DNA from: Candidatus Xenobia bacterium
Lineage (GTDB): Bacteria > Vulcanimicrobiota > Xenobia > Xenobiales > QWHO01
DNA length: 64,000 nt
NCBI GenBank assembly: GCA_045863235.1
Contig: BTUM01000023.1
Location: 26,428-90,427, forward strand
Direction: 5' to 3'
Shown: positions 1 through 64,000 of the stretch, piece after piece
Layout of the letters: every line of letters starts with the position of its first letter
How positions within the stretch are numbered: the stretch's first letter is position 1
Program-made: the position numbers and the translations under genes
Notes under the pieces: model-generated
Seen by the model: the letters and a program-made list of their open reading frames with translations, nothing else
Database searches by the model: none
Told to the model about the DNA's origin: nothing

Positions 1-2
1 TT

Positions 3-1340
3 ATGGGAAAGCTGTTTGGAACCGACGGAATCCGGGGCATCGCCAACTCTGAGCTCACGCCCGAGCTGCTCTTCAAGATCGGGCGGGCCCACGCCCACTC
101 GCTCAAGGCCCACAGGCCGCGGCCCCGCATCGTGGTCGGGCGCGACACGCGCATCAGCGGCGACCTGCTCGAGGCGGCCTATACCGCCGGGGCCTGCGCC
201 TCGGGGGCGGACGTGGTCAGCGTGGGAGTGCTGCCCACTCCCGGAGTGGCCGTGCTCATCCCCCTCTTGCAGGGCGACTCGGGAGCGGTGCTGTCGGCCA
301 GCCACAACCCGGTGCAGGACAACGGCATCAAGCTCCTCTCCCGGGATGGCTACAAGCTCGAGGACGCGGTCGAGGCCGAGATCGAGCGGCTCATTGACGA
401 GGCCGACCAGCTTCCCCGGCCCACCGGGGCCGAGGTGGGAAGACGGCTCGAGGAGAGCAGGGCCGAGGACCTGTACCTGGACCACCTGACGAAGGCCGCC
501 CGGGGGCGCCTGGAAGGCCTCAAGGTGGTGCTCGACTGTGCCCACGGCGCAGCCTACCATGTGGCCCCGCGCCTCTTCCGCGAGCTGGGGGCCCAGGTCG
601 AAGTCATCGCGGCCAGCCCGGACGGCACCAACATCAATGTCAAGTGCGGCTCCACCCACCTGGAAGGGCTGCAGGCCGAGGTGGTGGCCCGGAAAGCGCG
701 CCTCGGGCTGGCCTTCGACGGAGATGCCGACCGCTGTCTGGCGGTGGACGAGCAGGGCACGGTGGTGGACGGCGATCAGATGATGGCCCTCTTCGCCAAC
801 TGGCTCAAGACTCAGGGGCGGCTGCGCCACGACCTGGTGGTGGCCACCGTGATGAGCAACGTGGGTCTGGAGATCGCCCTGCGCGAGAAGGGAATCCGCC
901 TGCTCAGAACGCGCGTGGGCGACCGCTACGTGCTCGAGGAGATGAAGGCGAGGAACGCCGTGCTGGGCGGCGAGCAGTCGGGTCACCTGATCATGCTCGA
1001 GCACGGCACCACCGGCGACGGCACTCTGGCAGCCCTGATGCTGGCCACTCTGGTGCACGAGAGCGGTCAGCCGCTCAGCGCCCTGGCGGCCGGCATGCCG
1101 CGGCTGCCTCAAAAGCTGGTCAACGTGCGCGCCCGTCACAAGGACAAGCTGGACTCAGACGAGGAGATTGGCGCGGCCATTACCCGCCTGGAGGGCCGCC
1201 TGGCCGAGCGGGGGCGCATCCTGGTCCGTTGCAGCGGCACCGAGCCGCTGGTTCGGGTGATGGCCGAGGGGCCCGACCTGGCCGAGCTCGACGACGTGGT
1301 GGGCGAGCTCTCGCGCCTGATCGAGCAACGCCTGGGCTAA
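3..1340 (+). CDS. glmM: Phosphoglucosamine mutase
   Basis: N-terminal KLFGTDGIRG, catalytic SASHNP, metal loop DGDADR, GGEQSGH; 445 aa. Confidence 0.97.
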   Translation: MGKLFGTDGIRGIANSELTPELLFKIGRAHAHSLKAHRPRPRIVVGRDTRISGDLLEAAYTAGACASGADVVSVGVLPTPGVAVLIPLLQGDSGAVLSASHNPVQDNGIKLLSRDGYKLEDAVEAEIERLIDEADQLPRPTGAEVGRRLEESRAEDLYLDHLTKAARGRLEGLKVVLDCAHGAAYHVAPRLFRELGAQVEVIAASPDGTNINVKCGSTHLEGLQAEVVARKARLGLAFDGDADRCLAVDEQGTVVDGDQMMALFANWLKTQGRLRHDLVVATVMSNVGLEIALREKGIRLLRTRVGDRYVLEEMKARNAVLGGEQSGHLIMLEHGTTGDGTLAALMLATLVHESGQPLSALAAGMPRLPQKLVNVRARHKDKLDSDEEIGAAITRLEGRLAERGRILVRCSGTEPLVRVMAEGPDLAELDDVVGELSRLIEQRLG

Positions 1341-1448
1341 TGTGCTCGCACTTTGGTTTCGGGCTAGCACAATCTGACGAACGCGCTGGAACGCAGTTCC
1401 GGCGCGTTGTAAAGTGCAAGACCAAAGGCCTTGCACTTTAATGTGCTC
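1338..1448. repeat. Dispersed ~103-bp three-hairpin element, copy 1 (MITE/REP-like or structured RNA)
   Basis: Near-identical to 47769-47873; starts at the glmM stop TAA; perfect 11-bp stem TAAAGTGCAAG/CTTGCACTTTA; TAATGTGCTC repeated at 1338-1347 and 1439-1448. Confidence 0.85.
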
Positions 1449-1472
1449 TCCTATCAACAGAGCGCCACGAAG

Positions 1473-1805
1473 TCAGCCGTGCTCCCAACTCCGCATCTTG
1501 ACGGGCGTCACCTCGATGTAGACCACGCCCTCGGCCAGAGCTCCATCGCGTCCGGAAGCCCGGCGCACGCGCTCGAGCTCATCGCCTGACTCCACCAGCC
1601 GGGCCGTGCCCTGGATAAAGACCACCAGGTGGGGCTTCTCGGCCCGGCCGTTGTCCACGTACAAGCTGACGCGCGGGTTGCGCAGGAGATTGCGCACCTT
1701 GCGCGTGGCCCGGCGGCAGCCCAGGTAGAGCTTGCCCTCGAAGGGGAAGTAGCCCATCGGCACCGAGTGGGGAAAGCCGTCCTCGTCCAGGGTCGTCAGC
1801 ACCAT
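1473..1805 (-). CDS. Pyridoxamine 5'-phosphate oxidase (PPOX)-like FMN/F420-binding protein
   Basis: LTTLDEDGFPHSVPM and RKVRNLLRNPRVSL motifs; the frame stays open upstream to a CTG at 1865. Confidence 0.8.
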   Translation of the reverse strand: MVLTTLDEDGFPHSVPMGYFPFEGKLYLGCRRATRKVRNLLRNPRVSLYVDNGRAEKPHLVVFIQGTARLVESGDELERVRRASGRDGALAEGVVYIEVTPVKMRSWEHG

Positions 1806-1868
1806 CCAGCCGGGACGGCGCTCCAGGATGTCCAGCCCCTCCTCGGGGCTCAGGTGACGGATCAGGGG

Positions 1869-2336
1869 TTACTTGGGAGCCAGCATCCGCGCCAGGCCCA
1901 GGCAGAGCATGGCGCCCGCGGCGGCTCCAGGTAGCACCAGCAGCCAGCCGCCGTAGCTGAAGCCCACGACGGCTCCCAGCACCCCCAGCGCGGGAGTGAT
2001 GTACTTTGCGATCATGTCGGTGTTTTTGACTTGTTTCTCAAAACACTCGGGGTGGTAGACGCGTTCGATGCCAGCGTTCACGGTGACCTTGCCGTTCGAT
2101 TTGATGAGGGTCTTGCCGCAGATGCGGCACTCCATCACCTTGTTGGCCTCGCCGCAGGGGATGCAGAACAGGGGCTTTTGGAACTTGAGCGCGGCCAGCT
2201 CGAAGATGTCTTCCTGATTCATTTTTGTGTTGCACTTGGAGCAAGCGAACGGGAACGGCTCGTTGCAGTTCTTGCAGAAGGCGTCGATGGTGGGGTCGAC
2301 GCTCTTCGTGCAGTTCCGGCACGGATAAACGGGCAT
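1869..2336 (-). CDS. Cys-rich zinc-finger membrane protein
   Basis: Five CxxC motifs plus HPEC, followed by two C-terminal hydrophobic helices. Confidence 0.75.
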   Translation of the reverse strand: MPVYPCRNCTKSVDPTIDAFCKNCNEPFPFACSKCNTKMNQEDIFELAALKFQKPLFCIPCGEANKVMECRICGKTLIKSNGKVTVNAGIERVYHPECFEKQVKNTDMIAKYITPALGVLGAVVGFSYGGWLLVLPGAAAGAMLCLGLARMLAPK

Positions 2337-2353
2337 GCCTTGCCTCCTAAAAC

Positions 2354-2695
2354 CTAAATGCTGTATGCCGGCTCGATGATGGCGGACATGGAGCCCTTGC
2401 AGCGCGGAAGTCGCGGGTCGGCTCCATACCCGTGAATGCGCGCCGCTTCCAACTCAGCCCGCTCACGATGGGTCGTGAAGACGATCACCCGCCCCGTGGT
2501 GTCGACTTCCTTCGCCATCAGGAAGCAGAGCTCGATGTCGTGGCCGAAAAGGCGATGCAGCATCTCGATGACGTATTCGTAGGTATGATCGTCGTCGTCG
2601 AGCAAGACGACGTTCCACGGTTCGAGCAGCTTGGGAACGCGCTCGACCGCTTCGATCTCCTCTCTTTCAAGCACCGGAACGCTTTCGCCAGCCAT
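2354..2695 (-). CDS. clpS: ATP-dependent Clp protease adaptor ClpS
   Basis: WNVVLLDDDDHTYEYVIEML and EVDTTGRVIV motifs; GGAGG RBS before the ATG at 2695. Confidence 0.9.
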   Translation of the reverse strand: MAGESVPVLEREEIEAVERVPKLLEPWNVVLLDDDDHTYEYVIEMLHRLFGHDIELCFLMAKEVDTTGRVIVFTTHRERAELEAARIHGYGADPRLPRCKGSMSAIIEPAYSI

Positions 2696-2783
2696 GACCC
2701 TCCGAGAACCTCCTGGCCCGGCCGAGCAAGCCCGGACCATTATTTCGCCTCGGTACCAAAACCCAGACCAGTTAGAGTTCTCG

Positions 2784-5381
2784 CTAGGCCTGGTGGTACT
2801 CCTCCAGATGCACCGGAATCGAGTCGACTTCCCAGATCTCCTCGGCGTACTCGCGCACGGCCCGGTCGGAGGAGAAGTACCCCGTGCGGGCCACGTTGCG
2901 GATGGCCTTGCGGGTCCATTCGGCCTTCTCGGTGAAGGCCCGCTCGACGCGCTCCTGACAGGTCACATAGGCGGCGAAGTCGGCCAGCACCATGAAGCGG
3001 TCGGCTCCCAGCAACTCGGCCAGCAGGGGGTTGAAAACCCCCGGCTCGCTGGGAGAGAAGCGGTTGCGGGCGATCATGTCGAGCACCTGGCGCAGGTTGG
3101 GGTCGGACTCATAGTAGGTATAGGGCTTATAGCCCCGGGCCTTCAGGTCGACCACCTCCTCGGCCTTGAGACCGAACAGGAAGAAGTTCTGGTCGCCCAC
3201 CCGCTGGCGGATCTCCACGTTGGCTCCGTCCAGCGTACCGATGGTGAGAGCTCCGTTGAGGGCGAACTTCATGTTGCCGGTGCCCGAGGCCTCGTAGCCG
3301 GCCGTGGAGATCTGCTCGGACAGGTCGGCGCCCGGGATGATCTGCTCGGCCAGCGACACGCTGTAGTTCTCCAGGAACACCACCTTGAGCCGGTCGCGCA
3401 CCACCGGGTCGGCGTTGATCACCGAGCCGATCGAGTTGATCAGCTTGATCACCAGCTTGGCCATGGCGTAACCAGGCGCGGACTTGCCGGCGAAGACGAA
3501 AGTTCGAGGAACGAAGGGAGCGTCCGGATTGCGCTTGATGCGGTTGTAGAGGTAGACGATGTGCAGCGCGTTGAGGTGCTGGCGTTTGTACTCGTGGAAC
3601 CGCTTGATCTGCACGTCGAACATCGAATCGGTGGAAACCTCGATGCCAGTGCGGTTCTTGATGACGCTGGCCAGCCGCGCTTTGTTCTGCAGCTTGATGG
3701 CCGCAAACCGCTTCTGGAAGGCGGCGTCGTCGGCTTTGCTTTCGAGCGCCTTGAGCTTGTCCAGGTCGGTCACCCAGCCGGGGCCGCACACCTCGTCGAG
3801 CAGTGCCGCCAGGGGCGGGTTGGACTGCTTGATCCAGCGCCGCGGGGTTACCCCGTTGGTCTTGTTGTTGAAGCGCTCGGGATAGAGCTCGGCGAACTCA
3901 GGCAGCACCCGGCTGCCGAGCAGCTTGGTGTGCAGTTCGGCCACGCCGTTCACCGAGTAAGAGCCGACCACGGCCAGATGGGCCATGCGGATCATGCGCG
4001 GCTGCTCCTCCACCAGCGACAGCTTGCGCAGCAGGTCGTCGCGGCCCGGGTTGCGGCGGCGCACCTCGTCCAAAAAGCGCGAGTTGATCTCGTAGATCAG
4101 CTCCAGGTGGCGCGGCAGCAGGCGCTCGAGGAAGGAGACCGGCCACTTCTCCAGGGCTTCCGGCAAGAGGGTATGGTTGGTGTAGGCGAAGCTGCGCCAG
4201 GTGATGTCCCAGGCCTCGTTCCAGGTCAGGCGGTGGATGTCGAGCAAGAGGCGCATCATTTCGGGGATGGCCAGGGTGGGGTGGGTGTCGTTGAGCTGCA
4301 TGGTGACCTTGTTGGGGAAGTCCTTGAAGGTCTTGTTCGTCTTGAGGTAGCGGCGCACGATGTCTTGCACGGTGGCGCTCACGAAGAAGTACTGCTGCTT
4401 GAGGCGCAACTCCTTGCCCTGCATCGAGTTGTCGTTGGGATACAAGACCTTGGAGATGTTCTCGGACAGTGTCTTGGCCTGCACTGCCACCTCGTAGTCA
4501 CCCTGGTCGAACTCGCTGAAGTCGAGCTCTTGCTGGGCTCGAGCCCGCCACAGGCGCAGGTTGTTCACGGTGTTGTTGCCGTAGCCGGCGATGGGCGTGT
4601 CGTAGGGCACGGCCAGCACGTCGTTGCTGTCCACCCAGCGGATGCGGAAATTGCCGTCCACGTCCAGGTAGGCCTCGGTGCGGCCGCCGAACTGCACCCG
4701 GACGGCATATTCCGGCCGGGTGATCTCCCAGGGGTTGCCCAGGCGCAGCCAGTTGTCCGGACTCTCTACCTGGTAACCGCCCTGGATCTTCTGCTCGAAG
4801 ATGCCGAATTCGTAACGGATGCCGTAGCCCATTCCGGGAATGGCCAGGCTGGCCATGGAATCGAGGTAGCAGGCGGCCAGGCGTCCCAGACCCCCATTGC
4901 CGAGGCCCGCATCGGGCTCCTGGTCGAGCGCTTCAGCCAGATCCACGTCCAGCTCTTTGAAGACCTCGCGGCATTCGTCGTAGATTCCCAGATTGATCAT
5001 GTTGTTGGCCAGCGAGCGACCCAGCAGGAACTCGGCCGAGAGGTAATAGACTCGCTTGGCGTCCTTGGCATAATAGGCTTTCTGGGTCTCAATCCAGCGG
5101 CGCACCAGCCGGTCGCGCACGGTGGTGGCGATGGCCTTGAAGCGGTCGAGCGCCGTCCAGGTGCTGGTGTCCTTGGCCTGCAGATAGGCCAGGTTGTCCA
5201 GCAAGGCCCGCTTGAGTACTGGCACCGTCATTCCCGTGCGGTCGTCCTCGATGAGGATCTCGGTCACCGGGGTCTCGCGCTGCTCCGGCTTGGAGTTGGC
5301 TGCTGCAGGAGCTTTGCGGGCGGGAGCCGCTGGCTTCTTGGGAACGGATTTTCCTGATTCGGTGGGAGGTTTGCGGGCCAT
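2784..5381 (-). CDS. glgP: Glycogen/starch phosphorylase
   Basis: LGNGGLGRLAAC, QLNDTHP, PLP-binding EASGTGNMKF; AAGGAG RBS before the ATG at 5381. Confidence 0.97.
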   Translation of the reverse strand: MARKPPTESGKSVPKKPAAPARKAPAAANSKPEQRETPVTEILIEDDRTGMTVPVLKRALLDNLAYLQAKDTSTWTALDRFKAIATTVRDRLVRRWIETQKAYYAKDAKRVYYLSAEFLLGRSLANNMINLGIYDECREVFKELDVDLAEALDQEPDAGLGNGGLGRLAACYLDSMASLAIPGMGYGIRYEFGIFEQKIQGGYQVESPDNWLRLGNPWEITRPEYAVRVQFGGRTEAYLDVDGNFRIRWVDSNDVLAVPYDTPIAGYGNNTVNNLRLWRARAQQELDFSEFDQGDYEVAVQAKTLSENISKVLYPNDNSMQGKELRLKQQYFFVSATVQDIVRRYLKTNKTFKDFPNKVTMQLNDTHPTLAIPEMMRLLLDIHRLTWNEAWDITWRSFAYTNHTLLPEALEKWPVSFLERLLPRHLELIYEINSRFLDEVRRRNPGRDDLLRKLSLVEEQPRMIRMAHLAVVGSYSVNGVAELHTKLLGSRVLPEFAELYPERFNNKTNGVTPRRWIKQSNPPLAALLDEVCGPGWVTDLDKLKALESKADDAAFQKRFAAIKLQNKARLASVIKNRTGIEVSTDSMFDVQIKRFHEYKRQHLNALHIVYLYNRIKRNPDAPFVPRTFVFAGKSAPGYAMAKLVIKLINSIGSVINADPVVRDRLKVVFLENYSVSLAEQIIPGADLSEQISTAGYEASGTGNMKFALNGALTIGTLDGANVEIRQRVGDQNFFLFGLKAEEVVDLKARGYKPYTYYESDPNLRQVLDMIARNRFSPSEPGVFNPLLAELLGADRFMVLADFAAYVTCQERVERAFTEKAEWTRKAIRNVARTGYFSSDRAVREYAEEIWEVDSIPVHLEEYHQA

Positions 5382-5464
5382 AGGGTTCTCCTTCGGGCTG
5401 GCGGCCGCCTTTGGGCCGCGGGCTGCCATGGCCATTCCGAATGGAGGCCTGCGGTTCCTGCGCG

Positions 5465-6145
5465 TCAGCTCCCCGAGAGAAGGTCGGGCCTTCGTTCGGC
5501 TGTGCGGGCCAGAGCCTGCTCCCGCCGCCACTTTTCGATGGCGGCATGGTTGCCGGACAAGAGCACGGGGGGCACGGCCATTCCCCGGAAGGTGGCCGGG
5601 CGGGAGTAGTGGGGGTGGTCGAGCAGTCCCTCGGCAAACGAGTCCTGGCGCACCGATTCGGCGTCGATGGCCCCCGGCTGCACCCGGATCAGGGCGTCGG
5701 ACAGCACCATGGCGGCCAGCTCGCCGCCGCTGAGGACGTAGTCGCCGATGGAGACCTCCTCGTCCACCAGGGCCTCGCGGTAGCGCTCATCCAGTCCTTC
5801 GTAATGGCCGCACACCAGCAGGAGGCGGCTCTCGCGGGCCAGTCGGAAGACGGCCGCCTGGTCCAGCCTCGGCCCCTGGGGGGACATCAGGAGCACGCGC
5901 GGGCGCTCGGGGGCTAAGGCGGCGATGGCCTCGGTGGCCCGAAAGAGAGGCTCGGCCAGCAGCACCATCCCGGGCCCGCCCCCGTAGGGGGTGTCATCGA
6001 CCTGGCGGTGGCGCCCCACGCCCCACTGGCGGAGGTTGTGCAGATGCACGGCCACCAGACCGGCCTGCTGGGCACGGGCCGGGATGCTGGCGAACAGGGG
6101 CGCGAAGGTCTCCGGGAACAGGGTGAGGATGTCGAGGCGCAGCAA
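5465..6145 (-). CDS. trmD: tRNA (guanine37-N1)-methyltransferase
   Basis: [33 protein letters not shown]; likely TTG start at 6145. Confidence 0.96.
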
Positions 6146-6149
6146 CCGG

Positions 6150-6722
6150 TCAGTCCTCGATGACCGGCACGGTGACCACCATGCGACCCCCGGCGAGATC
6201 CACCTCGTGGACATACTCGTCCACGGCGGGAATATAGATCTCCCCGGATGCGGTGCCCACCGCGTAGAGGTCGTGGGCGGGGGTCACCAGCACCTCGCGC
6301 AGCGTGCCCAGTCGCTGGCCCTGGCGGTCGAAGACCTCCAGGCCTTCAAGCTGGAAATGCCAGTACTCGCCCTCTTCCAGCTCCACCAGCTCGTCTTGAG
6401 GCACGGCCAGCAGGAAATTGCGCAGCCAGCCAGCCTGGTCCATGGAGTTCACTCCGGCCAGCTTGACCAGCATCCGGCCGTGATGGGCCCGTGACGATTC
6501 CAGGGGCAGCACCCACACCTGCGAGGGAGCTTCCCGGGCCGCCCCGCGGGCGGGGGGGACGAGATGCACCTCCTCGGTTTGCTCGAAGCGCTCGGGGAAG
6601 TCGGTCAGCACCTCCACCGACAGCTCGCCTCGAACCCCGTGAGGCTTGAGCACCTTGCCGATGGCCACCAGCCCGTCGGCCGGGTGGGGCGAGGGCCCCC
6701 CCGACCAGCGCGCCAGGGTCAC
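6150..6722 (-). CDS. rimM: 16S rRNA processing protein RimM
   Basis: [30 protein letters not shown] barrel; conserved position before trmD. Confidence 0.93.
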
Positions 6723-7096
6723 GGGTTGTGGCGGATGGCCACCACGGTCCAGTCTTTCAGAACCAGCTCGCAATTGAGCACCTGGCGCAGGTTGTCGCCC
6801 ACCTTCACGGTGGCCGTTCCTTGATAGGTCGTGAGCGGGATCTCGGCCCCGTCCTTGACCTGCTCGGCTTCCTTCATGCGCCACTCGAGCTCGCTCTTCA
6901 TGCGCGTGAGGCGGGCCTTCTCGGCGGCCACCCAGGGAGCGTCGGCGGCCTCGCCCTGGATCTGGTTGAGCCGTTCGAGATTGTCCTGGACCTGGGCCAT
7001 GGAGCCCTGAACCTCCCCGCGCAGCTGGTTGCGGAACTGGTCGGTCATGATGACCTTGACCTGGATCGGGTGGGTGATGGTGACCTGGTCGCTCAC
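6719..7096 (-). CDS. ylqD: YlqD family protein
   Basis: Coiled-coil protein between khpA and rimM; VKVIMT and VKVGDNL...LVLKD pattern. Confidence 0.75.
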   Translation of the reverse strand: MSDQVTITHPIQVKVIMTDQFRNQLRGEVQGSMAQVQDNLERLNQIQGEAADAPWVAAEKARLTRMKSELEWRMKEAEQVKDGAEIPLTTYQGTATVKVGDNLRQVLNCELVLKDWTVVAIRHNP

Positions 7097-7320
7097 AGGA
7101 TCTCCACCATGACTCGCTTGCCTTCGCGCAGCCCGGCGGCTTTCACGAGCGTGCGGATGGCCTGGGCGATTTTGCCCTGCTTGCCGATGACCTTACCCAT
7201 GTCATCGGGCGCGACGCGCAACTCGAGAATGATCGAGCGCTCGCCCTCCACCAGGCTGACTTCCACCTCTTCGGGGGCGTCCACCAGCTGCTGGGCCAGG
7301 TAATGCAGTAGCTCTTTCAT
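7093..7320 (-). CDS. khpA: KH-domain RNA-binding protein KhpA (YlqC)
   Basis: DMGKVIGKQGKIAQAIRT; follows rpsP. Confidence 0.95.
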   Translation of the reverse strand: MKELLHYLAQQLVDAPEEVEVSLVEGERSIILELRVAPDDMGKVIGKQGKIAQAIRTLVKAAGLREGKRVMVEIL

Positions 7321-7341
7321 GAGCTGATCCTCCCCTTATTT

Positions 7342-7662
7342 TTATGCGTTGGCGGGTTCGGGCTCGGGAGCCGGGGCCTTGGGCTTGGGGGGAGGGTAGA
7401 CCGGATCGGCGCCGGCGAAATTCTTCCAGATGCCGGCCTTGACCAGCAGCAGCTTGACCGATTCGGAGGGCTGAGCACCCTTCTTGAGCCAGTCCAGCAC
7501 GCGATCTTCCTTGAACATCACGGTGGGGGGCTCGGTGCGGGGGTTATAGTGCCCCAGAATCTCGATGAAACGGCCATCGCGCGGGCTACGCCCGTCGGCC
7601 GCCACCAGGCGGTAGGTGGGCTGCTTCTTCTTGCCGCAGCGGGTTAAACGAAGTCTGACCAT
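7342..7662 (-). CDS. rpsP: 30S ribosomal protein S16
   Basis: MVRLRLTRCGKKKQPTYRLVAADGRSPRDGRFIEILGHYNP. Confidence 0.98.
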   Translation of the reverse strand: MVRLRLTRCGKKKQPTYRLVAADGRSPRDGRFIEILGHYNPRTEPPTVMFKEDRVLDWLKKGAQPSESVKLLLVKAGIWKNFAGADPVYPPPKPKAPAPEPEPANA

Positions 7663-7838
7663 GACGTGTTGTTGTCCTCTCTTTGATGTGGATTCTCTCG
7701 GGTTGGGGTCTGCCAGGAGCCCGGCCGCAAACCCGTCGTGGACGCGGAGGAGCTACGCTCTCGGGGGCCCCTGCCCCCGCTCCCACGTCCGCCACGGGCG
7801 GTCGAGATCCTGGCCCAATATGTTGACTGGCAAGGCCT

Positions 7839-9185
7839 CTAAAATGGCAGCTTGAAAGGAAAACCTCCCTTGCCACGCTTGGGAGGTTTGGAGAAAGTCT
7901 TCATGATCTTCTTGATCATCTCGAACTTTTTCAAAAGCTGGTTGATGTCCGAGACTTCCACGCCGGAGCCGCGGGCCACCCGGCGCTTGCGCGAGGCGTT
8001 GAGCACGTCCGGGTTGCGCCGCTCCCTGGGAGTCATAGACAAGATGATCGCCTCGATACGCTTCATCTCGCCTTCTCCCTGCTCCATGGCACCCGCCGGC
8101 AGGTTCTTCAGTTGACCGCCCAGGCCTGGCACCAGTTTGAGCAGATCGCCCATGGGGCCCATCTTTTTCATCTGGCGCATCTGCTCGAGGAAGTCCTCCA
8201 GATTGAAGGAGGCGTCGCGCAGCTTCTTCTCGAGCTTCTCGGCGGTATCCTCATCCATGGCCGCCTCGGCCTTCTCGATCAGGCTCAGCACGTCGCCCAT
8301 CCCGAGAATGCGTCCGGCCATGCGGTCGGGGTGGAAGGGCTCCAGCGCTCCCAGTTTTTCGCCCACACCGATGAACTTGATGGGGCTGCCGGTAACCTGC
8401 CGCACGCTGAGAGCCGCGCCGCCGCGGGCGTCGCCGTCGAGCTTGGTCAGCACGATGCCGGTCACGCCCAGTTGCTCGGTGAAGGTCTTGGCGATGTTGA
8501 CGGCGTCCTGGCCGGTCATGGCGTCGACCACCAGCAGCTTCTCCTGAGGCTGCACCGCATCGTGGGTTGCCCGCAACTCGGCCATCAGCTCCTCGTCGAT
8601 GTGCAGGCGGCCGGCGGTATCGACCAGGACCACGTCATGGGCGTGCTGGCGGGCATACTTCAGGGCTTCGCTGGCGATCTCCACCGGGTTGGCTCCGCTG
8701 CCCATTTCGAAAACCGAGATGTCCAGCTGCTTGCCCAGCACCTGCAGCTGTTGAATGGCGGCCGGGCGGTAAACGTCGGTGGCCACCAGCAGGGGCCGGT
8801 GGCCCTGGTTCTTCAAGTGCAGACCCAGCTTGCCGGTGGTGGTGGTCTTGCCGGCGCCGTGCAGGCCCATCATCAAGATGACCGTGGGGGGCGTGGTGGC
8901 CATGTTGAGCCGGGCAGTCTCGCCGCCCATCAGCTCCACCAGTCCGTCGCGCACGTGCTTGACCACCAGCTGGCCGGGCGTGAGGCTCTTCCAGAGCTCT
9001 TCGCCCACGGCTTTCTTCTTGATGCCGTCCACGAACTCTTTGACCACGGGCAGGCTGACGTCCGCCTCGAGCAAAGCGCGGCGCACCTCTCGAAGAGCTT
9101 CCATCACGTCTTCTTCGGTGAGCTTGCCGCGGTTGCGCAGGCGCTTGAGAACGCTGCCGATTTTATCGCTGAGTGATTCGAACAT
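7839..9185 (-). CDS. ffh: Signal recognition particle protein Ffh
   Basis: MFESLSDK start, GAGKTT, DTAGR, TKLDGDARGG, Met-rich M domain. Confidence 0.98.
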   Translation of the reverse strand: MFESLSDKIGSVLKRLRNRGKLTEEDVMEALREVRRALLEADVSLPVVKEFVDGIKKKAVGEELWKSLTPGQLVVKHVRDGLVELMGGETARLNMATTPPTVILMMGLHGAGKTTTTGKLGLHLKNQGHRPLLVATDVYRPAAIQQLQVLGKQLDISVFEMGSGANPVEIASEALKYARQHAHDVVLVDTAGRLHIDEELMAELRATHDAVQPQEKLLVVDAMTGQDAVNIAKTFTEQLGVTGIVLTKLDGDARGGAALSVRQVTGSPIKFIGVGEKLGALEPFHPDRMAGRILGMGDVLSLIEKAEAAMDEDTAEKLEKKLRDASFNLEDFLEQMRQMKKMGPMGDLLKLVPGLGGQLKNLPAGAMEQGEGEMKRIEAIILSMTPRERRNPDVLNASRKRRVARGSGVEVSDINQLLKKFEMIKKIMKTFSKPPKRGKGGFPFKLPF

Positions 9186-9270
9186 GGCTAGGATTGACTG
9201 ACACGGCCTTTCGGCCGCGCCTGGGCTGGCCCAGAATACCGAAAGAGTATAGACATCGCGCTCCGGCGTG

Positions 9271-10167
9271 TCAACGGGTGAAAGCCCGGTAAACCCTGCT
9301 GGAGACACCTTTCCAGGTGGCTACGCCTGTCTCGCGGTCGGGAAACTCGCCCAGCAAGACCAGGATATAGTCTCCTCGCGGGGTGGAAACGATGCCTGCA
9401 TCGTGCAGCAGGCCCGTCAACTCGCCAGTCTTGTGGGCCACGCGCGTGCCGGGGGGAAGCCCGGCGGGGATCAGCTCGTTTTTCGTCTGCTGCTCGAGCA
9501 CCGCCCGCATGGCCTGGCTACCGGGCAACTTGTTGTCGGAGATCAGGGCGAGCAGCCGGACCATGTCCCGGGTGGAGGTGAGGTTGTCGCGCCCCTCGTC
9601 AATGGCAGAGAAGTCGAAGATGGTGCGCTGGACGGTCGTGTCCTCCAGGCCAAGCTCTTGCATGGCCCGCTGGATCGAATCCATTCCCAGCCGTTCCAGA
9701 AGCATGTCGGTTGCCACGTTGTCGCTCTTGACGATCATCAGTCGCCCCAGGTCGGCCAGCTTCCAGCGCGTGCCGGCCGGGCCCTGGCCGATCTCCCCCG
9801 AGCCTCCGACTCGAAAGCGCTCCTCGAAAGTCATCTCCTCGTCCAGGGAGAGCTGGCCGGCCTCGGCCCGGCGGTACAGCTCCACCAGAATCGGCAGCTT
9901 CACCAGGCTGGCTGCTTCATAAGGTCGTTGCTCGCCGAGCCAGAGTCCCTTCCCAGAGCCAGGCTGTTGAAATCCCACCGCCACTCCGGGTGAGGGCTGG
10001 CCGATGGCTTTTTTGACTGCGTCGGTTCGGTCCTCGAAACGAGGCGAAGGCTTGACGGAGGCGGTGGGAGAAGGCGAGGGTCTTGGCGCTGGCGCGGGGG
10101 CTGGGGAAGGAGCATTCGAGCAGCCGACCAGGAGAATCGCCCCCCATAACCAGAAAGCCCGACGCAT
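9271..10167 (-). CDS. Class A beta-lactamase-like serine hydrolase, lipoprotein
   Basis: SxxK (ASLVK), SDN and HKTG motifs; lipobox LLVGC and Pro-rich linker. Confidence 0.88.
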   Translation of the reverse strand: MRRAFWLWGAILLVGCSNAPSPAPAPAPRPSPSPTASVKPSPRFEDRTDAVKKAIGQPSPGVAVGFQQPGSGKGLWLGEQRPYEAASLVKLPILVELYRRAEAGQLSLDEEMTFEERFRVGGSGEIGQGPAGTRWKLADLGRLMIVKSDNVATDMLLERLGMDSIQRAMQELGLEDTTVQRTIFDFSAIDEGRDNLTSTRDMVRLLALISDNKLPGSQAMRAVLEQQTKNELIPAGLPPGTRVAHKTGELTGLLHDAGIVSTPRGDYILVLLGEFPDRETGVATWKGVSSRVYRAFTR

Positions 10168-10262
10168 GCGAGCGCACCTGCGACCTGGCCGCCCCCCCTT
10201 CCTTCTGGCCGGGCCTTTGAGTATAATGCTCCCCGTCAAAGTTTAAGACAAAGCAGAGACCC

Positions 10263-11936
10263 ATGTACAGAGAAATACTCATCAGCATCGACGAGCGGGA
10301 GGGCCGTGGCGCCGTCCTGGAAGACGGCTCGGTGGTGGAAATCCTGATCGCCCGGGAAGAGCGGCAGGTCGGCAGCATCTACAAAGCTCGGGTAGCCAAC
10401 GTGCTGCCCGGGATGAACGCCGCGTTCGTTGACATCGGGGTCGAGCGCAACGCCTTCCTGTGCGCCGACGACGCGGTGGCCCACCTGGGCGAAGAGGCCG
10501 ATGAGAGCATGAAGAACATCTCCATCGCCGACGTGCTCAAAGTCAATCAAGAGACGCTGGTGCAGGTGGTCAAGGAGGCGGTGGGCACCAAAGGAGCCCG
10601 GGTGACCACCTACGTCACCCTGCCGGGCCGCTACGTGGTCTTGATCCCGTCGGCCCAGTACGTGGGCATCTCGCGGCGGGTGGAGAGCGATGCCGAGCGA
10701 AACCGCCTGCGGGTGCTGGCCGACAAGCTGCGCCCTGAGGGAATGGGCCTCATCGTGCGCACGGCCGCCTCGGGCCGCACCGAGGAAGAGCTGCAACGCG
10801 ACGTCGACTTCCTGGTCCGCTCCTGGAACAAGGTTCAGGGGGTAGCCCGCCGCCGCAGGGCTCCCGCCCTGGTGCATCAGGAGTTGGCCCTGGTGGACAA
10901 GATCCTGCGCGACGTGTTCACCGCCGACGTGCACCGCTTGATCATCGACAATCCTTCGCACTTTGCCAAAATTCGCGAGAAGCTCGAGCAGACGGCGCCC
11001 AACCTGGTCAACCGGGTGCACCTTTACACCGACACCAGGCCATTGTTCGAGTTCCACTCCGTCGAGAGCGAGATCGACAAAGCCCTGAAGCGCAAGGTCT
11101 GGCTCGATTCGGGCGGTTACCTGATCGTGGAGCGCACCGAGGCCCTCTGGGTCATCGACGTGAACACCGGCAAGTTTACCGGCAAGACCAGCCTGGCCGA
11201 CACCATCTTGAAGACCAATCTCGAGGCCTGTCGCGAGATTTGCCGGCAGCTCCGGTTGCGCGACATGGGGGGCATCATCATCGTCGACTTCATCGACATG
11301 GATGCCCAGCAGGATCGCCGCAAAGTGCTCGAGACCCTCACCGAGGACCTCAAGAAGGATCGCACCCGCACCCACCTCGTGGGCATGACCGAGCTGGGTC
11401 TGGTGCAGCTCACCCGCAAGCGCGAGGGCAAGGATCTCGACTCGGTGATGCGCGAGTCGTGCAGCTACTGCTCGGGCCGGGGGAGGGTGCTCTCGGTGGA
11501 GACGGTGGCCCTGCGGGCTCGCCGCGAGCTGTTGCGCCAGGCCCAGCAGAGTCGCAACGAGGCGATGCTGGTGACGGTTCACCCACGGGTGGGCGTGTCG
11601 CTGGTGGGCTATGACGGCGAGGAGATCGAAGGCCTGGAGCGGGATACCGGCAAATCGGTCTACGTGCGGGTCGATCGCGACTTCCACCTCGAGCACTTCG
11701 AGATTGCCTCGGGCCGCTCCGACGACCTGAAGCAGAAGCTGGTGCCCCTGACTCAGGGCCGCAAGGCGAGGGTCCGGCTGGAAGACAACTTTGGCGTCAA
11801 TCTCCAGAGCGCCCTGGCGGTCATCGAGGGCAACCTGATCGAGGTGGTCAGCGGGGGAGACAAGCTCGGCAAGCAGGTGGAGGTGCGCGTCACGTCCAGC
11901 GGGCGGGCCTTCTATCGGGCTGAAGTGGTCGCCTGA
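10263..11936 (+). CDS. rng: Rne/Rng family ribonuclease with C-terminal TRAM-like extension
   Basis: S1 domain (GSIYKARVANVLPGMNAAFVDIG), IDVNTG, GGIIIVDFIDM, CxxC zinc link. Confidence 0.93.
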   Translation: MYREILISIDEREGRGAVLEDGSVVEILIAREERQVGSIYKARVANVLPGMNAAFVDIGVERNAFLCADDAVAHLGEEADESMKNISIADVLKVNQETLVQVVKEAVGTKGARVTTYVTLPGRYVVLIPSAQYVGISRRVESDAERNRLRVLADKLRPEGMGLIVRTAASGRTEEELQRDVDFLVRSWNKVQGVARRRRAPALVHQELALVDKILRDVFTADVHRLIIDNPSHFAKIREKLEQTAPNLVNRVHLYTDTRPLFEFHSVESEIDKALKRKVWLDSGGYLIVERTEALWVIDVNTGKFTGKTSLADTILKTNLEACREICRQLRLRDMGGIIIVDFIDMDAQQDRRKVLETLTEDLKKDRTRTHLVGMTELGLVQLTRKREGKDLDSVMRESCSYCSGRGRVLSVETVALRARRELLRQAQQSRNEAMLVTVHPRVGVSLVGYDGEEIEGLERDTGKSVYVRVDRDFHLEHFEIASGRSDDLKQKLVPLTQGRKARVRLEDNFGVNLQSALAVIEGNLIEVVSGGDKLGKQVEVRVTSSGRAFYRAEVVA

Positions 11937-12061
11937 CCGGCCAAAAGAGGAGTTCTTTCAAACCGGGAGCGAACTGCTTCTTTTGCGCCTATGCTAGCGG
12001 GAGAAGGTAGAGCAAGCGGAAGGAACGGGGCCTGGTCTGGCCTCGATTCGCCCATCGTTTC

Positions 12062-12970
12062 GTGAAATTGAGATTCTGGGGCGTACGCGGGTCTTGTCCT
12101 GTTGCCCGCCCCCATGTGCGTCTGTTCGGCGGGAATACCGCTTGCGTCCAACTGACTTCGGGCGGTCACCAGTTGATCATCGACGCCGGTACGGGCATTC
12201 GTCGGTTGGGTCAGCAGCTCGTGCAGACCGCCAACGGGGGAAGCAACCATCTCACCTTATTGATCAGCCATCACCACTGGGACCACATTCAGGGTTTTCC
12301 CCACTTCGCTCCGGCCAATGACGAGCGCTTCACCGTCCACCTCTACAGCCTGCGCCGGCCCGATGCAGGCCTGCGTGAGCTCTTGAGCGGCCAGCAAGAG
12401 CTTCCCTTCAGCTCGATCCCCCTCGATTCGCTTCGTTCGCGCCTGGAGTTCTCCGAGCTCGAGGACAACGACCTGCTCGAGGTGGGACCCTTCAAAGTGC
12501 GCAACTACCGCCTCAATCATCCGGGGATCACGTGCGGCTACCGCGTCGAAGCCGATGGCGGGGTGGTCGCCTACATCTCCGACGTGGCCCCCTCGCGCGA
12601 TATGCTTCTGGCCGAGGGCCTGCCTGACCGCCGGGAGAGCTACTGGTTGCGCGAGCTGTATGAGAACCAGCTCAAGCTGGCCAACCAGGCCGACCTTGTC
12701 ATCTACGACACCTTTTTTACGCCTGAATGGTACTACCAGCGCAAGCACTGGGGCCACTCGACCCTGGAGGACGGGGTGGAAGTCTGTCGTTACGCCTCGG
12801 CCCGCCACCTCTTCATGTTTCACCACAACCCCGAGCGCACCGACCAGGAGCTGGCCTGTCTGGTGTTGCGCCACCAGCGCGAGCTGGAAGAAGAGGAATT
12901 CCGTCTCCATGTCGCCCGCGAGGGGGATGTCTATCTGGTGGAGGACGGCGAGGTCAGGCTTTGCGAGTAA
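12062..12970 (+). CDS. MBL-fold metallo-hydrolase (phosphodiesterase-like)
   Basis: FWGVRGS, GGNTAC, DAGTG, SHHHWDHIQG, WGHS. Confidence 0.9.
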   Translation: MKLRFWGVRGSCPVARPHVRLFGGNTACVQLTSGGHQLIIDAGTGIRRLGQQLVQTANGGSNHLTLLISHHHWDHIQGFPHFAPANDERFTVHLYSLRRPDAGLRELLSGQQELPFSSIPLDSLRSRLEFSELEDNDLLEVGPFKVRNYRLNHPGITCGYRVEADGGVVAYISDVAPSRDMLLAEGLPDRRESYWLRELYENQLKLANQADLVIYDTFFTPEWYYQRKHWGHSTLEDGVEVCRYASARHLFMFHHNPERTDQELACLVLRHQRELEEEEFRLHVAREGDVYLVEDGEVRLCE

Positions 12971-13797
12971 CTTTCTGGGGGGTGCGCGGCTCCATCACCA
13001 CCCCCGAGCCCGAATACTCCCGCTACGGGGGCAACACGCCCTGCGTGGCCGTGCTGCTCAGTGACGGCTCGGACATCATTCTGGATGCCGGAATGGGCTT
13101 TCGCTGGATGACCATGGATCTTCTTTCCCAGGGCCCCAAGAGCACTCCGGTCACGCTGCTCCTGACCCATTGTCACTGGGACCACATCCAGGGAATCCCC
13201 TTCTCCCCGCTGATGTACGTGCCCGGCTACCGGGTCTGCATCTACGGCCGAGGCAGCCTGGGCCACAGCTTGCAGGAAAATCTGCTGCACCAGATGGAGC
13301 CTGCCTACTGCCCGGTGCCGAACTTTGTGATCCGCGAGGATGTGGGAGCTCACGTCGAGATCAGCGAGCTGGGCGACGGGGCAGTGCGCATCGGCCCTGC
13401 CCGGGTGATGGCCCGCTCGCTGCCTCGTGGAAGGCGGGACCTGTGCACGGGCTATCGCATCGAGGAGGGAGGGAGAGTGCTGGCCTATCTATCGGATGTG
13501 GAGTATCCGGAGGGTCCGGCCGCCTGCCCGGAGGCGCTGGAGCTCGCTCGCGACGCCGACCTGGTCATTCACGATGCTCAGTATCTTCCTGCCGAGGCCG
13601 AGACGCGCACTGGGTGGGGCCACTCCACTGCGCATGACGCCATGACTCTGGCTCGCCTGAGCGGCGCGCGGAGGGTTGCCCTTTATCACCATGATCCGGC
13701 GCGCACCGACCACGAGCTCGACGTCCTCGTGGCCGGCCTCGAGTCGGCCCAGGTCCAGGTTTTCGCTGCTCGGGAAGGCCTCCAGATTGAGCTCTGA
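12961..13797 (+). CDS. MBL-fold metallo-hydrolase, tandem paralog
   Basis: TTG start overlapping the previous stop; FWGVRGS, THCHWDHIQG, WGHS, HHDP. Confidence 0.88.
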   Translation: MRVTFWGVRGSITTPEPEYSRYGGNTPCVAVLLSDGSDIILDAGMGFRWMTMDLLSQGPKSTPVTLLLTHCHWDHIQGIPFSPLMYVPGYRVCIYGRGSLGHSLQENLLHQMEPAYCPVPNFVIREDVGAHVEISELGDGAVRIGPARVMARSLPRGRRDLCTGYRIEEGGRVLAYLSDVEYPEGPAACPEALELARDADLVIHDAQYLPAEAETRTGWGHSTAHDAMTLARLSGARRVALYHHDPARTDHELDVLVAGLESAQVQVFAAREGLQIEL

Positions 13798-13830
13798 AGG
13801 AGTTTTCTAGACGGTTTCTAACCCTTGGCC

Positions 13831-14304
13831 ATGGTCCGATTGTGGGGAGCGATTATCCTTTGCCTGCTGACAGGTTGCAGCGCTCCCACCGCCCGCCCGA
13901 CCGACGGCCCCGCCGAGGTGCCCCCACCCGATCTGAGTAGCCGCCCATTCGGTCTGGCCCACACCTTCCTCGAGCTGGTCCAGAAGGATCAATTCAAGCA
14001 AGCCTACCCATATTTCTCCGATTCTGCCCGAGTGCGGGTGAGCGAGATCACCTTCGAAACCGAGCTGCGCAGCTTCCGCACGAGCCACAGCCAGGAGTTG
14101 GCCCAGGCCCGGGTCCTCACCGAGGTGATTCGCGGAGAGAAGGCGCGCGTCACGCTGGGCCGCCAGACCGAGGACCCCGACACCGTCTGGACGCTCTTGT
14201 TTGCCCGCAAGGGCGGCAAATGGGTGATCGTATCCGCCGGTGGCGGCCCCTTCGGCCCTCACGAGCTCAGTGAGGAAGAGCGCTCGATCAGCTGGGAGCT
14301 GTAA
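13831..14304 (+). CDS. Hypothetical lipoprotein
   Basis: Lipobox LLTGC; ORF fills the gap between neighbouring genes. Confidence 0.65.
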   Translation: MVRLWGAIILCLLTGCSAPTARPTDGPAEVPPPDLSSRPFGLAHTFLELVQKDQFKQAYPYFSDSARVRVSEITFETELRSFRTSHSQELAQARVLTEVIRGEKARVTLGRQTEDPDTVWTLLFARKGGKWVIVSAGGGPFGPHELSEEERSISWEL

Positions 14305-14719
14305 GGCTCAGGTAGGGGGCCAACCGCTGACGGATCTCATCGGGAACGGGAACTGGCTTGAAATCGCTCCGGGTCACGCAGGCCAGCACGACCTGTCCGT
14401 CAGCCACCAGGTCGTTCTCGCGCAGCCGAAACACCTCGAAGCCCAGCGTCAGTGACTTCTCGCCGAAACGAGCCACGAAGGCTGAGACCTGGATGCGATC
14501 CTCCAGCAGAAGGGGCTTGCGAAAGTTGAAGTGGATCTGCACGCGCGGAAGCCAGATGTCCAGTCGGTCGAAGACTTCCGAGTAGGGAAGGCCGACGGCC
14601 CGAAACATCTCCATCTCAGCGACCTCGATGAAGCGCAGGAACTGCCCGTAATAGATGATGCCGGCTCGATCGGTATCTGACCAGCGGACCTGCTCGGTGA
14701 CCGTGAAACGGCCGCTCAA
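14288..14719 (-). CDS. Acyl-CoA thioesterase (YbgC/FadM hotdog fold)
   Basis: VRWSDTDRAGIIYYGQFLRFIE motif. Confidence 0.9.
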   Translation of the reverse strand: MSGRFTVTEQVRWSDTDRAGIIYYGQFLRFIEVAEMEMFRAVGLPYSEVFDRLDIWLPRVQIHFNFRKPLLLEDRIQVSAFVARFGEKSLTLGFEVFRLRENDLVADGQVVLACVTRSDFKPVPVPDEIRQRLAPYLSLTAPS

Positions 14720-15087
14720 GAGGGGGATTCGACCGTCATGGGAACGGGGGGCTCAAACTCGGTTTTGGGATCGCCTTGCGCCGTGCCTGTCTCGGATTCT
14801 TCGACAGGTTTGGGCTGCTCGGCCGGCTCCACGGGCTCGACCGGCTCGACCGGCTCGACCGGCCTGGTGGGAGGCGTGTTTGCTGGCGCCGGCGCACTCT
14901 CGCGCAGTTGTCTGGTCTGGCTGTGCACCTCGGCGACCAGGGGCTCGGACAGGCTCTGCATGGCTTTGCGGAAGGAGGACATGGCCTCGCCCACGGCCCG
15001 ACCCATCTCGGGCAGGCGCTGGGGACCGAAGATCATCAGCGCCACCACGAACAGAAGGACCATCTCGCCGCTGCCGATGTTAAACAT
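14716..15087 (-). CDS. Twin-arginine translocase TatA/TatB family subunit
   Basis: MFNIGSGEMVLLFVVALMIFGPQRLPEMGR; acidic Pro-rich tail with PVE repeats. Confidence 0.9.
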   Translation of the reverse strand: MFNIGSGEMVLLFVVALMIFGPQRLPEMGRAVGEAMSSFRKAMQSLSEPLVAEVHSQTRQLRESAPAPANTPPTRPVEPVEPVEPVEPAEQPKPVEESETGTAQGDPKTEFEPPVPMTVESPS

Positions 15088-15129
15088 GGTGACCTGAATG
15101 GGTTCCGGTCACAGGGCCAGGATCCTCCC

Positions 15130-15369
15130 TCAAACGCGCCGGCTCAGCTCGTCCAGGGCCCGCTCGGCGCTGAGGCATTGCGAGTAGGCCTGGTCGAGCC
15201 TGGCTCGGGGGAAGGGCATGTCGAACCCCTCGAGCTCGAGGCCGTCAAGTTGTTGCACCGCCCGACGAAGGTCGGCCAGGCACTCTTGCAGCGCGTCCCG
15301 CGAGGATTGCAGTAATAGTTTGAGACTTTTGTCGGACATGGCCCGGGGGCGTTTCTGGAAGGATTTCAT
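15130..15369 (-). CDS. Small coiled-coil hypothetical protein
   Basis: AGGAG RBS before the ATG at 15369; helical composition. Confidence 0.5.
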   Translation of the reverse strand: MKSFQKRPRAMSDKSLKLLLQSSRDALQECLADLRRAVQQLDGLELEGFDMPFPRARLDQAYSQCLSAERALDELSRRV

Positions 15370-15451
15370 CCGCTCCTGTCGTCGCTGAATTGGGCCCTGA
15401 ACCACCCAGGGAAGAGGAACTCTGCTCGGACTGTCGTAAAAACGCCCCCCT

Positions 15452-17089
15452 ATGAGTCAATCCACTGCTACGACGGCCACGGCAAGCCCGGAGGCCGGGG
15501 AAGAACCCACCGTGAAGCCCAGAGTCCTGGTCAGCGACCCGCTCCCCTCCGAGGCCCTCGTCGCCCTGCGGGGCCTGGCCGAGATCGACCAGGTTCAAGG
15601 GTTGACCCCCCAGCAGCTGGCCGACAAGGTCCGTCCCTATCAGGCTCTCATCGTGCGCAGCGCTTCGCGCGTAACTCGCGAGGTGATCGAAGCGGCCGAG
15701 AACCTGCAGGTGATCGGCCGGGCCGGAGTGGGCGTCGACAACATCGATGTGGAAGCCGCCACCCAGCGCGGCATCCTGGTGGTCAACTCGCCCGGAGGGA
15801 ATACCATCTCGGCTGCCGAGCACACGATGGCCCTGTTGCTGGCCGCCGCGCGGATGATTCCCCAGGCTCATGCCTCGTTGACGGCCGGGCAGTGGGACCG
15901 CAAGACCTTCACCGGCCTGGAGCTCTACCAGAAGACGCTGGGAGTGGTCGGGCTGGGCCGCATCGGACGCGAGGTGGCTACCCGGGCGGCCGCGTTCGCC
16001 ATGCGGGTGGTGGCGTTCGATCCCTTCCTGTCGGCCGACTACGCTCGCGACCGGGGCATCGAGGCGCTGCCGCTGGATGAGCTGCTGGCCCTGAGCGACT
16101 ACGTCACCATTCACGTGCCCCTTTCGCAAGAGACGCGCAACTTGCTTTCGGCCGAGCGGCTGGGCAGGATGAAGAAGGGGGCGGTGCTGGTCAACTGCGC
16201 CCGGGGCGGGATCGTGGACGAGGCGGCTCTCTATGAGGCTCTCAAGTCAGGCCAGCTGGCAGCCGCCGGCCTGGACGTCTTCGCCAGCGAGCCCCCCGAG
16301 GGCTCGCCTCTGCTCGGTTTGAAGAACATTGTGGTCACTCCCCACCTGGCTGCCTCCACCCACGAGGCCCAGAATCGCGTGGCCATCGACGTGGCCGAGC
16401 AGATCGCCGAGGTGTTCCGGGGCAATCCGCCTCGCACGGCGGTCAATATCCCCTACCTGCGCCCGGAGGTGATGAGCGCCCTCCGGCCGTTCCTGCAGCT
16501 GGCCGAGCAGATGGGCAAGCTGGCCGCCTCCCTGGCCCAGGGACCGGTCCGCCGGGTGCGGTTGCAGTACCGGGGCGGCCTGGCCGACTCCGAGGTCAAC
16601 TACCTGACCAAAGCTGCCCTGCGGGGGATTCTCTCGGTGTCGCACTGCGAGGTGGTCAACTTTGTCAACGCCATCCTGGTGGCCAACGAGCGCGGGATCG
16701 AGGTGGCGGAGACCACCAGCCGCACCAGCGCCACCTACAGCAACCTGATCGAGCTCGAGGTGGACTCGGAGAAGGGGACCCGGCGCCTGGCCGGGGCCGT
16801 CTTCGACGAGCAGGCGCGGGTGATCGAGCTCGATCACTACGGGATCAGCCTGGTGCCCGAGGGGATCAAGCTGATCACATGGCAAGACGACACTCCCGGA
16901 GTGGTGGGCAAGGTGGGCACTTTGCTCGGCGATGCTGATGTCAACATCGCCGAGATGCAGGTCGGCCGTAGCACCCGACGGGGCCGGGCGGTCATGGTGA
17001 TGGCTCTGGACGAGCGGCCAGAGGACGGGGTCGTGGAGCGCATCCGAGCCCTGCAGGGGATCGAGGATGCCCGTCTGGTCGTGCTCTGA
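15452..17089 (+). CDS. serA: D-3-phosphoglycerate dehydrogenase
   Basis: GRAGVGVDNID, GLGRIG, NCARGG, TPHLAAST, C-terminal ASB and ACT domains. Confidence 0.96.
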   Translation: MSQSTATTATASPEAGEEPTVKPRVLVSDPLPSEALVALRGLAEIDQVQGLTPQQLADKVRPYQALIVRSASRVTREVIEAAENLQVIGRAGVGVDNIDVEAATQRGILVVNSPGGNTISAAEHTMALLLAAARMIPQAHASLTAGQWDRKTFTGLELYQKTLGVVGLGRIGREVATRAAAFAMRVVAFDPFLSADYARDRGIEALPLDELLALSDYVTIHVPLSQETRNLLSAERLGRMKKGAVLVNCARGGIVDEAALYEALKSGQLAAAGLDVFASEPPEGSPLLGLKNIVVTPHLAASTHEAQNRVAIDVAEQIAEVFRGNPPRTAVNIPYLRPEVMSALRPFLQLAEQMGKLAASLAQGPVRRVRLQYRGGLADSEVNYLTKAALRGILSVSHCEVVNFVNAILVANERGIEVAETTSRTSATYSNLIELEVDSEKGTRRLAGAVFDEQARVIELDHYGISLVPEGIKLITWQDDTPGVVGKVGTLLGDADVNIAEMQVGRSTRRGRAVMVMALDERPEDGVVERIRALQGIEDARLVVL

Positions 17090-17158
17090 GCTTTGTCGGG
17101 CAGGAGTTTGGGGGGCAGGAAGAGTATCTGACGTGTTCCCAAGCAAAGAGAGGCGTTT

Positions 17159-17677
17159 ATGGCAGAACTGAAGGCAAAACTTGATTATCAGCGGATCGCT
17201 GAGGCGATCAACGTGATTTTGACGGACATTTACGGCGAGTACGTCGCCATGGGCTCTCCCACCAAGCTCGGGGGCCTGCGTTTCCTGGACGTGGAGAGCT
17301 CCAAGACCTTCGCCTTCGAGAAGACCCGCGCGGTACCCGAGGAGGAGGGCAACTACCTGATCGTGTCTGCGCCGGTCAAGGACGACGCCGAGGTGCTCGA
17401 GGCGACCCTCAAGAAGGGCCCCCACGGCAAGGCGCTCAAGGAGTTTGCCGTCCGCTCGTCGAGCGACGCCGGCAAGGGCGGCAAGAAGTTCGTCGAGGTG
17501 GCGTATTTCTTGCCCACCGGCAGCTGGCTCAGCGACAAGACCGTGGCCGACTATGCCAAGAAGCACAGTCTCATCAACGGCAACGACGTGGTGACCTGGA
17601 TCCTGCGCGATCAGGTGCTTCCTCTCGCGCGCGAGGTCATGGCCAACTTCGTCGCGGTGATTCGTAACGAGAAGTAA
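17159..17677 (+). CDS. Hypothetical protein
   Basis: GAGAGG RBS; strong GC3 codon bias; no family recognised. Confidence 0.75.
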   Translation: MAELKAKLDYQRIAEAINVILTDIYGEYVAMGSPTKLGGLRFLDVESSKTFAFEKTRAVPEEEGNYLIVSAPVKDDAEVLEATLKKGPHGKALKEFAVRSSSDAGKGGKKFVEVAYFLPTGSWLSDKTVADYAKKHSLINGNDVVTWILRDQVLPLAREVMANFVAVIRNEK

Positions 17678-17701
17678 GCTTCCCAGACGGGGCCGGTCGA
17701 G

Positions 17702-18304
17702 TCAGCGCATGATATCGTGCTCGGGAAAGTCCGGGCGGAACCCGGCCGCAAGGTCGGGTCGTTCTTTCTTGACATAATCCCACAAGAGCTTCTGCAGCCG
17801 ACGACGGGCCCGGTTGAGGCGCGAGCGCACCGTGCCCACGGGTGTCTCCAGGATGTCGGCGATCTCCTGGTACGAGAAACCCTCCACATCGCACAAGAGC
17901 AGGGGGGCTCGAAACTCGTCAGGCAGCATGTCGATGGCCGCCTTCACCTCTTCGGTCCAGTTGTGATCGAAGAAGGCCTTCTCGGGGTTGCCCTCCATCT
18001 GCAAGTCGGGGTCGTGCAGCTTGTCGTAGAGGTACCACTCCTCGGTATCGTCGAGTGAGTCCACCTGCTGCTTGGATCGGGCCTGCCAGCGATTGACGTG
18101 CAGGTTGTGCATGATGCGAAAGAGCCAGGCCTTGCAGTTGGTGCCTTCCTGATACTTGTCGAAGAAGCGCACCGCCCGCAGGTAGGTCTCTTGCAGCAGG
18201 TCCTCGGCATCGCGTTCTTGTCCGGTGAGGCGGCGTGCATAGCGAAAGAGCGCATCCATATGCACCAGGGCTTCTTTCTCGAAAGCGGCCGGGGAAACGG
18301 GCAT
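17702..18304 (-). CDS. ECF sigma factor (SigH/RpoE-like)
   Basis: DAEDLLQETYLRA, KAWLFRIM, GFSYQEIADIL..PVGTVRSRLNRAR. Confidence 0.95.
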   Translation of the reverse strand: MPVSPAAFEKEALVHMDALFRYARRLTGQERDAEDLLQETYLRAVRFFDKYQEGTNCKAWLFRIMHNLHVNRWQARSKQQVDSLDDTEEWYLYDKLHDPDLQMEGNPEKAFFDHNWTEEVKAAIDMLPDEFRAPLLLCDVEGFSYQEIADILETPVGTVRSRLNRARRRLQKLLWDYVKKERPDLAAGFRPDFPEHDIMR

Positions 18305-18392
18305 AAATCCGCCGGCAGTTTTCCGATGAGAGGATGAATCCTGCTATCCTGCGACGGCGCGACCAGCTTGCTGACGAAATTCCCGCCGAGCT

Positions 18393-19397
18393 TCAGGTGA
18401 AGAAAGACTGACGCAGCTTCTCCACCAGGTGACGGACGGGCGCGGAGACCTGGGTGGCTTTGATCGGCTCGAAGGCGACCGGCTCGAGCCAGGCCTCCAG
18501 GGTCGCCCGCACCGAGGACGCCAGAGCGCGGGGATCGTAGCCCCCTTCCAGCAACCCGACCAGCCTGCCGCGCGTGCGGCCGCGCCGCGACCAGCGCTCG
18601 AGGCGGGCGGCCATCTGGCGGAATCCCTCGGTACTGACCGCCATTCCCCCGAGCGGGTCGCGCTGGTGGGCGTCATAGCCGGCTGACAGCAAGATCAGGT
18701 CGGGGTCGGTGCGCTCGAGCAAGGGATCGAGCAACTGCTCCATTGCCCACAGATACTCGGCATCCGCGCATCCGGCCGGCAGGGGCAGGTTGTAGATCGA
18801 GCCCTCGCCGGGCCCGTCGCCCCGCTCGGTGGGGTGGCCGGTGCCGGGGTAGAACGGGGACTGGTGGAACGACATGAAGACTGTGCCGGGGTGGCGGTAG
18901 AGGCAGTCTTGCGTGCCATTGCCGTGGTGCACGTCCCAGTCGAAGATGAGCACTCGCTCAACTCCAGCGTGGTGCGCCGCCAGCGCGATGTTGGAGTAGA
19001 GACAAAAGCCCATCGCCCGGTCGGGTGTGGCGTGGTGGCCAGGCGGGCGCAGCAACGCAAAGCCTCGATCGAGCTCCCCCACGGCCACCCGCCGGGCCAA
19101 CTCGATGGCAGAGCCGGCGGCGCGCCGGGCGACCTCGGCCGAGGCGGGTGAGCAGAAAGTGTCCCCGTCCAGCCAGCCGCCGCCCCGAGCCGACACGGCT
19201 TCCAGGCGTTCGACCAGCGAAGGGGTGTGGAGCGCGGTCAGCTCCTCGTCGCTGGCCAGCCGGCTGGCGACCTTCTCGAGCGGGAGGGGAGAAGAGGCCA
19301 GCTCGGCCGCAATGGCCTTCAGTCGCCCGGGATTCTCCACATGGGCGCCCGTGTCGTGACGAAGAAAATCGTCCTCTTGCACCAGGCCGAATCGCAT
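18393..19397 (-). CDS. Histone deacetylase family protein
   Basis: RPPGHHA, GFCLY, DWDVHHGNGTQ, SAGYDAH, LEGGY. Confidence 0.95.
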   Translation of the reverse strand: MRFGLVQEDDFLRHDTGAHVENPGRLKAIAAELASSPLPLEKVASRLASDEELTALHTPSLVERLEAVSARGGGWLDGDTFCSPASAEVARRAAGSAIELARRVAVGELDRGFALLRPPGHHATPDRAMGFCLYSNIALAAHHAGVERVLIFDWDVHHGNGTQDCLYRHPGTVFMSFHQSPFYPGTGHPTERGDGPGEGSIYNLPLPAGCADAEYLWAMEQLLDPLLERTDPDLILLSAGYDAHQRDPLGGMAVSTEGFRQMAARLERWSRRGRTRGRLVGLLEGGYDPRALASSVRATLEAWLEPVAFEPIKATQVSAPVRHLVEKLRQSFFT

Positions 19398-19432
19398 CTC
19401 GGGCCCTTTGCCGGGGGGCTGTCGCTCCCCTC

Positions 19433-19624
19433 TCAGGCGGCGTAGTTGGAGACCAGGCTGACCAGGAAGTCCTCGAAGTGTGGCTGTGCGGGCTCCGCCC
19501 GCACGGATCGGGCCTGCTTGAGCTCGGGACGCACGGCTTCGGGGCGGGTGGGCTCGGTTTTCGGGCCGGCTTCGCCCCGGGAGATCCGCTCGGCCACTTT
19601 GATGAGGAGTCTTTGTTTGATCAT
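19433..19624 (-). CDS. Small hypothetical protein
   Basis: 63-aa ORF directly upstream of and co-oriented with the deacetylase. Confidence 0.4.
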   Translation of the reverse strand: MIKQRLLIKVAERISRGEAGPKTEPTRPEAVRPELKQARSVRAEPAQPHFEDFLVSLVSNYAA

Positions 19625-19740
19625 CGCACTGGGAAGAACCGTGGACGGACCGGGAAAGTTGTTTCGTTTTTGTTACGTGTTTTGGATCACAGCGTTAACA
19701 TGGCAAGCTGGATTAAGGTGGTCGTGGAGGAGATGCAACA

Positions 19741-19863
19741 ATGCACACACACGGAGTTCCACTTCCCTGGCGCGCATCGCCGCGACGCTGGAGGGTCTAT
19801 CTGGCCGGCGCCCTGGTGGCTGCCGGCGGGGCGCTGACGCAGCTCCTTCTCGGCCTCTCCTGA
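19741..19863 (+). CDS. Candidate 40-aa small membrane protein
   Basis: GGAGGA 9 nt before the ATG; MHTHGVPLPWRASPRRWRVYLAGALVAAGGALTQLLLGLS; followed by a palindrome. Confidence 0.4.
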   Translation: MHTHGVPLPWRASPRRWRVYLAGALVAAGGALTQLLLGLS

Positions 19864-19895
19864 CGCAGCAAACCTACGTCGGAGTTTAACATAGC

Positions 19896-19930
19896 TGAGC
19901 CGGAGGCGGCCGCCTCCGGCTCACATTTTT
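19896..19930 (+). terminator. Palindromic hairpin, probable intrinsic terminator
   Basis: TGAGCCGGAGGCGGCCGCCTCCGGCTCA followed by CATTTTT. Confidence 0.55.
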
Positions 19931-20130
19931 CCGCCACCGCTGCTCAAAGCTGCCGCGCGACTGGCTCGCATAGACAAAAATTGCGCTCCCCAACGCAGTC
20001 CTTGAGCTTTCCGGCTGCGCCACGCCGGACTTTCAGCATCCTGCGCTCAACAGATTGTGCAGCAGGCTGATGCCGGTCTTGCATCAGCCTTCTAGGAGCC
20101 TGGCGCGGATGCGGTGAAGATTCTCCCCGG

Positions 20131-21210
20131 ATGTTCTTCGTGATCCCGGTCGGCGATGTGAACCGCTCCGAGCGCACACCCTGGGTGAACCATGCCCTGA
20201 TCATAGCCAACATCGCGGTTTTCGTCTGGATGTACCTGCTGGCCACCGACACCGAGGCGATCATCAAGCAGTATGCCTTCGTGCCCGCCCACCCCGAGGC
20301 CCTGACCTCCATCACCTCGATGTTCATGCACGGGGGGCCGGCCCACCTGATCGGCAACATGCTGTTTCTGTACATCTTCGGAGACAACGTGGAGGAGACG
20401 CTGGGTCATCTCGGGTACCTGGTCTTTTACGTGGTCGGTGGACTGTTTGCCGACTTCGTGCACGCTCACGTCATCTCCGAGTCCATGCGCTCGATTCCCA
20501 CGCTGGGCGCCTCCGGGGCCATCTCGGCCGTCATGGGAGCCTATGTGCTCCTTTTCCCGCGGGCCTCAATCACTTACTGGGGGCTCTTCTTCGTCAAGAC
20601 CTTCACCTTCAGCCTTTCGAGCTGGATCGCCGTGGGCTGGTGGTTCTTGATGCAACTTCTGTCGCACGATAGCACCGGGCTCACCGGGGTCGCCTACGGT
20701 GCCCACATCGGCGGATTCATCTTCGGGGCCAGCGCCGCCGGGCTGCTCTTGATCGCAGGGGTGATCAGCACCAACTGGGTCCACAGCGCCCGCGAGCGAC
20801 GCTCCGAGCCGGTTTCCCACCAGGGCGAGGTGCTCGTCCCCTCGGCCACCCGAGGCGGCTACGTGCGATCGACCGGAGCCTGTCCGGCATGCGCCCGCCC
20901 GTTGCAGCCTCCGGTGGAGGACGAGCGCCCTCCCCTGGATCGCTGCCTGACCTGCGGCGGCATCTGGCTCGACCCCGGCGAAGCGGAGCAGGTCCTGAGC
21001 CTGCAACCCATGCCTGCCCACCTGGCGCGCCCACCGGCTCGCTTCGCCGATGCCGCCAGCATCCCCATCGGCAAGCGAGGCTGTCCACGCTGTCGCACGC
21101 CCCTCGACGTCACCGAGATCCTGGGCGTCTGGATGGAAGCCTGTCCCGGCTGCCGGGGCATCTGGGCCGACCGGTTCAAGCTCGGGGAACTCTCGCAACG
21201 CCTCCGATAA
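20131..21210 (+). CDS. Rhomboid intramembrane serine protease with two C-terminal zinc ribbons
   Basis: SMFMHGG..HLIGNM, GASGAIS, AHIGG; CPAC/CLTC and CPRC/CPGC-xGIWxD ribbons. Confidence 0.92.
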   Translation: MFFVIPVGDVNRSERTPWVNHALIIANIAVFVWMYLLATDTEAIIKQYAFVPAHPEALTSITSMFMHGGPAHLIGNMLFLYIFGDNVEETLGHLGYLVFYVVGGLFADFVHAHVISESMRSIPTLGASGAISAVMGAYVLLFPRASITYWGLFFVKTFTFSLSSWIAVGWWFLMQLLSHDSTGLTGVAYGAHIGGFIFGASAAGLLLIAGVISTNWVHSARERRSEPVSHQGEVLVPSATRGGYVRSTGACPACARPLQPPVEDERPPLDRCLTCGGIWLDPGEAEQVLSLQPMPAHLARPPARFADAASIPIGKRGCPRCRTPLDVTEILGVWMEACPGCRGIWADRFKLGELSQRLR

Positions 21211-21279
21211 AGGAGCCGCCCTTCGGGCGTGGAAAGCCCACCAGGAGCGGGGAAGCGTGAGCAACCCCGTGGAGACTCG

Positions 21280-21729
21280 ATGGACGACCACTCGGAGAGC
21301 CGATATCTTTCGATCTTGGAGGGGGTCATCGAGGAGTTGGGCCAGGTGGAGCGCGATTTTGCCTCGAGCAACAGCGGGATCCGAGCGATCACCGAGCTGA
21401 TCGAGGAGATGTCGGGCGACACGGCTCGCTTCGCGCTCGATGACCCGGTGGTCCAGAAGGGCCACCGCGCGCTTCAACGCGTGGTGCAAAATCTGGAGGG
21501 GCAGCGGAACCGGCTCGGTCGAACCAGGCCGCCCGCCCTCTGGGAAGCCTTTCACGGTCTCTTGCTGCGGTCTTTGGACCTTCAGCATCAGGGCTACCTC
21601 GAGATGGCTCGCCTTTTCGAGGACCGCCAGCTGAGCCACTTGCGTGATGGTCAGCACCTGGTGCGGAAGGGGCTCGGGCTCTTGCAGGCCGGTCGGCGCA
21701 GGGAATCCTCCGCTTCGGTCGGCGGTTGA
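21280..21729 (+). CDS. Hypothetical helical protein
   Basis: GGAG RBS; co-oriented between the rhomboid gene and rlmD. Confidence 0.6.
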   Translation: MDDHSESRYLSILEGVIEELGQVERDFASSNSGIRAITELIEEMSGDTARFALDDPVVQKGHRALQRVVQNLEGQRNRLGRTRPPALWEAFHGLLLRSLDLQHQGYLEMARLFEDRQLSHLRDGQHLVRKGLGLLQAGRRRESSASVGG

Positions 21730-21810
21730 GCCCAGACCCAGGATACCGAATCCGGTAGGCCCCGGAACGGGAATCCGACCTCCTCGCCAGAGGTCAAGAT
21801 AGGTGATGAG

Positions 21811-23223
21811 ATGGCGGAAACTCTAAGGTTAGGCGGTCGCCTGACGCTGCAGGTTCACGACCTGGCAGCCGGAGGCGAGGCGGTGGGACGAGTCGACAAC
21901 TTTGTCGTCTTCGTTCCCTATGGCACGCCCGGCGACGAGCTTGAAGTCGAGATCACCGAACTGCGCAAGAATTTCGCGCGGGCCCGCATCTCCAAGATCC
22001 TCAAGCCATCCATCCGCCGCGTCGAGCCGCCATGCAGCATCTACTTCCAGTGCGGTGGGTGCCAGTTGCAGCACATCGACTACGATTCGCAGCTGCACTT
22101 CAAGACCAAGACTGTCAAGGACTCTCTGCGCCACCTGGCCGGGCTCGGTGAGGTCAAGGTTCATCCCTGCAAGCGGATGGACGACCCCTGGTACTACCGC
22201 AACAAGGTGCAGGCGGTGGTCGCCGCCAAGCCCTTCCTCAAGGGCGAGTTGGAGAAGATGGCCAAGTTCCGCCCTTACATCGGGCTCTACGCGGCCGGCT
22301 CACACCGCGTCGTCAAGATGGACGAGTGCCTGATTCAAGACAAGGTGAACAACAAGGTGCTGCAGGCCACTCGCGAGATTCTCGAGCGGCTGCAATGGCC
22401 AGTCTATGATGAGCGCGATGGATCGGGCCTCATCCGCTACCTGGTGGCGCGCAGCTCGCGCAGCACGGGCGAGGCCATCCTGGTGGTGGTGGCGGCCCAG
22501 CCCCGTCTGCCCCAGGTGCAAGAGTTCCTCAATTTCCTCAAGCGGCGGGTTCCGAAGCTCAGAGGCGTGCTCCTCAACCTCAACCCCCACCAGACCAACG
22601 TCGTGCTCGGCAATCGCACCCAGTTGCTCTGGGGTCAAGACCATCTCGTCGAGGAGGTGCAGGGGCTCAAGTTCCATATCTCGCCCACCTCGTTCTTCCA
22701 GGTCAACACCCAGGGGTTGAGCGTGCTCTACGACGTGCTCGACGACTACGCCGACCTCAAGGGCCGCGAGTCGGTGCTCGACCTGTACTGCGGGGTGGGC
22801 TCGCTGGCCCTGTTCCTGGCCCGGAAAGCCCGCCGGGTGGTGGGAGTGGACGTCTCCCAGCCGGCCATCGAGGACGCGGTGGTCAACTCCGATCTCAACG
22901 AGGTGGTCAACGCCACCTTCCAGGCGGGGCCGGTGGAACGCCTCCTGCCCCAGATGTACCGTGACGGAATGCGCTTTCAGGTGGCCATCGTGGACCCGCC
23001 CCGAAAGGGTTGCGATATCGATACTTTGAAGACTCTGGCCAAGATGCGCATCCCCAAGCTGATTTACGTCTCGTGCAATCCTTCCACGCTGGCCCGCGAC
23101 CTGGGCATCCTGGCCGACCTGGGCTACCGCACGCACGAAATCCAGCCGCTGGACATGTTTCCCCAGACCCATCACGTCGAATGCGTGGCCCGGCTCACCG
23201 AGGTGGGCCTGAAAGGCAAGTAA
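21811..23223 (+). CDS. rlmD: 23S rRNA (uracil-C5)-methyltransferase RlmD/RumA
   Basis: TRAM domain, CGGCQLQH Fe-S motif, SFFQVN, DPPRKG, YVSCNP, DMFPQTHHVE. Confidence 0.96.
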   Translation: MAETLRLGGRLTLQVHDLAAGGEAVGRVDNFVVFVPYGTPGDELEVEITELRKNFARARISKILKPSIRRVEPPCSIYFQCGGCQLQHIDYDSQLHFKTKTVKDSLRHLAGLGEVKVHPCKRMDDPWYYRNKVQAVVAAKPFLKGELEKMAKFRPYIGLYAAGSHRVVKMDECLIQDKVNNKVLQATREILERLQWPVYDERDGSGLIRYLVARSSRSTGEAILVVVAAQPRLPQVQEFLNFLKRRVPKLRGVLLNLNPHQTNVVLGNRTQLLWGQDHLVEEVQGLKFHISPTSFFQVNTQGLSVLYDVLDDYADLKGRESVLDLYCGVGSLALFLARKARRVVGVDVSQPAIEDAVVNSDLNEVVNATFQAGPVERLLPQMYRDGMRFQVAIVDPPRKGCDIDTLKTLAKMRIPKLIYVSCNPSTLARDLGILADLGYRTHEIQPLDMFPQTHHVECVARLTEVGLKGK

Positions 23224-23227
23224 GCTC

Positions 23228-25561
23228 GTGGGGCTCCACCTCTCCGAGGCCAGCGAGCAGCTGGCCAAGAAAGCCGCGCAGCTCTCGCTCGACTGGCGCC
23301 ACTACTACCTCAGCTGCGAGCACTACTTTGCCGCCGCCGTGGCCGTGGACGCCTCCTGCCGCAACTGGCTGGCCTCCAAGGGGCTCGACTCCGCCTCTCT
23401 GGAGAAGGAGATCCTGGAGCTGTTGCCCCTGGGCGACGACAAGGTCCCCAGTTGGAACGGCCAGCAGTCGCCCCGCCTGCGGCGCCTGCTGGGCAAGCCC
23501 GCTCAGGAGGTGGCCGAGAGCTGCCGGGCCATGCGCGTAGAGCCCAAGCACATTGTGGCCGCCATCCTGAGCGATCCCAAGTGCATCCCCTCGCGCATCC
23601 TGGTGGAGCGCGGGATCGACCTGCGCAAAGCGGGGGGCGAGCTGTTGGGTGGCGTGTTCCCTTCGGTCAGCTCGGGGGGCGGCAACGGTGAGCCCGGCGA
23701 GCGCGTCTCCTCCTCGGGCGAGGGCAAGAAGAAAGAGAAAAAGGAGAAGATGCTGGCCAAGTACTCGCGTGACCTGGTGGCCCGGGCGCGCGAGGGAAAG
23801 ATCGACCCCGTGGTGGGGCGAAACGACGAGATCCGCCGCGTGCTCACCATCCTGGCCCGCAAGACCAAGTCCAACCCGGTGCTCACGGGCGAAGCCGGGG
23901 TGGGCAAGACGGCCGTTGTGCTGGGCCTGGCCCAGCGCATCGCCGAGGGCAAGGTGCCCGACCAGCTCAAGGACCGTCGCCTGCTCGAGCTCAACCTCAC
24001 CGCCATGCTCGCGGGCGCCAAGCACCGGGGTGAGTTCGAGGAGCGCCTCCAGGGCGTGATGGAGGAGGTGCTCGAGGATCCGCGCATCGTGCTCTTCATC
24101 GACGAGCTCCACCAGCTGGTGGGAGCGGGCGACTCGCGGGGGGGCATGGATGCCTCCAACATCCTCAAGCCGGCCCTGGCGCGGGGCGACTTTCCGCTGA
24201 TCGGGGCTACCACCACCGACGAGTACCGTAAGTCCATCGAGCTCGATCCGGCCCTGGAGCGGCGTTTCCAGCCGGTGCTCGTGGGCGAGCCCTCGGAAGA
24301 GGACGCCTTCACCATCCTCAAGGGCCTGAGCAAGAATTACGAGAGCCACCACGGGGTCAAGTTCCCCGAGGAGGCCCTGCTGGCGGCCGTCAAGCTGTCG
24401 GTGCGCTTCCTGCCCGACCGCAACCTGCCCGACAAGGCCATCGACCTGATCGACGAGTCGGCCGCCCGCATCAAGAATCGCTCGGGCGTGTTCGAGGGCC
24501 AGGCCGGGCAGGTCAAGTTCGAGGTCACCCCGGACGTGATTGCCGAGGTGGTCTCCGACTGGACCGGCATCCCCGTCAATCGCATGACGGCGGAGGAGTC
24601 CGAGCGCCTGCTGGAGATGGAGACGCTCTTGCAGCAGCGGGTGGTGGGCCAGGATCACGCCTGCCTGGCGGTGGCCCAGACCATCCGGGTGGTGCGCATG
24701 GGCCTGGTCTCGCCCACCCGCCCGGGGGGCGTGTTCTTCTTTCTGGGGCCAAGCGGCGTGGGCAAGACGGAGCTGGCCAAAGGGCTGGCCGAGTTCTTGT
24801 TCGGCAGCGAAAAAGAGATGGTGCGTTTTGACATGTCCGAGTTCCATGACAAGCACTCCATCTCGCGTCTGATCGGCTCGCCCCCGGGCTACGTGGGCCA
24901 CGACGAGGAGGGACAGCTGACCGGGGCGGTGCGCACCAAGCCCTATTCGGTGGTGCTGCTCGACGAGGTGGAAAAGGCCCACCCCGAGGTCTTCGACCTG
25001 TTCTTGCAGGTCTTCGACGACGGCCGCCTGACCGATTCCAAGGGCCGCACCGTCAACTTCACCAACACCATCATCGTCATGACCTCCAATCTGGGCTCGC
25101 GCGACGCCGCCGCGGCCGGCGAGCGGGTGGGCGTGGCAGGCCAGCTCGAGAGCCTGCCGCCCTCTTACCAGAAGGCTCTGCGCGGCCACTTCCGGCCCGA
25201 GTTCCTCAACCGCATCGACGAGATCGTGCTCTTCCGGGCCCTGGAGAAGAGCGACCTGACCAGCATCGTGACCATGCAGCTCGAGTCCTTGAGAAAGCAG
25301 GCCCGCGCCCAGAGCGGGTTGGAGCTCTCCTACACCCCCGAGGCGGTGGAGTTCATCATCGAAAAGGGCTACCAGCCCGAGTTTGGAGCTCGCCCCATCG
25401 CTCGGGCCATCGACCACCACCTCAAGCGCCCGCTGGCCTCGGAGCTGCTGCGGCGCAAGTATCCTCCCTCCACCGAGCTGGAGGTGGTGCGCGACGGCGA
25501 CGAGCTCTCGTTTGTGACCCGGAGCCGCGAGGAGATCGGGGGCACGCTCGGTGCGGATTAA
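23228..25561 (+). CDS. Class I Clp/Hsp100 ATPase (ClpA/ClpC-like)
   Basis: Clp-N repeats; two AAA+ modules (GEAGVGKT, GPSGVGKT); IGSPPGYVG; no ClpB-length middle domain. Confidence 0.93.
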   Translation: MGLHLSEASEQLAKKAAQLSLDWRHYYLSCEHYFAAAVAVDASCRNWLASKGLDSASLEKEILELLPLGDDKVPSWNGQQSPRLRRLLGKPAQEVAESCRAMRVEPKHIVAAILSDPKCIPSRILVERGIDLRKAGGELLGGVFPSVSSGGGNGEPGERVSSSGEGKKKEKKEKMLAKYSRDLVARAREGKIDPVVGRNDEIRRVLTILARKTKSNPVLTGEAGVGKTAVVLGLAQRIAEGKVPDQLKDRRLLELNLTAMLAGAKHRGEFEERLQGVMEEVLEDPRIVLFIDELHQLVGAGDSRGGMDASNILKPALARGDFPLIGATTTDEYRKSIELDPALERRFQPVLVGEPSEEDAFTILKGLSKNYESHHGVKFPEEALLAAVKLSVRFLPDRNLPDKAIDLIDESAARIKNRSGVFEGQAGQVKFEVTPDVIAEVVSDWTGIPVNRMTAEESERLLEMETLLQQRVVGQDHACLAVAQTIRVVRMGLVSPTRPGGVFFFLGPSGVGKTELAKGLAEFLFGSEKEMVRFDMSEFHDKHSISRLIGSPPGYVGHDEEGQLTGAVRTKPYSVVLLDEVEKAHPEVFDLFLQVFDDGRLTDSKGRTVNFTNTIIVMTSNLGSRDAAAAGERVGVAGQLESLPPSYQKALRGHFRPEFLNRIDEIVLFRALEKSDLTSIVTMQLESLRKQARAQSGLELSYTPEAVEFIIEKGYQPEFGARPIARAIDHHLKRPLASELLRRKYPPSTELEVVRDGDELSFVTRSREEIGGTLGAD

Positions 25562-25835
25562 GCTCGAAGTGCTCTCGGGTCCGCTCGACGGGCACGTCTT
25601 CCAGTTCAACCACTCGGTGGAGGTGGGGCGCGAGGCCAAGGTGCAGATCGCCACCGACAACTTCATCTCGCGTCGCCACGCCCTGATCGACCTGCAAGAC
25701 CCGCACGTCTACCTCGAGGACCTGCGCTCCACCAACGGCACCTTCGTGGACGGCGAGCGCTTGAACGGACGCTGCGAGCTGGCTAACGGCAAGGTGTTCA
25801 AGTGCGGCCGCACCTGGCTCGAGATCAGCTGGTAA
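25551..25835 (+). CDS. FHA-domain protein
   Basis: VGR, ISRRHA and DLRSTNGTFV motifs; overlaps the Clp ATPase stop. Confidence 0.92.
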   Translation: MRIKLEVLSGPLDGHVFQFNHSVEVGREAKVQIATDNFISRRHALIDLQDPHVYLEDLRSTNGTFVDGERLNGRCELANGKVFKCGRTWLEISW

Positions 25836-25876
25836 CCTGCAGGGGCGGCGGCCCGATCGGCGAAGGGCCGGCGCCT

Positions 25877-26548
25877 ATGTTGGCAAGATACGCACTTCTC
25901 CTGATGTTTACCGCTCTTCTGGCCCTGCCCGGCCTGTCCGACGACATCTCCGGACCGCTGCGCAAGACTCTCACCGAAGAGTCGTGGGGCTCGATCTACT
26001 ATGTTCCCACCGAGCTGAAAGACTACGATTACTCCCGGAACGTCATGGATGGCACGCGGGTGGTCGAGAGCGCGCTGGGCAAAGTGGTCATCAAGGACGC
26101 CGGCATCGGGAGCTTCGAGATCACTTACCCCGACACTACCCTGACCGTGGACAGCAGCAAGGATGGCGTGCGGGTCAAGTTTCGCAACCAGACCTACGAG
26201 TTTCTCAAATCCGGCCACACCATGACCTTCAAGCTGCCTGACGACGAGATCCGCTACGCCCACACCGAGACCGAGTTCGTCATCAATGGCAAGAAGGGCA
26301 CCACCAAGATCGTCGAGCGAGACGGCAACTACCACATGGAGAGCCCGGTGGGCGTGTTCTCCTACGTGCCCGACCCCGACGGCGGATTCAAGGTGCGCGG
26401 GGCCCCCGCCGTCAAGCACACCTACCTGATGCGCGGAGCCATCTTTCAGGATGCCGGCGTGGGCGTCTTGATCGACTTTCGCAAGTTCGATCCCGAGAGC
26501 CCCATCTTCCGCTTCATGGAGTGGATCCCGATTTTCGAGTATCGCTGA
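25877..26548 (+). CDS. Secreted beta-rich hypothetical protein
   Basis: Signal-peptide-like N-terminus; strong codon bias. Confidence 0.7.
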   Translation: MLARYALLLMFTALLALPGLSDDISGPLRKTLTEESWGSIYYVPTELKDYDYSRNVMDGTRVVESALGKVVIKDAGIGSFEITYPDTTLTVDSSKDGVRVKFRNQTYEFLKSGHTMTFKLPDDEIRYAHTETEFVINGKKGTTKIVERDGNYHMESPVGVFSYVPDPDGGFKVRGAPAVKHTYLMRGAIFQDAGVGVLIDFRKFDPESPIFRFMEWIPIFEYR

Positions 26549-26553
26549 GCATA

Positions 26554-26582
26554 TTGACAGAACGCCACCCGGGCCGTAAGAT
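26554..26582 (+). promoter_or_regulatory. Sigma70-type promoter of the tRNA
   Basis: TTGACA-17 bp-TAAGAT immediately upstream of the tRNA. Confidence 0.7.
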
Positions 26583-26595
26583 CGTGTCCTGTCCT

Positions 26596-26670
26596 GGCGG
26601 GGTAGCTCAGTGGCAGAGCAGGGGACTCATAAGCCCTTGGTCGGCAGTTCAAATCTGCCTCCCGCCACCA
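26596..26670 (+). tRNA. tRNA-Met (CAT), elongator type
   Basis: Full cloverleaf GGCGGGG...TCCCGCC-ACCA; anticodon loop CTCATAA; paired G1-C72 argues against initiator. Confidence 0.93.
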
Positions 26671-26673
26671 CCC

Positions 26674-26703
26674 AAAAGGCCCGTTTGATGCGGGCTTTTT
26701 TTT
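26674..26703 (+). terminator. Intrinsic terminator
   Basis: GCCCG-TTTGATG-CGGGC hairpin followed by a T run. Confidence 0.85.
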
Positions 26704-26745
26704 GTCGGTTCAGAACCTCGGCTCGGGAATGGGGGACGAGAGAAG

Positions 26746-27246
26746 CTAGTTCCAGTCCTCGTCCAACTGGTACCAGTCCGCGTCCAGCGCAGTATAGCGC
26801 ATCTCGTTTCCCTGGTCAGGTGGGGGAGTGCCGTAGCCCGGCGCGTAGATGAAAGAGCGCCGGCCCCAGCCGCCCAGGCTGAACTGCGCTTCCACCAGCT
26901 TTCGGTTGCGGTAGCGGGCGGTGATCCAGAGCACGCTCACCCGGCTCTTGCCCACCGCGGTGGCGATGCGCTCGAAGTCGCGCCGGGCGACCTGGTCGAA
27001 GGGGCGCGCCTTTCCCTGGAACAGACCGCAGGTCGACTCGTGGCTGCTCTGCATGAAGCGCCCGCCCGGGTATTCGAAACACTCGCACCAGTCCTGGTCG
27101 CGGAAGACGGTCACCTGCAGCGTCTCCAGCTCGCTCACCACGGCCCTGAGGCGGGCCGTCTGGGCCAGCGGGTGCTGGAAACGATAGTATTCCGCACCTC
27201 CCCAGGCCATGGCGACGACCAGCAGGACCAGCAGCCGGGGTCTCAC
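26746..27246 (-). CDS. Hypothetical exported protein
   Basis: Hydrophobic N-terminus; GTG start overlaps the upstream stop. Confidence 0.7.
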   Translation of the reverse strand: MRPRLLVLLVVAMAWGGAEYYRFQHPLAQTARLRAVVSELETLQVTVFRDQDWCECFEYPGGRFMQSSHESTCGLFQGKARPFDQVARRDFERIATAVGKSRVSVLWITARYRNRKLVEAQFSLGGWGRRSFIYAPGYGTPPPDQGNEMRYTALDADWYQLDEDWN

Positions 27247-29690
27247 TCGGAGGCTTTCTTCACCCGCACGCCGCCCACGATGACGGCATCGGCCTGCTCT
27301 TCCACCCCGCCGAGCTGCTCGGGGCGGGTCTGGGCCAGGATTTTGTATGCTTCGCCCTGATGGCGGGCCAGCGCGGTCAGATGCTTCTTGAGTACGGGGC
27401 GAGGGTCGCCGGGAGCGGCCAGGTCGCGCTGCAGCGCGTCCAGTACGGGCGGGGCCAGTTTGTCGTCGCGGTAGGCCCGAGCGGCCGCGTCCAGGGCCTG
27501 TACGATGGGTGCGGCCATGGTCTTGCCCGAGGCCTCGTCGAGCTGACCGACCAGCGTGGTGAGGGTGGCTGCCAGCCAGCCGGGGTCATGGGTGGCCGTG
27601 GCGGCCAGGCCATCCACCAGCACCTTGTTGAGGGCCTGTTGCTGTCGCGGCGTGGCCAGTTTCACTCCATGCAGGCTCTGGCAGGCCTTGAGCACGCCTG
27701 AGGCCGGCTCGGGACGGAGGTCGGCCTGCCGGCCCACCTCCTGCCAGCACAGTCGGCCGAGCGTCAGAGCGTCCACCGGGTCGCTGGTCAGGTAGCCAGC
27801 CGACTTCTGGGTCAGCTGGCCCAGCTTCTGGGGCACCGAGGGGCTGGCCGGGTCGGCCAGCTCGAAGATCTTGTAGATGGCTGATTTCACTTCGCCGGGA
27901 TAGCCGGTGCGGTGGGCCGCGATGCCGGCGGCCAGGGCCATCTGAGGCTGCAGCGCACCGCTCGAGCTGTGGGCCAGGCGCTCGGCGGCCACCCGGGCGA
28001 ATGCCGAGGCAGCGATGTCGCTGGAGCCGGTCTTGAGCACCGAGCGAGCGAAGGCCGCGGCATCGGTGAAGCTCTGCTCGGACAGGACCTTGAAGGCGGT
28101 CAGCAACAGGGGCCTCTGCTGGTCTTCCGGCAGGGCGGCGCAGGTGCTTTTGAGGATGGCCACCACATCCGGGTATCGATTCTTGAGCGTCTCGAGGGCC
28201 GTGAGCGCCACGTCGTTCTGGTCGACGGGGTTGGTCAGGTTGGCCTGCAGCCGATTGGCGACATAGGCCACCCGGTCGCCCCGGATGCCCGGCTTGAAGC
28301 CGGGCAGGGCATAGCGCAGGAAGATGTCGGCACCTTTGGACGGGTCTCGGTACTCCAGCGCGGCCAGATCGCGAGCCAGCGCCAGCCCGTCCTGCTCGTC
28401 GGGGGTCTGGGCCAGCTGTTGCCAGTGGTCCAGGCAGGCCGCCACCGCCTGCACGCGCACGGTCTTGTCGCCCACCTTCTGCAGCAGGCCATCCAGCCCG
28501 CAAACCAGCTCGACCAGGGGCCAGGCCGCTGCCAGGGCGGTCAGCACCGGCTTGGGCTCGGCTCCCGCCTTGACCAGCTCTTCGAGTCCGAGCGCCAGCG
28601 GGGCCGCGCGCTGATCCGATTGCATGGCCCCGAGCAGGGCAGCCAGCTTGTCGGCAGAGGCTACCTGGGCAGCCACCTGGAAGTGGGTCAGCTTGTCGTT
28701 CTTGGCCTGCAGCATGGCTCCTCGCGCCAGCTGTCCGCCGCTCAACCCCAGCTGCTGGCCCAGGGCCAGGAAACTGTTCAGGCGCGGATCACGCTCGCTC
28801 AACCCGGCGACCAGCTCGGTGGCCAGTTCCAGGGGGGGCTCGCTGGTCTTGGCCAGGAAGCCTTCCACGACCTGGCTGCGCTCGGCCTGTTGCTCGGCCC
28901 CGCGCAGGCAGAGCTGCACCAGCCGTCCCTTGCTCTGCGAATCGGGAGCCGCCGCCAGGAGCCGGTCCGTCCAGTCGCGCCATTCCTGGGGCAGGGGGGC
29001 CAGCAGGCTGGTTCTGTGAGTGGCGCAATCGTCCGGCCCTAGCCCCGAGGCGGCCGCAGCCGCGATGGCCAGCTCGCTCTTGCCGGAAGCGATGGCATCC
29101 AGACCTGGCTTGAGGGCGCCCGGGGGCAGCGAGGTCAAGAGCTGCGAGCCCAGCTCCTGGGCCAGCAGGCGCTGACCTGCCTGGCGGGGCCCGCTGCTCA
29201 GGGTCTCCAGCCGTCCGGCAAAGGTGGCCAGGGCGCGCGCCTCGCGTGGGCGCTCGGCGCTCAAGAGCTGCAGGCACTCGCCTCCTCCGCCGGCCTGGGC
29301 CAGCGTGGCCGCCAGAGGATCGAAGGCCAGCGCCTGCAGGGCGGCCTTTCCAGCCGGAGCCGAGGGGCTCTCCTTCTGGTCCGTGACACTGGCCTCCCAG
29401 ACCGCCATGGCCAGGCCGGCCAGGGGGGCCACTTTGCCCGTGGCGAGCGCCGCCGACCGCTCTCCGATGGTGACCAGGGCGGCTCGCAGCATGGGCAGTT
29501 GCTTGTCTTCGGGGGCGGCGGCCACCATCTCCCTGGCCATTTGCACCGAGCTTTGCAGGGAGGGCTCCTGAGCCAGCATCTCCAGGCCTTGCTGACCGGC
29601 CTCGATGCGCTTTCGCTGGCGGTGAAACAGGTGGAACTGGTCGACCCGCGAGACGCTCTCGCGCGCAACGGTGGATGCGTCGATTCTCAT
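27243..29690 (-). CDS. Large Ala/Leu-rich alpha-helical hypothetical protein
   Basis: 815-aa ORF with consistent codon bias; no family recognised. Confidence 0.75.
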   Translation of the reverse strand: MRIDASTVARESVSRVDQFHLFHRQRKRIEAGQQGLEMLAQEPSLQSSVQMAREMVAAAPEDKQLPMLRAALVTIGERSAALATGKVAPLAGLAMAVWEASVTDQKESPSAPAGKAALQALAFDPLAATLAQAGGGGECLQLLSAERPREARALATFAGRLETLSSGPRQAGQRLLAQELGSQLLTSLPPGALKPGLDAIASGKSELAIAAAAASGLGPDDCATHRTSLLAPLPQEWRDWTDRLLAAAPDSQSKGRLVQLCLRGAEQQAERSQVVEGFLAKTSEPPLELATELVAGLSERDPRLNSFLALGQQLGLSGGQLARGAMLQAKNDKLTHFQVAAQVASADKLAALLGAMQSDQRAAPLALGLEELVKAGAEPKPVLTALAAAWPLVELVCGLDGLLQKVGDKTVRVQAVAACLDHWQQLAQTPDEQDGLALARDLAALEYRDPSKGADIFLRYALPGFKPGIRGDRVAYVANRLQANLTNPVDQNDVALTALETLKNRYPDVVAILKSTCAALPEDQQRPLLLTAFKVLSEQSFTDAAAFARSVLKTGSSDIAASAFARVAAERLAHSSSGALQPQMALAAGIAAHRTGYPGEVKSAIYKIFELADPASPSVPQKLGQLTQKSAGYLTSDPVDALTLGRLCWQEVGRQADLRPEPASGVLKACQSLHGVKLATPRQQQALNKVLVDGLAATATHDPGWLAATLTTLVGQLDEASGKTMAAPIVQALDAAARAYRDDKLAPPVLDALQRDLAAPGDPRPVLKKHLTALARHQGEAYKILAQTRPEQLGGVEEQADAVIVGGVRVKKASE

Positions 29691-29746
29691 ACCCTGTCAG
29701 TTTAGCGGCAAGAGCTGAAAGAAAGACAAAAAGCCCCCGACCATGA

Positions 29747-29810
29747 GCGCAGCCGGAAAACCGTGTCACGGGTTTCCGGCTGCGCGACGCTCAACAGGTT
29801 GAGCGTGGTC
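29747..29810. repeat. Adjacent inverted repeats downstream of nrdJ
   Basis: GCGCAGCCGGAAA...TTTCCGGCTGCGC and ACGCTCAAC-AG-GTTGAGCGT. Confidence 0.6.
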
Positions 29811-29833
29811 CCATCACCTGGGGAGCGGTGCGA

Positions 29834-32374
29834 TCAGCACTCCGAGTGGCCGCACGAGTAGCAACTCTGGCAGCCCTCGATGCTGAGGAAGGTGGTGTTC
29901 CCGCAGGAAGGGCACAGATCGGCCATCCCCTCGCTCTCGGGCGTGGCTTCCACCTGCTCTTTCACCTTCACCCGGTAAGCCGGGGTCGCGATGTCGAGCT
30001 CTTCGGCCGCGCCCAGATACTGCTCTTCCAGGGCCTGGGCCAGGGCGTCGGGCAGCGAGCGCACCCGGTCCTTGCCGAACCCCATCGAGCGCGGGCCGCC
30101 GATGCCGCGCAGCTGGTTGACGATCTCCGAGACCCGCTCGCGGGGCGAGAGGGGCGAGTTGACCCGCAGCACCAGCGAGCCGAGCCGTCCCAGGGCCTCG
30201 GCCATCGCCTTGATGTCCGAGCCGCCCTTGCCGATCTCGATGAACAGCTCGAAAGGCGAGCCATCGGCATCGTCGTTCATCGTGATGTGGGCGGTGCCCG
30301 AAGGGGTGGCCTTGCTCATGGTCACGCCGTAGCGCTTGTAGGGGCGCGGGCGCACCTTGGGCTGCTCGGCCAGCGGCACCGGCTTGGGAGCCGGGGCGGG
30401 CTCGGGGGCCTCCTCCTTCAGGCTCAGCACCTGCTCGTCGCGCGACTTGTCGCGGTAGATGGTGCCGCCCTTGCAGCCGAGCCGGTACATCAGCTCGTAC
30501 AGCTTGCGAGTGTCCTCCACCGTGTAGTTGTTGGGCACGTTGCAGGTCTTGGAGATGGCCGAGTCGACCCAGCGCTGGGTGGCGGCCTGAACCCGAACGT
30601 GCTCTTCCGGGGTCAGCTCCATGGCGTTGACGAAGTAATCCGGCAAAGGCTGGCCGGGATTCTGGCGCTGCCACTCCTCGAGCACGGCCACCTTCTCCTC
30701 GTGCATGCCCAGCCGGCTCTTGCGGAAGTAGCTCCAGAAGTAGAAGGGCTCGATGCCGGTGGAGGTGCCTACCATGGTGCCGGTGGTGCCGGTGGGGGCC
30801 TGGGTGAGCAGGGTCACGTTGCGGACCCCCTTCTCCTTGATCGCCTGGCGCACGTCCTCGGGCATCCCCTGCATGAAGCCGCTCTGCAGGAACTTGTCGG
30901 CCTCGAACCACTTGAACGAGCCCTTCTCGGCGGCATAGTCGGCCGAGGCCAGGTAGGCCTCGCGGGCGATGAAGCGATAGAGCTCCTCGATGAACTCCTC
31001 CGACTCGGCCGAGCCGTAGCGGATGCCCAGGCGGATCAGCATCTCGGCCAGGCCGATGGTGCCCATGCCCACGCGTCGCTCTTGCTTTTGCTGCTGCTCG
31101 TTCTGCTCGAAGAAGTAGGGGGTGGCGTCGATCACGTTGTCCAGGAAGCGGGCCGCGTAGCGCACCGTCTTGCCCAGGTCCTCCCAGTTGACCTCGCCGT
31201 TCCTGGCGAACTTGGAGAGGTTGACGTGGCCCAGGTTGCACACCGCCCAGGCGGGGAGGGGCTGCTCGCCGCAGGGATTGGTGCAGATCAGGTCGCCCTG
31301 CGGGTAGTACCAGGAGTTGGACATCTTGTTGGCCCGGTCCACGAAGAAGATGCCCGGCTCGGCCGAGGCCCAGGCGCTCTCGATGATCTGGTTCCAGATC
31401 TCGCGGGCCTTGACGGTCTTGTGCGCCACCACCTGGCCGCCCAGGGCCTTCCAGGCCTGCAGGTTGCCGGTCCACTGGTCGGCGTAGCGCTTGTCGGAGG
31501 TGTCCGGGAAGACCAGAGTCCAGTCGGAGTCGTTCTCCACCGCCTGCATGAAGTCGTCGGTGATGCCCACCGAGATGTTGGCGTTGGTGATGTTGTCCTT
31601 CTCGCGCTTGGAGTTGATGAAGTCGAGCACGTCCGGGTGCCAGACGTTCAAGATCAGCATCAGCGCGCCGCGGCGCGAGCCACCCTGCTCGATCTTGCCG
31701 GTTACGAAGCTGTAGAGCGCGCCCCACGATACCGAGCCCGAGGAGCGGCCATTGACGCCCTTGACATAGGCATACTTGGGACGCAGCGTGGAGAGGTTGA
31801 TGCCTACGCCGCCGCCGCGGCTCATGATCTCGGACATCTGGGCCAGCGTCTCGAAGATCCCGCCGCGCGAGTCCTGCGGGCTGGGGATGACGTAGCAGTT
31901 GTAGTAGGTCAGGTTCTGGTCGGTGCCGCAGCCGGTCAGGATGCGTCCACCCGGGACGAACTTCCAGCCGTCGAGCAGCCAGCGGAAGTTCTGGCTCCAC
32001 TCGTCCTGCTTGTCGACCGTCTCGACGCTGGCGGCCCCGCGGGCCACCCGGTCCATCATCTCCTCGACCCGGGTCTCGAGCGGCTTGTCCACGTGCTCGA
32101 CGGCGCGCTCCACCTGTGCTCCGTCGCGCAGCTCCACCTGCACGGTGGCGCCGTTCATGGAAACCACCTTGCCGATCTCGCGCTGGCCCGAGGCCGAGTC
32201 GACCAGCACCACCACCGTGTCGCCCACGGCCAGGGTACGCTTGCTGGCGTCCTTGAGGGCATAACGATCCAGGAAGATCTTCTCTCCCAGGGGGGACAGC
32301 TGATTGGACTCGGGGATCGACTCGAACTCCACCGTTTTGACGACTCCATTACCGCTTACAGTTGAAACAGCCAC
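29834..32374 (-). CDS. nrdJ: Class II (adenosylcobalamin-dependent) ribonucleotide reductase
   Basis: PGGRIL, YNCYV, QGGSRRGALM, TNPCGEQ, APTGT, AISKTCN; C-terminal TSCPD-like domain with terminal Cys cluster. Confidence 0.95.
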   Translation of the reverse strand: MAVSTVSGNGVVKTVEFESIPESNQLSPLGEKIFLDRYALKDASKRTLAVGDTVVVLVDSASGQREIGKVVSMNGATVQVELRDGAQVERAVEHVDKPLETRVEEMMDRVARGAASVETVDKQDEWSQNFRWLLDGWKFVPGGRILTGCGTDQNLTYYNCYVIPSPQDSRGGIFETLAQMSEIMSRGGGVGINLSTLRPKYAYVKGVNGRSSGSVSWGALYSFVTGKIEQGGSRRGALMLILNVWHPDVLDFINSKREKDNITNANISVGITDDFMQAVENDSDWTLVFPDTSDKRYADQWTGNLQAWKALGGQVVAHKTVKAREIWNQIIESAWASAEPGIFFVDRANKMSNSWYYPQGDLICTNPCGEQPLPAWAVCNLGHVNLSKFARNGEVNWEDLGKTVRYAARFLDNVIDATPYFFEQNEQQQKQERRVGMGTIGLAEMLIRLGIRYGSAESEEFIEELYRFIAREAYLASADYAAEKGSFKWFEADKFLQSGFMQGMPEDVRQAIKEKGVRNVTLLTQAPTGTTGTMVGTSTGIEPFYFWSYFRKSRLGMHEEKVAVLEEWQRQNPGQPLPDYFVNAMELTPEEHVRVQAATQRWVDSAISKTCNVPNNYTVEDTRKLYELMYRLGCKGGTIYRDKSRDEQVLSLKEEAPEPAPAPKPVPLAEQPKVRPRPYKRYGVTMSKATPSGTAHITMNDDADGSPFELFIEIGKGGSDIKAMAEALGRLGSLVLRVNSPLSPRERVSEIVNQLRGIGGPRSMGFGKDRVRSLPDALAQALEEQYLGAAEELDIATPAYRVKVKEQVEATPESEGMADLCPSCGNTTFLSIEGCQSCYSCGHSEC

Positions 32375-32506
32375 GACACACGCCTCTTTCTTTGAACTCG
32401 TCCTCGAGGGCTCATCCCGAGGCGGCGCGCGACGCCCGGAAGAACTTGAGGAAAATTTTTCAGTAAGGGCATGTTACCCGGATTGAGGAAAATTCCTCCT
32501 GCTCAA

Positions 32507-32553
32507 CCACTAGATCTTGGGGTCGATTTTTTGATGACCCCAAGATGTTGTGT
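32507..32553. promoter_or_regulatory. Tandem NrdR boxes
   Basis: CCACTAGATCTTGGGG (32507-32522) and CCCCAAGATGTTGTGT (32538-32553), 31 bp apart, upstream of nrdJ; resemble the 16-bp NrdR consensus. Confidence 0.85.
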
Positions 32554-32751
32554 TCGAGCATGGCTGGCTGCCTCCTACGATCCCCAGCATCAGGCAGCGG
32601 TTTTTTCACGTTGCTGGGGATTGCATGTTGATGACGCCGGGCGAACAGGGGAGAAGATGGGGAGAAAGATGGGATAAACACGGACCGGAGCACGACCGCC
32701 GCGACGATCGGGAAAGGATTCCAGGCTCGGTGGCCGGAAAAATCGAGCGCC

Positions 32752-33270
32752 GTGCGAGAAGCTACCCACCGCCTGCTGCGGCTCGACTTAAAGCGCAACA
32801 CCGCCCCCCTGCGCTGGTCCTCACTGATCAGCCTGGGCCTGCTCTTCCTACCGGCGGTACTCTTCGGTCTGGGCCTCGTGGCCGCATATCGGCAGGGTTT
32901 TGCGCTACCCTGGCAGTTCTACGCCCTGGCTCTGTGCGGCCTGGTGGCTACCCTGGGCGGCGTGGGCGACTGGTGGTTTCACAAAGTCTACGTCACCGTC
33001 GGCCCGCACGAGCACCAGAGCCATCTCTGGGCCCTGGGTGGGGGTAGCCTGGTCTTCGCCCTGATGGCCGCAGCCAGCCTCAGCTCCCGCCCGGGAGCCT
33101 ACCTGGTGCCCATCCAGGTCGCCCTGCTGGCCACCGTCACCCTGATCTGCTATGACGAGTTCCAGTTCCACGCCAGGCGTTGTCGTCCGTTCGAGACCGC
33201 CCTGCACCGCATGCTGGTCTTCGGCAACGGGGCGGCGCTGCTGTGCTGGATGCACTGGCTCTTCGCATGA
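32752..33270 (+). CDS. Hypothetical membrane protein
   Basis: Several hydrophobic helices with His-containing motifs (DWWFH, HEHQSH); first gene of an overlapping operon. Confidence 0.7.
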   Translation: MREATHRLLRLDLKRNTAPLRWSSLISLGLLFLPAVLFGLGLVAAYRQGFALPWQFYALALCGLVATLGGVGDWWFHKVYVTVGPHEHQSHLWALGGGSLVFALMAAASLSSRPGAYLVPIQVALLATVTLICYDEFQFHARRCRPFETALHRMLVFGNGAALLCWMHWLFA

Positions 33271-33770
33271 AGCGAGCCCGCCGGCTGCTTGCCGAGGCGG
33301 CCCGGCTGTATGACGACCCCGACCTTCCCCTGGAGCGAGCGGCCCGGACCACCCGTGACTTTGCCTCGGGGGCCGAGTGGATGCGCCTGGCGCTGGAGTG
33401 CTTGCGGGGCGAGCCACCCCAGGGCCGCGGGGCTTTCCAGGCGCTGGGCCTGCTCAAATATGGCGCCTGCGCACTGGCCTTCGCGGCTTGCTGGCGTCTG
33501 GCCCCGCTTCTCGCCCCGCTGGCTTTCTACGCCGTGGAGGCCCAGATGGTCTTTCTGTTCCCGCTGGTGCTGGACGGCCACCCGGCGCCCTGGCGAGAGA
33601 GCCTGCGACTGACCCGGCGGGCCGGGGGCACTCTCCAGGTCATGCGCACCGTGATCCGCCTGGCTTTTACCATGCTCCTGGGCGGGTTCGCCGATGGACG
33701 CTTCGTGCGCGCCTGGTGTCTGGGTTGTCTGGCTGTGGTGCTGTGGTATGAGGAGGTTCGCCGTGCTTGA
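33267..33770 (+). CDS. Hypothetical membrane protein
   Basis: ATGA overlap with the previous gene; hydrophobic segments. Confidence 0.65.
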   Translation: MKRARRLLAEAARLYDDPDLPLERAARTTRDFASGAEWMRLALECLRGEPPQGRGAFQALGLLKYGACALAFAACWRLAPLLAPLAFYAVEAQMVFLFPLVLDGHPAPWRESLRLTRRAGGTLQVMRTVIRLAFTMLLGGFADGRFVRAWCLGCLAVVLWYEEVRRA

Positions 33771-34437
33771 GCTGGCCGCCCGGGGTCGCCTGACCCGGCG
33801 CGAGGTGGATCTGCCCCTGGGCGGGCCAGCTCGTCTGCTCTACGTGAGCGACCTGCACCTCACGCCCTGGCACGCCCACGTGGTCGACCAGGTGCTCGAG
33901 CAGGCCCGTCAGTGCCAGCCCGACCTGGTGGTGCTGGGGGGCGACCTGGCCGACCTCCCCTCGGGGCTGGCCGAGCTCGAGAGGCTCGTCGCACACCTGC
34001 CTGCTCCGGTGCTGGCTGTGCCCGGGAACCACGATCGCCACCTGGGGCTGGGGCGGGTACGCACGGCCCTGGAGCGGGCCGGCGGGACCTGGCTCGAGCA
34101 ATCCTGCTCCTTCCGGGGCGTGACCCTGGACGGGGTCTGCCGCTCCGAGGTCGAGCCCGGTTCGATTCTCTGTGCCCACGAGCCGGACGTTTTCGAGGCT
34201 GCGGCCAGGGCGGGTTACGCCCTGGTGCTGGCCGGCCATCTGCACGGCAGCCAGTTCGTACTGGGTCAGAGAGCCGGCCTGCTCTACCCGGGAGCCTGGT
34301 TCTACCGCTGGAACGGAGACCGCTTCCAACGCGGACAATGCACCATGCTGGTCAGCCGGGGGGTGAACGATACCCTGCCCATTCGCTGGAACTGCCCGAG
34401 GGAGGTGCTGCTATGTCGCTTGCTACCCAGATCCTGA
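33763..34437 (+). CDS. Calcineurin-like metallophosphoesterase
   Basis: SDLH, GGDLAD, GNHD and GHLHG motifs; AGGAGG RBS before GTG. Confidence 0.9.
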   Translation: MLELAARGRLTRREVDLPLGGPARLLYVSDLHLTPWHAHVVDQVLEQARQCQPDLVVLGGDLADLPSGLAELERLVAHLPAPVLAVPGNHDRHLGLGRVRTALERAGGTWLEQSCSFRGVTLDGVCRSEVEPGSILCAHEPDVFEAAARAGYALVLAGHLHGSQFVLGQRAGLLYPGAWFYRWNGDRFQRGQCTMLVSRGVNDTLPIRWNCPREVLLCRLLPRS

Positions 34438-34754
34438 TCTGGATCCTGTTCTTCGCCACCACCGTCTACGGCCACGCCGGCTTCAAGCAGGCCTTCCACT
34501 CGGGGGCCACCACTGTCTGGCAGTGCCTCTTCTCAGTGTGGGGGATCACGGCCACGCTGGCCTGGTGTGCCTCGGCCCTGCTCTGGATCGCTATCTTGTC
34601 TCGCAGCACGCTGATCGCCGCCCACACCTCTTCTGCTCTGAGCCAGGTCCTGGTGGCCGCCACCGCGATGCTCTGGTTTGGCGAGCGGGTCAGCACGGCC
34701 CAGGGGATCGGGGTGGTGCTGGTGGTGACCGGAGTCTACCTGGTGAACCGGTAG
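34413..34754 (+). CDS. Small EamA/SMR-like membrane protein
   Basis: 113 aa, four hydrophobic helices, WFGERVS..QGIGVVLVVTGV motif. Confidence 0.75.
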   Translation: MSLATQILIWILFFATTVYGHAGFKQAFHSGATTVWQCLFSVWGITATLAWCASALLWIAILSRSTLIAAHTSSALSQVLVAATAMLWFGERVSTAQGIGVVLVVTGVYLVNR

Positions 34755-34767
34755 CGACCCTGGCATT

Positions 34768-34800
34768 AAAAAAATCCGCCCCCGCGGGGCGGATTTCGTT
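34768..34800. terminator. Bidirectional terminator
   Basis: AAATCCGCCCC/GGGGCGGATTT hairpin between convergent genes. Confidence 0.75.
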
Positions 34801-34818
34801 CGTTCAGGCCGGTCTGAG

Positions 34819-35328
34819 CTACTTCGTATAGGCCGGCAGGCTGTAGTACGGGCGGAAGAGCTTGAGCTCGAAGACCTGCTCGAAATTCCCCCTGCTCGAC
34901 AGGAGGTCCTGGAGATGGAAATCCCGGCCCTGGCCGCGGCATTGGAAGCGGTAGATGGCGGGCTCGGCGGCGGCGAGCAACCCGGTCACTTCTTGCTTGG
35001 TGAGCTCCTGGCCCGGAATCTGGGCGCTGTAGCTGGCGTGGATCTGGGCCAGCACCTCCTGCATCACCTTGCGGGTGACGATCTTGTCAGGCTTCCAGCC
35101 GTCATTGGGCGTGATCTCGACCAGAGTGAGCCTTTCGATGGCCGATTGCGGCGTGAAGTGCCGTTCCTCGTCGTCGGGACCGATCCCATCCAGGTCGTAG
35201 AGCTCGGTGGCCAGCATCAAAGCGAATTCTGCCTGGGTGCACATGTCCTTCTTGAGCTTGCCGGGCTGGGCCCAGGATTGGGCGGTCAGCAGGGCCGCTA
35301 TTGTCAGAATCATCACCAGGCGCTTCAT
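34819..35328 (-). CDS. Secreted hypothetical protein
   Basis: Signal peptide (MKRLVMILTIAALLTAQSWA); AAGGAG RBS. Confidence 0.7.
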   Translation of the reverse strand: MKRLVMILTIAALLTAQSWAQPGKLKKDMCTQAEFALMLATELYDLDGIGPDDEERHFTPQSAIERLTLVEITPNDGWKPDKIVTRKVMQEVLAQIHASYSAQIPGQELTKQEVTGLLAAAEPAIYRFQCRGQGRDFHLQDLLSSRGNFEQVFELKLFRPYYSLPAYTK

Positions 35329-35508
35329 TGCTTGCTTGACTCCTTTTCCATCTTTTGGCCGGATAAACGTTCAAGGCCATCGGAGAAAGATCCTGGTCGC
35401 CCCCCTGCAAACCTCAAACCCCAGACTTGAGGCGCGCTTCAGGAATTGGCGCGGCACCATGCCACAGAACGTCGTTCCGGCGCGTTCGTCCGATTGTGGG
35501 CGAGTCAA

Positions 35509-36903
35509 TTAGCCGACGGGCTCTTCCACCCGATCGGCTTTGACCACCCGCAGGCGGTCGATGCGAAGACCGTCGAGGGCTTCTACGCGGAACTTATGCC
35601 CGTTCACGCGCACCTCGTCGCCCACCTCGGGCTTGCGCCCGAGCAGGCTGAAGACCACGCCGCCGATGGTGTCGTTGTGCTCGTCCTCGATCTCGGTGCC
35701 GATGAAGTCGGCCACGTCCTCGGTGAGGAGCAGGCCCGAGATGAGCACCGAGCCGTCCGGCTGGGGCACGATGTCAGCGGGCACGGAGGTCTCCGACTCC
35801 TGCTCTTCCACTTCGCCCACGATGCGCTCGAGCAGGTCGCCCAGGGTCACCATTCCCGCCGTCCCTCCGTACTCGTCCAGCACGATCAGCAATCGGGTCC
35901 GGTCGGTCTTCATCCTGGCCATCAACTTGGCTACCGGTTGGCTGCCGGGAACGCTGGCCACCGGGCGCATGTACTGCACTACGGGAGTGTCCAGCTTGTC
36001 GGCCGCCAGGGTGACCAGCTCGCGGATGACCACCACTCCCAGAATGTCGTCCAGGTCCTTGCCGTAGACCGGATAGCGATCGTGCACCTCGGTCTTGGCC
36101 AGCTCCAGGAGCTCTCGCATGGTGGCGTTGGCGTTGATGCAGGCCATCTCGGTGCGGGGCACCATGATCTGGGTGGCCACCAGGTCGAAGAACGAGAACA
36201 CCTTGCCAATCATCTCGTTCTCCATCTGGTCGGCCTCGCCGGCTCGCTGGCGCTCCATCAGGATGTGGCGGATCTCCTCTTCCGAGTAGACCCCGTCCCC
36301 ACCGTGGTGGCTCGAGGCTCGCAGGCCCAGCCGCCCGAGCACCACGTCGGTCATCCACGAGAGCAACTTGATGCACAGGGAGAAGGTCCGGAGGAAGATT
36401 TCGGTGGGCGCGGCCGTCAACAGGGCGGCCCGCTCGGCGTGCTGGATGGCCCACATCTTGGGGACCTGCTCGCCGATGACGATGTGCAGCGTGGTCACCA
36501 GGGCAAAGGTGATGGTCAGGCTGATGACGTGAGAGGCGGCCGTGGACCAGCTATCCAGGAAGCCAAGAAAGGGCTTGATCAGGCTGGCTACGGCCGGCTC
36601 GCCGATCCAGCCGAGGGCCAGGCTGGCCATCGTGATGCCTAGCTGAGCCGCGGCCACAAAGTCGTTGAGCTGATCCTGGCCGCGCTTGACGGCGCGCGAT
36701 CCTCGCACGCCCTGGCGGACCATCTCGTCGACGCGGGTCTTGCGCAGGCCGACCAGGGCAAACTCGGTGGCCACGAAGAATCCATTGATGAGGACGAGCG
36801 CAGCCACAGCCACCAGTTTGATGGCGATGCTGGTGGCCGTTTCCCCCTCCCCGTGAGCGTGTGCCTGGGCCAGCAGAATGAAACTACTTAGCGGGTCGTC
36901 CAT
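35509..36903 (-). CDS. HlyC/CorC (CNNM) family CBS-domain transporter
   Basis: NGFFVATEFAL, QLGITMASLALG, GEQVPK, CBS pair, DEYGGTAG, CorC C-terminal domain. Confidence 0.95.
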   Translation of the reverse strand: MDDPLSSFILLAQAHAHGEGETATSIAIKLVAVAALVLINGFFVATEFALVGLRKTRVDEMVRQGVRGSRAVKRGQDQLNDFVAAAQLGITMASLALGWIGEPAVASLIKPFLGFLDSWSTAASHVISLTITFALVTTLHIVIGEQVPKMWAIQHAERAALLTAAPTEIFLRTFSLCIKLLSWMTDVVLGRLGLRASSHHGGDGVYSEEEIRHILMERQRAGEADQMENEMIGKVFSFFDLVATQIMVPRTEMACINANATMRELLELAKTEVHDRYPVYGKDLDDILGVVVIRELVTLAADKLDTPVVQYMRPVASVPGSQPVAKLMARMKTDRTRLLIVLDEYGGTAGMVTLGDLLERIVGEVEEQESETSVPADIVPQPDGSVLISGLLLTEDVADFIGTEIEDEHNDTIGGVVFSLLGRKPEVGDEVRVNGHKFRVEALDGLRIDRLRVVKADRVEEPVG

Positions 36904-37073
36904 ATTTCAGTGCCGCCCGCGACCTTCAGTGACGACCGAGACGGTCGACGAATCGTCGCGAGACGGCGCAAAGGATCCTCCTGACCTTCAAACAAATCTA
37001 GGCCTAGCATATTCGACCCCTTCCCGGGCTGTCAACCAGGATGCCAGGATTCCTTCCCCGAACCGCACCGACC

Positions 37074-38231
37074 ATGCTGGCTACTCGCGCTGAGCTGCGC
37101 ACCCTTTCACTGGACGACATCGAGCGCGCCGTCTCGATCTGGTCCGTCGCCTTCAATTACACGCCGGAGGATCGCGAGCTGCGCAAGCAGTTCGCCTACC
37201 TCCACCCCGAGTGGTTGCGAGGGGTGTTCCAGCAGCGCAAGCTCCTGGCCGTGCTGCGACTCTACCCCTTCCGAGCTTACCTGGCCGGCCGTGGGGTCGA
37301 GCTGGGCGGCATCGCGAGCGTGGCCACGGCTCCCGAGGCTCGCCGCCGAGGGCTGGCCGAGAGCCTGCTGCGGGGCGCTCTGGAGGAGATGCGCGAGCGG
37401 GGCATCCCCTGGAGCGGCCTGTGGCCCTTCTCGGCCCCCTTCTATGCCCGCTACGGCTACGCCACCTGCCATCACAACCACGTCTTGCGCCTGCAAACCC
37501 GCGATTTGCCGGCGGCTCGCAGCAGCATGATCAGTCTGGAGCGCTTGCCGCTCGAGGTCACCCCCTCGATGCACAGCGTCTACCGGGCCTGGGCGCCTCA
37601 GTACAACCTCAACCTCGATCGCCATCCCGACTTCTGGCGCATGGTACGCCTGCACAGCGGCAGCTTGCTGTTCGGAGCCCGGGGCAAGAGCGCTCTGGAG
37701 GGCTTTCTGCAACTGTCGTTGAGCAAGCAGTGTGTGCGCATCGAGGACTTCTGCTGGTCCACCCCCGAGGCGGCCCACTCGTTGCTCGAGCTGGTGCGCG
37801 GTTTCTCGGGCCAGGCCCAGGAGCTGATGTGGGAGGCGCCCACTCGCCAGGAAGCGCTCAGCCTGGACAGCATTCCAGGACCGGTCGAGATCGGCATTCG
37901 CCGCGGCATGATGGCCCGCATCGTGGACCTGCCCCAGGCGCTAATCTCTTTGCCGGTTCCCGAAGGCAGGGGGCGGCTCGAATTCGAGCTGAGCGACGAG
38001 ACCGCTCCCTGGAATGCCGGGCGCTGGTGCTATGAGTGGGAGGGTGGCTCGGCCCTCTGCGAGCGAAGCGGCTCCTCTCGAATCGCCCGACTCCAGGTGC
38101 AGACCCTCACCCAGCTTCTGACCGGCTACACCACCCCGGCCATCGCTCGCGCCGGAGGGCACCTTGAAGGGCCCGAGCTGAAGGTCCCCTCGGAGTGGTG
38201 TCGGCCCATCCACGTGGCCGACTACTTCTGA
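37074..38231 (+). CDS. Eis-like GNAT acetyltransferase
   Basis: GIASVATAPEARRRGLA, FYARYGY, C-terminal SCP2-like domain (PWNAGRW). Confidence 0.88.
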   Translation: MLATRAELRTLSLDDIERAVSIWSVAFNYTPEDRELRKQFAYLHPEWLRGVFQQRKLLAVLRLYPFRAYLAGRGVELGGIASVATAPEARRRGLAESLLRGALEEMRERGIPWSGLWPFSAPFYARYGYATCHHNHVLRLQTRDLPAARSSMISLERLPLEVTPSMHSVYRAWAPQYNLNLDRHPDFWRMVRLHSGSLLFGARGKSALEGFLQLSLSKQCVRIEDFCWSTPEAAHSLLELVRGFSGQAQELMWEAPTRQEALSLDSIPGPVEIGIRRGMMARIVDLPQALISLPVPEGRGRLEFELSDETAPWNAGRWCYEWEGGSALCERSGSSRIARLQVQTLTQLLTGYTTPAIARAGGHLEGPELKVPSEWCRPIHVADYF

Positions 38232-38322
38232 GGGCGAACCACGCTGCTGGGGAAAGAAGAAGGCCGGACCGGAGGGTCCCGCCTTACCCGGGAGAGGTCG
38301 TGGACGGACACGTGCCGGGCAG

Positions 38323-38535
38323 TCAGCCCGACAACTTCTGCTTCTGCGACCGCCACAGCTGGCACAGAGCGTCGGCGGTCGATTCTTGCTGGAGCTCGAG
38401 CAGGCGCGTCTGCACCGCCAGCGCCACGTTCCAGTGCAGGGCCTGATTGCGCTGCCACTGCGGGTGCACTTCCCCCGGCTCGCGGTTTTTCCAGGTCAGG
38501 GATGCAACATTGGCGCTGTTGGGCAGACCGAGCAT
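38323..38535 (-). CDS. Small hypothetical protein
   Basis: AGGAGGT RBS before the ATG at 38535; 70 aa. Confidence 0.45.
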   Translation of the reverse strand: MLGLPNSANVASLTWKNREPGEVHPQWQRNQALHWNVALAVQTRLLELQQESTADALCQLWRSQKQKLSG

Positions 38536-38640
38536 GAAGCTACCTCCTGAATGTTCTTCAATGGGCCCCGCGCGGGACCTCAAGCATGGTCCCGCGCGGG
38601 GGTCAGCGGACGAGCCAGCGCAGGCGCCCTGCGGGGCGCC

Positions 38641-38760
38641 AGGACAGCCGTTCGGCGGCCGCGCGAGGCGCAGCGAGGCCGAGGGCACGGGGGCCCGTGG
38701 GGGCCAAGGACAGCCGTTCGGCGGCTGCACGATTGGCAGCGAGGCCGAGGGCACGGGGGC
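38641..38760. repeat. Imperfect tandem direct repeat (~54-bp unit, 66-bp period)
   Basis: AGGACAGCCGTTCGGCGGC...GCAGCGAGGCCGAGGGCACGGGGGC at 38641 and 38707; palindrome at 38566-38601 nearby. Confidence 0.8.
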
Positions 38761-39058
38761 GGAACTCCGCCACGATCAGCCTGCCGGCGGCTGATTCAGC
38801 GAGGCCGGCGGCACGGTGCGTCTGCCAGGTCAGACCATGGTCAGGGCGCTGGGGCTCGTGTCATGCAGGGGTGCTCCTCCAGACCGCGTCGCGTTTCTTG
38901 GCCGGAATGGACGCGCTCTCTCGGGGGTTGCCCGGCGAGCCGGGCGGTCGTTTGACCTTCCCCATCATAGCTGATGGGAAGGCAAAAATTGTTAAGCTCG
39001 CTTAAATGGAGTAAACCTTTTGTTTCCAGGCCTTGCCGGGATGTAAATTCTCCACCAC

Positions 39059-40762
39059 TCAGGGGGCGAAGCGCTGGTCGATCTCGAGGTAGGTCGCAGG
39101 CTCGAACAAGATGGGCCAGTAAGAGCCGAGATACTCGCGATAAAGGTCGCGGGCGCGTTGCTCGACGCCCATGCGCTCAAAGTTGGCGGCCAGCATGCGC
39201 TGGGCCCGATAGGGCCAGGGATCGTGCTCGAGCAGCCACTCGAGCTGCTCGATCTGGGCCGCCGTCTGGCCGCTGCGTCCGAGCAGCGAGGCCAGCAAGT
39301 AGCGCGGCTCGGTCAGCTCCGGATGGCTCTGTACCAGGCTTCGGGTCAGCTCCAGGGCGGACTCGAGCCGCTCGCCCCCGGCCAGGATCTCGCCCGCCGC
39401 GTAGGCCGGATAAGGATCGTGCGGGAAGTGCTCGCCGTACGCCTTGCAGATGGCCAGGGCTTCATAGGGGTTTTGCAGCAGAACCGCCAGGCGCAATCGC
39501 TCCTGGTAGGCCACCCGGCTGCCAGGCATAAGACGCTGCAACTCGTCGAGCACCTGGCGGGCAGCCTGGTAGCGGCCCTGCAGGAGGTGCAGCGTGGCCA
39601 GGTTGTAGCGGGTCGCCTCCCACTCGGGGTCTTCCGCCAGGGCCGCCTGCCAGTGGCGCTCGGCCAGGGGCAGGTCGCCCTGCTGCAGGGCCAGGCTGCC
39701 CAGCTCCTGGAGAACGAACAAACGCAGCTCGGTCTGCTCGAGCAAGGGCTCGAGCAGAGCCCGGCGCGCCGTCAGGCTGTGGAACGGAGACTCGAGCAGG
39801 TAGGGCTGCAGGGCCGGCGCCATCAGCTCCCAGCCAGGAGCGGCCGGGCGGCTGCTGCGATAGCCCGAGGCCAGCCGGCCGACACCCTCCAGCTCGATCC
39901 GTCCGATGGCCGTGGGCAGGGGGTTGCGCACCCAGACCCGAGCGGTGCCGTCGGGGCCCACCCGAAGGGCGTGTCCGTCGGGGGGAACGCGAAAGCCAAG
40001 AGCGCGTCCGTCGGCGGTATCCACCACGGCTCCGTTGGGCAGCACCCCGAAGGTCAGGCTGGACTTGCCACCGGGCAGCAGGCCCGGGCCCCAGACGGCC
40101 AGGTCGGCATCGCGTCCGGTGGCCTCCAGGGTGCTCACCAGGTAGCGCCAGGCCAGCACCTGGCGGCGGGCCGACGGGGCGGTGCGAGCGCGGCGCAGCC
40201 AGAGCTCGGGATCGGGCTCGCGGGTGAACTCGCAGGCCGCCTGCAGGTCCTCCCCGCGAGCCAGGTAGGCGGCCTGCAGCAGGTTCTCCGAGCGCAGCTC
40301 CAAAAAGCGCAGCCGGGTCTGGATCGGATAGCGCACCAGACACCAGCCGGCCGGCTGATCGTAGCGGCCGGGGCTGGTTCCGGTGGCCAGGGCCAGGTTA
40401 TAGCGGGCCACCGGAGCGGTGGGATCGACCAGCAAGGCCTGTCGATAGCGCACCGCCGCCTGCACCTGGCGGCCGGCCAGCAGCTCAAGGTTGCCCAGCC
40501 GGAAGGCGGCTTCGGCCGGATAGCTGGGGCTGCCCGACTGGTAGAGCTCCGCCGCCTCAGCCAGGCGCAGTTGCAGCTGGCGCACCAGGCCCAGGGCCAT
40601 GACCTGCTCGGGGTTGTCGGCCGGGCTGAGCAAGCTTTCGGCCCGGCCCAGATCACCCTCCAGGGCTGCCCGTACCGCCTGCTCCACCGGGCTCGACTGG
40701 GCCAGGGCTGGCAGTGCCAGAGCCAGCCACAGCCAGAGAATCAAGCGGCCCCGGAGTGTCAT
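39059..40762 (-). CDS. Secreted tetratricopeptide repeat protein
   Basis: Signal peptide; multiple TPR-like units (ARYNLAL, TRYNLATL). Confidence 0.8.
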   Translation of the reverse strand: MTLRGRLILWLWLALALPALAQSSPVEQAVRAALEGDLGRAESLLSPADNPEQVMALGLVRQLQLRLAEAAELYQSGSPSYPAEAAFRLGNLELLAGRQVQAAVRYRQALLVDPTAPVARYNLALATGTSPGRYDQPAGWCLVRYPIQTRLRFLELRSENLLQAAYLARGEDLQAACEFTREPDPELWLRRARTAPSARRQVLAWRYLVSTLEATGRDADLAVWGPGLLPGGKSSLTFGVLPNGAVVDTADGRALGFRVPPDGHALRVGPDGTARVWVRNPLPTAIGRIELEGVGRLASGYRSSRPAAPGWELMAPALQPYLLESPFHSLTARRALLEPLLEQTELRLFVLQELGSLALQQGDLPLAERHWQAALAEDPEWEATRYNLATLHLLQGRYQAARQVLDELQRLMPGSRVAYQERLRLAVLLQNPYEALAICKAYGEHFPHDPYPAYAAGEILAGGERLESALELTRSLVQSHPELTEPRYLLASLLGRSGQTAAQIEQLEWLLEHDPWPYRAQRMLAANFERMGVEQRARDLYREYLGSYWPILFEPATYLEIDQRFAP

Positions 40763-40793
40763 CCGGGGCCGTGAGGGGCTGGCCTGGAAGGGC

Positions 40794-41195
40794 TCAGCGG
40801 TTGTTGTAGACCAGCTTGTAGCATCCGGTCGGCTCGCACTTGACGAAAATGCCGGGCCGCAAAGGCATAAGCGTGATGCGGTTGGTGTAGCCGAGGTCGA
40901 CAGCGCTGACGCGGTAGGTCGCCCGCTGCTCGATCATGGCGATCTGGCCCTCGAGGCTGAGGGTGACGCGGTCGCGCAACCACGGGCTCTTGAAGTCGAC
41001 ACCCAGGAACGAGTCGGTGTCTTGCGGCATGCCGATGCCGTCGACACCGACCTGAGTGACGCCCACCTGGGGGCGGTTGTCGAACGGGGAAACCGTGCTG
41101 CCAGGGGTCATTCCGCCGGCGGCCCCGGGCTGGTAGCTTTCACGGCCGCGCCGCGCGCGGATCTGCTCGATCTTATCTCTGGGATCCTCTGCCAA
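40794..41195 (-). CDS. Hypothetical protein
   Basis: TTG start with AAGG-rich RBS; codon bias. Confidence 0.6.
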   Translation of the reverse strand: MAEDPRDKIEQIRARRGRESYQPGAAGGMTPGSTVSPFDNRPQVGVTQVGVDGIGMPQDTDSFLGVDFKSPWLRDRVTLSLEGQIAMIEQRATYRVSAVDLGYTNRITLMPLRPGIFVKCEPTGCYKLVYNNR

Positions 41196-41333
41196 GATCG
41201 CTTCGCCCCTTCCTTATGGCCCTGGCCCTTGCTCTTTTGTCGCTCAAGGTGTCCGGACCCACTCGTCCACTCAGACCTCGGGTATTATACCATGCCCAGG
41301 AGGCTTCGAGAAGATGGCTGAGAAGCCAACTCC

Positions 41334-42473
41334 ATGGACGTTTGGTTCGCCCTGGGTTGGCTGCTGGCCTGCCTCTGGTGGGGCATGTGGTGGCGTATGC
41401 GCCTGGCTGTGAGGCGGGTAGCTCGCCTGGAGGACTTTCCCCCCCATCCCCGTCCGCCCGGACTCTCCATCGTGGTGGCCGCCTCCAACGAGGAGCGCAC
41501 GGTGGAGGCGGCCCTGCACAGCTTGCTGGCTCTCGACTACCCCGCTTTGCAGGTCATCGTGGTCAACGACCGCTCCACCGACCGCACCGGCGAGTTGCTC
41601 GAACGCCTGGCCGCCAGGGACGGGCGGTTGACGGTGCACCACGTTCGGGTCCTGCCCCCGGGCTGGTTGGGCAAGACCCACGCCTTGCAGCAGGGCGCCG
41701 AGCTGGCCCGCCACGACTTGATCCTGTTCACCGACGCCGACGTGCACTTCTCGCCTGACAGCCTGCGTCGCGCCGTGGCGGCCATGCAGGCCAGGGAGCT
41801 CGACCATCTGGTGGTCACCCCCTGGATCGAGGCCCGCGGCCTGATCGAGCAGGTCTTCGTAAGCTACTTCAACGTCATGTTCCAGGTGCGCTTCGAGCCC
41901 GATCAGGCCCAGAACCCCCGGCACAAGGCCTTCGTGGGGGTGGGCGCCTTCAACCTGGTGCGCAAACAGGCTTACGAGCGGGTAGGCGGGCATAAGTGCG
42001 TCTCCCTGGACGTGACCGACGACGTCAGCCTGGGCCGGGCCCTCAAGCGGGCCGGTTTTCGCCAGGCCGTCCTCTACGGCTGCGGGCTGGTGCGGGTGCG
42101 CTGGGTGGAGGGCCTGGGCGGCATCATTCTGGGCCTCGAGAAGAACGCTTACGCCGGGGTCGATTTCGACCTGCCCAAGACGGTGGCGGCCAGCCTGGTC
42201 CTGCTGGGGCTGGCCAGTGGACCAGCCTTGCTCTGGTTCACGCCGGGCGGCCTGCTGGCCTGGTTGGGCATGGTGGCCGTCGGCACCCTGAGCGGCCCGG
42301 GCATGGGCCTGTCGCGCTGGTGCGGCCCGCTCTACCCGCTGGCCGGCCCCCTCTTCGTCTTCGTGGTGGCTCGTTCGGCTTATCTGATCGAGCGCCGGGG
42401 CGGGGTCACCTGGCGGGGTACCTTCTACCCGCTCGACGAACTGCGCGCATTCGTGCGACAGCGCCCAAAATGA
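41334..42473 (+). CDS. Family 2 glycosyltransferase (HpnB/CrtQ-like)
   Basis: VVNDRSTDRT, LPPGWLGKTHAL, FTDADV, DDVSLG; flanking transmembrane helices. Confidence 0.9.
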   Translation: MDVWFALGWLLACLWWGMWWRMRLAVRRVARLEDFPPHPRPPGLSIVVAASNEERTVEAALHSLLALDYPALQVIVVNDRSTDRTGELLERLAARDGRLTVHHVRVLPPGWLGKTHALQQGAELARHDLILFTDADVHFSPDSLRRAVAAMQARELDHLVVTPWIEARGLIEQVFVSYFNVMFQVRFEPDQAQNPRHKAFVGVGAFNLVRKQAYERVGGHKCVSLDVTDDVSLGRALKRAGFRQAVLYGCGLVRVRWVEGLGGIILGLEKNAYAGVDFDLPKTVAASLVLLGLASGPALLWFTPGGLLAWLGMVAVGTLSGPGMGLSRWCGPLYPLAGPLFVFVVARSAYLIERRGGVTWRGTFYPLDELRAFVRQRPK

Positions 42474-42498
42474 GAAGGGGCGCCTTTCGGCGCCCCGC

Positions 42499-43617
42499 TC
42501 AGGGCTGTTTGGCCGAGGTATCGCTCAGCTTGCTCTGGGCTCGCAGCAGCTCGCCCTGGATCATCGGGTCGGCCGGGTCGACCTCGGCCGCCTTCTGGTA
42601 AGCATTGACGGCCTGGTCGAGCATGCGCTTGTCGCCCTTGATGTCAAACATGCGCTCGTAGGTGTTGCCCAGGTAGTGCCACACCTCTTTGTCGCCCGGA
42701 TCCAGGGTGGCCACCTGAGCCAGTTGCTCGGCCGCCTTCTCCAGGTTGGCCTGGCGGTAGTAGAGCGCTCCCAGGTACTTGCGCGCGTCCTTGTGCTTGC
42801 GGTCGAGCTTGAGCACCTGGATGTAGAGCGTCTCGGCGGTGACCAGGTCGCCGTCCATGAAGAGCTTCTCGGCCTGACGGAAGATGGCCTCGGCGTCGGC
42901 CTTGTCCTTGTCCGAGCCGGGTGTGGTGCCCGGAGGAGCGATCCTCTCCCCCTGGATCAACTCGTCGTACTTGGCCAGGAGCTTCTTGGCGTTGACGTGC
43001 TCGGGCTCGAGCCGCAGGCACTCCTTGACGTTCTTGGCTCCGTCCTGGTCACGGCCCAGCGCGAAATCGATGGTGGCCATGCGGAAGTAGCACTCGGCCA
43101 CCCGGTAGCCGCCCGCGATCACCTTCTTGTACATCTCGTAGGCTTCGTCGGCCTTCTGCATGTCGTGGTAGATGGAGGCTCGCAGGAACCAGGCCGGCCA
43201 GTGGGTCTGGTTGGACAGCAGGATGTTCTCGCACAGGTCCAGGGCGTTGGGCAGGTTGCCCGCCTTGGCGAACATCTCGGCCAGCTCGTAGCGATACATG
43301 TCCGGCCGGCGCACGATCATGGCGGCCATATCGGCCACGATGGCGAAGCGGATCGAGTCGTCGAAGTGGCTGTTCTCCACACCCCAGCGAATGCGGGCCT
43401 CGCAGCGCTCGAAGAAGGTCTGATCGAGCAAGCCAGCATGGCGGCCCAGGATGGACTTCCAGTCGGCCTGCTCGGAGCGGAACAGCTCCTTGAGCATCAT
43501 CACCTGGGCCGTTTCATCGGCGGCCCGGGCTGGTACAAGCAAGCTTCCGAGCAGCAGCCCCAGCACGAGCAGGCTCGCAAGCGGTTTTTTCAAGTCAAAC
43601 ATTTGGCGAATGTTCAA
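42499..43617 (-). CDS. Secreted tetratricopeptide repeat protein
   Basis: Signal peptide followed by tandem TPR helices. Confidence 0.82.
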   Translation of the reverse strand: MNIRQMFDLKKPLASLLVLGLLLGSLLVPARAADETAQVMMLKELFRSEQADWKSILGRHAGLLDQTFFERCEARIRWGVENSHFDDSIRFAIVADMAAMIVRRPDMYRYELAEMFAKAGNLPNALDLCENILLSNQTHWPAWFLRASIYHDMQKADEAYEMYKKVIAGGYRVAECYFRMATIDFALGRDQDGAKNVKECLRLEPEHVNAKKLLAKYDELIQGERIAPPGTTPGSDKDKADAEAIFRQAEKLFMDGDLVTAETLYIQVLKLDRKHKDARKYLGALYYRQANLEKAAEQLAQVATLDPGDKEVWHYLGNTYERMFDIKGDKRMLDQAVNAYQKAAEVDPADPMIQGELLRAQSKLSDTSAKQP

Positions 43618-43637
43618 CTTGCCCCCCCCAGACCCTT

Positions 43638-45035
43638 TTATTCTTGAACCAGGAACTTGAGTTCCCGTTCGATCTGCTGGCGGCGAGCCGATTTCTCGGC
43701 TTCCGTCCCGGGGCCGGCGTCGACGCCTTTCAAGGCCAGCTCGCGTAACTCGTCCACGGTCAACGATTCCACCAGCGAGCGGCTGGCTTTCTCGAAGCCC
43801 GAGTCGATGGTTGCGGCCAGCTCGCGCTTGTTCTCCTCGCTGGTGAAGCCGTGGGTCACTCCATACTGCTGCATCTTCTGGATATCGTTGAGCGAGAAGC
43901 CAAACTGCTTGCTGACCAGGGCCACCTCGCCCGAGAGGGTGATGCCCGAGATGGATGGGTCGTCGGTGTTGATCAGGGTGGGGATGCCGGCGTCGTAGTA
44001 GCGCTTGAGCGGGTGGCTCTCGAGATTCTCGATGGACTGGGTCTGCACGTTGGAGGTGGGGCAGAGCTCGAAGGGCGTCTGGGTCTGGACCGCCAGTTGC
44101 TCCACGGCCGGGTCCTGGTAGGTGCGCACGCCGTGGCCGATGCGGTCGGCTCCCAGCTTCTCGATGGAGACGCGCACGTTGTCGGCCGGTCCGGCCTCGC
44201 CCGAGTGCACGGTGATCTTCAGGCCCGCTTTCTTGGCGTCCTGGAAGATCTGGGCGAACGGGCCGGGCGGGAAGTTGTACTCATCGTTGGCCAGATCCAG
44301 GGCCACGATGCCCTTGTCCTGGTGACGGGCGGCCAGGTCGGCTACCTCGCGAGCCCGCTCGTGGGAGTCCCAGCGCTCCACGATCAGCGTCAGGCTGACC
44401 TTGGTGTCGAAGTCGTCGGCGGCCCGCTGCACGCCCTCAAAGACGCCCTTGACCACGTCCTCCAGGTCCAGGTTGTGGGCCTTGGCCATGTACTGAGGGG
44501 AGTAGCGCAACTCGAGGTACTTGACGTTGTCCTTGTTGGCATCTCCGATGGCGCCATAAGTCAGGTCGGCGATGACCTCGCGGTCCTTGAACACCGGCCC
44601 GATGGGCTCGAACTTCTTCAAGAAGTCGAGCAGCGTCTTGTCGGTGGGGGTGATCTGGATGTGGGGCCGCAGCTCCTCCACTGTGTAGGCCGGCAGCGGC
44701 AAGCCGTGCTTCTTGGCCACGGAGATCAGCACCTCGGGCTCGATGGAGCCCTCCAGGTGGCGGTGCAGGTCAACTTTCGGGATCTCATGCGAGAGCCGGG
44801 CCAGGCGCTCTTCGTCCAACTCGGATAAAGGAGCGGCTCGGACCGCTCCCAGGGCTTCGTCCAGAATGCCGAAGAGGTCTTTGCCGTGCCGGGCCGCCAG
44901 CTGGCCCAGGGTCACTCGGGTCAACTCCTGGGGCCGCTCCCCCACGGCGATTCGGTCGCCTTCCTCGGCCTGCGAGGCTCCTGCGGAGGCCTGGGGCCGG
45001 ATGGACGGACTCGAAGTCAGGGGCTGAATCTGCAT
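43638..45035 (-). CDS. add: Adenosine deaminase with N- and C-terminal extensions
   Basis: PKVDLHRHLEGS, HSGE, RIGHG, CPTSN, NTDDP; GAGGAGG RBS before the ATG at 45035. Confidence 0.92.
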   Translation of the reverse strand: MQIQPLTSSPSIRPQASAGASQAEEGDRIAVGERPQELTRVTLGQLAARHGKDLFGILDEALGAVRAAPLSELDEERLARLSHEIPKVDLHRHLEGSIEPEVLISVAKKHGLPLPAYTVEELRPHIQITPTDKTLLDFLKKFEPIGPVFKDREVIADLTYGAIGDANKDNVKYLELRYSPQYMAKAHNLDLEDVVKGVFEGVQRAADDFDTKVSLTLIVERWDSHERAREVADLAARHQDKGIVALDLANDEYNFPPGPFAQIFQDAKKAGLKITVHSGEAGPADNVRVSIEKLGADRIGHGVRTYQDPAVEQLAVQTQTPFELCPTSNVQTQSIENLESHPLKRYYDAGIPTLINTDDPSISGITLSGEVALVSKQFGFSLNDIQKMQQYGVTHGFTSEENKRELAATIDSGFEKASRSLVESLTVDELRELALKGVDAGPGTEAEKSARRQQIERELKFLVQE

Positions 45036-45111
45036 GAAACCCTCCTCGATGGACCCTTTTCGGGCTCTCCCGGCCAGGATATCCCGAGGCGCTGAAAAAA
45101 GCCCCAAAGCC

Positions 45112-46074
45112 GTGAGAGAGCCTGACGCCCCTGTCGACGCCCTGAGGTTCGAGCGCCTGCCCCTGCCTCAGGTGGTCAACGCTGTCTCGCCCACCCTCTC
45201 ATGCGTGGCCCAGGTGCGGGCGCTGGGCCAGGTGCGGCTGACCTATCTCGACGGCGGGGTGGTGGAGCTGGAGAGCCCCCGCAGCGAGCGATTGCATCGG
45301 CTGGACTTCTCGCCCGATGGTCGCTACCTGCTGGCCAACCGTTGTCAGGCCTGGCACATCGAGAGCCGCGACTTCGTCGAGTTCCCCGAGACCGGCCACT
45401 CTTCGAGCTCGCACGCCTTTCTCTTTGGAGACCGTCTGGCCGTGGCCCAGAGCTCCGGGCTGGTGGAGCTTTTCGACCTCTGTACCGGCGAGCGGCTCGA
45501 CCCGCTCCGACCCGATTCCGCGCCCACGGGCTCCAGGGTGTATTTGACGGTGGCCTCCTCGAGCGATCTGAGCCGCCTGGTGGTCACCCGGGAGCGGAGC
45601 GTGCACCTCTACGACGCCGACTCCGACCGTTGGGAGGCTTCCTGGGAGGTGGAGGTGCCTCTGCTGGGAGCCAGCTTCTCGCCGGGGGGGCGCTGGCTGG
45701 GCCTGCTCTCCATCCAGACCGGCATCATCAAAAGGGGCGCAGACCTGGTCAAGACCGGAGCGCCGGCTCGGCTTTTGTTTTGGGACCGCGTCACCCGACG
45801 CATCACGGCCACGGCCGAGTGCGAGCGCCAGTATGCCTTTTCTCCCCGCCATCCTCTGCTGGTGACGGGAGGCCAGGATGGCCTGGTCGAGGTGCGTACG
45901 CTGGACTGGTCACTCCTGCGCGAGGGCCAGGCCACCCTGCAGGTCCTGGCTCGCATCGAAGAGGCGGGGGCGGTGCAGAAGCTGGAGTTTGTTCAGCGAG
46001 GTCATTTCCTGGCCGTCACCACGGCCGCCGGGGTGGGAATCTGGAAGGTGATCACGGGGGAGACCACCCGCTAG
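45112..46074 (+). CDS. WD40-like beta-propeller protein
   Basis: Repeated FSPDGRYL / FSPGGRWL / FSPRHPLLVTGGQDG blades; start uncertain. Confidence 0.7.
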   Translation: MREPDAPVDALRFERLPLPQVVNAVSPTLSCVAQVRALGQVRLTYLDGGVVELESPRSERLHRLDFSPDGRYLLANRCQAWHIESRDFVEFPETGHSSSSHAFLFGDRLAVAQSSGLVELFDLCTGERLDPLRPDSAPTGSRVYLTVASSSDLSRLVVTRERSVHLYDADSDRWEASWEVEVPLLGASFSPGGRWLGLLSIQTGIIKRGADLVKTGAPARLLFWDRVTRRITATAECERQYAFSPRHPLLVTGGQDGLVEVRTLDWSLLREGQATLQVLARIEEAGAVQKLEFVQRGHFLAVTTAAGVGIWKVITGETTR

Positions 46075-46293
46075 GAGCGCAGCAGCCCCTTGACACGGTT
46101 TTCCGGCGACACGACGGACTTCTTGCCGGGGGGATTCGCAGTTGCAGTTTTTTGCAACTATTGGTCCCGGCAGGACTCGTCGGGCCACCCACGTATCCAG
46201 AGCAGACCAGAGCGAGAGCCTGACAACGGTGATCGTTCTAATTTCCAGAGTTCATTGATTTTCAATGTTCTGGGGGACATTTACGGAGGGCAC

Positions 46294-47112
46294 ATGAATT
46301 CTTGGAGCCCGCGCTGGGCCAGCTGGCTGCGACGCGGCGTGCTGGGTCTGGCCGTAGGGTTGGCGGTGACCGCCGCTGGCCCGATGGTTCAGGCCTCAGA
46401 CCACGACGACGGCGAGACCAATGTCAAGGCGCGCAATCGTAATATCACCGATGTCTACGCGTTTCGCGAAGACTGGCAGACCGGCAACGCCGCCAATTCC
46501 GGGGACGTGGTCATCGTGATGAACACCAACCCCCGCTCCCTGGGCCGCCAGCAGTATTTCTTCGACCCGCAGGCGCGTTACAACATCTTCATCACCCAGG
46601 TGGCCGACGAGACGGCCCGCCCGGTGGGCGTACCCAGTTCAGCCTATCGGTTCCGCTTCGGCGCTCCCAATGCCAGCGGCCAGCAGGCCATCACGATGAC
46701 CCACGACGACTTTAACGCGGCCGGTCAGATCATCGCCACGACCGACGTGCCAGCCGGCGTGACCACGGCTGCCGTGCCGGGACTGGGCAACCCCAATCCG
46801 GACCCCGTCGTCAACCCTGTGACGGTGGAAGGAAGCACCCTGTCGGTGTTCGCCGGTCTGCGCGAAGACCCGTTCTTCTTCGATGTCGAGCAGTACTTCC
46901 GGGTGCGCGCCGCCATTCTGGGTCTCGGACCGGCGCCCACCGGCCCGGGCCTTCTGCCCACCGGCTTCCGTGACCCCAACAACGCCATCGATTTTGCCAA
47001 AGGCTACAACGTCAACGCCATCGTGGTGCGCATCCCCATCGCCCAGCTCAACGAGGGCAATGCGGCCATCACCACGTTTGATGTTTGGGAAACGATCGAG
47101 GTGGCACCATGA
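46294..47112 (+). CDS. DUF4331-like secreted protein
   Basis: Signal peptide then ASDH, ITDVYAF and VFAGLREDPFFFD motifs. Confidence 0.85.
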   Translation: MNSWSPRWASWLRRGVLGLAVGLAVTAAGPMVQASDHDDGETNVKARNRNITDVYAFREDWQTGNAANSGDVVIVMNTNPRSLGRQQYFFDPQARYNIFITQVADETARPVGVPSSAYRFRFGAPNASGQQAITMTHDDFNAAGQIIATTDVPAGVTTAAVPGLGNPNPDPVVNPVTVEGSTLSVFAGLREDPFFFDVEQYFRVRAAILGLGPAPTGPGLLPTGFRDPNNAIDFAKGYNVNAIVVRIPIAQLNEGNAAITTFDVWETIEVAP

Positions 47113-47771
47113 AAATGACCTTCACTACCCTTCTCGTCAGCGCCCTGGCTACGGCTTCCGTGCTGGTCAGCGGTTGTTCGGCCGGCAGCGGAGACACCAA
47201 CGCGCTGCGTCCCGGTGGAGCCATCGCCCAGCCGATCATTCCCCCGGGCAACTTCACTCAGGTGGAGCGCCTGGGACGGCCGGCCATCAACGAGGGCCTG
47301 ATCATCACCAACGACTTCCTGAATGCCTTCAATAGCATCCAGCCCAACGCGGACCTCTCCGAGGCGGCCGCCCCTGTGGTGGCCGAGGCTGCCAACACCC
47401 TGGCGGCGGTCCGCCAGGTGGGCATCAACTTCGGGTTCACTCCCCCCACGGTCGCCCAGGTGGCCACCGGCTTCTTGCCCGACGTGATGCGCATCGACAC
47501 CACGAACAACTTCACCCCTGCGCAGTCTGCCTACAACGGCGACTTCGTCCTGGTGAACGGCGACTCGCCCATGCTGACGGGAGGGCGCAAGCTGACCGAC
47601 GACGTGATCGACATCACGCTGTCTTACCTGATTGCGTTTGACACCTCCGGCGCCACAGTGGGAGACAGCGTGCCCTACACGCGTCCGGCGGCTGGCCCCG
47701 GCTCGACCAACCCGGCCATCGGCCACCAGCCGCTGTCGCCGACCTTCCCCTACCTGGCCCCGGCCAACTAA
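47109..47771 (+). CDS. DUF4331-like lipoprotein
   Basis: Lipobox VSGC; QVERLGRPAINE, GGRKLTDDVID, FPYLAPAN. Confidence 0.85.
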   Translation: MKMTFTTLLVSALATASVLVSGCSAGSGDTNALRPGGAIAQPIIPPGNFTQVERLGRPAINEGLIITNDFLNAFNSIQPNADLSEAAAPVVAEAANTLAAVRQVGINFGFTPPTVAQVATGFLPDVMRIDTTNNFTPAQSAYNGDFVLVNGDSPMLTGGRKLTDDVIDITLSYLIAFDTSGATVGDSVPYTRPAAGPGSTNPAIGHQPLSPTFPYLAPAN

Positions 47772-47873
47772 TGTGCTCGCACTTTGGTTTTGCACACTAG
47801 CACAATCTGACGAACGCGCCGGAACTGCGTTCCAGCGCGCTGTAAAGTGCAAGACCAAAGGCCTTGCACTTTA
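47769..47873. repeat. Dispersed three-hairpin element, copy 2
   Basis: Matches 1338-1440 and also begins at a TAA stop codon. Confidence 0.85.
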
Positions 47874-47888
47874 GGACCGGGAAGGGTC

Positions 47889-47918
47889 AAAAGCCCGCTC
47901 GCAAGAGCGGGCTTTTTT
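47889..47918 (+). terminator. Intrinsic terminator
   Basis: AAAAGCCCGCTC-GCAA-GAGCGGGCTTTTTT. Confidence 0.85.
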
Positions 47919-47942
47919 GTTGGGGTGAAGAAACGCTCGAGC

Positions 47943-48302
47943 ATGGCCAAGAATGTACTGGGAACCGACCTCGAGACCTGCTGCACGAATCCCATGACCG
48001 GCTTCTTCCGCGACGGCTGCTGCCACACCGGCCCGGACGACCTGGGGCTGCACCTGGTGTGCGCCCGCATGACGGCCGAGTTCCTGCGCTTCTCGGTGGA
48101 GCGCGGCAATGACCTGGTGACGCCCATCCCCGAGTATGGCTTCCCCGGTCTCAAGCCTGGCGATTGCTGGTGTCTCTGTGTCTTACGCTGGAAAGAGGCC
48201 CTGGAAGCCGGGATGGCCCCGCCGGTCAACTTGAAGGCCACGCACATCTGGGCTCTCGAGCACGTCACGCTCAAGGACCTGCAGGCTCACGCCGAGGTCT
48301 GA
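47943..48302 (+). CDS. DUF2237 family protein
   Basis: NVLGTDLETC, PMTGFFRDGCC, GNDLVTP, LKPGDCWCLC. Confidence 0.9.
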   Translation: MAKNVLGTDLETCCTNPMTGFFRDGCCHTGPDDLGLHLVCARMTAEFLRFSVERGNDLVTPIPEYGFPGLKPGDCWCLCVLRWKEALEAGMAPPVNLKATHIWALEHVTLKDLQAHAEV

Positions 48303-48315
48303 GCTCCCGCGCCAC

Positions 48316-48930
48316 TCAGGGTGCTTCGGCGGGTTGCCCCATCCCCGGCGGCGGAGTCACGGGAGGAGGCGCCCCGACCGTGGTGGCCCCGGTGACCTCG
48401 CCAGGCCCGAAAGCCTGAATCGAGTCCATGGCGGTCTCGAGCTGGCCCACGTCGGCCGGCCCCTGCCAGGCCTTGCGGTGCTGCCCGTCGAACAGGATGT
48501 AGCATTGCACGTCGCTGCCCCCGAGCTGCTGCACACCGACCCGGGCCCCCGGATCGGCCAGCACCAGGTCGGCCGCCGGACTTTGCTCGGCCACCCAGGC
48601 GGCGGCCGCCGTGCGTTCGGCATAGACGATGACGTTCCAGACCGGAACACCGCGCTCAGCAGCCAGGCGAGCGGCCTCGCGGTCCACTGTGCCCACCCGC
48701 GCCAGACAGGGCTGGCAGCCCAGCGAGGTCAGCGTGACCAGCACCGGTCCAGGTTGGTCGGAAAGGCTTCGCTCCTCGCCGGAAACCACGTCTTGCAGGG
48801 TGAAATCCACCGAATCGATCCCGGGCGTAAACGAAACCTTCGGGCTGCTCGAGGGGCGGGAGTTGTAGTAGAGCATGCCGCTTAACGCGCACACCACCAG
48901 GATGAAGATGAAGTCGAGGCTGCGTCTCAT
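48316..48930 (-). CDS. Membrane-anchored thioredoxin-fold protein
   Basis: N-terminal TM helix, DFTLQD, CQPC motif. Confidence 0.7.
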   Translation of the reverse strand: MRRSLDFIFILVVCALSGMLYYNSRPSSSPKVSFTPGIDSVDFTLQDVVSGEERSLSDQPGPVLVTLTSLGCQPCLARVGTVDREAARLAAERGVPVWNVIVYAERTAAAAWVAEQSPAADLVLADPGARVGVQQLGGSDVQCYILFDGQHRKAWQGPADVGQLETAMDSIQAFGPGEVTGATTVGAPPPVTPPPGMGQPAEAP

Positions 48931-50240
48931 GGCGAGGGCTCCGGGGCGGGCTCGGGAACGGGAGGAGTCACAGGTGCCACCTCTTGCTCGAGTCGGTGGG
49001 GATCCATCGTAATCAGGCGCACCCCCCAGCGCCAGGTCAGATAGGCCCAGGCCCAGCGGATGAAGACCTGCACGCGGTTCTGAAAGTCGACGATGTACAT
49101 CAGGTGGATGAAGAGCCAGGCGCACCAGGCCGGAAAGCCCTTCATGGTGATGCCGTGGGTCTCGGCGATGGCGGACGTGCGTCCGATGGTCGCCATGCTG
49201 CCCTTGTCGAAGTAGCGAAAGCTCTGCAGCGGCTGCCCGCGCATCAATCGCAACAGGTTCTTACCCGCCAGGGTGCCTTGTTGCATGGCCACCGGGGCAA
49301 CGCCGGGAAGAGGTTTGCCTTTCTCGTCCAGGTGGGCCATGTCGCCGATGGCAAAGACATTCTGGTGACCCTTCAGGCGCAGGTCTGGCTCGATCATCAC
49401 GCGTCCCGCTCGATCTTGCTCGACGCCCAGTTTCTCCGCCATGTCCGAGCCCCCCACTCCGGCCGCCCAGAGGATGTTGGCGGCCTCGATGGTGCGCTTG
49501 TCGGTGGTCACCTTACCCTGCTCGATCTTTTGAACGCGCTCGGAGAAAAGCACCTCCACGCCCATGCTCTTGAGGCGCTGGCAGGCATAGTCGGAAAGCT
49601 TGGCGGGGTAGGCACCCAGCAGGCGATCGCTCCCCTCGATCAGGATCACCCGGGCTGTCTCGGGCCGGATGTTCTTGAAGTCCCAGCGCAGCACGTAGCG
49701 ACGAAGCTCGGCAAAGGCTCCGGCCAACTCCACCCCGGTGGGCCCACCGCCCACCACGACGAGGGTGGTCAGGCGCTCGATCTCCTTCAGGTCGGTGGAG
49801 CGCTCGGCTCGCTCGAAGCTGTAGAGCACCCGATTACGGATGGTGAGGGCGTCCTGAAGGCTCTTCAGACCGGGAGCGTGCTCGGCCCACTCGTCATGGC
49901 CGAAGTAGGAGGTTCGCCCCCCCATGGCCAGGATCAGGTAGTCGTAGGGCAACTCCATCTTGCCCTCGTCGAGGATGACGCGCTGGCTGGCGTAGTCGAA
50001 TGAAGTCACTTCCCCCATCAAGACCTGAAGGTTCTTCTGTTTCCAGGTGACCGCTCGCACGGCGCTGGAGATCTCGGAGGGGTTGAGGCCAGCGGTGGCG
50101 ACCTGATAGAGCAAAGGCTGAAAGAGGTGGTGGTTCTGCCGGTCCACCATCGTGATGGTGACATCCTTGGCACCCTTCAACGCCCGGGCCGCCGCCAGTC
50201 CCCCGAACCCTGCTCCCACGATGACGACTCTCTTACTCAT
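48927..50240 (-). CDS. ndh: Type II NADH dehydrogenase
   Basis: GAGFGG, FQPLLYQVAT, GGGPTGVELAG, WAAGV, KGSMATIGR. Confidence 0.95.
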   Translation of the reverse strand: MSKRVVIVGAGFGGLAAARALKGAKDVTITMVDRQNHHLFQPLLYQVATAGLNPSEISSAVRAVTWKQKNLQVLMGEVTSFDYASQRVILDEGKMELPYDYLILAMGGRTSYFGHDEWAEHAPGLKSLQDALTIRNRVLYSFERAERSTDLKEIERLTTLVVVGGGPTGVELAGAFAELRRYVLRWDFKNIRPETARVILIEGSDRLLGAYPAKLSDYACQRLKSMGVEVLFSERVQKIEQGKVTTDKRTIEAANILWAAGVGGSDMAEKLGVEQDRAGRVMIEPDLRLKGHQNVFAIGDMAHLDEKGKPLPGVAPVAMQQGTLAGKNLLRLMRGQPLQSFRYFDKGSMATIGRTSAIAETHGITMKGFPAWCAWLFIHLMYIVDFQNRVQVFIRWAWAYLTWRWGVRLITMDPHRLEQEVAPVTPPVPEPAPEPSP

Positions 50241-50497
50241 GCTGGCTCAGTCTTATCCGCCTGAGCCGCCCCCCCTGCTAAACTTCGTCGCCTTGACCGT
50301 GCCACGTGACGTGCGGTGAGAAACTTGTTTCGAACCGCTTCCAAAGTGTTGTGGCACGGGCGATGCGACGAAGTTCAACCTGTTGAGAATTCATCGCACA
50401 GTCAATGCGAGGGAGTGGTGTCGGAGGCAATGGAGGCGGCCGGGTTGAGCGCAGGATGATGCAAAGAGCCCTCTTCGAGGACTTTTGCATCGCTCTG

Positions 50498-50830
50498 CTA
50501 GGCAACCCGATTGCTGAGTACCTCTCCGGAGGAGAAGTCGAAGGCGATCTCCTGGGCCCGGCTGCGGAAAACGGTGCGCAAGATGACCACGCTGGCTCGC
50601 CGATCCAGCACCAGCTGCTGGCCGAGTTGCTCGGGATGACCGAGGACGTAGCGCCGAGGGGCGTCCTGGTCGGTGCTGCAGTCGTCCGACAGGCGCCAGC
50701 CGTCGCGCAGAAGCTGCTTGGGCTGAGCCAGGTAGCGGCGCATCCGCAGAGAGCGCACGTCGGGCAACATGCCCAGCAGGCCGGCTCTCCTCAGTTGCTG
50801 CAACAGTTCCGGGCTCACTTGCGACTTCAT
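50498..50830 (-). CDS. Hypothetical protein
   Basis: GGGAGG RBS; 110 aa; no family recognised. Confidence 0.5.
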   Translation of the reverse strand: MKSQVSPELLQQLRRAGLLGMLPDVRSLRMRRYLAQPKQLLRDGWRLSDDCSTDQDAPRRYVLGHPEQLGQQLVLDRRASVVILRTVFRSRAQEIAFDFSSGEVLSNRVA

Positions 50831-50983
50831 CTCGACCTCCCGAGCGTTCTTTCACCCTCAGGATAGACCCTCGAGGTTCAAACTTTTTTGGGAAAGGCCC
50901 CCTGGAAGATTGCCATCTCGTTAACACTGTGTGAACGACTTGAGCGTCCCAGGAGTTCCCTCTCGCTCTGCGAACCCACGCCC

Positions 50984-52486
50984 ATGCGACGAACCCTCGT
51001 TCTCTGGCTCTTGCTGGCCCTCTGCTCGGCCGCTCAAGAGCGCCCCGTCAAGATCACCTTGTTGCAGCTCAACGACGTCTACACCATCGCTCCCGTCGAC
51101 AAGGGCGGGGTGAACGGCGGCTTTGACAGGGTCGAAACGCTGCGCCAGCGGGCCTTCAAGGAGAACCCCAACAGCATCTTCGTGATGGGAGGCGACACGC
51201 TCTCCCCTTCGGTGGCCTCCAACCTGTTCAAGGGCGCTCAGATGATCGAGGGCTGGAACGCCGTCCATCTGGACGTGGCCGTGCTCGGCAATCACGAGTT
51301 CGACTTCGGAGACGAGGTCTTGCTCGAGCGCATGAAGGAATCCCGCTTCGTCTGGCTCGCTTCCAATGTGCGCAACCGAAAGACCGGTCAGATTTTCGGC
51401 GGCATGCCGGCCACCCTGGTCCGCGAGCTCGGGGGAGTCAAGGTCGGCTTCTTCGGACTTCTGACGCCGGAGACCATACAGACCTCCCGGGCCGGACCGG
51501 ACGTGGAGATCACCGACCCGGTGGCCTGTGCCCGGGCCATGGTGGCCGAATTGCGCGGTCAGGGCTGCCAGGTGGTGGTGGCCATGACCCATCTCAACCT
51601 GGCCGAGGACCTGGAGGTGGCTGCGAAGGTCGAGGGGATCGACGTGATCTGCGGCGGCCACGAGCACACCCTGCTCGGCGGCATGGTGGGGCGCACCCCC
51701 ATCTTCAAGTGGGGCTCGGACGCCCGCATGCTCGGCAAGATCGACCTCACCGTGCAGGGGGGCGGGGTCAAGCACATCGACTGGATCGGCCTGCCGGTCA
51801 ACAAGGACGTTCCCGGCGACCCGGTCGTGTCGGCCATGATCAAGCGCTATGAGGATAAGCTCAACCAGGCCCTGGGTCAGCCCATCGGCACCACCGAGCT
51901 CGAGCTCAACGCCCTGCAGATCGACAACCGCAACATGGAGACCAACCTGGGCGACTTCATCGCCGACTCTTATCGTCGCGCGCTCAACGCCGATGTGGCC
52001 TTCCTCAACGGCGGCTCGATTCGCTCCAACCAGATGCTGCCGGCTGGGACCTTGACCCGGCGCGACATCATGACCGTCCTTCCTTTCGAGAATCCGGTCG
52101 TCAAGGTCGAAATCCCCGGACGCGTGCTACGCCAGGCCATGGAGCACGGTCTCTCGTTGGTGGGATCGGTGCCCGAGGCTGGTCAGTTTCCCCAGGTCTC
52201 GGGCATGGTGATCAAGTATGACGCCCGCAAGCCGCCGGGCTCGCGCATCGTGGAATTCCTGGTGGGGGGCGAGCCACTGCGCGACGATATGCCCTACACG
52301 ATGGCCTCCAACACCTTCGTGCTGGCCGGCGGAGACGGCTACACCATGCTCGAGGGCCTGAAGTTCCTGGTCACCGCCGAGGCGGGTCCGGTCGAGCCGG
52401 CCACCGTCATTCGGGCCATCGAGGCGGCCAAGACCATCGCGCCCCGGGTGGAAGGCCGCATCCTTCGGCTGGATGGAGGGAGGTGA
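50984..52486 (+). CDS. Secreted 5'-nucleotidase / UDP-sugar hydrolase family protein
   Basis: Signal peptide; NDVY, GGD, GNHEFD, GGHEH; 5'-nucleotidase C-domain (NGGSIR, FPQVSG). Confidence 0.92.
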   Translation: MRRTLVLWLLLALCSAAQERPVKITLLQLNDVYTIAPVDKGGVNGGFDRVETLRQRAFKENPNSIFVMGGDTLSPSVASNLFKGAQMIEGWNAVHLDVAVLGNHEFDFGDEVLLERMKESRFVWLASNVRNRKTGQIFGGMPATLVRELGGVKVGFFGLLTPETIQTSRAGPDVEITDPVACARAMVAELRGQGCQVVVAMTHLNLAEDLEVAAKVEGIDVICGGHEHTLLGGMVGRTPIFKWGSDARMLGKIDLTVQGGGVKHIDWIGLPVNKDVPGDPVVSAMIKRYEDKLNQALGQPIGTTELELNALQIDNRNMETNLGDFIADSYRRALNADVAFLNGGSIRSNQMLPAGTLTRRDIMTVLPFENPVVKVEIPGRVLRQAMEHGLSLVGSVPEAGQFPQVSGMVIKYDARKPPGSRIVEFLVGGEPLRDDMPYTMASNTFVLAGGDGYTMLEGLKFLVTAEAGPVEPATVIRAIEAAKTIAPRVEGRILRLDGGR

Positions 52487-52492
52487 CAGGCC

Positions 52493-53518
52493 ATGACGAT
52501 CCGATTGACCTCGCTGAGCTCCTGCGCGGGTTGAGCCTCCAAGATCCGGCCTGAGGATCTGGAGCAGGTTCTGCCCCATCTGGACTTGAGACCCGACCCT
52601 CGCATTCTGGTCGGGAGAGATTTCGCCGACGACGCCGTGGTGGTCCGGGCCGGCAGCGACACGCTGTTGGTGCAGACGCTCGACTTCTTCACGCCCGTCG
52701 TGGACGACCCTTACCACTATGGCAAGATCGCGGCCGCCAACTCGCTGTCGGACGTCTACGCCATGGGGGGGCGACCGCTCACGGCCATGAACATCGTCTG
52801 CTTTCCCACCCGCAAGCTGGGCACCGAGGTGCTCAACGACATCCTGCGCGGGGGGCTGGAGAAGGTGCAGGAAGCCGGTGCGATGCTGGCAGGCGGCCAT
52901 ACGGTGGAGGATGCCGAGCCCAAGTTCGGCCTTTCGGTCACCGGCCTGGTGCAAGAGGACGAGCTGGTGACCAAGGGAGGACTGACTCCGGGGCAGGTGC
53001 TGATCCTGACCAAACCGGTCGGAGTGGGCGTCTTGACCACCGCCCTCAAGCGGGGCGAGCTGAGCGACGAGCTGCTGGAGATCGCCGTGGCCAGCATGGA
53101 GCTTCTGAACGCAGCGGCCCGAGACGTCATGGTGCGGGCCGGAGCCCAGGGTGGCACCGACATCACCGGCTACGGCCTGCTCGGCCATGCCATGGAGATG
53201 GCTCGCGCCTCTCGGGTGGCTCTGACCTTCGAGTCGGCTCGAGTACCCCTGCTGCCGGGAGCCGTCGACCTGCGACGGGCAGGGTGCTTTCCCGGCGGCT
53301 CGGCCGCCAACCGCGTCTGGCTCGAGAGCTCGGGCCGCCTGCACTGGGAAGATTCGGCCCCCGACGTGCTGCGCGACCTGTTGTGCGATGCTCAGACCTC
53401 GGGCGGGCTCTTGTTCGGGGTGAGCCCGGAGCGAGTGAGCGAGGTGCTCGCCGAGCTGCCCGGGGCGGCCGTGGTGGGCCACACCGAAGCAGGTGAGCCA
53501 GCCATCCGAGTCGTTTGA
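52493..53518 (+). CDS. selD: Selenide, water dikinase; selenoprotein (Sec at codon 14)
   Basis: MTIRLTSLSSCAG-TGA-ASK continues in frame into DDAVV, DFFTPVVDDP, ANSLSDVYAMGG, DAQTSGGLL; GGAGG RBS; the ORF track misses the N-terminus. Confidence 0.95.
52536..52565 (+). promoter_or_regulatory. Putative bacterial SECIS hairpin
   Basis: CTCC-A-AGATCC-GGCCTGA-GGATCT-GGAG directly 3' of the TGA at 52532-52534. Confidence 0.7.
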
Positions 53519-53540
53519 GCATCACTCTGCCAGAAACACG

Positions 53541-53566
53541 AAAGCCACCCGGTGAGGGGTGGCTTT
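53541..53566. terminator. Hairpin terminator, possibly bidirectional
   Basis: AAAGCCACCC-N6-GGGTGGCTTT between the selD end and the putative ncRNA end. Confidence 0.7.
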
Positions 53567-54238
53567 GCGACCCGGCTCCATCCTCACCGGGCACTCCTGG
53601 TGCAACCTGCAGTCGGTGGTCGGCTTGCGCCGAACGCTTCTCCTCACGGTCCCGACCCGGTTCCAGGCCCGCCTCGCTTTGACCACGCAGTCGAGGCCCT
53701 GCTCCGTGCTCAGGTCTGCACGTTACCCCTGCCAGGTCTCGGTCTCTGGCAGCCCGCCGGCTCTCTCGCTCGCCGGGGCGGCCGACTCTACGTTCTGTGT
53801 CGGCATCTTGCTCGGCTCGATGGTTAGTCGAGCCGGGCGTCTCAGCTCTTCTCCGCAGCTAAGACCCTGCGGCGTAACTCTGGTATGCACGCTACCCCTG
53901 CCGACTTTCGAGCGGCAGACCGTCCGGTTCTCTCGCTTCCCGGGGCGCCGACGAGCACGACTCGTCGGTGTATACCAGCCAAGGCTGGAAGCCGGCCCCA
54001 TTCCTCACCGGCACTTCCTGGTCCAACTTGCTCGGGGACACCTTGCGGTGTGCTGAACCTCGCGGTCCCGAACTCGTCCCAGGCCTGCCTCGATCCGTAA
54101 CGCGGTCGAGACACCGCGGCGTGCTCGGTCTGCACGCTACCCCTGCCAGGTTCGGTCTCTGGCAGCCCGCCGGTTTCTTTCGCTCACCGGTGCGTCGGCT
54201 TGTCGTTTCGCCGATTCGGTCAACGTCGCCGTCGACAA
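53567..54238 (-). ncRNA. Putative large structured ncRNA with three related domains
   Basis: Three copies of GGCAGGGGTARCGTGCA and of the CCGG-NRAGCGARAGAR-CCGG hairpin; stems kept while loops vary; flanked by promoter and terminator; no credible ORF. Confidence 0.65.
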
Positions 54239-54242
54239 CCGG

Positions 54243-54272
54243 ACTATAACCGCAGGTCGGTCAGGGTGTCAA
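54243..54272 (-). promoter_or_regulatory. Sigma70-type promoter
   Basis: TTGACA (54272-54267), 18-bp spacer, TATAGT (54248-54243) on the minus strand. Confidence 0.7.
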
Positions 54273-54494
54273 TCCCGAACAAACTGTTCGCTCCCCCGCA
54301 TGAAGCCTTCGATCCAGGCGTGGTGGGGAGAAGAATCTTCTTCACCGGGGCTTGAATCGAAATCTTGTTCTAACGGTTCTGATCTCCTGAAGCGCGCAAC
54401 TGTGAAATCCGCTTGAACGGAAAGCGCACGGTTCCTGATCGGAACCGCGCGCTCTTCGGGTCAGCGATCGGTTGGCCCGAAACCCCGGTTGAGC

Positions 54495-55259
54495 TCAGGG
54501 GGCAAGCCGGGTCTTCAGCTCGAGCACGGTGTCGCTGCGGCTCGGAATGATGATCGAGCCCCCCAGCGTGACGGTTTGCTCGGTGCTGCTCACGGTCTTC
54601 TGCCAGATCGGCACCCCCGTGGCGCGGTCGACGTGCATCGTCCACTCCACCTTGCTCTGCGATGAGGTCGCGGCGCCCGGACCCTGGCCCTGGGAGGTGA
54701 GCTGGAGCGAAAACTCCAGCACAGCCAGTTTCTCGTCCAGGCTCACCAGTTTGCCGGTGCCCAGAAGTCGGGTCTGGATGGGTAGCTTCTTCGAGTCGAT
54801 GGCCACCGTGCCCGTGGTCGTCTGCTCCACCGGCCAGCTTTCGCCCACAGCTACGTTCCGTAGCGGAAAGAGTGCAGGCTGGTCGACCATTCCAGGCGGA
54901 CCCCCTTCGGCCACCATTTTCTGCTCGTAGAGCTTGGAGATGGTCAGATGCCAGTGTCCCGGTGGAGCGAGATTCACCGGATCTCCGGTGCGATTCCACT
55001 TGCGAACCTGGCGCACCAGGGCCAGGGTTCCGGCCAGATCGCGCTCGTCGACCAGGTCTTCCCAGAGCAGATCCTGCTCTTCGGCCGAGTTGACCTCGCC
55101 GGTGGGCAGCTTTAGCCAGCTCTTCACGCTCAGGTGGCCTTCGGTCAGCCAGGTCGTCTTTGGCTCGGGGTGATAGCGGATCTGGACCCTGGCAGCTTCC
55201 GTCGCGGCCAGCAGAGGCAAGGCCAGAATGGCCAGGAATAACAACATGCTCTTTCTCAT
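54495..55259 (-). CDS. Secreted beta-rich hypothetical protein
   Basis: Signal peptide; ATGA overlap with the upstream gene. Confidence 0.7.
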   Translation of the reverse strand: MRKSMLLFLAILALPLLAATEAARVQIRYHPEPKTTWLTEGHLSVKSWLKLPTGEVNSAEEQDLLWEDLVDERDLAGTLALVRQVRKWNRTGDPVNLAPPGHWHLTISKLYEQKMVAEGGPPGMVDQPALFPLRNVAVGESWPVEQTTTGTVAIDSKKLPIQTRLLGTGKLVSLDEKLAVLEFSLQLTSQGQGPGAATSSQSKVEWTMHVDRATGVPIWQKTVSSTEQTVTLGGSIIIPSRSDTVLELKTRLAP

Positions 55260-56215
55260 CGGACCGTCCCCCTGTCCACAGGTTTGGGCCCCGTCTTGGG
55301 CGTTGCTGGCACCTTGGGCGGACCGAGCGCGGGGCTTCCGGTCGGACCGCTGTAGTAGCCCGGGCCATGCACCGACTCAGGGTTGCCGTTCTGGGTCTGA
55401 TGCGGGTCGAGCACGATGATCAGGTTCGGGTTCCGGGTCGACTGAATGGCGGCCATGTTGTGCTCGCTGTTTCCGGTGCCCACCGCGATCACGAGGCCGG
55501 TCGTACCGCCCACCAGGGTGCCCAGAGGGCCGGCCATGGCAGTGCCGGCGCCCGCCCCTTTGACAACCAGGATCATTGCGATGGGGGCGCCGCCGTAAGC
55601 CCCGTACTGCCGAATCGCACCCGGCACCCAGTTATAGGTATGGACCGTGAAGGGACGATTGCCGCCGGTGTGAGGCCCGAGCGCATTGACGGCCTGCTCG
55701 GACATGTCGGCGCAACCACGCTTGTAAGGATCGCCGCCGCCGATGGCGCTCAGAGAGTTGAGGAAGTTGCGCATGTCACCGCCAGCCGAGTCCCATGTGC
55801 GGGGATTGTCCTTGACATAGTTGTTGATGGCGGTCTGGTAGGTCGTCAGCAGGTTGCCCAGGTTGGTCAGCTCCGATCCGGTGAGCCCGTTCAGAACCTG
55901 CTGCAAAGCCGGGTCGTTGGCTGCCTGGTTGGCCAGGTTGCCCAGCGGCGAGTCAGGATTGTTCTGAAGCCAGTCGCTGAAGTTGCCAACCGGCTCCTCG
56001 GTTTCCCCTTCCTCTCCCTCGGTCTGGCCGGCACCCTCCCCGTCCCCGTTCTCCATACCCGGGCCCAGGATGGGGGGAGGGCCGCCCGGGCCGGACGGAG
56101 GCCCTGATGGGCCGGGATTGCACGGCCCCGAGCCGGGAGGGCAATTCTGCCCGCTGACCGGGGCCAGCAGGGCCAGGGCCAGCACCACGGTTCCCAGAAT
56201 TGTGCGAAGTTGCAT
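55256..56215 (-). CDS. Secreted Gly/Pro-rich protein with possible Cys-His-Asp triad
   Basis: GGAGG RBS; signal peptide; GCADMS, EHNMAAI and IVLDPH motifs. Confidence 0.7.
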   Translation of the reverse strand: MQLRTILGTVVLALALLAPVSGQNCPPGSGPCNPGPSGPPSGPGGPPPILGPGMENGDGEGAGQTEGEEGETEEPVGNFSDWLQNNPDSPLGNLANQAANDPALQQVLNGLTGSELTNLGNLLTTYQTAINNYVKDNPRTWDSAGGDMRNFLNSLSAIGGGDPYKRGCADMSEQAVNALGPHTGGNRPFTVHTYNWVPGAIRQYGAYGGAPIAMILVVKGAGAGTAMAGPLGTLVGGTTGLVIAVGTGNSEHNMAAIQSTRNPNLIIVLDPHQTQNGNPESVHGPGYYSGPTGSPALGPPKVPATPKTGPKPVDRGTVR

Positions 56216-56322
56216 GGCGATCAACCTCCGATCGCCCTCAGCATAGGCAAAGCTGCAACCGCCAGAAATGATCGGGATCAGTCCCGGCAGGTCGCTCCTC
56301 GACCCGCAGCCAAGCAACCGGC

Positions 56323-57645
56323 ATGAAGAGCAACCTGCGGGCTATCCCCAGCATCGACAGCCTGCTCCAGGCCGCCGCGGCAAGACCCGAGCTGGCCGCC
56401 CGGCCACGGACCCTGGTGACCGACGCCCTGCGCCTGGCGGCGGCGGAGCTGCGAGCCCGGGGCGGAGCCTCGGATCCGGCCGAGGTCATCTTGCGACAGG
56501 CCGAGGCCCTGCTGCACGACTGGCTGGGCAAGACCCTGCAGCGCGTCATCAACGCCACCGGCGTGGTGCTCCATACCAATCTGGGCCGCGCTCCGCTGGC
56601 CGCTCGGGCGCTGGAAGCGGTAACGCGGGTGGCGCAAGGCTACTCCAACCTCGAGCTCGATCTGGAAACCGGCCAGCGAGGCAGCCGCTACAGCCACCTG
56701 GTGGGCCTGCTCGCTCGCCTGACCGGCGCCGAGTCGGCCCTGGTGGTGAACAACAACGCCGCCGCCATGCTGCTGCTGGTGGACGAGCTGGCCCGCGGCC
56801 GCGAGGTCGTTTGCTCGCGGGGCGAGCTGGTCGAGATCGGCGGCGCCTTCCGCGTGCCCGACGTGCTGGCCCGGGGAGGGGCTCGCCTGATCGAGGTGGG
56901 CACCACCAACAAGACCTATCTGCGCGACTTCGAGAACGCCATCACGGCCGACACCGGGATGCTCTTGTCCACCCACATGTCCAACTTCGTCATGCTGGGC
57001 TTCACCCACGCCCCCGACCCGGCCGAGCTGGCCGCCCTGGCTCGCGCACGGGGGGTGCCCGGCGTGCTCGATCTGGGCTCAGGGCTGCTCGACGAAGAGC
57101 TTTCTGTCGTGCTGGGCGAGCCCTCGGTAGGCTCGATGGTGCGGGCCGGCTTCGACCTGGTCGCCTTCTCGGGCGACAAGCTGCTGGGAGGCCCGCAGTG
57201 CGGCGTCATCGTCGGCGCGCGCGAGCTGGTCGCCCGCCTGGCCAGGAATCCCCTGACCCGCGCCCTGCGGGTCGACAAGCTCACGGTGGCCGCCCTGGAG
57301 GCTACGCTGCGCCTGTACCTGGAGGCTCCCGAGGAGATCCCCGTGCTGCGCATGCTGCGGGCCACCGACCTCGAGGAGCGAGCCCGCCGCCTGGCTGCCC
57401 GGCTCGAGCAGGCGACCGTGGATTCGGGCTCCTCGATGGTGGGCGGAGGCAGCCTGCCCGGCAAGGACCTGCCCACGCACCTGGTGCGCCTGCGGGGGGA
57501 CGAAGAGGCCTGGGCGGCCCGTCTGCGCCGTCATGATCGGCCTGTCATGGTGCGCCGGGCGGAGGATTCTCTCTGGGTGGATCCCCGCACGGTCTTCGCC
57601 GAGGAAGAGGACGAGCTGGTGGAGGCCTTGCAGGCAACCCGTTGA
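56323..57645 (+). CDS. selA: L-seryl-tRNA(Sec) selenium transferase
   Basis: VINATGVVLHTNLGRAPL, VNNNAAA, SRGELVEIGG, PLP site FSGDKLLGGPQ. Confidence 0.97.
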   Translation: MKSNLRAIPSIDSLLQAAAARPELAARPRTLVTDALRLAAAELRARGGASDPAEVILRQAEALLHDWLGKTLQRVINATGVVLHTNLGRAPLAARALEAVTRVAQGYSNLELDLETGQRGSRYSHLVGLLARLTGAESALVVNNNAAAMLLLVDELARGREVVCSRGELVEIGGAFRVPDVLARGGARLIEVGTTNKTYLRDFENAITADTGMLLSTHMSNFVMLGFTHAPDPAELAALARARGVPGVLDLGSGLLDEELSVVLGEPSVGSMVRAGFDLVAFSGDKLLGGPQCGVIVGARELVARLARNPLTRALRVDKLTVAALEATLRLYLEAPEEIPVLRMLRATDLEERARRLAARLEQATVDSGSSMVGGGSLPGKDLPTHLVRLRGDEEAWAARLRRHDRPVMVRRAEDSLWVDPRTVFAEEEDELVEALQATR

Positions 57646-57665
57646 GGCTTGTTGCCCGTCCAGGG

Positions 57666-58964
57666 TCAGTGCTCAACGGGTGGCAAAGGCAGCTCGGGGA
57701 ACGACACGGGGTTGATCCTCAGGGCTTCCTGGCGGCACCGGGCGACCTCCTCGGCCCGTTTCAGCGCTTCGGCCAGGGCGGCCCGCTCGCGCCAGGCAGG
57801 GGCGTCCCGATAGCCCTGGGCAAAGGCCTCCTCCATCAGAGCCCATCCGTCCTCTGGCCGGCCTGCCAGGCGCAGAGCCCGGGCAGCCGTCATCAAGGTC
57901 TCGAAGTCGCGCCGCAAGGCTAGCTCTGCCTGCATCAGCTCCACCGCCTCCCTGGCTTCCCCTCGATCGAGCAGCAACCCGGCCAGGGCCCGCCGGTGGC
58001 CCATCGTCTGCTGGCCCTCCAACTCGCGCCGGTAGGCGTCCTCTACCCTCTGGCGGGCTTCGGCTGCCTCCCGCTCGAGCTTGAGGCCCTCGAGGGCCAT
58101 GGCCACCCCCTGCAGCGCGCCGGGATCGCGCCCTAACGCGTAGCTCTCGGTGAAGTGCTCGTGGGCGGCCGTCAATCGGCCCCGAGCCAGGTCCACCCGT
58201 CCCAGCTCGGCCAGCGCCGCCGGGTCGCGCCCGATGGTGAGGGCTGACCCGAGCACCACCTCGGCCAGCCGCAGCTTGCCGTGGCGCGCGTACAGACGAG
58301 CCAGCAGCACCCGGGCCTGCAGCGAGGAGGCCACCTCGCCTGCCTGCTCGCGGTCGATCCCTTTCCACAGCTCGCGAGCAGCCTCCTCATCCAGGCCCCG
58401 GGCAACCAGGGTCTGAGCCCGCAGCACCGAGCTGGTCAGGCCCGGCTGCTGGAGGGCCAGCTGGTCGGCCAGCTCGGAGGCCGGTTTCACCTGCCCCAGG
58501 GCCAGCAGGGCCGTCACCTTGAGCGCTCGCGCCGCGTGCTGGGTGGGATCCTCCTGGAGGATGCGCGAGATTCTCTCCAGAGCGCCCCTGAAATCGTGCC
58601 GGGCCACCTCCAGGTGAGCCAGCACCAGCTCGGCGCCGGGGTTGAAGTGGGCCATGCTCTTGAGCGACAGGCGGGCGCTCTCCTCGGCCAGGAGAACCAT
58701 CGCCGGATCGCGCGTCTCGCGCGCCCGGGCAAGGTAGGCCTGGGCCAGCGCGGCCCGGTCGAGGAAGCCTTCCGGGTTCTGCTCCACCCGGGCCTTGAGC
58801 TGCTCGATCTCATGGCGTGTGCCGGGAGAGAGCAGGGGCAGCCGGTAGGGGGCGACCTTGATTTCGCGCGGGGAGGCCTGCTCGAGCCGTCGGCCCAGGC
58901 TCAGGCCGCCCGCCAGAACCAGGGCGGCCAGGAGCAGCACGGCCATCCACCGGCGAGGGCTCAT
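57666..58964 (-). CDS. Membrane-anchored tetratricopeptide repeat protein
   Basis: N-terminal hydrophobic helix followed by TPR units (LAQAYLARARETRD...AEESARLSL). Confidence 0.82.
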   Translation of the reverse strand: MSPRRWMAVLLLAALVLAGGLSLGRRLEQASPREIKVAPYRLPLLSPGTRHEIEQLKARVEQNPEGFLDRAALAQAYLARARETRDPAMVLLAEESARLSLKSMAHFNPGAELVLAHLEVARHDFRGALERISRILQEDPTQHAARALKVTALLALGQVKPASELADQLALQQPGLTSSVLRAQTLVARGLDEEAARELWKGIDREQAGEVASSLQARVLLARLYARHGKLRLAEVVLGSALTIGRDPAALAELGRVDLARGRLTAAHEHFTESYALGRDPGALQGVAMALEGLKLEREAAEARQRVEDAYRRELEGQQTMGHRRALAGLLLDRGEAREAVELMQAELALRRDFETLMTAARALRLAGRPEDGWALMEEAFAQGYRDAPAWRERAALAEALKRAEEVARCRQEALRINPVSFPELPLPPVEH

Positions 58965-59034
58965 GGGCGGGGCGGTTCTCGTCGCCAGGCTGCATTCCTG
59001 GAGGAAGGCCGGAGAGGGGGATGAACTGGCGCCT

Positions 59035-60948
59035 GTGAAGCATTTCATCGTCGGGACTGCCGGCCACGTCGATCACGGCAAGAGCACGCTGATCCGTGCC
59101 CTCACCGGCATCGAGACCGACCGGCTGCCCGAGGAGCAGGCCCGCGGGCTCTCCATCGACCTGGGTTTTGCTCACCTCGAGCTGCCCGGCGAGATCGTGG
59201 CCGGCATCGTGGACGTGCCCGGTCACGAGCGCTTCCTCAAGAACATGCTGGCCGGCGTGGGCGGCTACGACCTGGGGATGCTGGTGGTGGACGCCCAGGA
59301 GGGAGTGATGCCCCAGACGCGCGAGCACCTGGAGATCCTCGAGTTGCTCAAGACCCGGGCCGGGCTGGTGGTGCTCACCAAGATCGACGCCGTGGACGCC
59401 GATTTCGCCGAGCTGGTGGAGGACGACCTGCGCGCTTACCTGGCCGGCACCTTTCTCAAAGAGGCCCCCCTGGTGCGGGTCTCGGCCCGCAGCGGAGAGG
59501 GTCTGGACGAGCTCAAGCGAGTGCTGGCCGAGCTTCTGGGCCAGCTGACTCCCCGCAACCGCAAGGCGCCTTTTCGGCTGCCCATCGACCGGGTCTTCGT
59601 AAAGTCAGGCTTTGGCTCGGTGGTGACCGGCTCGCTCTGGAGCGGCACCCTGCGCAAGGGCGACCCGGTGGTGGTCTTGCCAGCCGGCATCGAGACGAAG
59701 GTGCGCGGCCTGCAGGTGCACTCGCACCAGGTGGAGGAAGCCCAGGCCGGCCAGCGGGTGGCCGTCAACCTGACCGGGGTCGAGGCGGCCTCGCTCGAGC
59801 GCGGCCAGTGGCTCGCTCCCCCCGGCTTGCTCACACCCACGCAAAGACTGGACGCTCGCCTGGAGCTGCTCGAGCGCCTGCCCCGTCCGGTCAAGCATCG
59901 CAGCCGCATCCGGTTTTACGCGGGCACCCTGGAGACCCTGGGCACGCTGCTTGTGCTGGAGGGCGAGGCCCTCAAGCCCGGTCAGCAGACCCTGGTGCAG
60001 CTTCTGCTGGACGATCCGGTGGTTTTGCAGCAGGGGGATCGTTTCGTGCTGCGCGATCACACGGCCCAGCTCACCCTGGGTGGTGGCGAGGTGCTTGATA
60101 CGGCCCCCGCGCGCCATAAGCGGGGCGACACCGAGGCCCTCGAGTCGTTGCGCCGCCGCGAGCAGGGCGGCCCCGAGGAAGCGTTGCTGGAGGTGCTGCG
60201 CAAGGCCAGCGGAGGCACCCGCACGGTGGGAGCCCTGGCCCAGGAGATGCAGACCCCCGCCGCCCAGGTGGAGAGCTGGGTAGGCCAGCTGGCCGCTGCG
60301 GGCGAGGTGGTGGTGCTGGGCAAGAGCGTGGCCCTGGCCAGCCTGGCCTCGGCCCTGGAGGACCGGCTGCTGGGCGTGCTGGCGAAGCTGGAGCAGGGGG
60401 CTCCCTGGAAGGTCGGTTGGCGCAAGGAGGAGATCCTGCGCCTGCTGGCCTCGGACACTCCCAAACTGGCCGAGGAAGTCCTGGCCGAGTTGGGGCGTAC
60501 GGGTCAGATTCAAGACAAGAACGGCCTGCTCTCGAGCCTGAGCCATCAGCCCACCCTGGCTCCCTCGCAGCAAAAGGCCCTGGACCGCCTGGAGGCAGCC
60601 CTGCGGGCGGGGGGGTTCTCGCCCCCCGACTTCGATGCCGCCCTGGCTCAGGCCGAGATCGACGCCCGCTCGGCCCCCGTCGTGGAGGGCTACCTGCTCG
60701 AGAGCGGGCGGGGCGTGAAGGTGGCTCCCAACCTGGTGTTCCTGGAGGAGACTCTGACCAGGGCCCGGGACCTTCTGGCTGCGGCTATCCGCGAGAGCGG
60801 GCCGCTAGGAGCCTCCGAGGCGCGCGAGTTGCTCGGCACGACGCGCAAATTCCTGATCCCCATGTTGGAGCACTTCGACCGCATCCACTTCACCCAGCGC
60901 GACGGGGACAAGCGCATTCTCTACGGGCAGAAGGTGAAGATCTCCTGA
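59035..60948 (+). CDS. selB: Selenocysteine-specific elongation factor
   Basis: [24 protein letters not shown]-terminal winged helix ([13 protein letters not shown]); GTG start. Confidence 0.97.
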
Positions 60949-60949
60949 C

Positions 60950-61420
60950 TCACTCCACTTTCTCGAGCGACCGGCGAGCCAGCAAGTAGCCGGTCGCGCC
61001 CCCCAGCACCGCACCCGAGGCAAAGCCCAGTGCCGTGCCCGCCGCTTCACCCAGGAAGGCCCCTCCCACTGCCCCGACCAGGGTGCCGGCCACCAGGCCG
61101 ACAGCTCCGCCCACCAGCGTCATGCCGATGGTGCCCCGTCCGTCCGGCTCGCGAGCAGACAACCTCAGACCGACCAGGGCTCCCAGCGCTCCTCCCACGG
61201 CGGCTCCCGTCACCGCTCCGTTGACCAGGCCGCCCAGTACCTGGGCCGAGCCCGAAAGACCCGAGCTGGCCCAGCCTACCAGGCCGCAGCCCACCGCCCC
61301 ACCCACAGCCAGAGAGCCGATCAGCAGGCTGCGCTCCTCAAGGGCGGGTTCTTCTTCTTGTTGCCGTTCCCGGGGCCGGAAGGGTCTCGCGGAAGGGGCA
61401 AGGGTTGTCTGGATCCTCAT
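60950..61420 (-). CDS. Glycine-zipper membrane protein
   Basis: Repeated GxxxG hydrophobic helices after a polar N-terminal leader. Confidence 0.7.
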   Translation of the reverse strand: MRIQTTLAPSARPFRPRERQQEEEPALEERSLLIGSLAVGGAVGCGLVGWASSGLSGSAQVLGGLVNGAVTGAAVGGALGALVGLRLSAREPDGRGTIGMTLVGGAVGLVAGTLVGAVGGAFLGEAAGTALGFASGAVLGGATGYLLARRSLEKVE

Positions 61421-61834
61421 CTCTGCTGGGAATTCTACCTCTGGCCGGAGGAGCAACATGTTACCGATGTGTGTACTCCGTGCCTGAGTCCCCGACGCGA
61501 CGAAGGTTGAACGTCCCATGCTGACCGGGAAGAAGATCTCATAGAAGGAGACGATGAAGATCGGTTAGAATATCTTCGGGTTGATCACTCCAGGGTGGTC
61601 AGCCAGGGGAAAACCGGCTGTTTCCGGTTTTTCGTGTTGAGTTGACACGGTTCGGGTCTGGTGCCCAGGTAACCGGCTTGTTAACAGGGTGCCAAGCGGC
61701 TCGAATCGTTGTTTTTTCCCCTCCCGGGAAACCGGGAGAGGTGCTAAGATCGGGTCAAGAGATCACTGTCAGCCCCGGCCGACAGAAATAGATTGACCCC
61801 GGTCCGGGGGGAGATTCCACGGAGGTGACGAGAC

Positions 61835-61930
61835 ATGGCAACTGCAACCACTGAGCGCGACCTGACGAAGGCTCGCGAGGCCATTCTTCGTCTGATTGCC
61901 GAAAAGAAGAAAGCGGCAACAGAGAAGTAA
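61835..61930 (+). CDS. Candidate 31-aa small protein
   Basis: GGAGGTGA RBS; MATATTERDLTKAREAILRLIAEKKKAATEK; followed by its own terminator. Confidence 0.6.
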   Translation: MATATTERDLTKAREAILRLIAEKKKAATEK

Positions 61931-61954
61931 TGAATCAGGAGCCTGGAAGTAGTA

Positions 61955-61994
61955 GAGAACCCCTCGGGAAGCCGACCGAGGGGTTCTCGCTTTT
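61955..61994 (+). terminator. Intrinsic terminator
   Basis: GAGAACCCCTCGG...CCGAGGGGTTCTC followed by GCTTTT. Confidence 0.75.
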
Positions 61995-62069
61995 AGAGGG
62001 CTCGTAGACCTGACGCGGGATGATGCGCAAGGGTAGAGGGTCCGCCCGGGTCGGGGCGAAACCCGGTCG

Positions 62070-62801
62070 ATGAAGCTGTGCCAGATTCTCGCCATCGAGA
62101 AGCAAGTCAAGACCAAAGTGAACTCGGAAGGCAGCAAACTGCTCAATCTGTCCAAGAAGTCCGAGCTCTTTTTCGGTCGTATCCGTGAATATATCCCCGT
62201 GGACGCCGATGGGGAGCACTTCCCTTCTGAGTCTCAGCGCGTGCAGCAGCGCGCACAAGACCACCTCGAGCAGCAATTCGAGCTTTTCCGGGAGCTGTTC
62301 GACACCGTGGCTGCCAAGGATTGGGCCAACTGCTCAGCCAAAGCCGACGTCAAGGTGGGCGGCAGGTTGCTTCTGGCCGACGTTCCGGTGACCTATCTAC
62401 TGTTTCTGGAGAAGCAGTTCGAAGACCTGAAGACGACCATCGCGGCGCTGCCCGTTCTGGGCCAGGACCACAGCTGGACGCTCGATTCGGTGCAGGGTCT
62501 GTTCAAAACCGAAGAGGTGGTGACCAGCAAAACGCGAGTGGTGAAAAAGCCCATCGTGCTGGCCGAGGCCACCAAAGAGCATCCGGCCCAAACGGCTCTC
62601 ATCGACGAGCCTGTCGTGGCCGGCCACTGGAAGACGATCTTTCTCAGCGGGGCTCTGACCCCGGACCGGCGCAAGGAGCTGCTGCGACGGGTGGACGAAG
62701 CTCTGAAAGCGGTCAAACAGGCACGTGAAGAGGCTAATTCTGTGCAAGCATCGGAGGTGAAGGCGGGTTCAGCCCTGCTGGACTGGATTCTCGAACCATA
62801 A
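62070..62801 (+). CDS. Conserved hypothetical protein (recalled as DUF7873-like; unverified)
   Basis: KLCQILAIEK, KDWANCSAKADV, VPVTYLLFLEKQ, ATKEHPAQ, AVKQAREEAN motifs, recalled from a widespread uncharacterised family. Confidence 0.8.
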   Translation: MKLCQILAIEKQVKTKVNSEGSKLLNLSKKSELFFGRIREYIPVDADGEHFPSESQRVQQRAQDHLEQQFELFRELFDTVAAKDWANCSAKADVKVGGRLLLADVPVTYLLFLEKQFEDLKTTIAALPVLGQDHSWTLDSVQGLFKTEEVVTSKTRVVKKPIVLAEATKEHPAQTALIDEPVVAGHWKTIFLSGALTPDRRKELLRRVDEALKAVKQAREEANSVQASEVKAGSALLDWILEP

Positions 62802-62835
62802 TTCAAAGTTTGGAGCAGACTCAGACTTGTCGTCA

Positions 62836-62915
62836 CCGGCTCACCCTGCCAGGCAGGTTCGAATCCTGCCCCCTGCGCCACGGGCAGGGGCCTTGGGATG
62901 AGGAGCAGGGAGCGG
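62836..62915 (+). ncRNA. Circularly permuted tRNA-like module 1 (YrlA-like)
   Basis: T arm GCAGG-TTCGAAT-CCTGC; loop-closed acceptor CCCCTGC-GCCACGG-GCAGGGG; short D-like hairpin; closing CCCTGC/GCAGGG. Confidence 0.65.
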
Positions 62916-62955
62916 ATCAAACACAGACTCAGCTGCATCCAAAGACTCGAGTATG

Positions 62956-63113
62956 GCGGTCGTTCCTGAATCGAGCGCCCGGGTGCCCGATGGGGAGGAT
63001 GCGGGTTCGATTCCCGCCGGGGCTACCACGCAGCCCTGTCGCTTAACGGCAAAGCATCCCTACTAAGATCTGACGTTCGGGCTTAAACGTCGTCAGGAAC
63101 AGTAATTGGCCGC
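62956..63113 (+). ncRNA. Circularly permuted tRNA-like module 2 on a long stem (YrlA-like)
   Basis: T arm GCGGG-TTCGATT-CCCGC; acceptor CGGGGCT-ACCACGC-AGCCCTG; D arm GCTT-AACGGCA-AAGC; outer helices GTTCCTGA/TCAGGAAC and GCGGTCG/TGGCCGC. Confidence 0.72.
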
Positions 63114-63156
63114 AAAGCAATGGCCCCTGTGGCAGGTTTACGCTGCAGGGGCTTCT

Positions 63157-63224
63157 CGGAGCATAGCTCAGCGGAAGAGCCCCGATTCGTCGGGCGGTCG
63201 CAGGTTCGATCCCTGCTGCTCCGT
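63157..63224 (+). ncRNA. tRNA-like RNA lacking an anticodon loop
   Basis: Acceptor CGGAGCA/TGCTCCG; D arm GCTC-AGCGGAA-GAGC; T arm GCAGG-TTCGATC-CCTGC; anticodon arm is CCCGA-TTCG-TCGGG. Confidence 0.75.
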
Positions 63225-63259
63225 CACCGGCCAGGAGAGCAACGGCCAGGAGAGCCTGC

Positions 63260-63950
63260 TTGGAAGAAACGCGACTCAAGGCCCGGCTGGGGGTTTTCGA
63301 CCTGACCTGCCTGGGCCTCAACTGCATCATCGGCACCGGGCTCTTCTTCGCGCCCGGCGAGATCGCCGCGCGACTCGGCCCCTACGCCCCCTGGCTTTTC
63401 TTACTCGGGGGCGCGCTCTGCCTGGCCATCGGCCTCTGCTTCGCCGAGATGGCTGGCATGGTGCCGGGCAGCGGAGGCGCCTACCTCTACGCTCGGGCGG
63501 TCTTCGGTCCGGTGGTGGGCTACCTGGTGGGCTGGGTGATGTGGCTCTCGTGCCTGCTGGGAGGGGCCACGGTGGCCACGGGCTTTGCCGAGACGGTGGC
63601 CAAGCTGGTCAACCCCGAGCAGCCTTCCCCGGTGGTGCGGTTGGCCGCGGCCATGTCCATCGTGGTGCTGCTGGCGGCAGTCAACTACTTCGGGGTCCGC
63701 TCGGGGGCCCTGAGCAACAACCTGCTGGCCGTGTGCAAGCTGGTGCCCCTCTTCATCCTGCTGGCCTGGTCGCTGGGCGGGCTCAACCTGATCGAGGGGA
63801 TGACCCTGGCCACGCCAGCTCCGGTGCAGTGGGTGGCCGGCTTTCTGGGCATCCTGTTCTGCTTCTCGGGCTTTGAGGAGATCCCGGTGCCGGGGGGCGA
63901 GGTCAAGAATCCCCAGCGCACCATCCCGGCCGCCTACATCTGGACTTTAG
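63260..63950 (+). pseudogene. APC-family amino acid permease, apparently interrupted
   Basis: GLNCIIGTGLF, GGAYLYARAVFG, FSGFE..GEVKNPQRTIP; then non-membrane sequence and a TAG at 64000, at about half the usual length. Confidence 0.65.
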
Positions 63951-64000
63951 TGTCCCACCCTGGGTCCGAAAACCCCCCGCCTTTCAGGCGGAGGCTTTAG
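63951..64000. mobile_element. Possible IS200/IS605-family end
   Basis: Subterminal-type hairpin CCCCCGCCT-TTC-AGGCGGAGG (63974-63994) where the permease loses coherence; no transposase visible. Confidence 0.45.

Follow-up and report, generated by a model that had tools for sequence, protein, structure and literature searches.

An expressed, apparently undescribed family of large modular noncoding RNAs in Candidatus Xenobia

The window analyzed here is a stretch of 64,000 nucleotides from a Candidatus Xenobia bacterium (assembly GCA_045863235.1, contig BTUM01000023.1; G000:C23:26428-90427 in our genome set), and all positions given without a contig refer to it. On its minus strand, at 54239-53535, lies a noncoding gene of about 705 nt with its own sigma-70-type promoter and its own terminator. 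Downstream, it is convergent with selD (52586-53518, plus strand; TIGR00476, 332 bits), whose open reading frame as listed starts at TTG. Upstream of it stands a gene for a protein of 254 amino acids that belongs to no Pfam family (54495-55259, minus strand). The window also harbors a selenium gene cluster in which selD is accompanied by genes that we take to be selA-like (56323-57645) and selB-like (58858-60948), and a tRNA-Sec gene of this contig (C23:26260-26351) lies a little beyond the edge of the window. A selenium link of the RNA family was considered and rejected, because selD, selA and selB are near the window locus only. A further tRNA gene with its own consensus promoter is located at 26596-26667 (plus strand).

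The promoter, TTGACA-18-TATAGT at 54272-54243 (minus strand), had been proposed in a first-pass annotation of the sequence and was confirmed by our scan. It matches the consensus at 11 of 12 positions, predicts a transcription start near 54237 and is the sole promoter-like site in 52800-55000 (shuffle mean, 0.0). The proposed intrinsic terminator was likewise recovered, as a hairpin at 53566-53541 followed by a U-rich tail (53535-53566 in total, minus strand). Folding of the RNA strand gave a z-score of -3.55, better than all 20 shuffles. In agreement with the earlier reading, we found no credible open reading frame within the gene. Indeed, the six internal frames that we checked had GC contents of 0.58-0.69 and 0.61-0.75 at codon positions 2 and 3, compared to 0.47 and 0.85 in selD and 0.46 and 0.81 in the upstream gene.

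Ahead of the -35 hexamer, at a fixed spacing, we observed a CGAAC box (54286-54290, minus strand). It occupies the identical position in five of the seven TTGACA-type paralogue promoters of genome G000 and may, judging from the sequence, be a regulator site. Reading it as a LexA box was rejected, since recA and three lexA-like genes had no matching conserved box when inspected by eye. An 11-bp direct repeat ahead of some of the promoters was also discarded as not specific, with 58 sites in the genome. This repeat (GTNAAC-N5-GTNAAC type) is often intergenic, for example before rpsO and near position 50920 of the window, also stands upstream of many RNA promoters in genus g4, and could be the site of a global regulator. 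Two further kinds of repeated sequence were seen in the genome. Dispersed and tandem GC-rich palindromic repeats of about 57 to 64 nt, REP-like and often at contig ends, occur on G000:C40, C41, C58, C90, C82, C31, C5 and C88. At the ends of G000:C16, C37, C139 and C7, four near-identical TTGACA promoters are followed by the same short sequence, which probably marks the edge of a multicopy element.

The RNA consists of three modules, each with a core of about 50 nt that is built as a small pseudoknot stacked on a hairpin, and two three-copy repeats (D1 and D2) were detected directly in it. The three units that had been described from the sequence, together with their variable, CCGG and CTGCC/GGCAG hairpins, were all found again, with the cores starting at 54143, 53898 and 53729 (all positions in this paragraph are on the minus strand). 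The RNA begins with a 5' hairpin common to five paralogues of the genome (54239-54219). Unit 1 comprises a variable hairpin (54214-54195), a CCGG hairpin (54190-54170) with a purine-rich loop that we infer to be T-loop-like, and helix H3 (54165-54143), whose CUG/CAG base is invariant in the alignment A1 described below. These are followed by the core, made of GGGUA and helix H4 (54143-54119), in which CC of the H4 loop pairs back to the upstream GG (pseudoknot 1), and by helix H5 (54119-54101), the loop of which pairs with 54093-54087 (pseudoknot 2). A 3' domain, formed by a CCUGG/CCAGG stem around a GNRA hairpin and a variable hairpin (54083-54017), and a closing hairpin with a G-rich loop (54012-53991) complete the unit. 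Unit 2 (53968-53814) is of the short type, with a variable hairpin (53968-53948), a CCGG hairpin (53943-53924), H3 (53918-53898), the core (53898-53872), H5 (53872-53854), the pseudoknot-2 strand (53845-53839) and a hairpin (53834-53814). Unit 3 (53804-53571) is of the long type, with a variable hairpin (53804-53781), a CCGG hairpin (53776-53757), H3 (53752-53729), the core (53729-53704), H5 (53705-53686), a 3' domain (53667-53596) and a closing hairpin (53591-53571). Units 1 and 3 have the extra 3' domain of about 100 nt and the closing hairpin, both of which are absent from unit 2. This 3' domain, the two pseudoknots per core and seven further loci in the genome had not been part of the first-pass annotation.

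That the stems vary in sequence with pairing kept, as had been claimed from the three units, was borne out by covariation. In alignment A1, 27 of 34 proposed pairs showed two-sided changes; slid controls reached 4 to 13 and none of 500 shuffles reached 27, a count that is not a probability because the 33 rows, one of them incomplete, are related. The minimal core, defined as GGGUA, the 6-bp helix H4 with its 8-nt loop and the 5-bp helix H5, was aligned over 84 cores retained from 114 descriptor hits after likely false hits and near-duplicates had been left out, and two-sided changes were found in 12 of its 13 pairs. In these cores G6, G7, A18 and C19 were invariant and U8, C11 and C15 nearly so, in a set picked by a descriptor that itself fixes most of these seven bases. 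With a short stem, a loop of 1-2 nt, a stem of 6 bp and a loop of 3 nt, the core has the geometry of a classic H-type pseudoknot.

When both positions of pseudoknot 1 were left free in the scan, 107 of 140 matches had G-C, 17 A-U, 1 G-U and 15 another combination, compared to no G-C/A-U bias among 649 genome-wide matches of the same descriptor. Metagenome loci outside the models gave 284 G-C of 290, with 5 A-U and 1 U-U, a G-C count inflated by the pattern used for fetching, and the A-U count in the 84-core alignment was forced by selection and is not independent. In an alternative 3-bp register, GGU is matched to ACC; its three pairs can form in 84, 84 and 83 of the 84 rows and show no two-sided change. 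By sequence, pseudoknot 1 may form in this shifted register rather than as the 2-bp GG/CC pairing. For pseudoknot 2, all seven pairs showed two-sided changes in A1 and 76% of cells were paired; it is present in many modules. In the 3' domain and closing hairpin, 10 of 16 pairs covaried. A helix closing the whole module (P1) was largely rejected, being weak (74% paired) and in competition with the better supported CCUGG/CCAGG stem, and is weakly retained for the short units only.

The first-pass annotation had made its case depend on transcription, and RNA was indeed found. Twenty-four runs with the sequence were listed, of which 19 are on record as RNA and are labeled as soil, water, sediment, sludge or wastewater. 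These 19 hold 36-52% of the words sampled from a 1201-nt stretch, 59% of which is made up by the RNA. Four RNA runs from four studies were mapped to 52400-55400, and in each the contigs confined to the unit covered 53570-54229, at depths of 530.8, 24.8, 414.7 and 64.7, in runs that were chosen for holding the sequence and with contigs that give no strand, ends or true level. They differ from the window by 1 to 3 letters, stop at 54217-54229 on the promoter side and extend to 53570-53572 on the terminator side. Same-strain pieces of the flanks had a depth of 3.1-3.6 in run X1, and the flanks were not covered in X2 and X5; taken alone, the lack of RNA cover over the flanking genes in three of the four runs says nothing about these genes. 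The window RNA is apparently abundant. A 659-nt contig (X2) spans all three units and a 571-nt contig (X5) also runs through cores, which favors one transcript rather than three separate RNAs, with partial processing still compatible. Furthermore, a paralogue of about 1.0-1.2 kb was present in all four runs, and several paralogues were expressed in one sample.

A scan of metagenomes returned at least 137 stretches with the pattern. Among the matches listed, 51 are whole contigs of 1029-1929 nt (median, 1266) with several cores each. The promoter pattern was found in none of these 51, compared to 44 of 51 genomic loci, and the closing hairpin stands at the contig end in 27 of the 51, compared to 172 of 1131 internal windows. 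These contigs thus resemble assembled transcripts. The match L183 carries 8 cores in 1929 nt. Two others, L189 and L190, are parts of contigs of 3.5 kb, and the 1.44 kb fetched of each show 5 cores. They and L195 (contigs of 2.9-3.5 kb) consist of modules only over the 1.4-1.5 kb fetched and are possibly much longer family members. One module-bearing contig ends in a fragment of large-subunit rRNA (L255:1558-1660) and is probably a chimeric assembly. For another match, L227, blast returned none of the genomic loci, and only one weak core match was seen.

These contigs bear on the possibility that the core blocks nucleases as a knot or is a site of processing or self-cleavage, with the array serving as a precursor of unit-size RNAs or just as a highly stable store of RNA. 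The combination of a 2-bp pseudoknot toward the 5' side with a second one between a loop and a downstream strand resembles viral exoribonuclease-resistant RNAs, and the RNA contigs do break at several places in the element. However, the breaks fall in repeats common to the paralogues, the two contigs of 659 and 571 nt run through cores (partial cleavage is still compatible with this), the 51 whole metagenome contigs among the matches listed each retain several of them, and Rfam gave no match to a ribozyme family. We therefore consider this explanation improbable.

A covariance model of the kind suggested from the three units was built from 33 modules (R1) and identified 27 modules on nine contigs of genome G000. 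They correspond to eight loci, counting two contig ends with near-identical tandem repeats of about 106 nt (G000:C111:1-780 and G000:C13:123385-123816, both minus strand) as probably one array broken by these repeats. The seven complete loci are 271 to 1255 nt long, and each is closed by a similar terminator. Seven loci have a TTGACA-type promoter and the copy on C12 has a weaker one. The modules are 63-88% identical to one another. On G000:C35, a gene of 284 nt carries a single module with its own promoter and terminator, and such members indicate that one module is a complete unit. At the other extreme, the G004 orthologue of the C111/C13 array (L071, on G004:C84) is assembled without a break over about 1607 nt and gives 15 core matches, most of them spaced by 59-69 nt with neither H3 nor 3' domain. 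Since this longest genomic array repeats the bare core alone, the core is the unit that is multiplied.

Scattered copies with target-site duplications had been named beforehand as the mark of a MITE. The dispersal is real, with eight loci in G000, but the other features of a MITE or selfish repeat were not found. Indeed, over seven loci the longest flanking direct repeat was 5-9 nt and the longest inverted match between the ends 5-7 nt, with about 6 expected by chance. The modules are as diverged as stated above, orthologues keep their neighbors within the genus, and no significant match was found in phage or plasmid collections (blastn gave 23-37-nt chance matches only) or in viral contigs. 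The lack of terminal inverted repeats and target-site duplications, together with the conserved neighbors, argues for a gene family and leaves the mobile-element reading largely refuted.

One paralogue raised the question of whether the module is a riboswitch aptamer, perhaps for riboflavin or FMN, from which arrays were derived as metabolite sponges. At G000:C12:51062-51332 (plus strand; L027), a single module with an extra conserved 5' part and a terminator precedes ribU (PF12822; best solved relatives, RibU) by about 60 nt. No obvious promoter lies between the two, and outside G000 the arrangement is shared by G001 and G004 alone. A search of G000 for an FMN riboswitch gave no match, which would fit such a role. 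However, the module was present at only 3 of 28 scanned ribU loci of the class, all in this genus (28 of the 30 fetched were scanned, two having begun inside the gene). Genus g4 has many of the RNAs but none at ribU, g2 and g5 have the RNA but 0 of 10 ribU matches, and no antiterminator was seen by eye. Additionally, the next gene after the window RNA, selD, is convergent. Where the same proteins flank more than one locus, the loci are nearly always orthologues within a genus, and no neighbors are shared across genera. A cis riboswitch had been judged unlikely from the window, and the restriction of the ribU link to one genus now makes a riboswitch origin very unlikely.

We then considered the distribution of the family. 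Model R1 matched 20 of the 44 genomes of the class (Candidatus Xenobia, Vulcanimicrobiota), with 4 of 4 in family f1, 14 of 16 in f2, 1 of 1 in f5, 0 of 19 in f3 and 0 of 3 in f4. A core model (R2) matched 15 of 16 in f2 and gave one borderline match in f3. Outside the class, 1 of 107 genomes of a phylum sample matched, weakly (E 0.004). A pattern scan over one genome per species gave 51 loci, of which 27 are titled Vulcanimicrobiota, Eremiobacteraeota or Candidatus Xenobia, 6 "bacterium" and 11 other taxa, and 7 are chance matches. Both tested loci titled as other taxa (L148 and L153) hold real modules. The seven matches titled as unrelated taxa, and matches in viruses, were rejected as chance, as they lack the H4 stem and have R1 E values above 0.2; their weak R2 scores reflect that the search pattern is part of R2, and three such genomes and one virus record had no R2 match at E of 0.05 or below. 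Within the reach of a narrow scan pattern and of model searches inside the phylum, the family looks lineage restricted. Genomes hold from a few to 27 cores and single RNAs 1 to 15; the shortest members measure about 0.3 kb and the longest at least 1.9 kb. A TTGAC hexamer stands upstream in 55 of 57 genomic loci examined (the three ribU-linked loci are outside this set, and the promoter of L028 was mispicked). In genera g2 and g5 the RNAs are ornate, about 1.2-1.6 kb long with 2 to 4 diverged cores; L009, L010, L011, L013, L015 and L047 form a conserved subfamily there, with many extra domains.

The absence of a match to RNase P, SRP, tmRNA, 6S, raiA and common riboswitches, first noted from the sequence alone, held in searches of Rfam 15 (which also includes ROOL, GOLLD, OLE and ribozymes), both at the gathering score and by E value. 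In the window, only tRNA was found, with three chance matches on the element (E 2.8-7.1). None of 18 long loci matched at E of 0.5 or below, 10 loci gave two weak unrelated matches, and 20 metagenome loci gave one rRNA piece at a contig end and one weak match. Identity with RNase P, SRP or tmRNA was rejected because normal copies of each are found elsewhere in G000, and identity with 6S because a 6S-like match, below the cut-off, is on another contig. We found no description of the family in the literature, including searches with the core motifs as text and the accessible part of one preprint (bioRxiv 10.64898/2026.09.15.751765); large catalogues of candidate RNAs lay outside this search, and the motif could stand there unnamed. 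Taken with the covariation and the RNA contigs confined to the unit, the lack of an Rfam match supports the original suggestion of a new large multidomain noncoding RNA, and we conclude that the family is real and expressed and, as a group of large modular RNAs, apparently undescribed.

A resemblance to translation components was also weighed. The H3 loop often reads CC(U/C)GA in 7-10 nt and is T-loop-like, and it stands beside a short pseudoknot, an arrangement also seen in tRNA-like structures of viruses. The RNA might accordingly mimic tRNA or rRNA and bind translation factors or the ribosome, perhaps during dormancy. The longest array does without H3, and no tRNA or tRNA-like family matched in Rfam; we hold this mimicry to be quite improbable.

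We tentatively hypothesize, with somewhat less than even confidence, that the RNA acts in trans as a multivalent binder, in which the repeated core binds a partner and capacity is set by the number of modules. The core (about 50 nt: GGGUA, pseudoknotted H4 and H5) would form a rigid pseudoknot stack that offers a single site for binding, while the hairpins and 3' domains around the cores would space, stabilize or orient them. The cell could then tune the amount of partner held through transcription and copy number. The partner would most likely be a protein or complex particular to the lineage, or possibly a small ligand. Multivalency is favored by the core being the unit multiplied, 15 times in L071 and in near-identical tandem copies in G000:C13, and trans action by the lack of a downstream gene class shared across genera. 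Eight loci per genome, several of them expressed in one sample, fit a role of dosage. All members share the structure of the core and a few of its unpaired bases, and stems free to change with pairing kept and few bases invariant are what would be expected of a binding surface; the conserved unpaired bases could equally serve RNA-RNA contacts. Against this hypothesis, no partner emerged among the candidates tried, CsrA and TROVE/Ro60 both being not found in G000, and the fixed order of different domains in many members, for example the RNAs of g2 and g5, fits a folded particle better than a row of equivalent sites.

The latter point leads to the main alternative, in which modules stack or dock within or between chains to build a rod, ring or cage of RNA alone, in the manner of ROOL, GOLLD and OLE. 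The RNA is large, apparently abundant and standalone, with numerous pseudoknots as well as GNRA and purine-rich loops, and the 2-bp GG/CC pairing could be formed between chains, which covariation cannot distinguish. For kissing of the G-rich loop with the H3 loop that follows, the score was 9.70, compared to 9.25 ± 0.27 in shuffles (P = 0.055; 37 pairs). According to PMC12286853, ROOL, GOLLD and OLE form 8-, 14- and 2-mers without protein. A module number that ranges from 1 to 15 is, however, hard to accommodate in a closed symmetric cage, and we regard an RNA-only architecture as a serious but rather unlikely reading.

Returning to the multivalent binder, we see in the family, just as tentatively, a possible new class of giant modular bacterial RNA, a counterpart of repeat proteins. 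A pseudoknot domain of 50 nt would be repeated and shuffled with accessory domains, in arrays of 2 kb or more, to give a multivalent scaffold or an RNA-only body, which might rank among the most abundant nonribosomal transcripts of its host and have a function novel for a bacterial RNA. Bacteria have few large structured RNAs, and many of these have been found to carry out unusual chemistry or to build particles. The modular build makes the proposal easily testable, since the 50-nt core, the 284-nt single-module gene and the long arrays all occur naturally. Since the family is easily encountered in environmental RNA data, it may also explain some of the unassigned reads in metatranscriptomes.

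Among known systems, CsrB, RsmY and RsmZ are decoy RNAs with repeated GGA hairpins, whose number sets their capacity. The family resembles them in being standalone and multicopy, with its own promoters and terminators and a capacity given by the number of repeated sites, and the proposed logic would be the same with a folded domain in place of the GGA loop. The repeat differs in that it is a tertiary domain of 50-250 nt and not a GGA hairpin. A CsrB-type sponge was ruled out, since GGA motifs are not enriched (16 seen, 20.7 expected) and CsrA (PF02599) was not found in G000; it was found in 7 of the 44 class genomes. A bacterial Y RNA was ruled out because TROVE/Ro60 (PF05731), found in 3 of the 44, was not found in G000. 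Tandem pseudoknots and xrRNAs of viral 3' untranslated regions are serial, stackable pseudoknots that form parts of viral genomes. The present RNA shares the serial, stackable pseudoknots, but it is a chromosomal bacterial gene and has H4 and H5 in series with no three-way junction. The raiA motif is likewise a standalone-like pseudoknotted noncoding RNA, of Gram-positive-related bacteria (PMC5737381), but it is a single monomeric domain of 205 nt (PMC12286853), and the present RNA has no Rfam match. Like the present RNA, ROOL, GOLLD and OLE are large, highly structured and pseudoknotted. ROOL has a mean length of 581 nt (PMC5737381) and can reach the abundance of 16S rRNA, and many of the GOLLDs are longer than 800 nt (PMC12286853). 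Prophages and the vicinity of tRNAs are frequent locations of ROOL and GOLLD, whereas neither pattern was seen among the loci examined here, one of which (G000:C13) ends about 1.8 kb from a phage-type integrase gene. Unlike these RNAs, the present family, with no Rfam match, has up to eight loci per genome and, by repetition of its module, spans lengths of about 0.3 kb to 1.9 kb or more.
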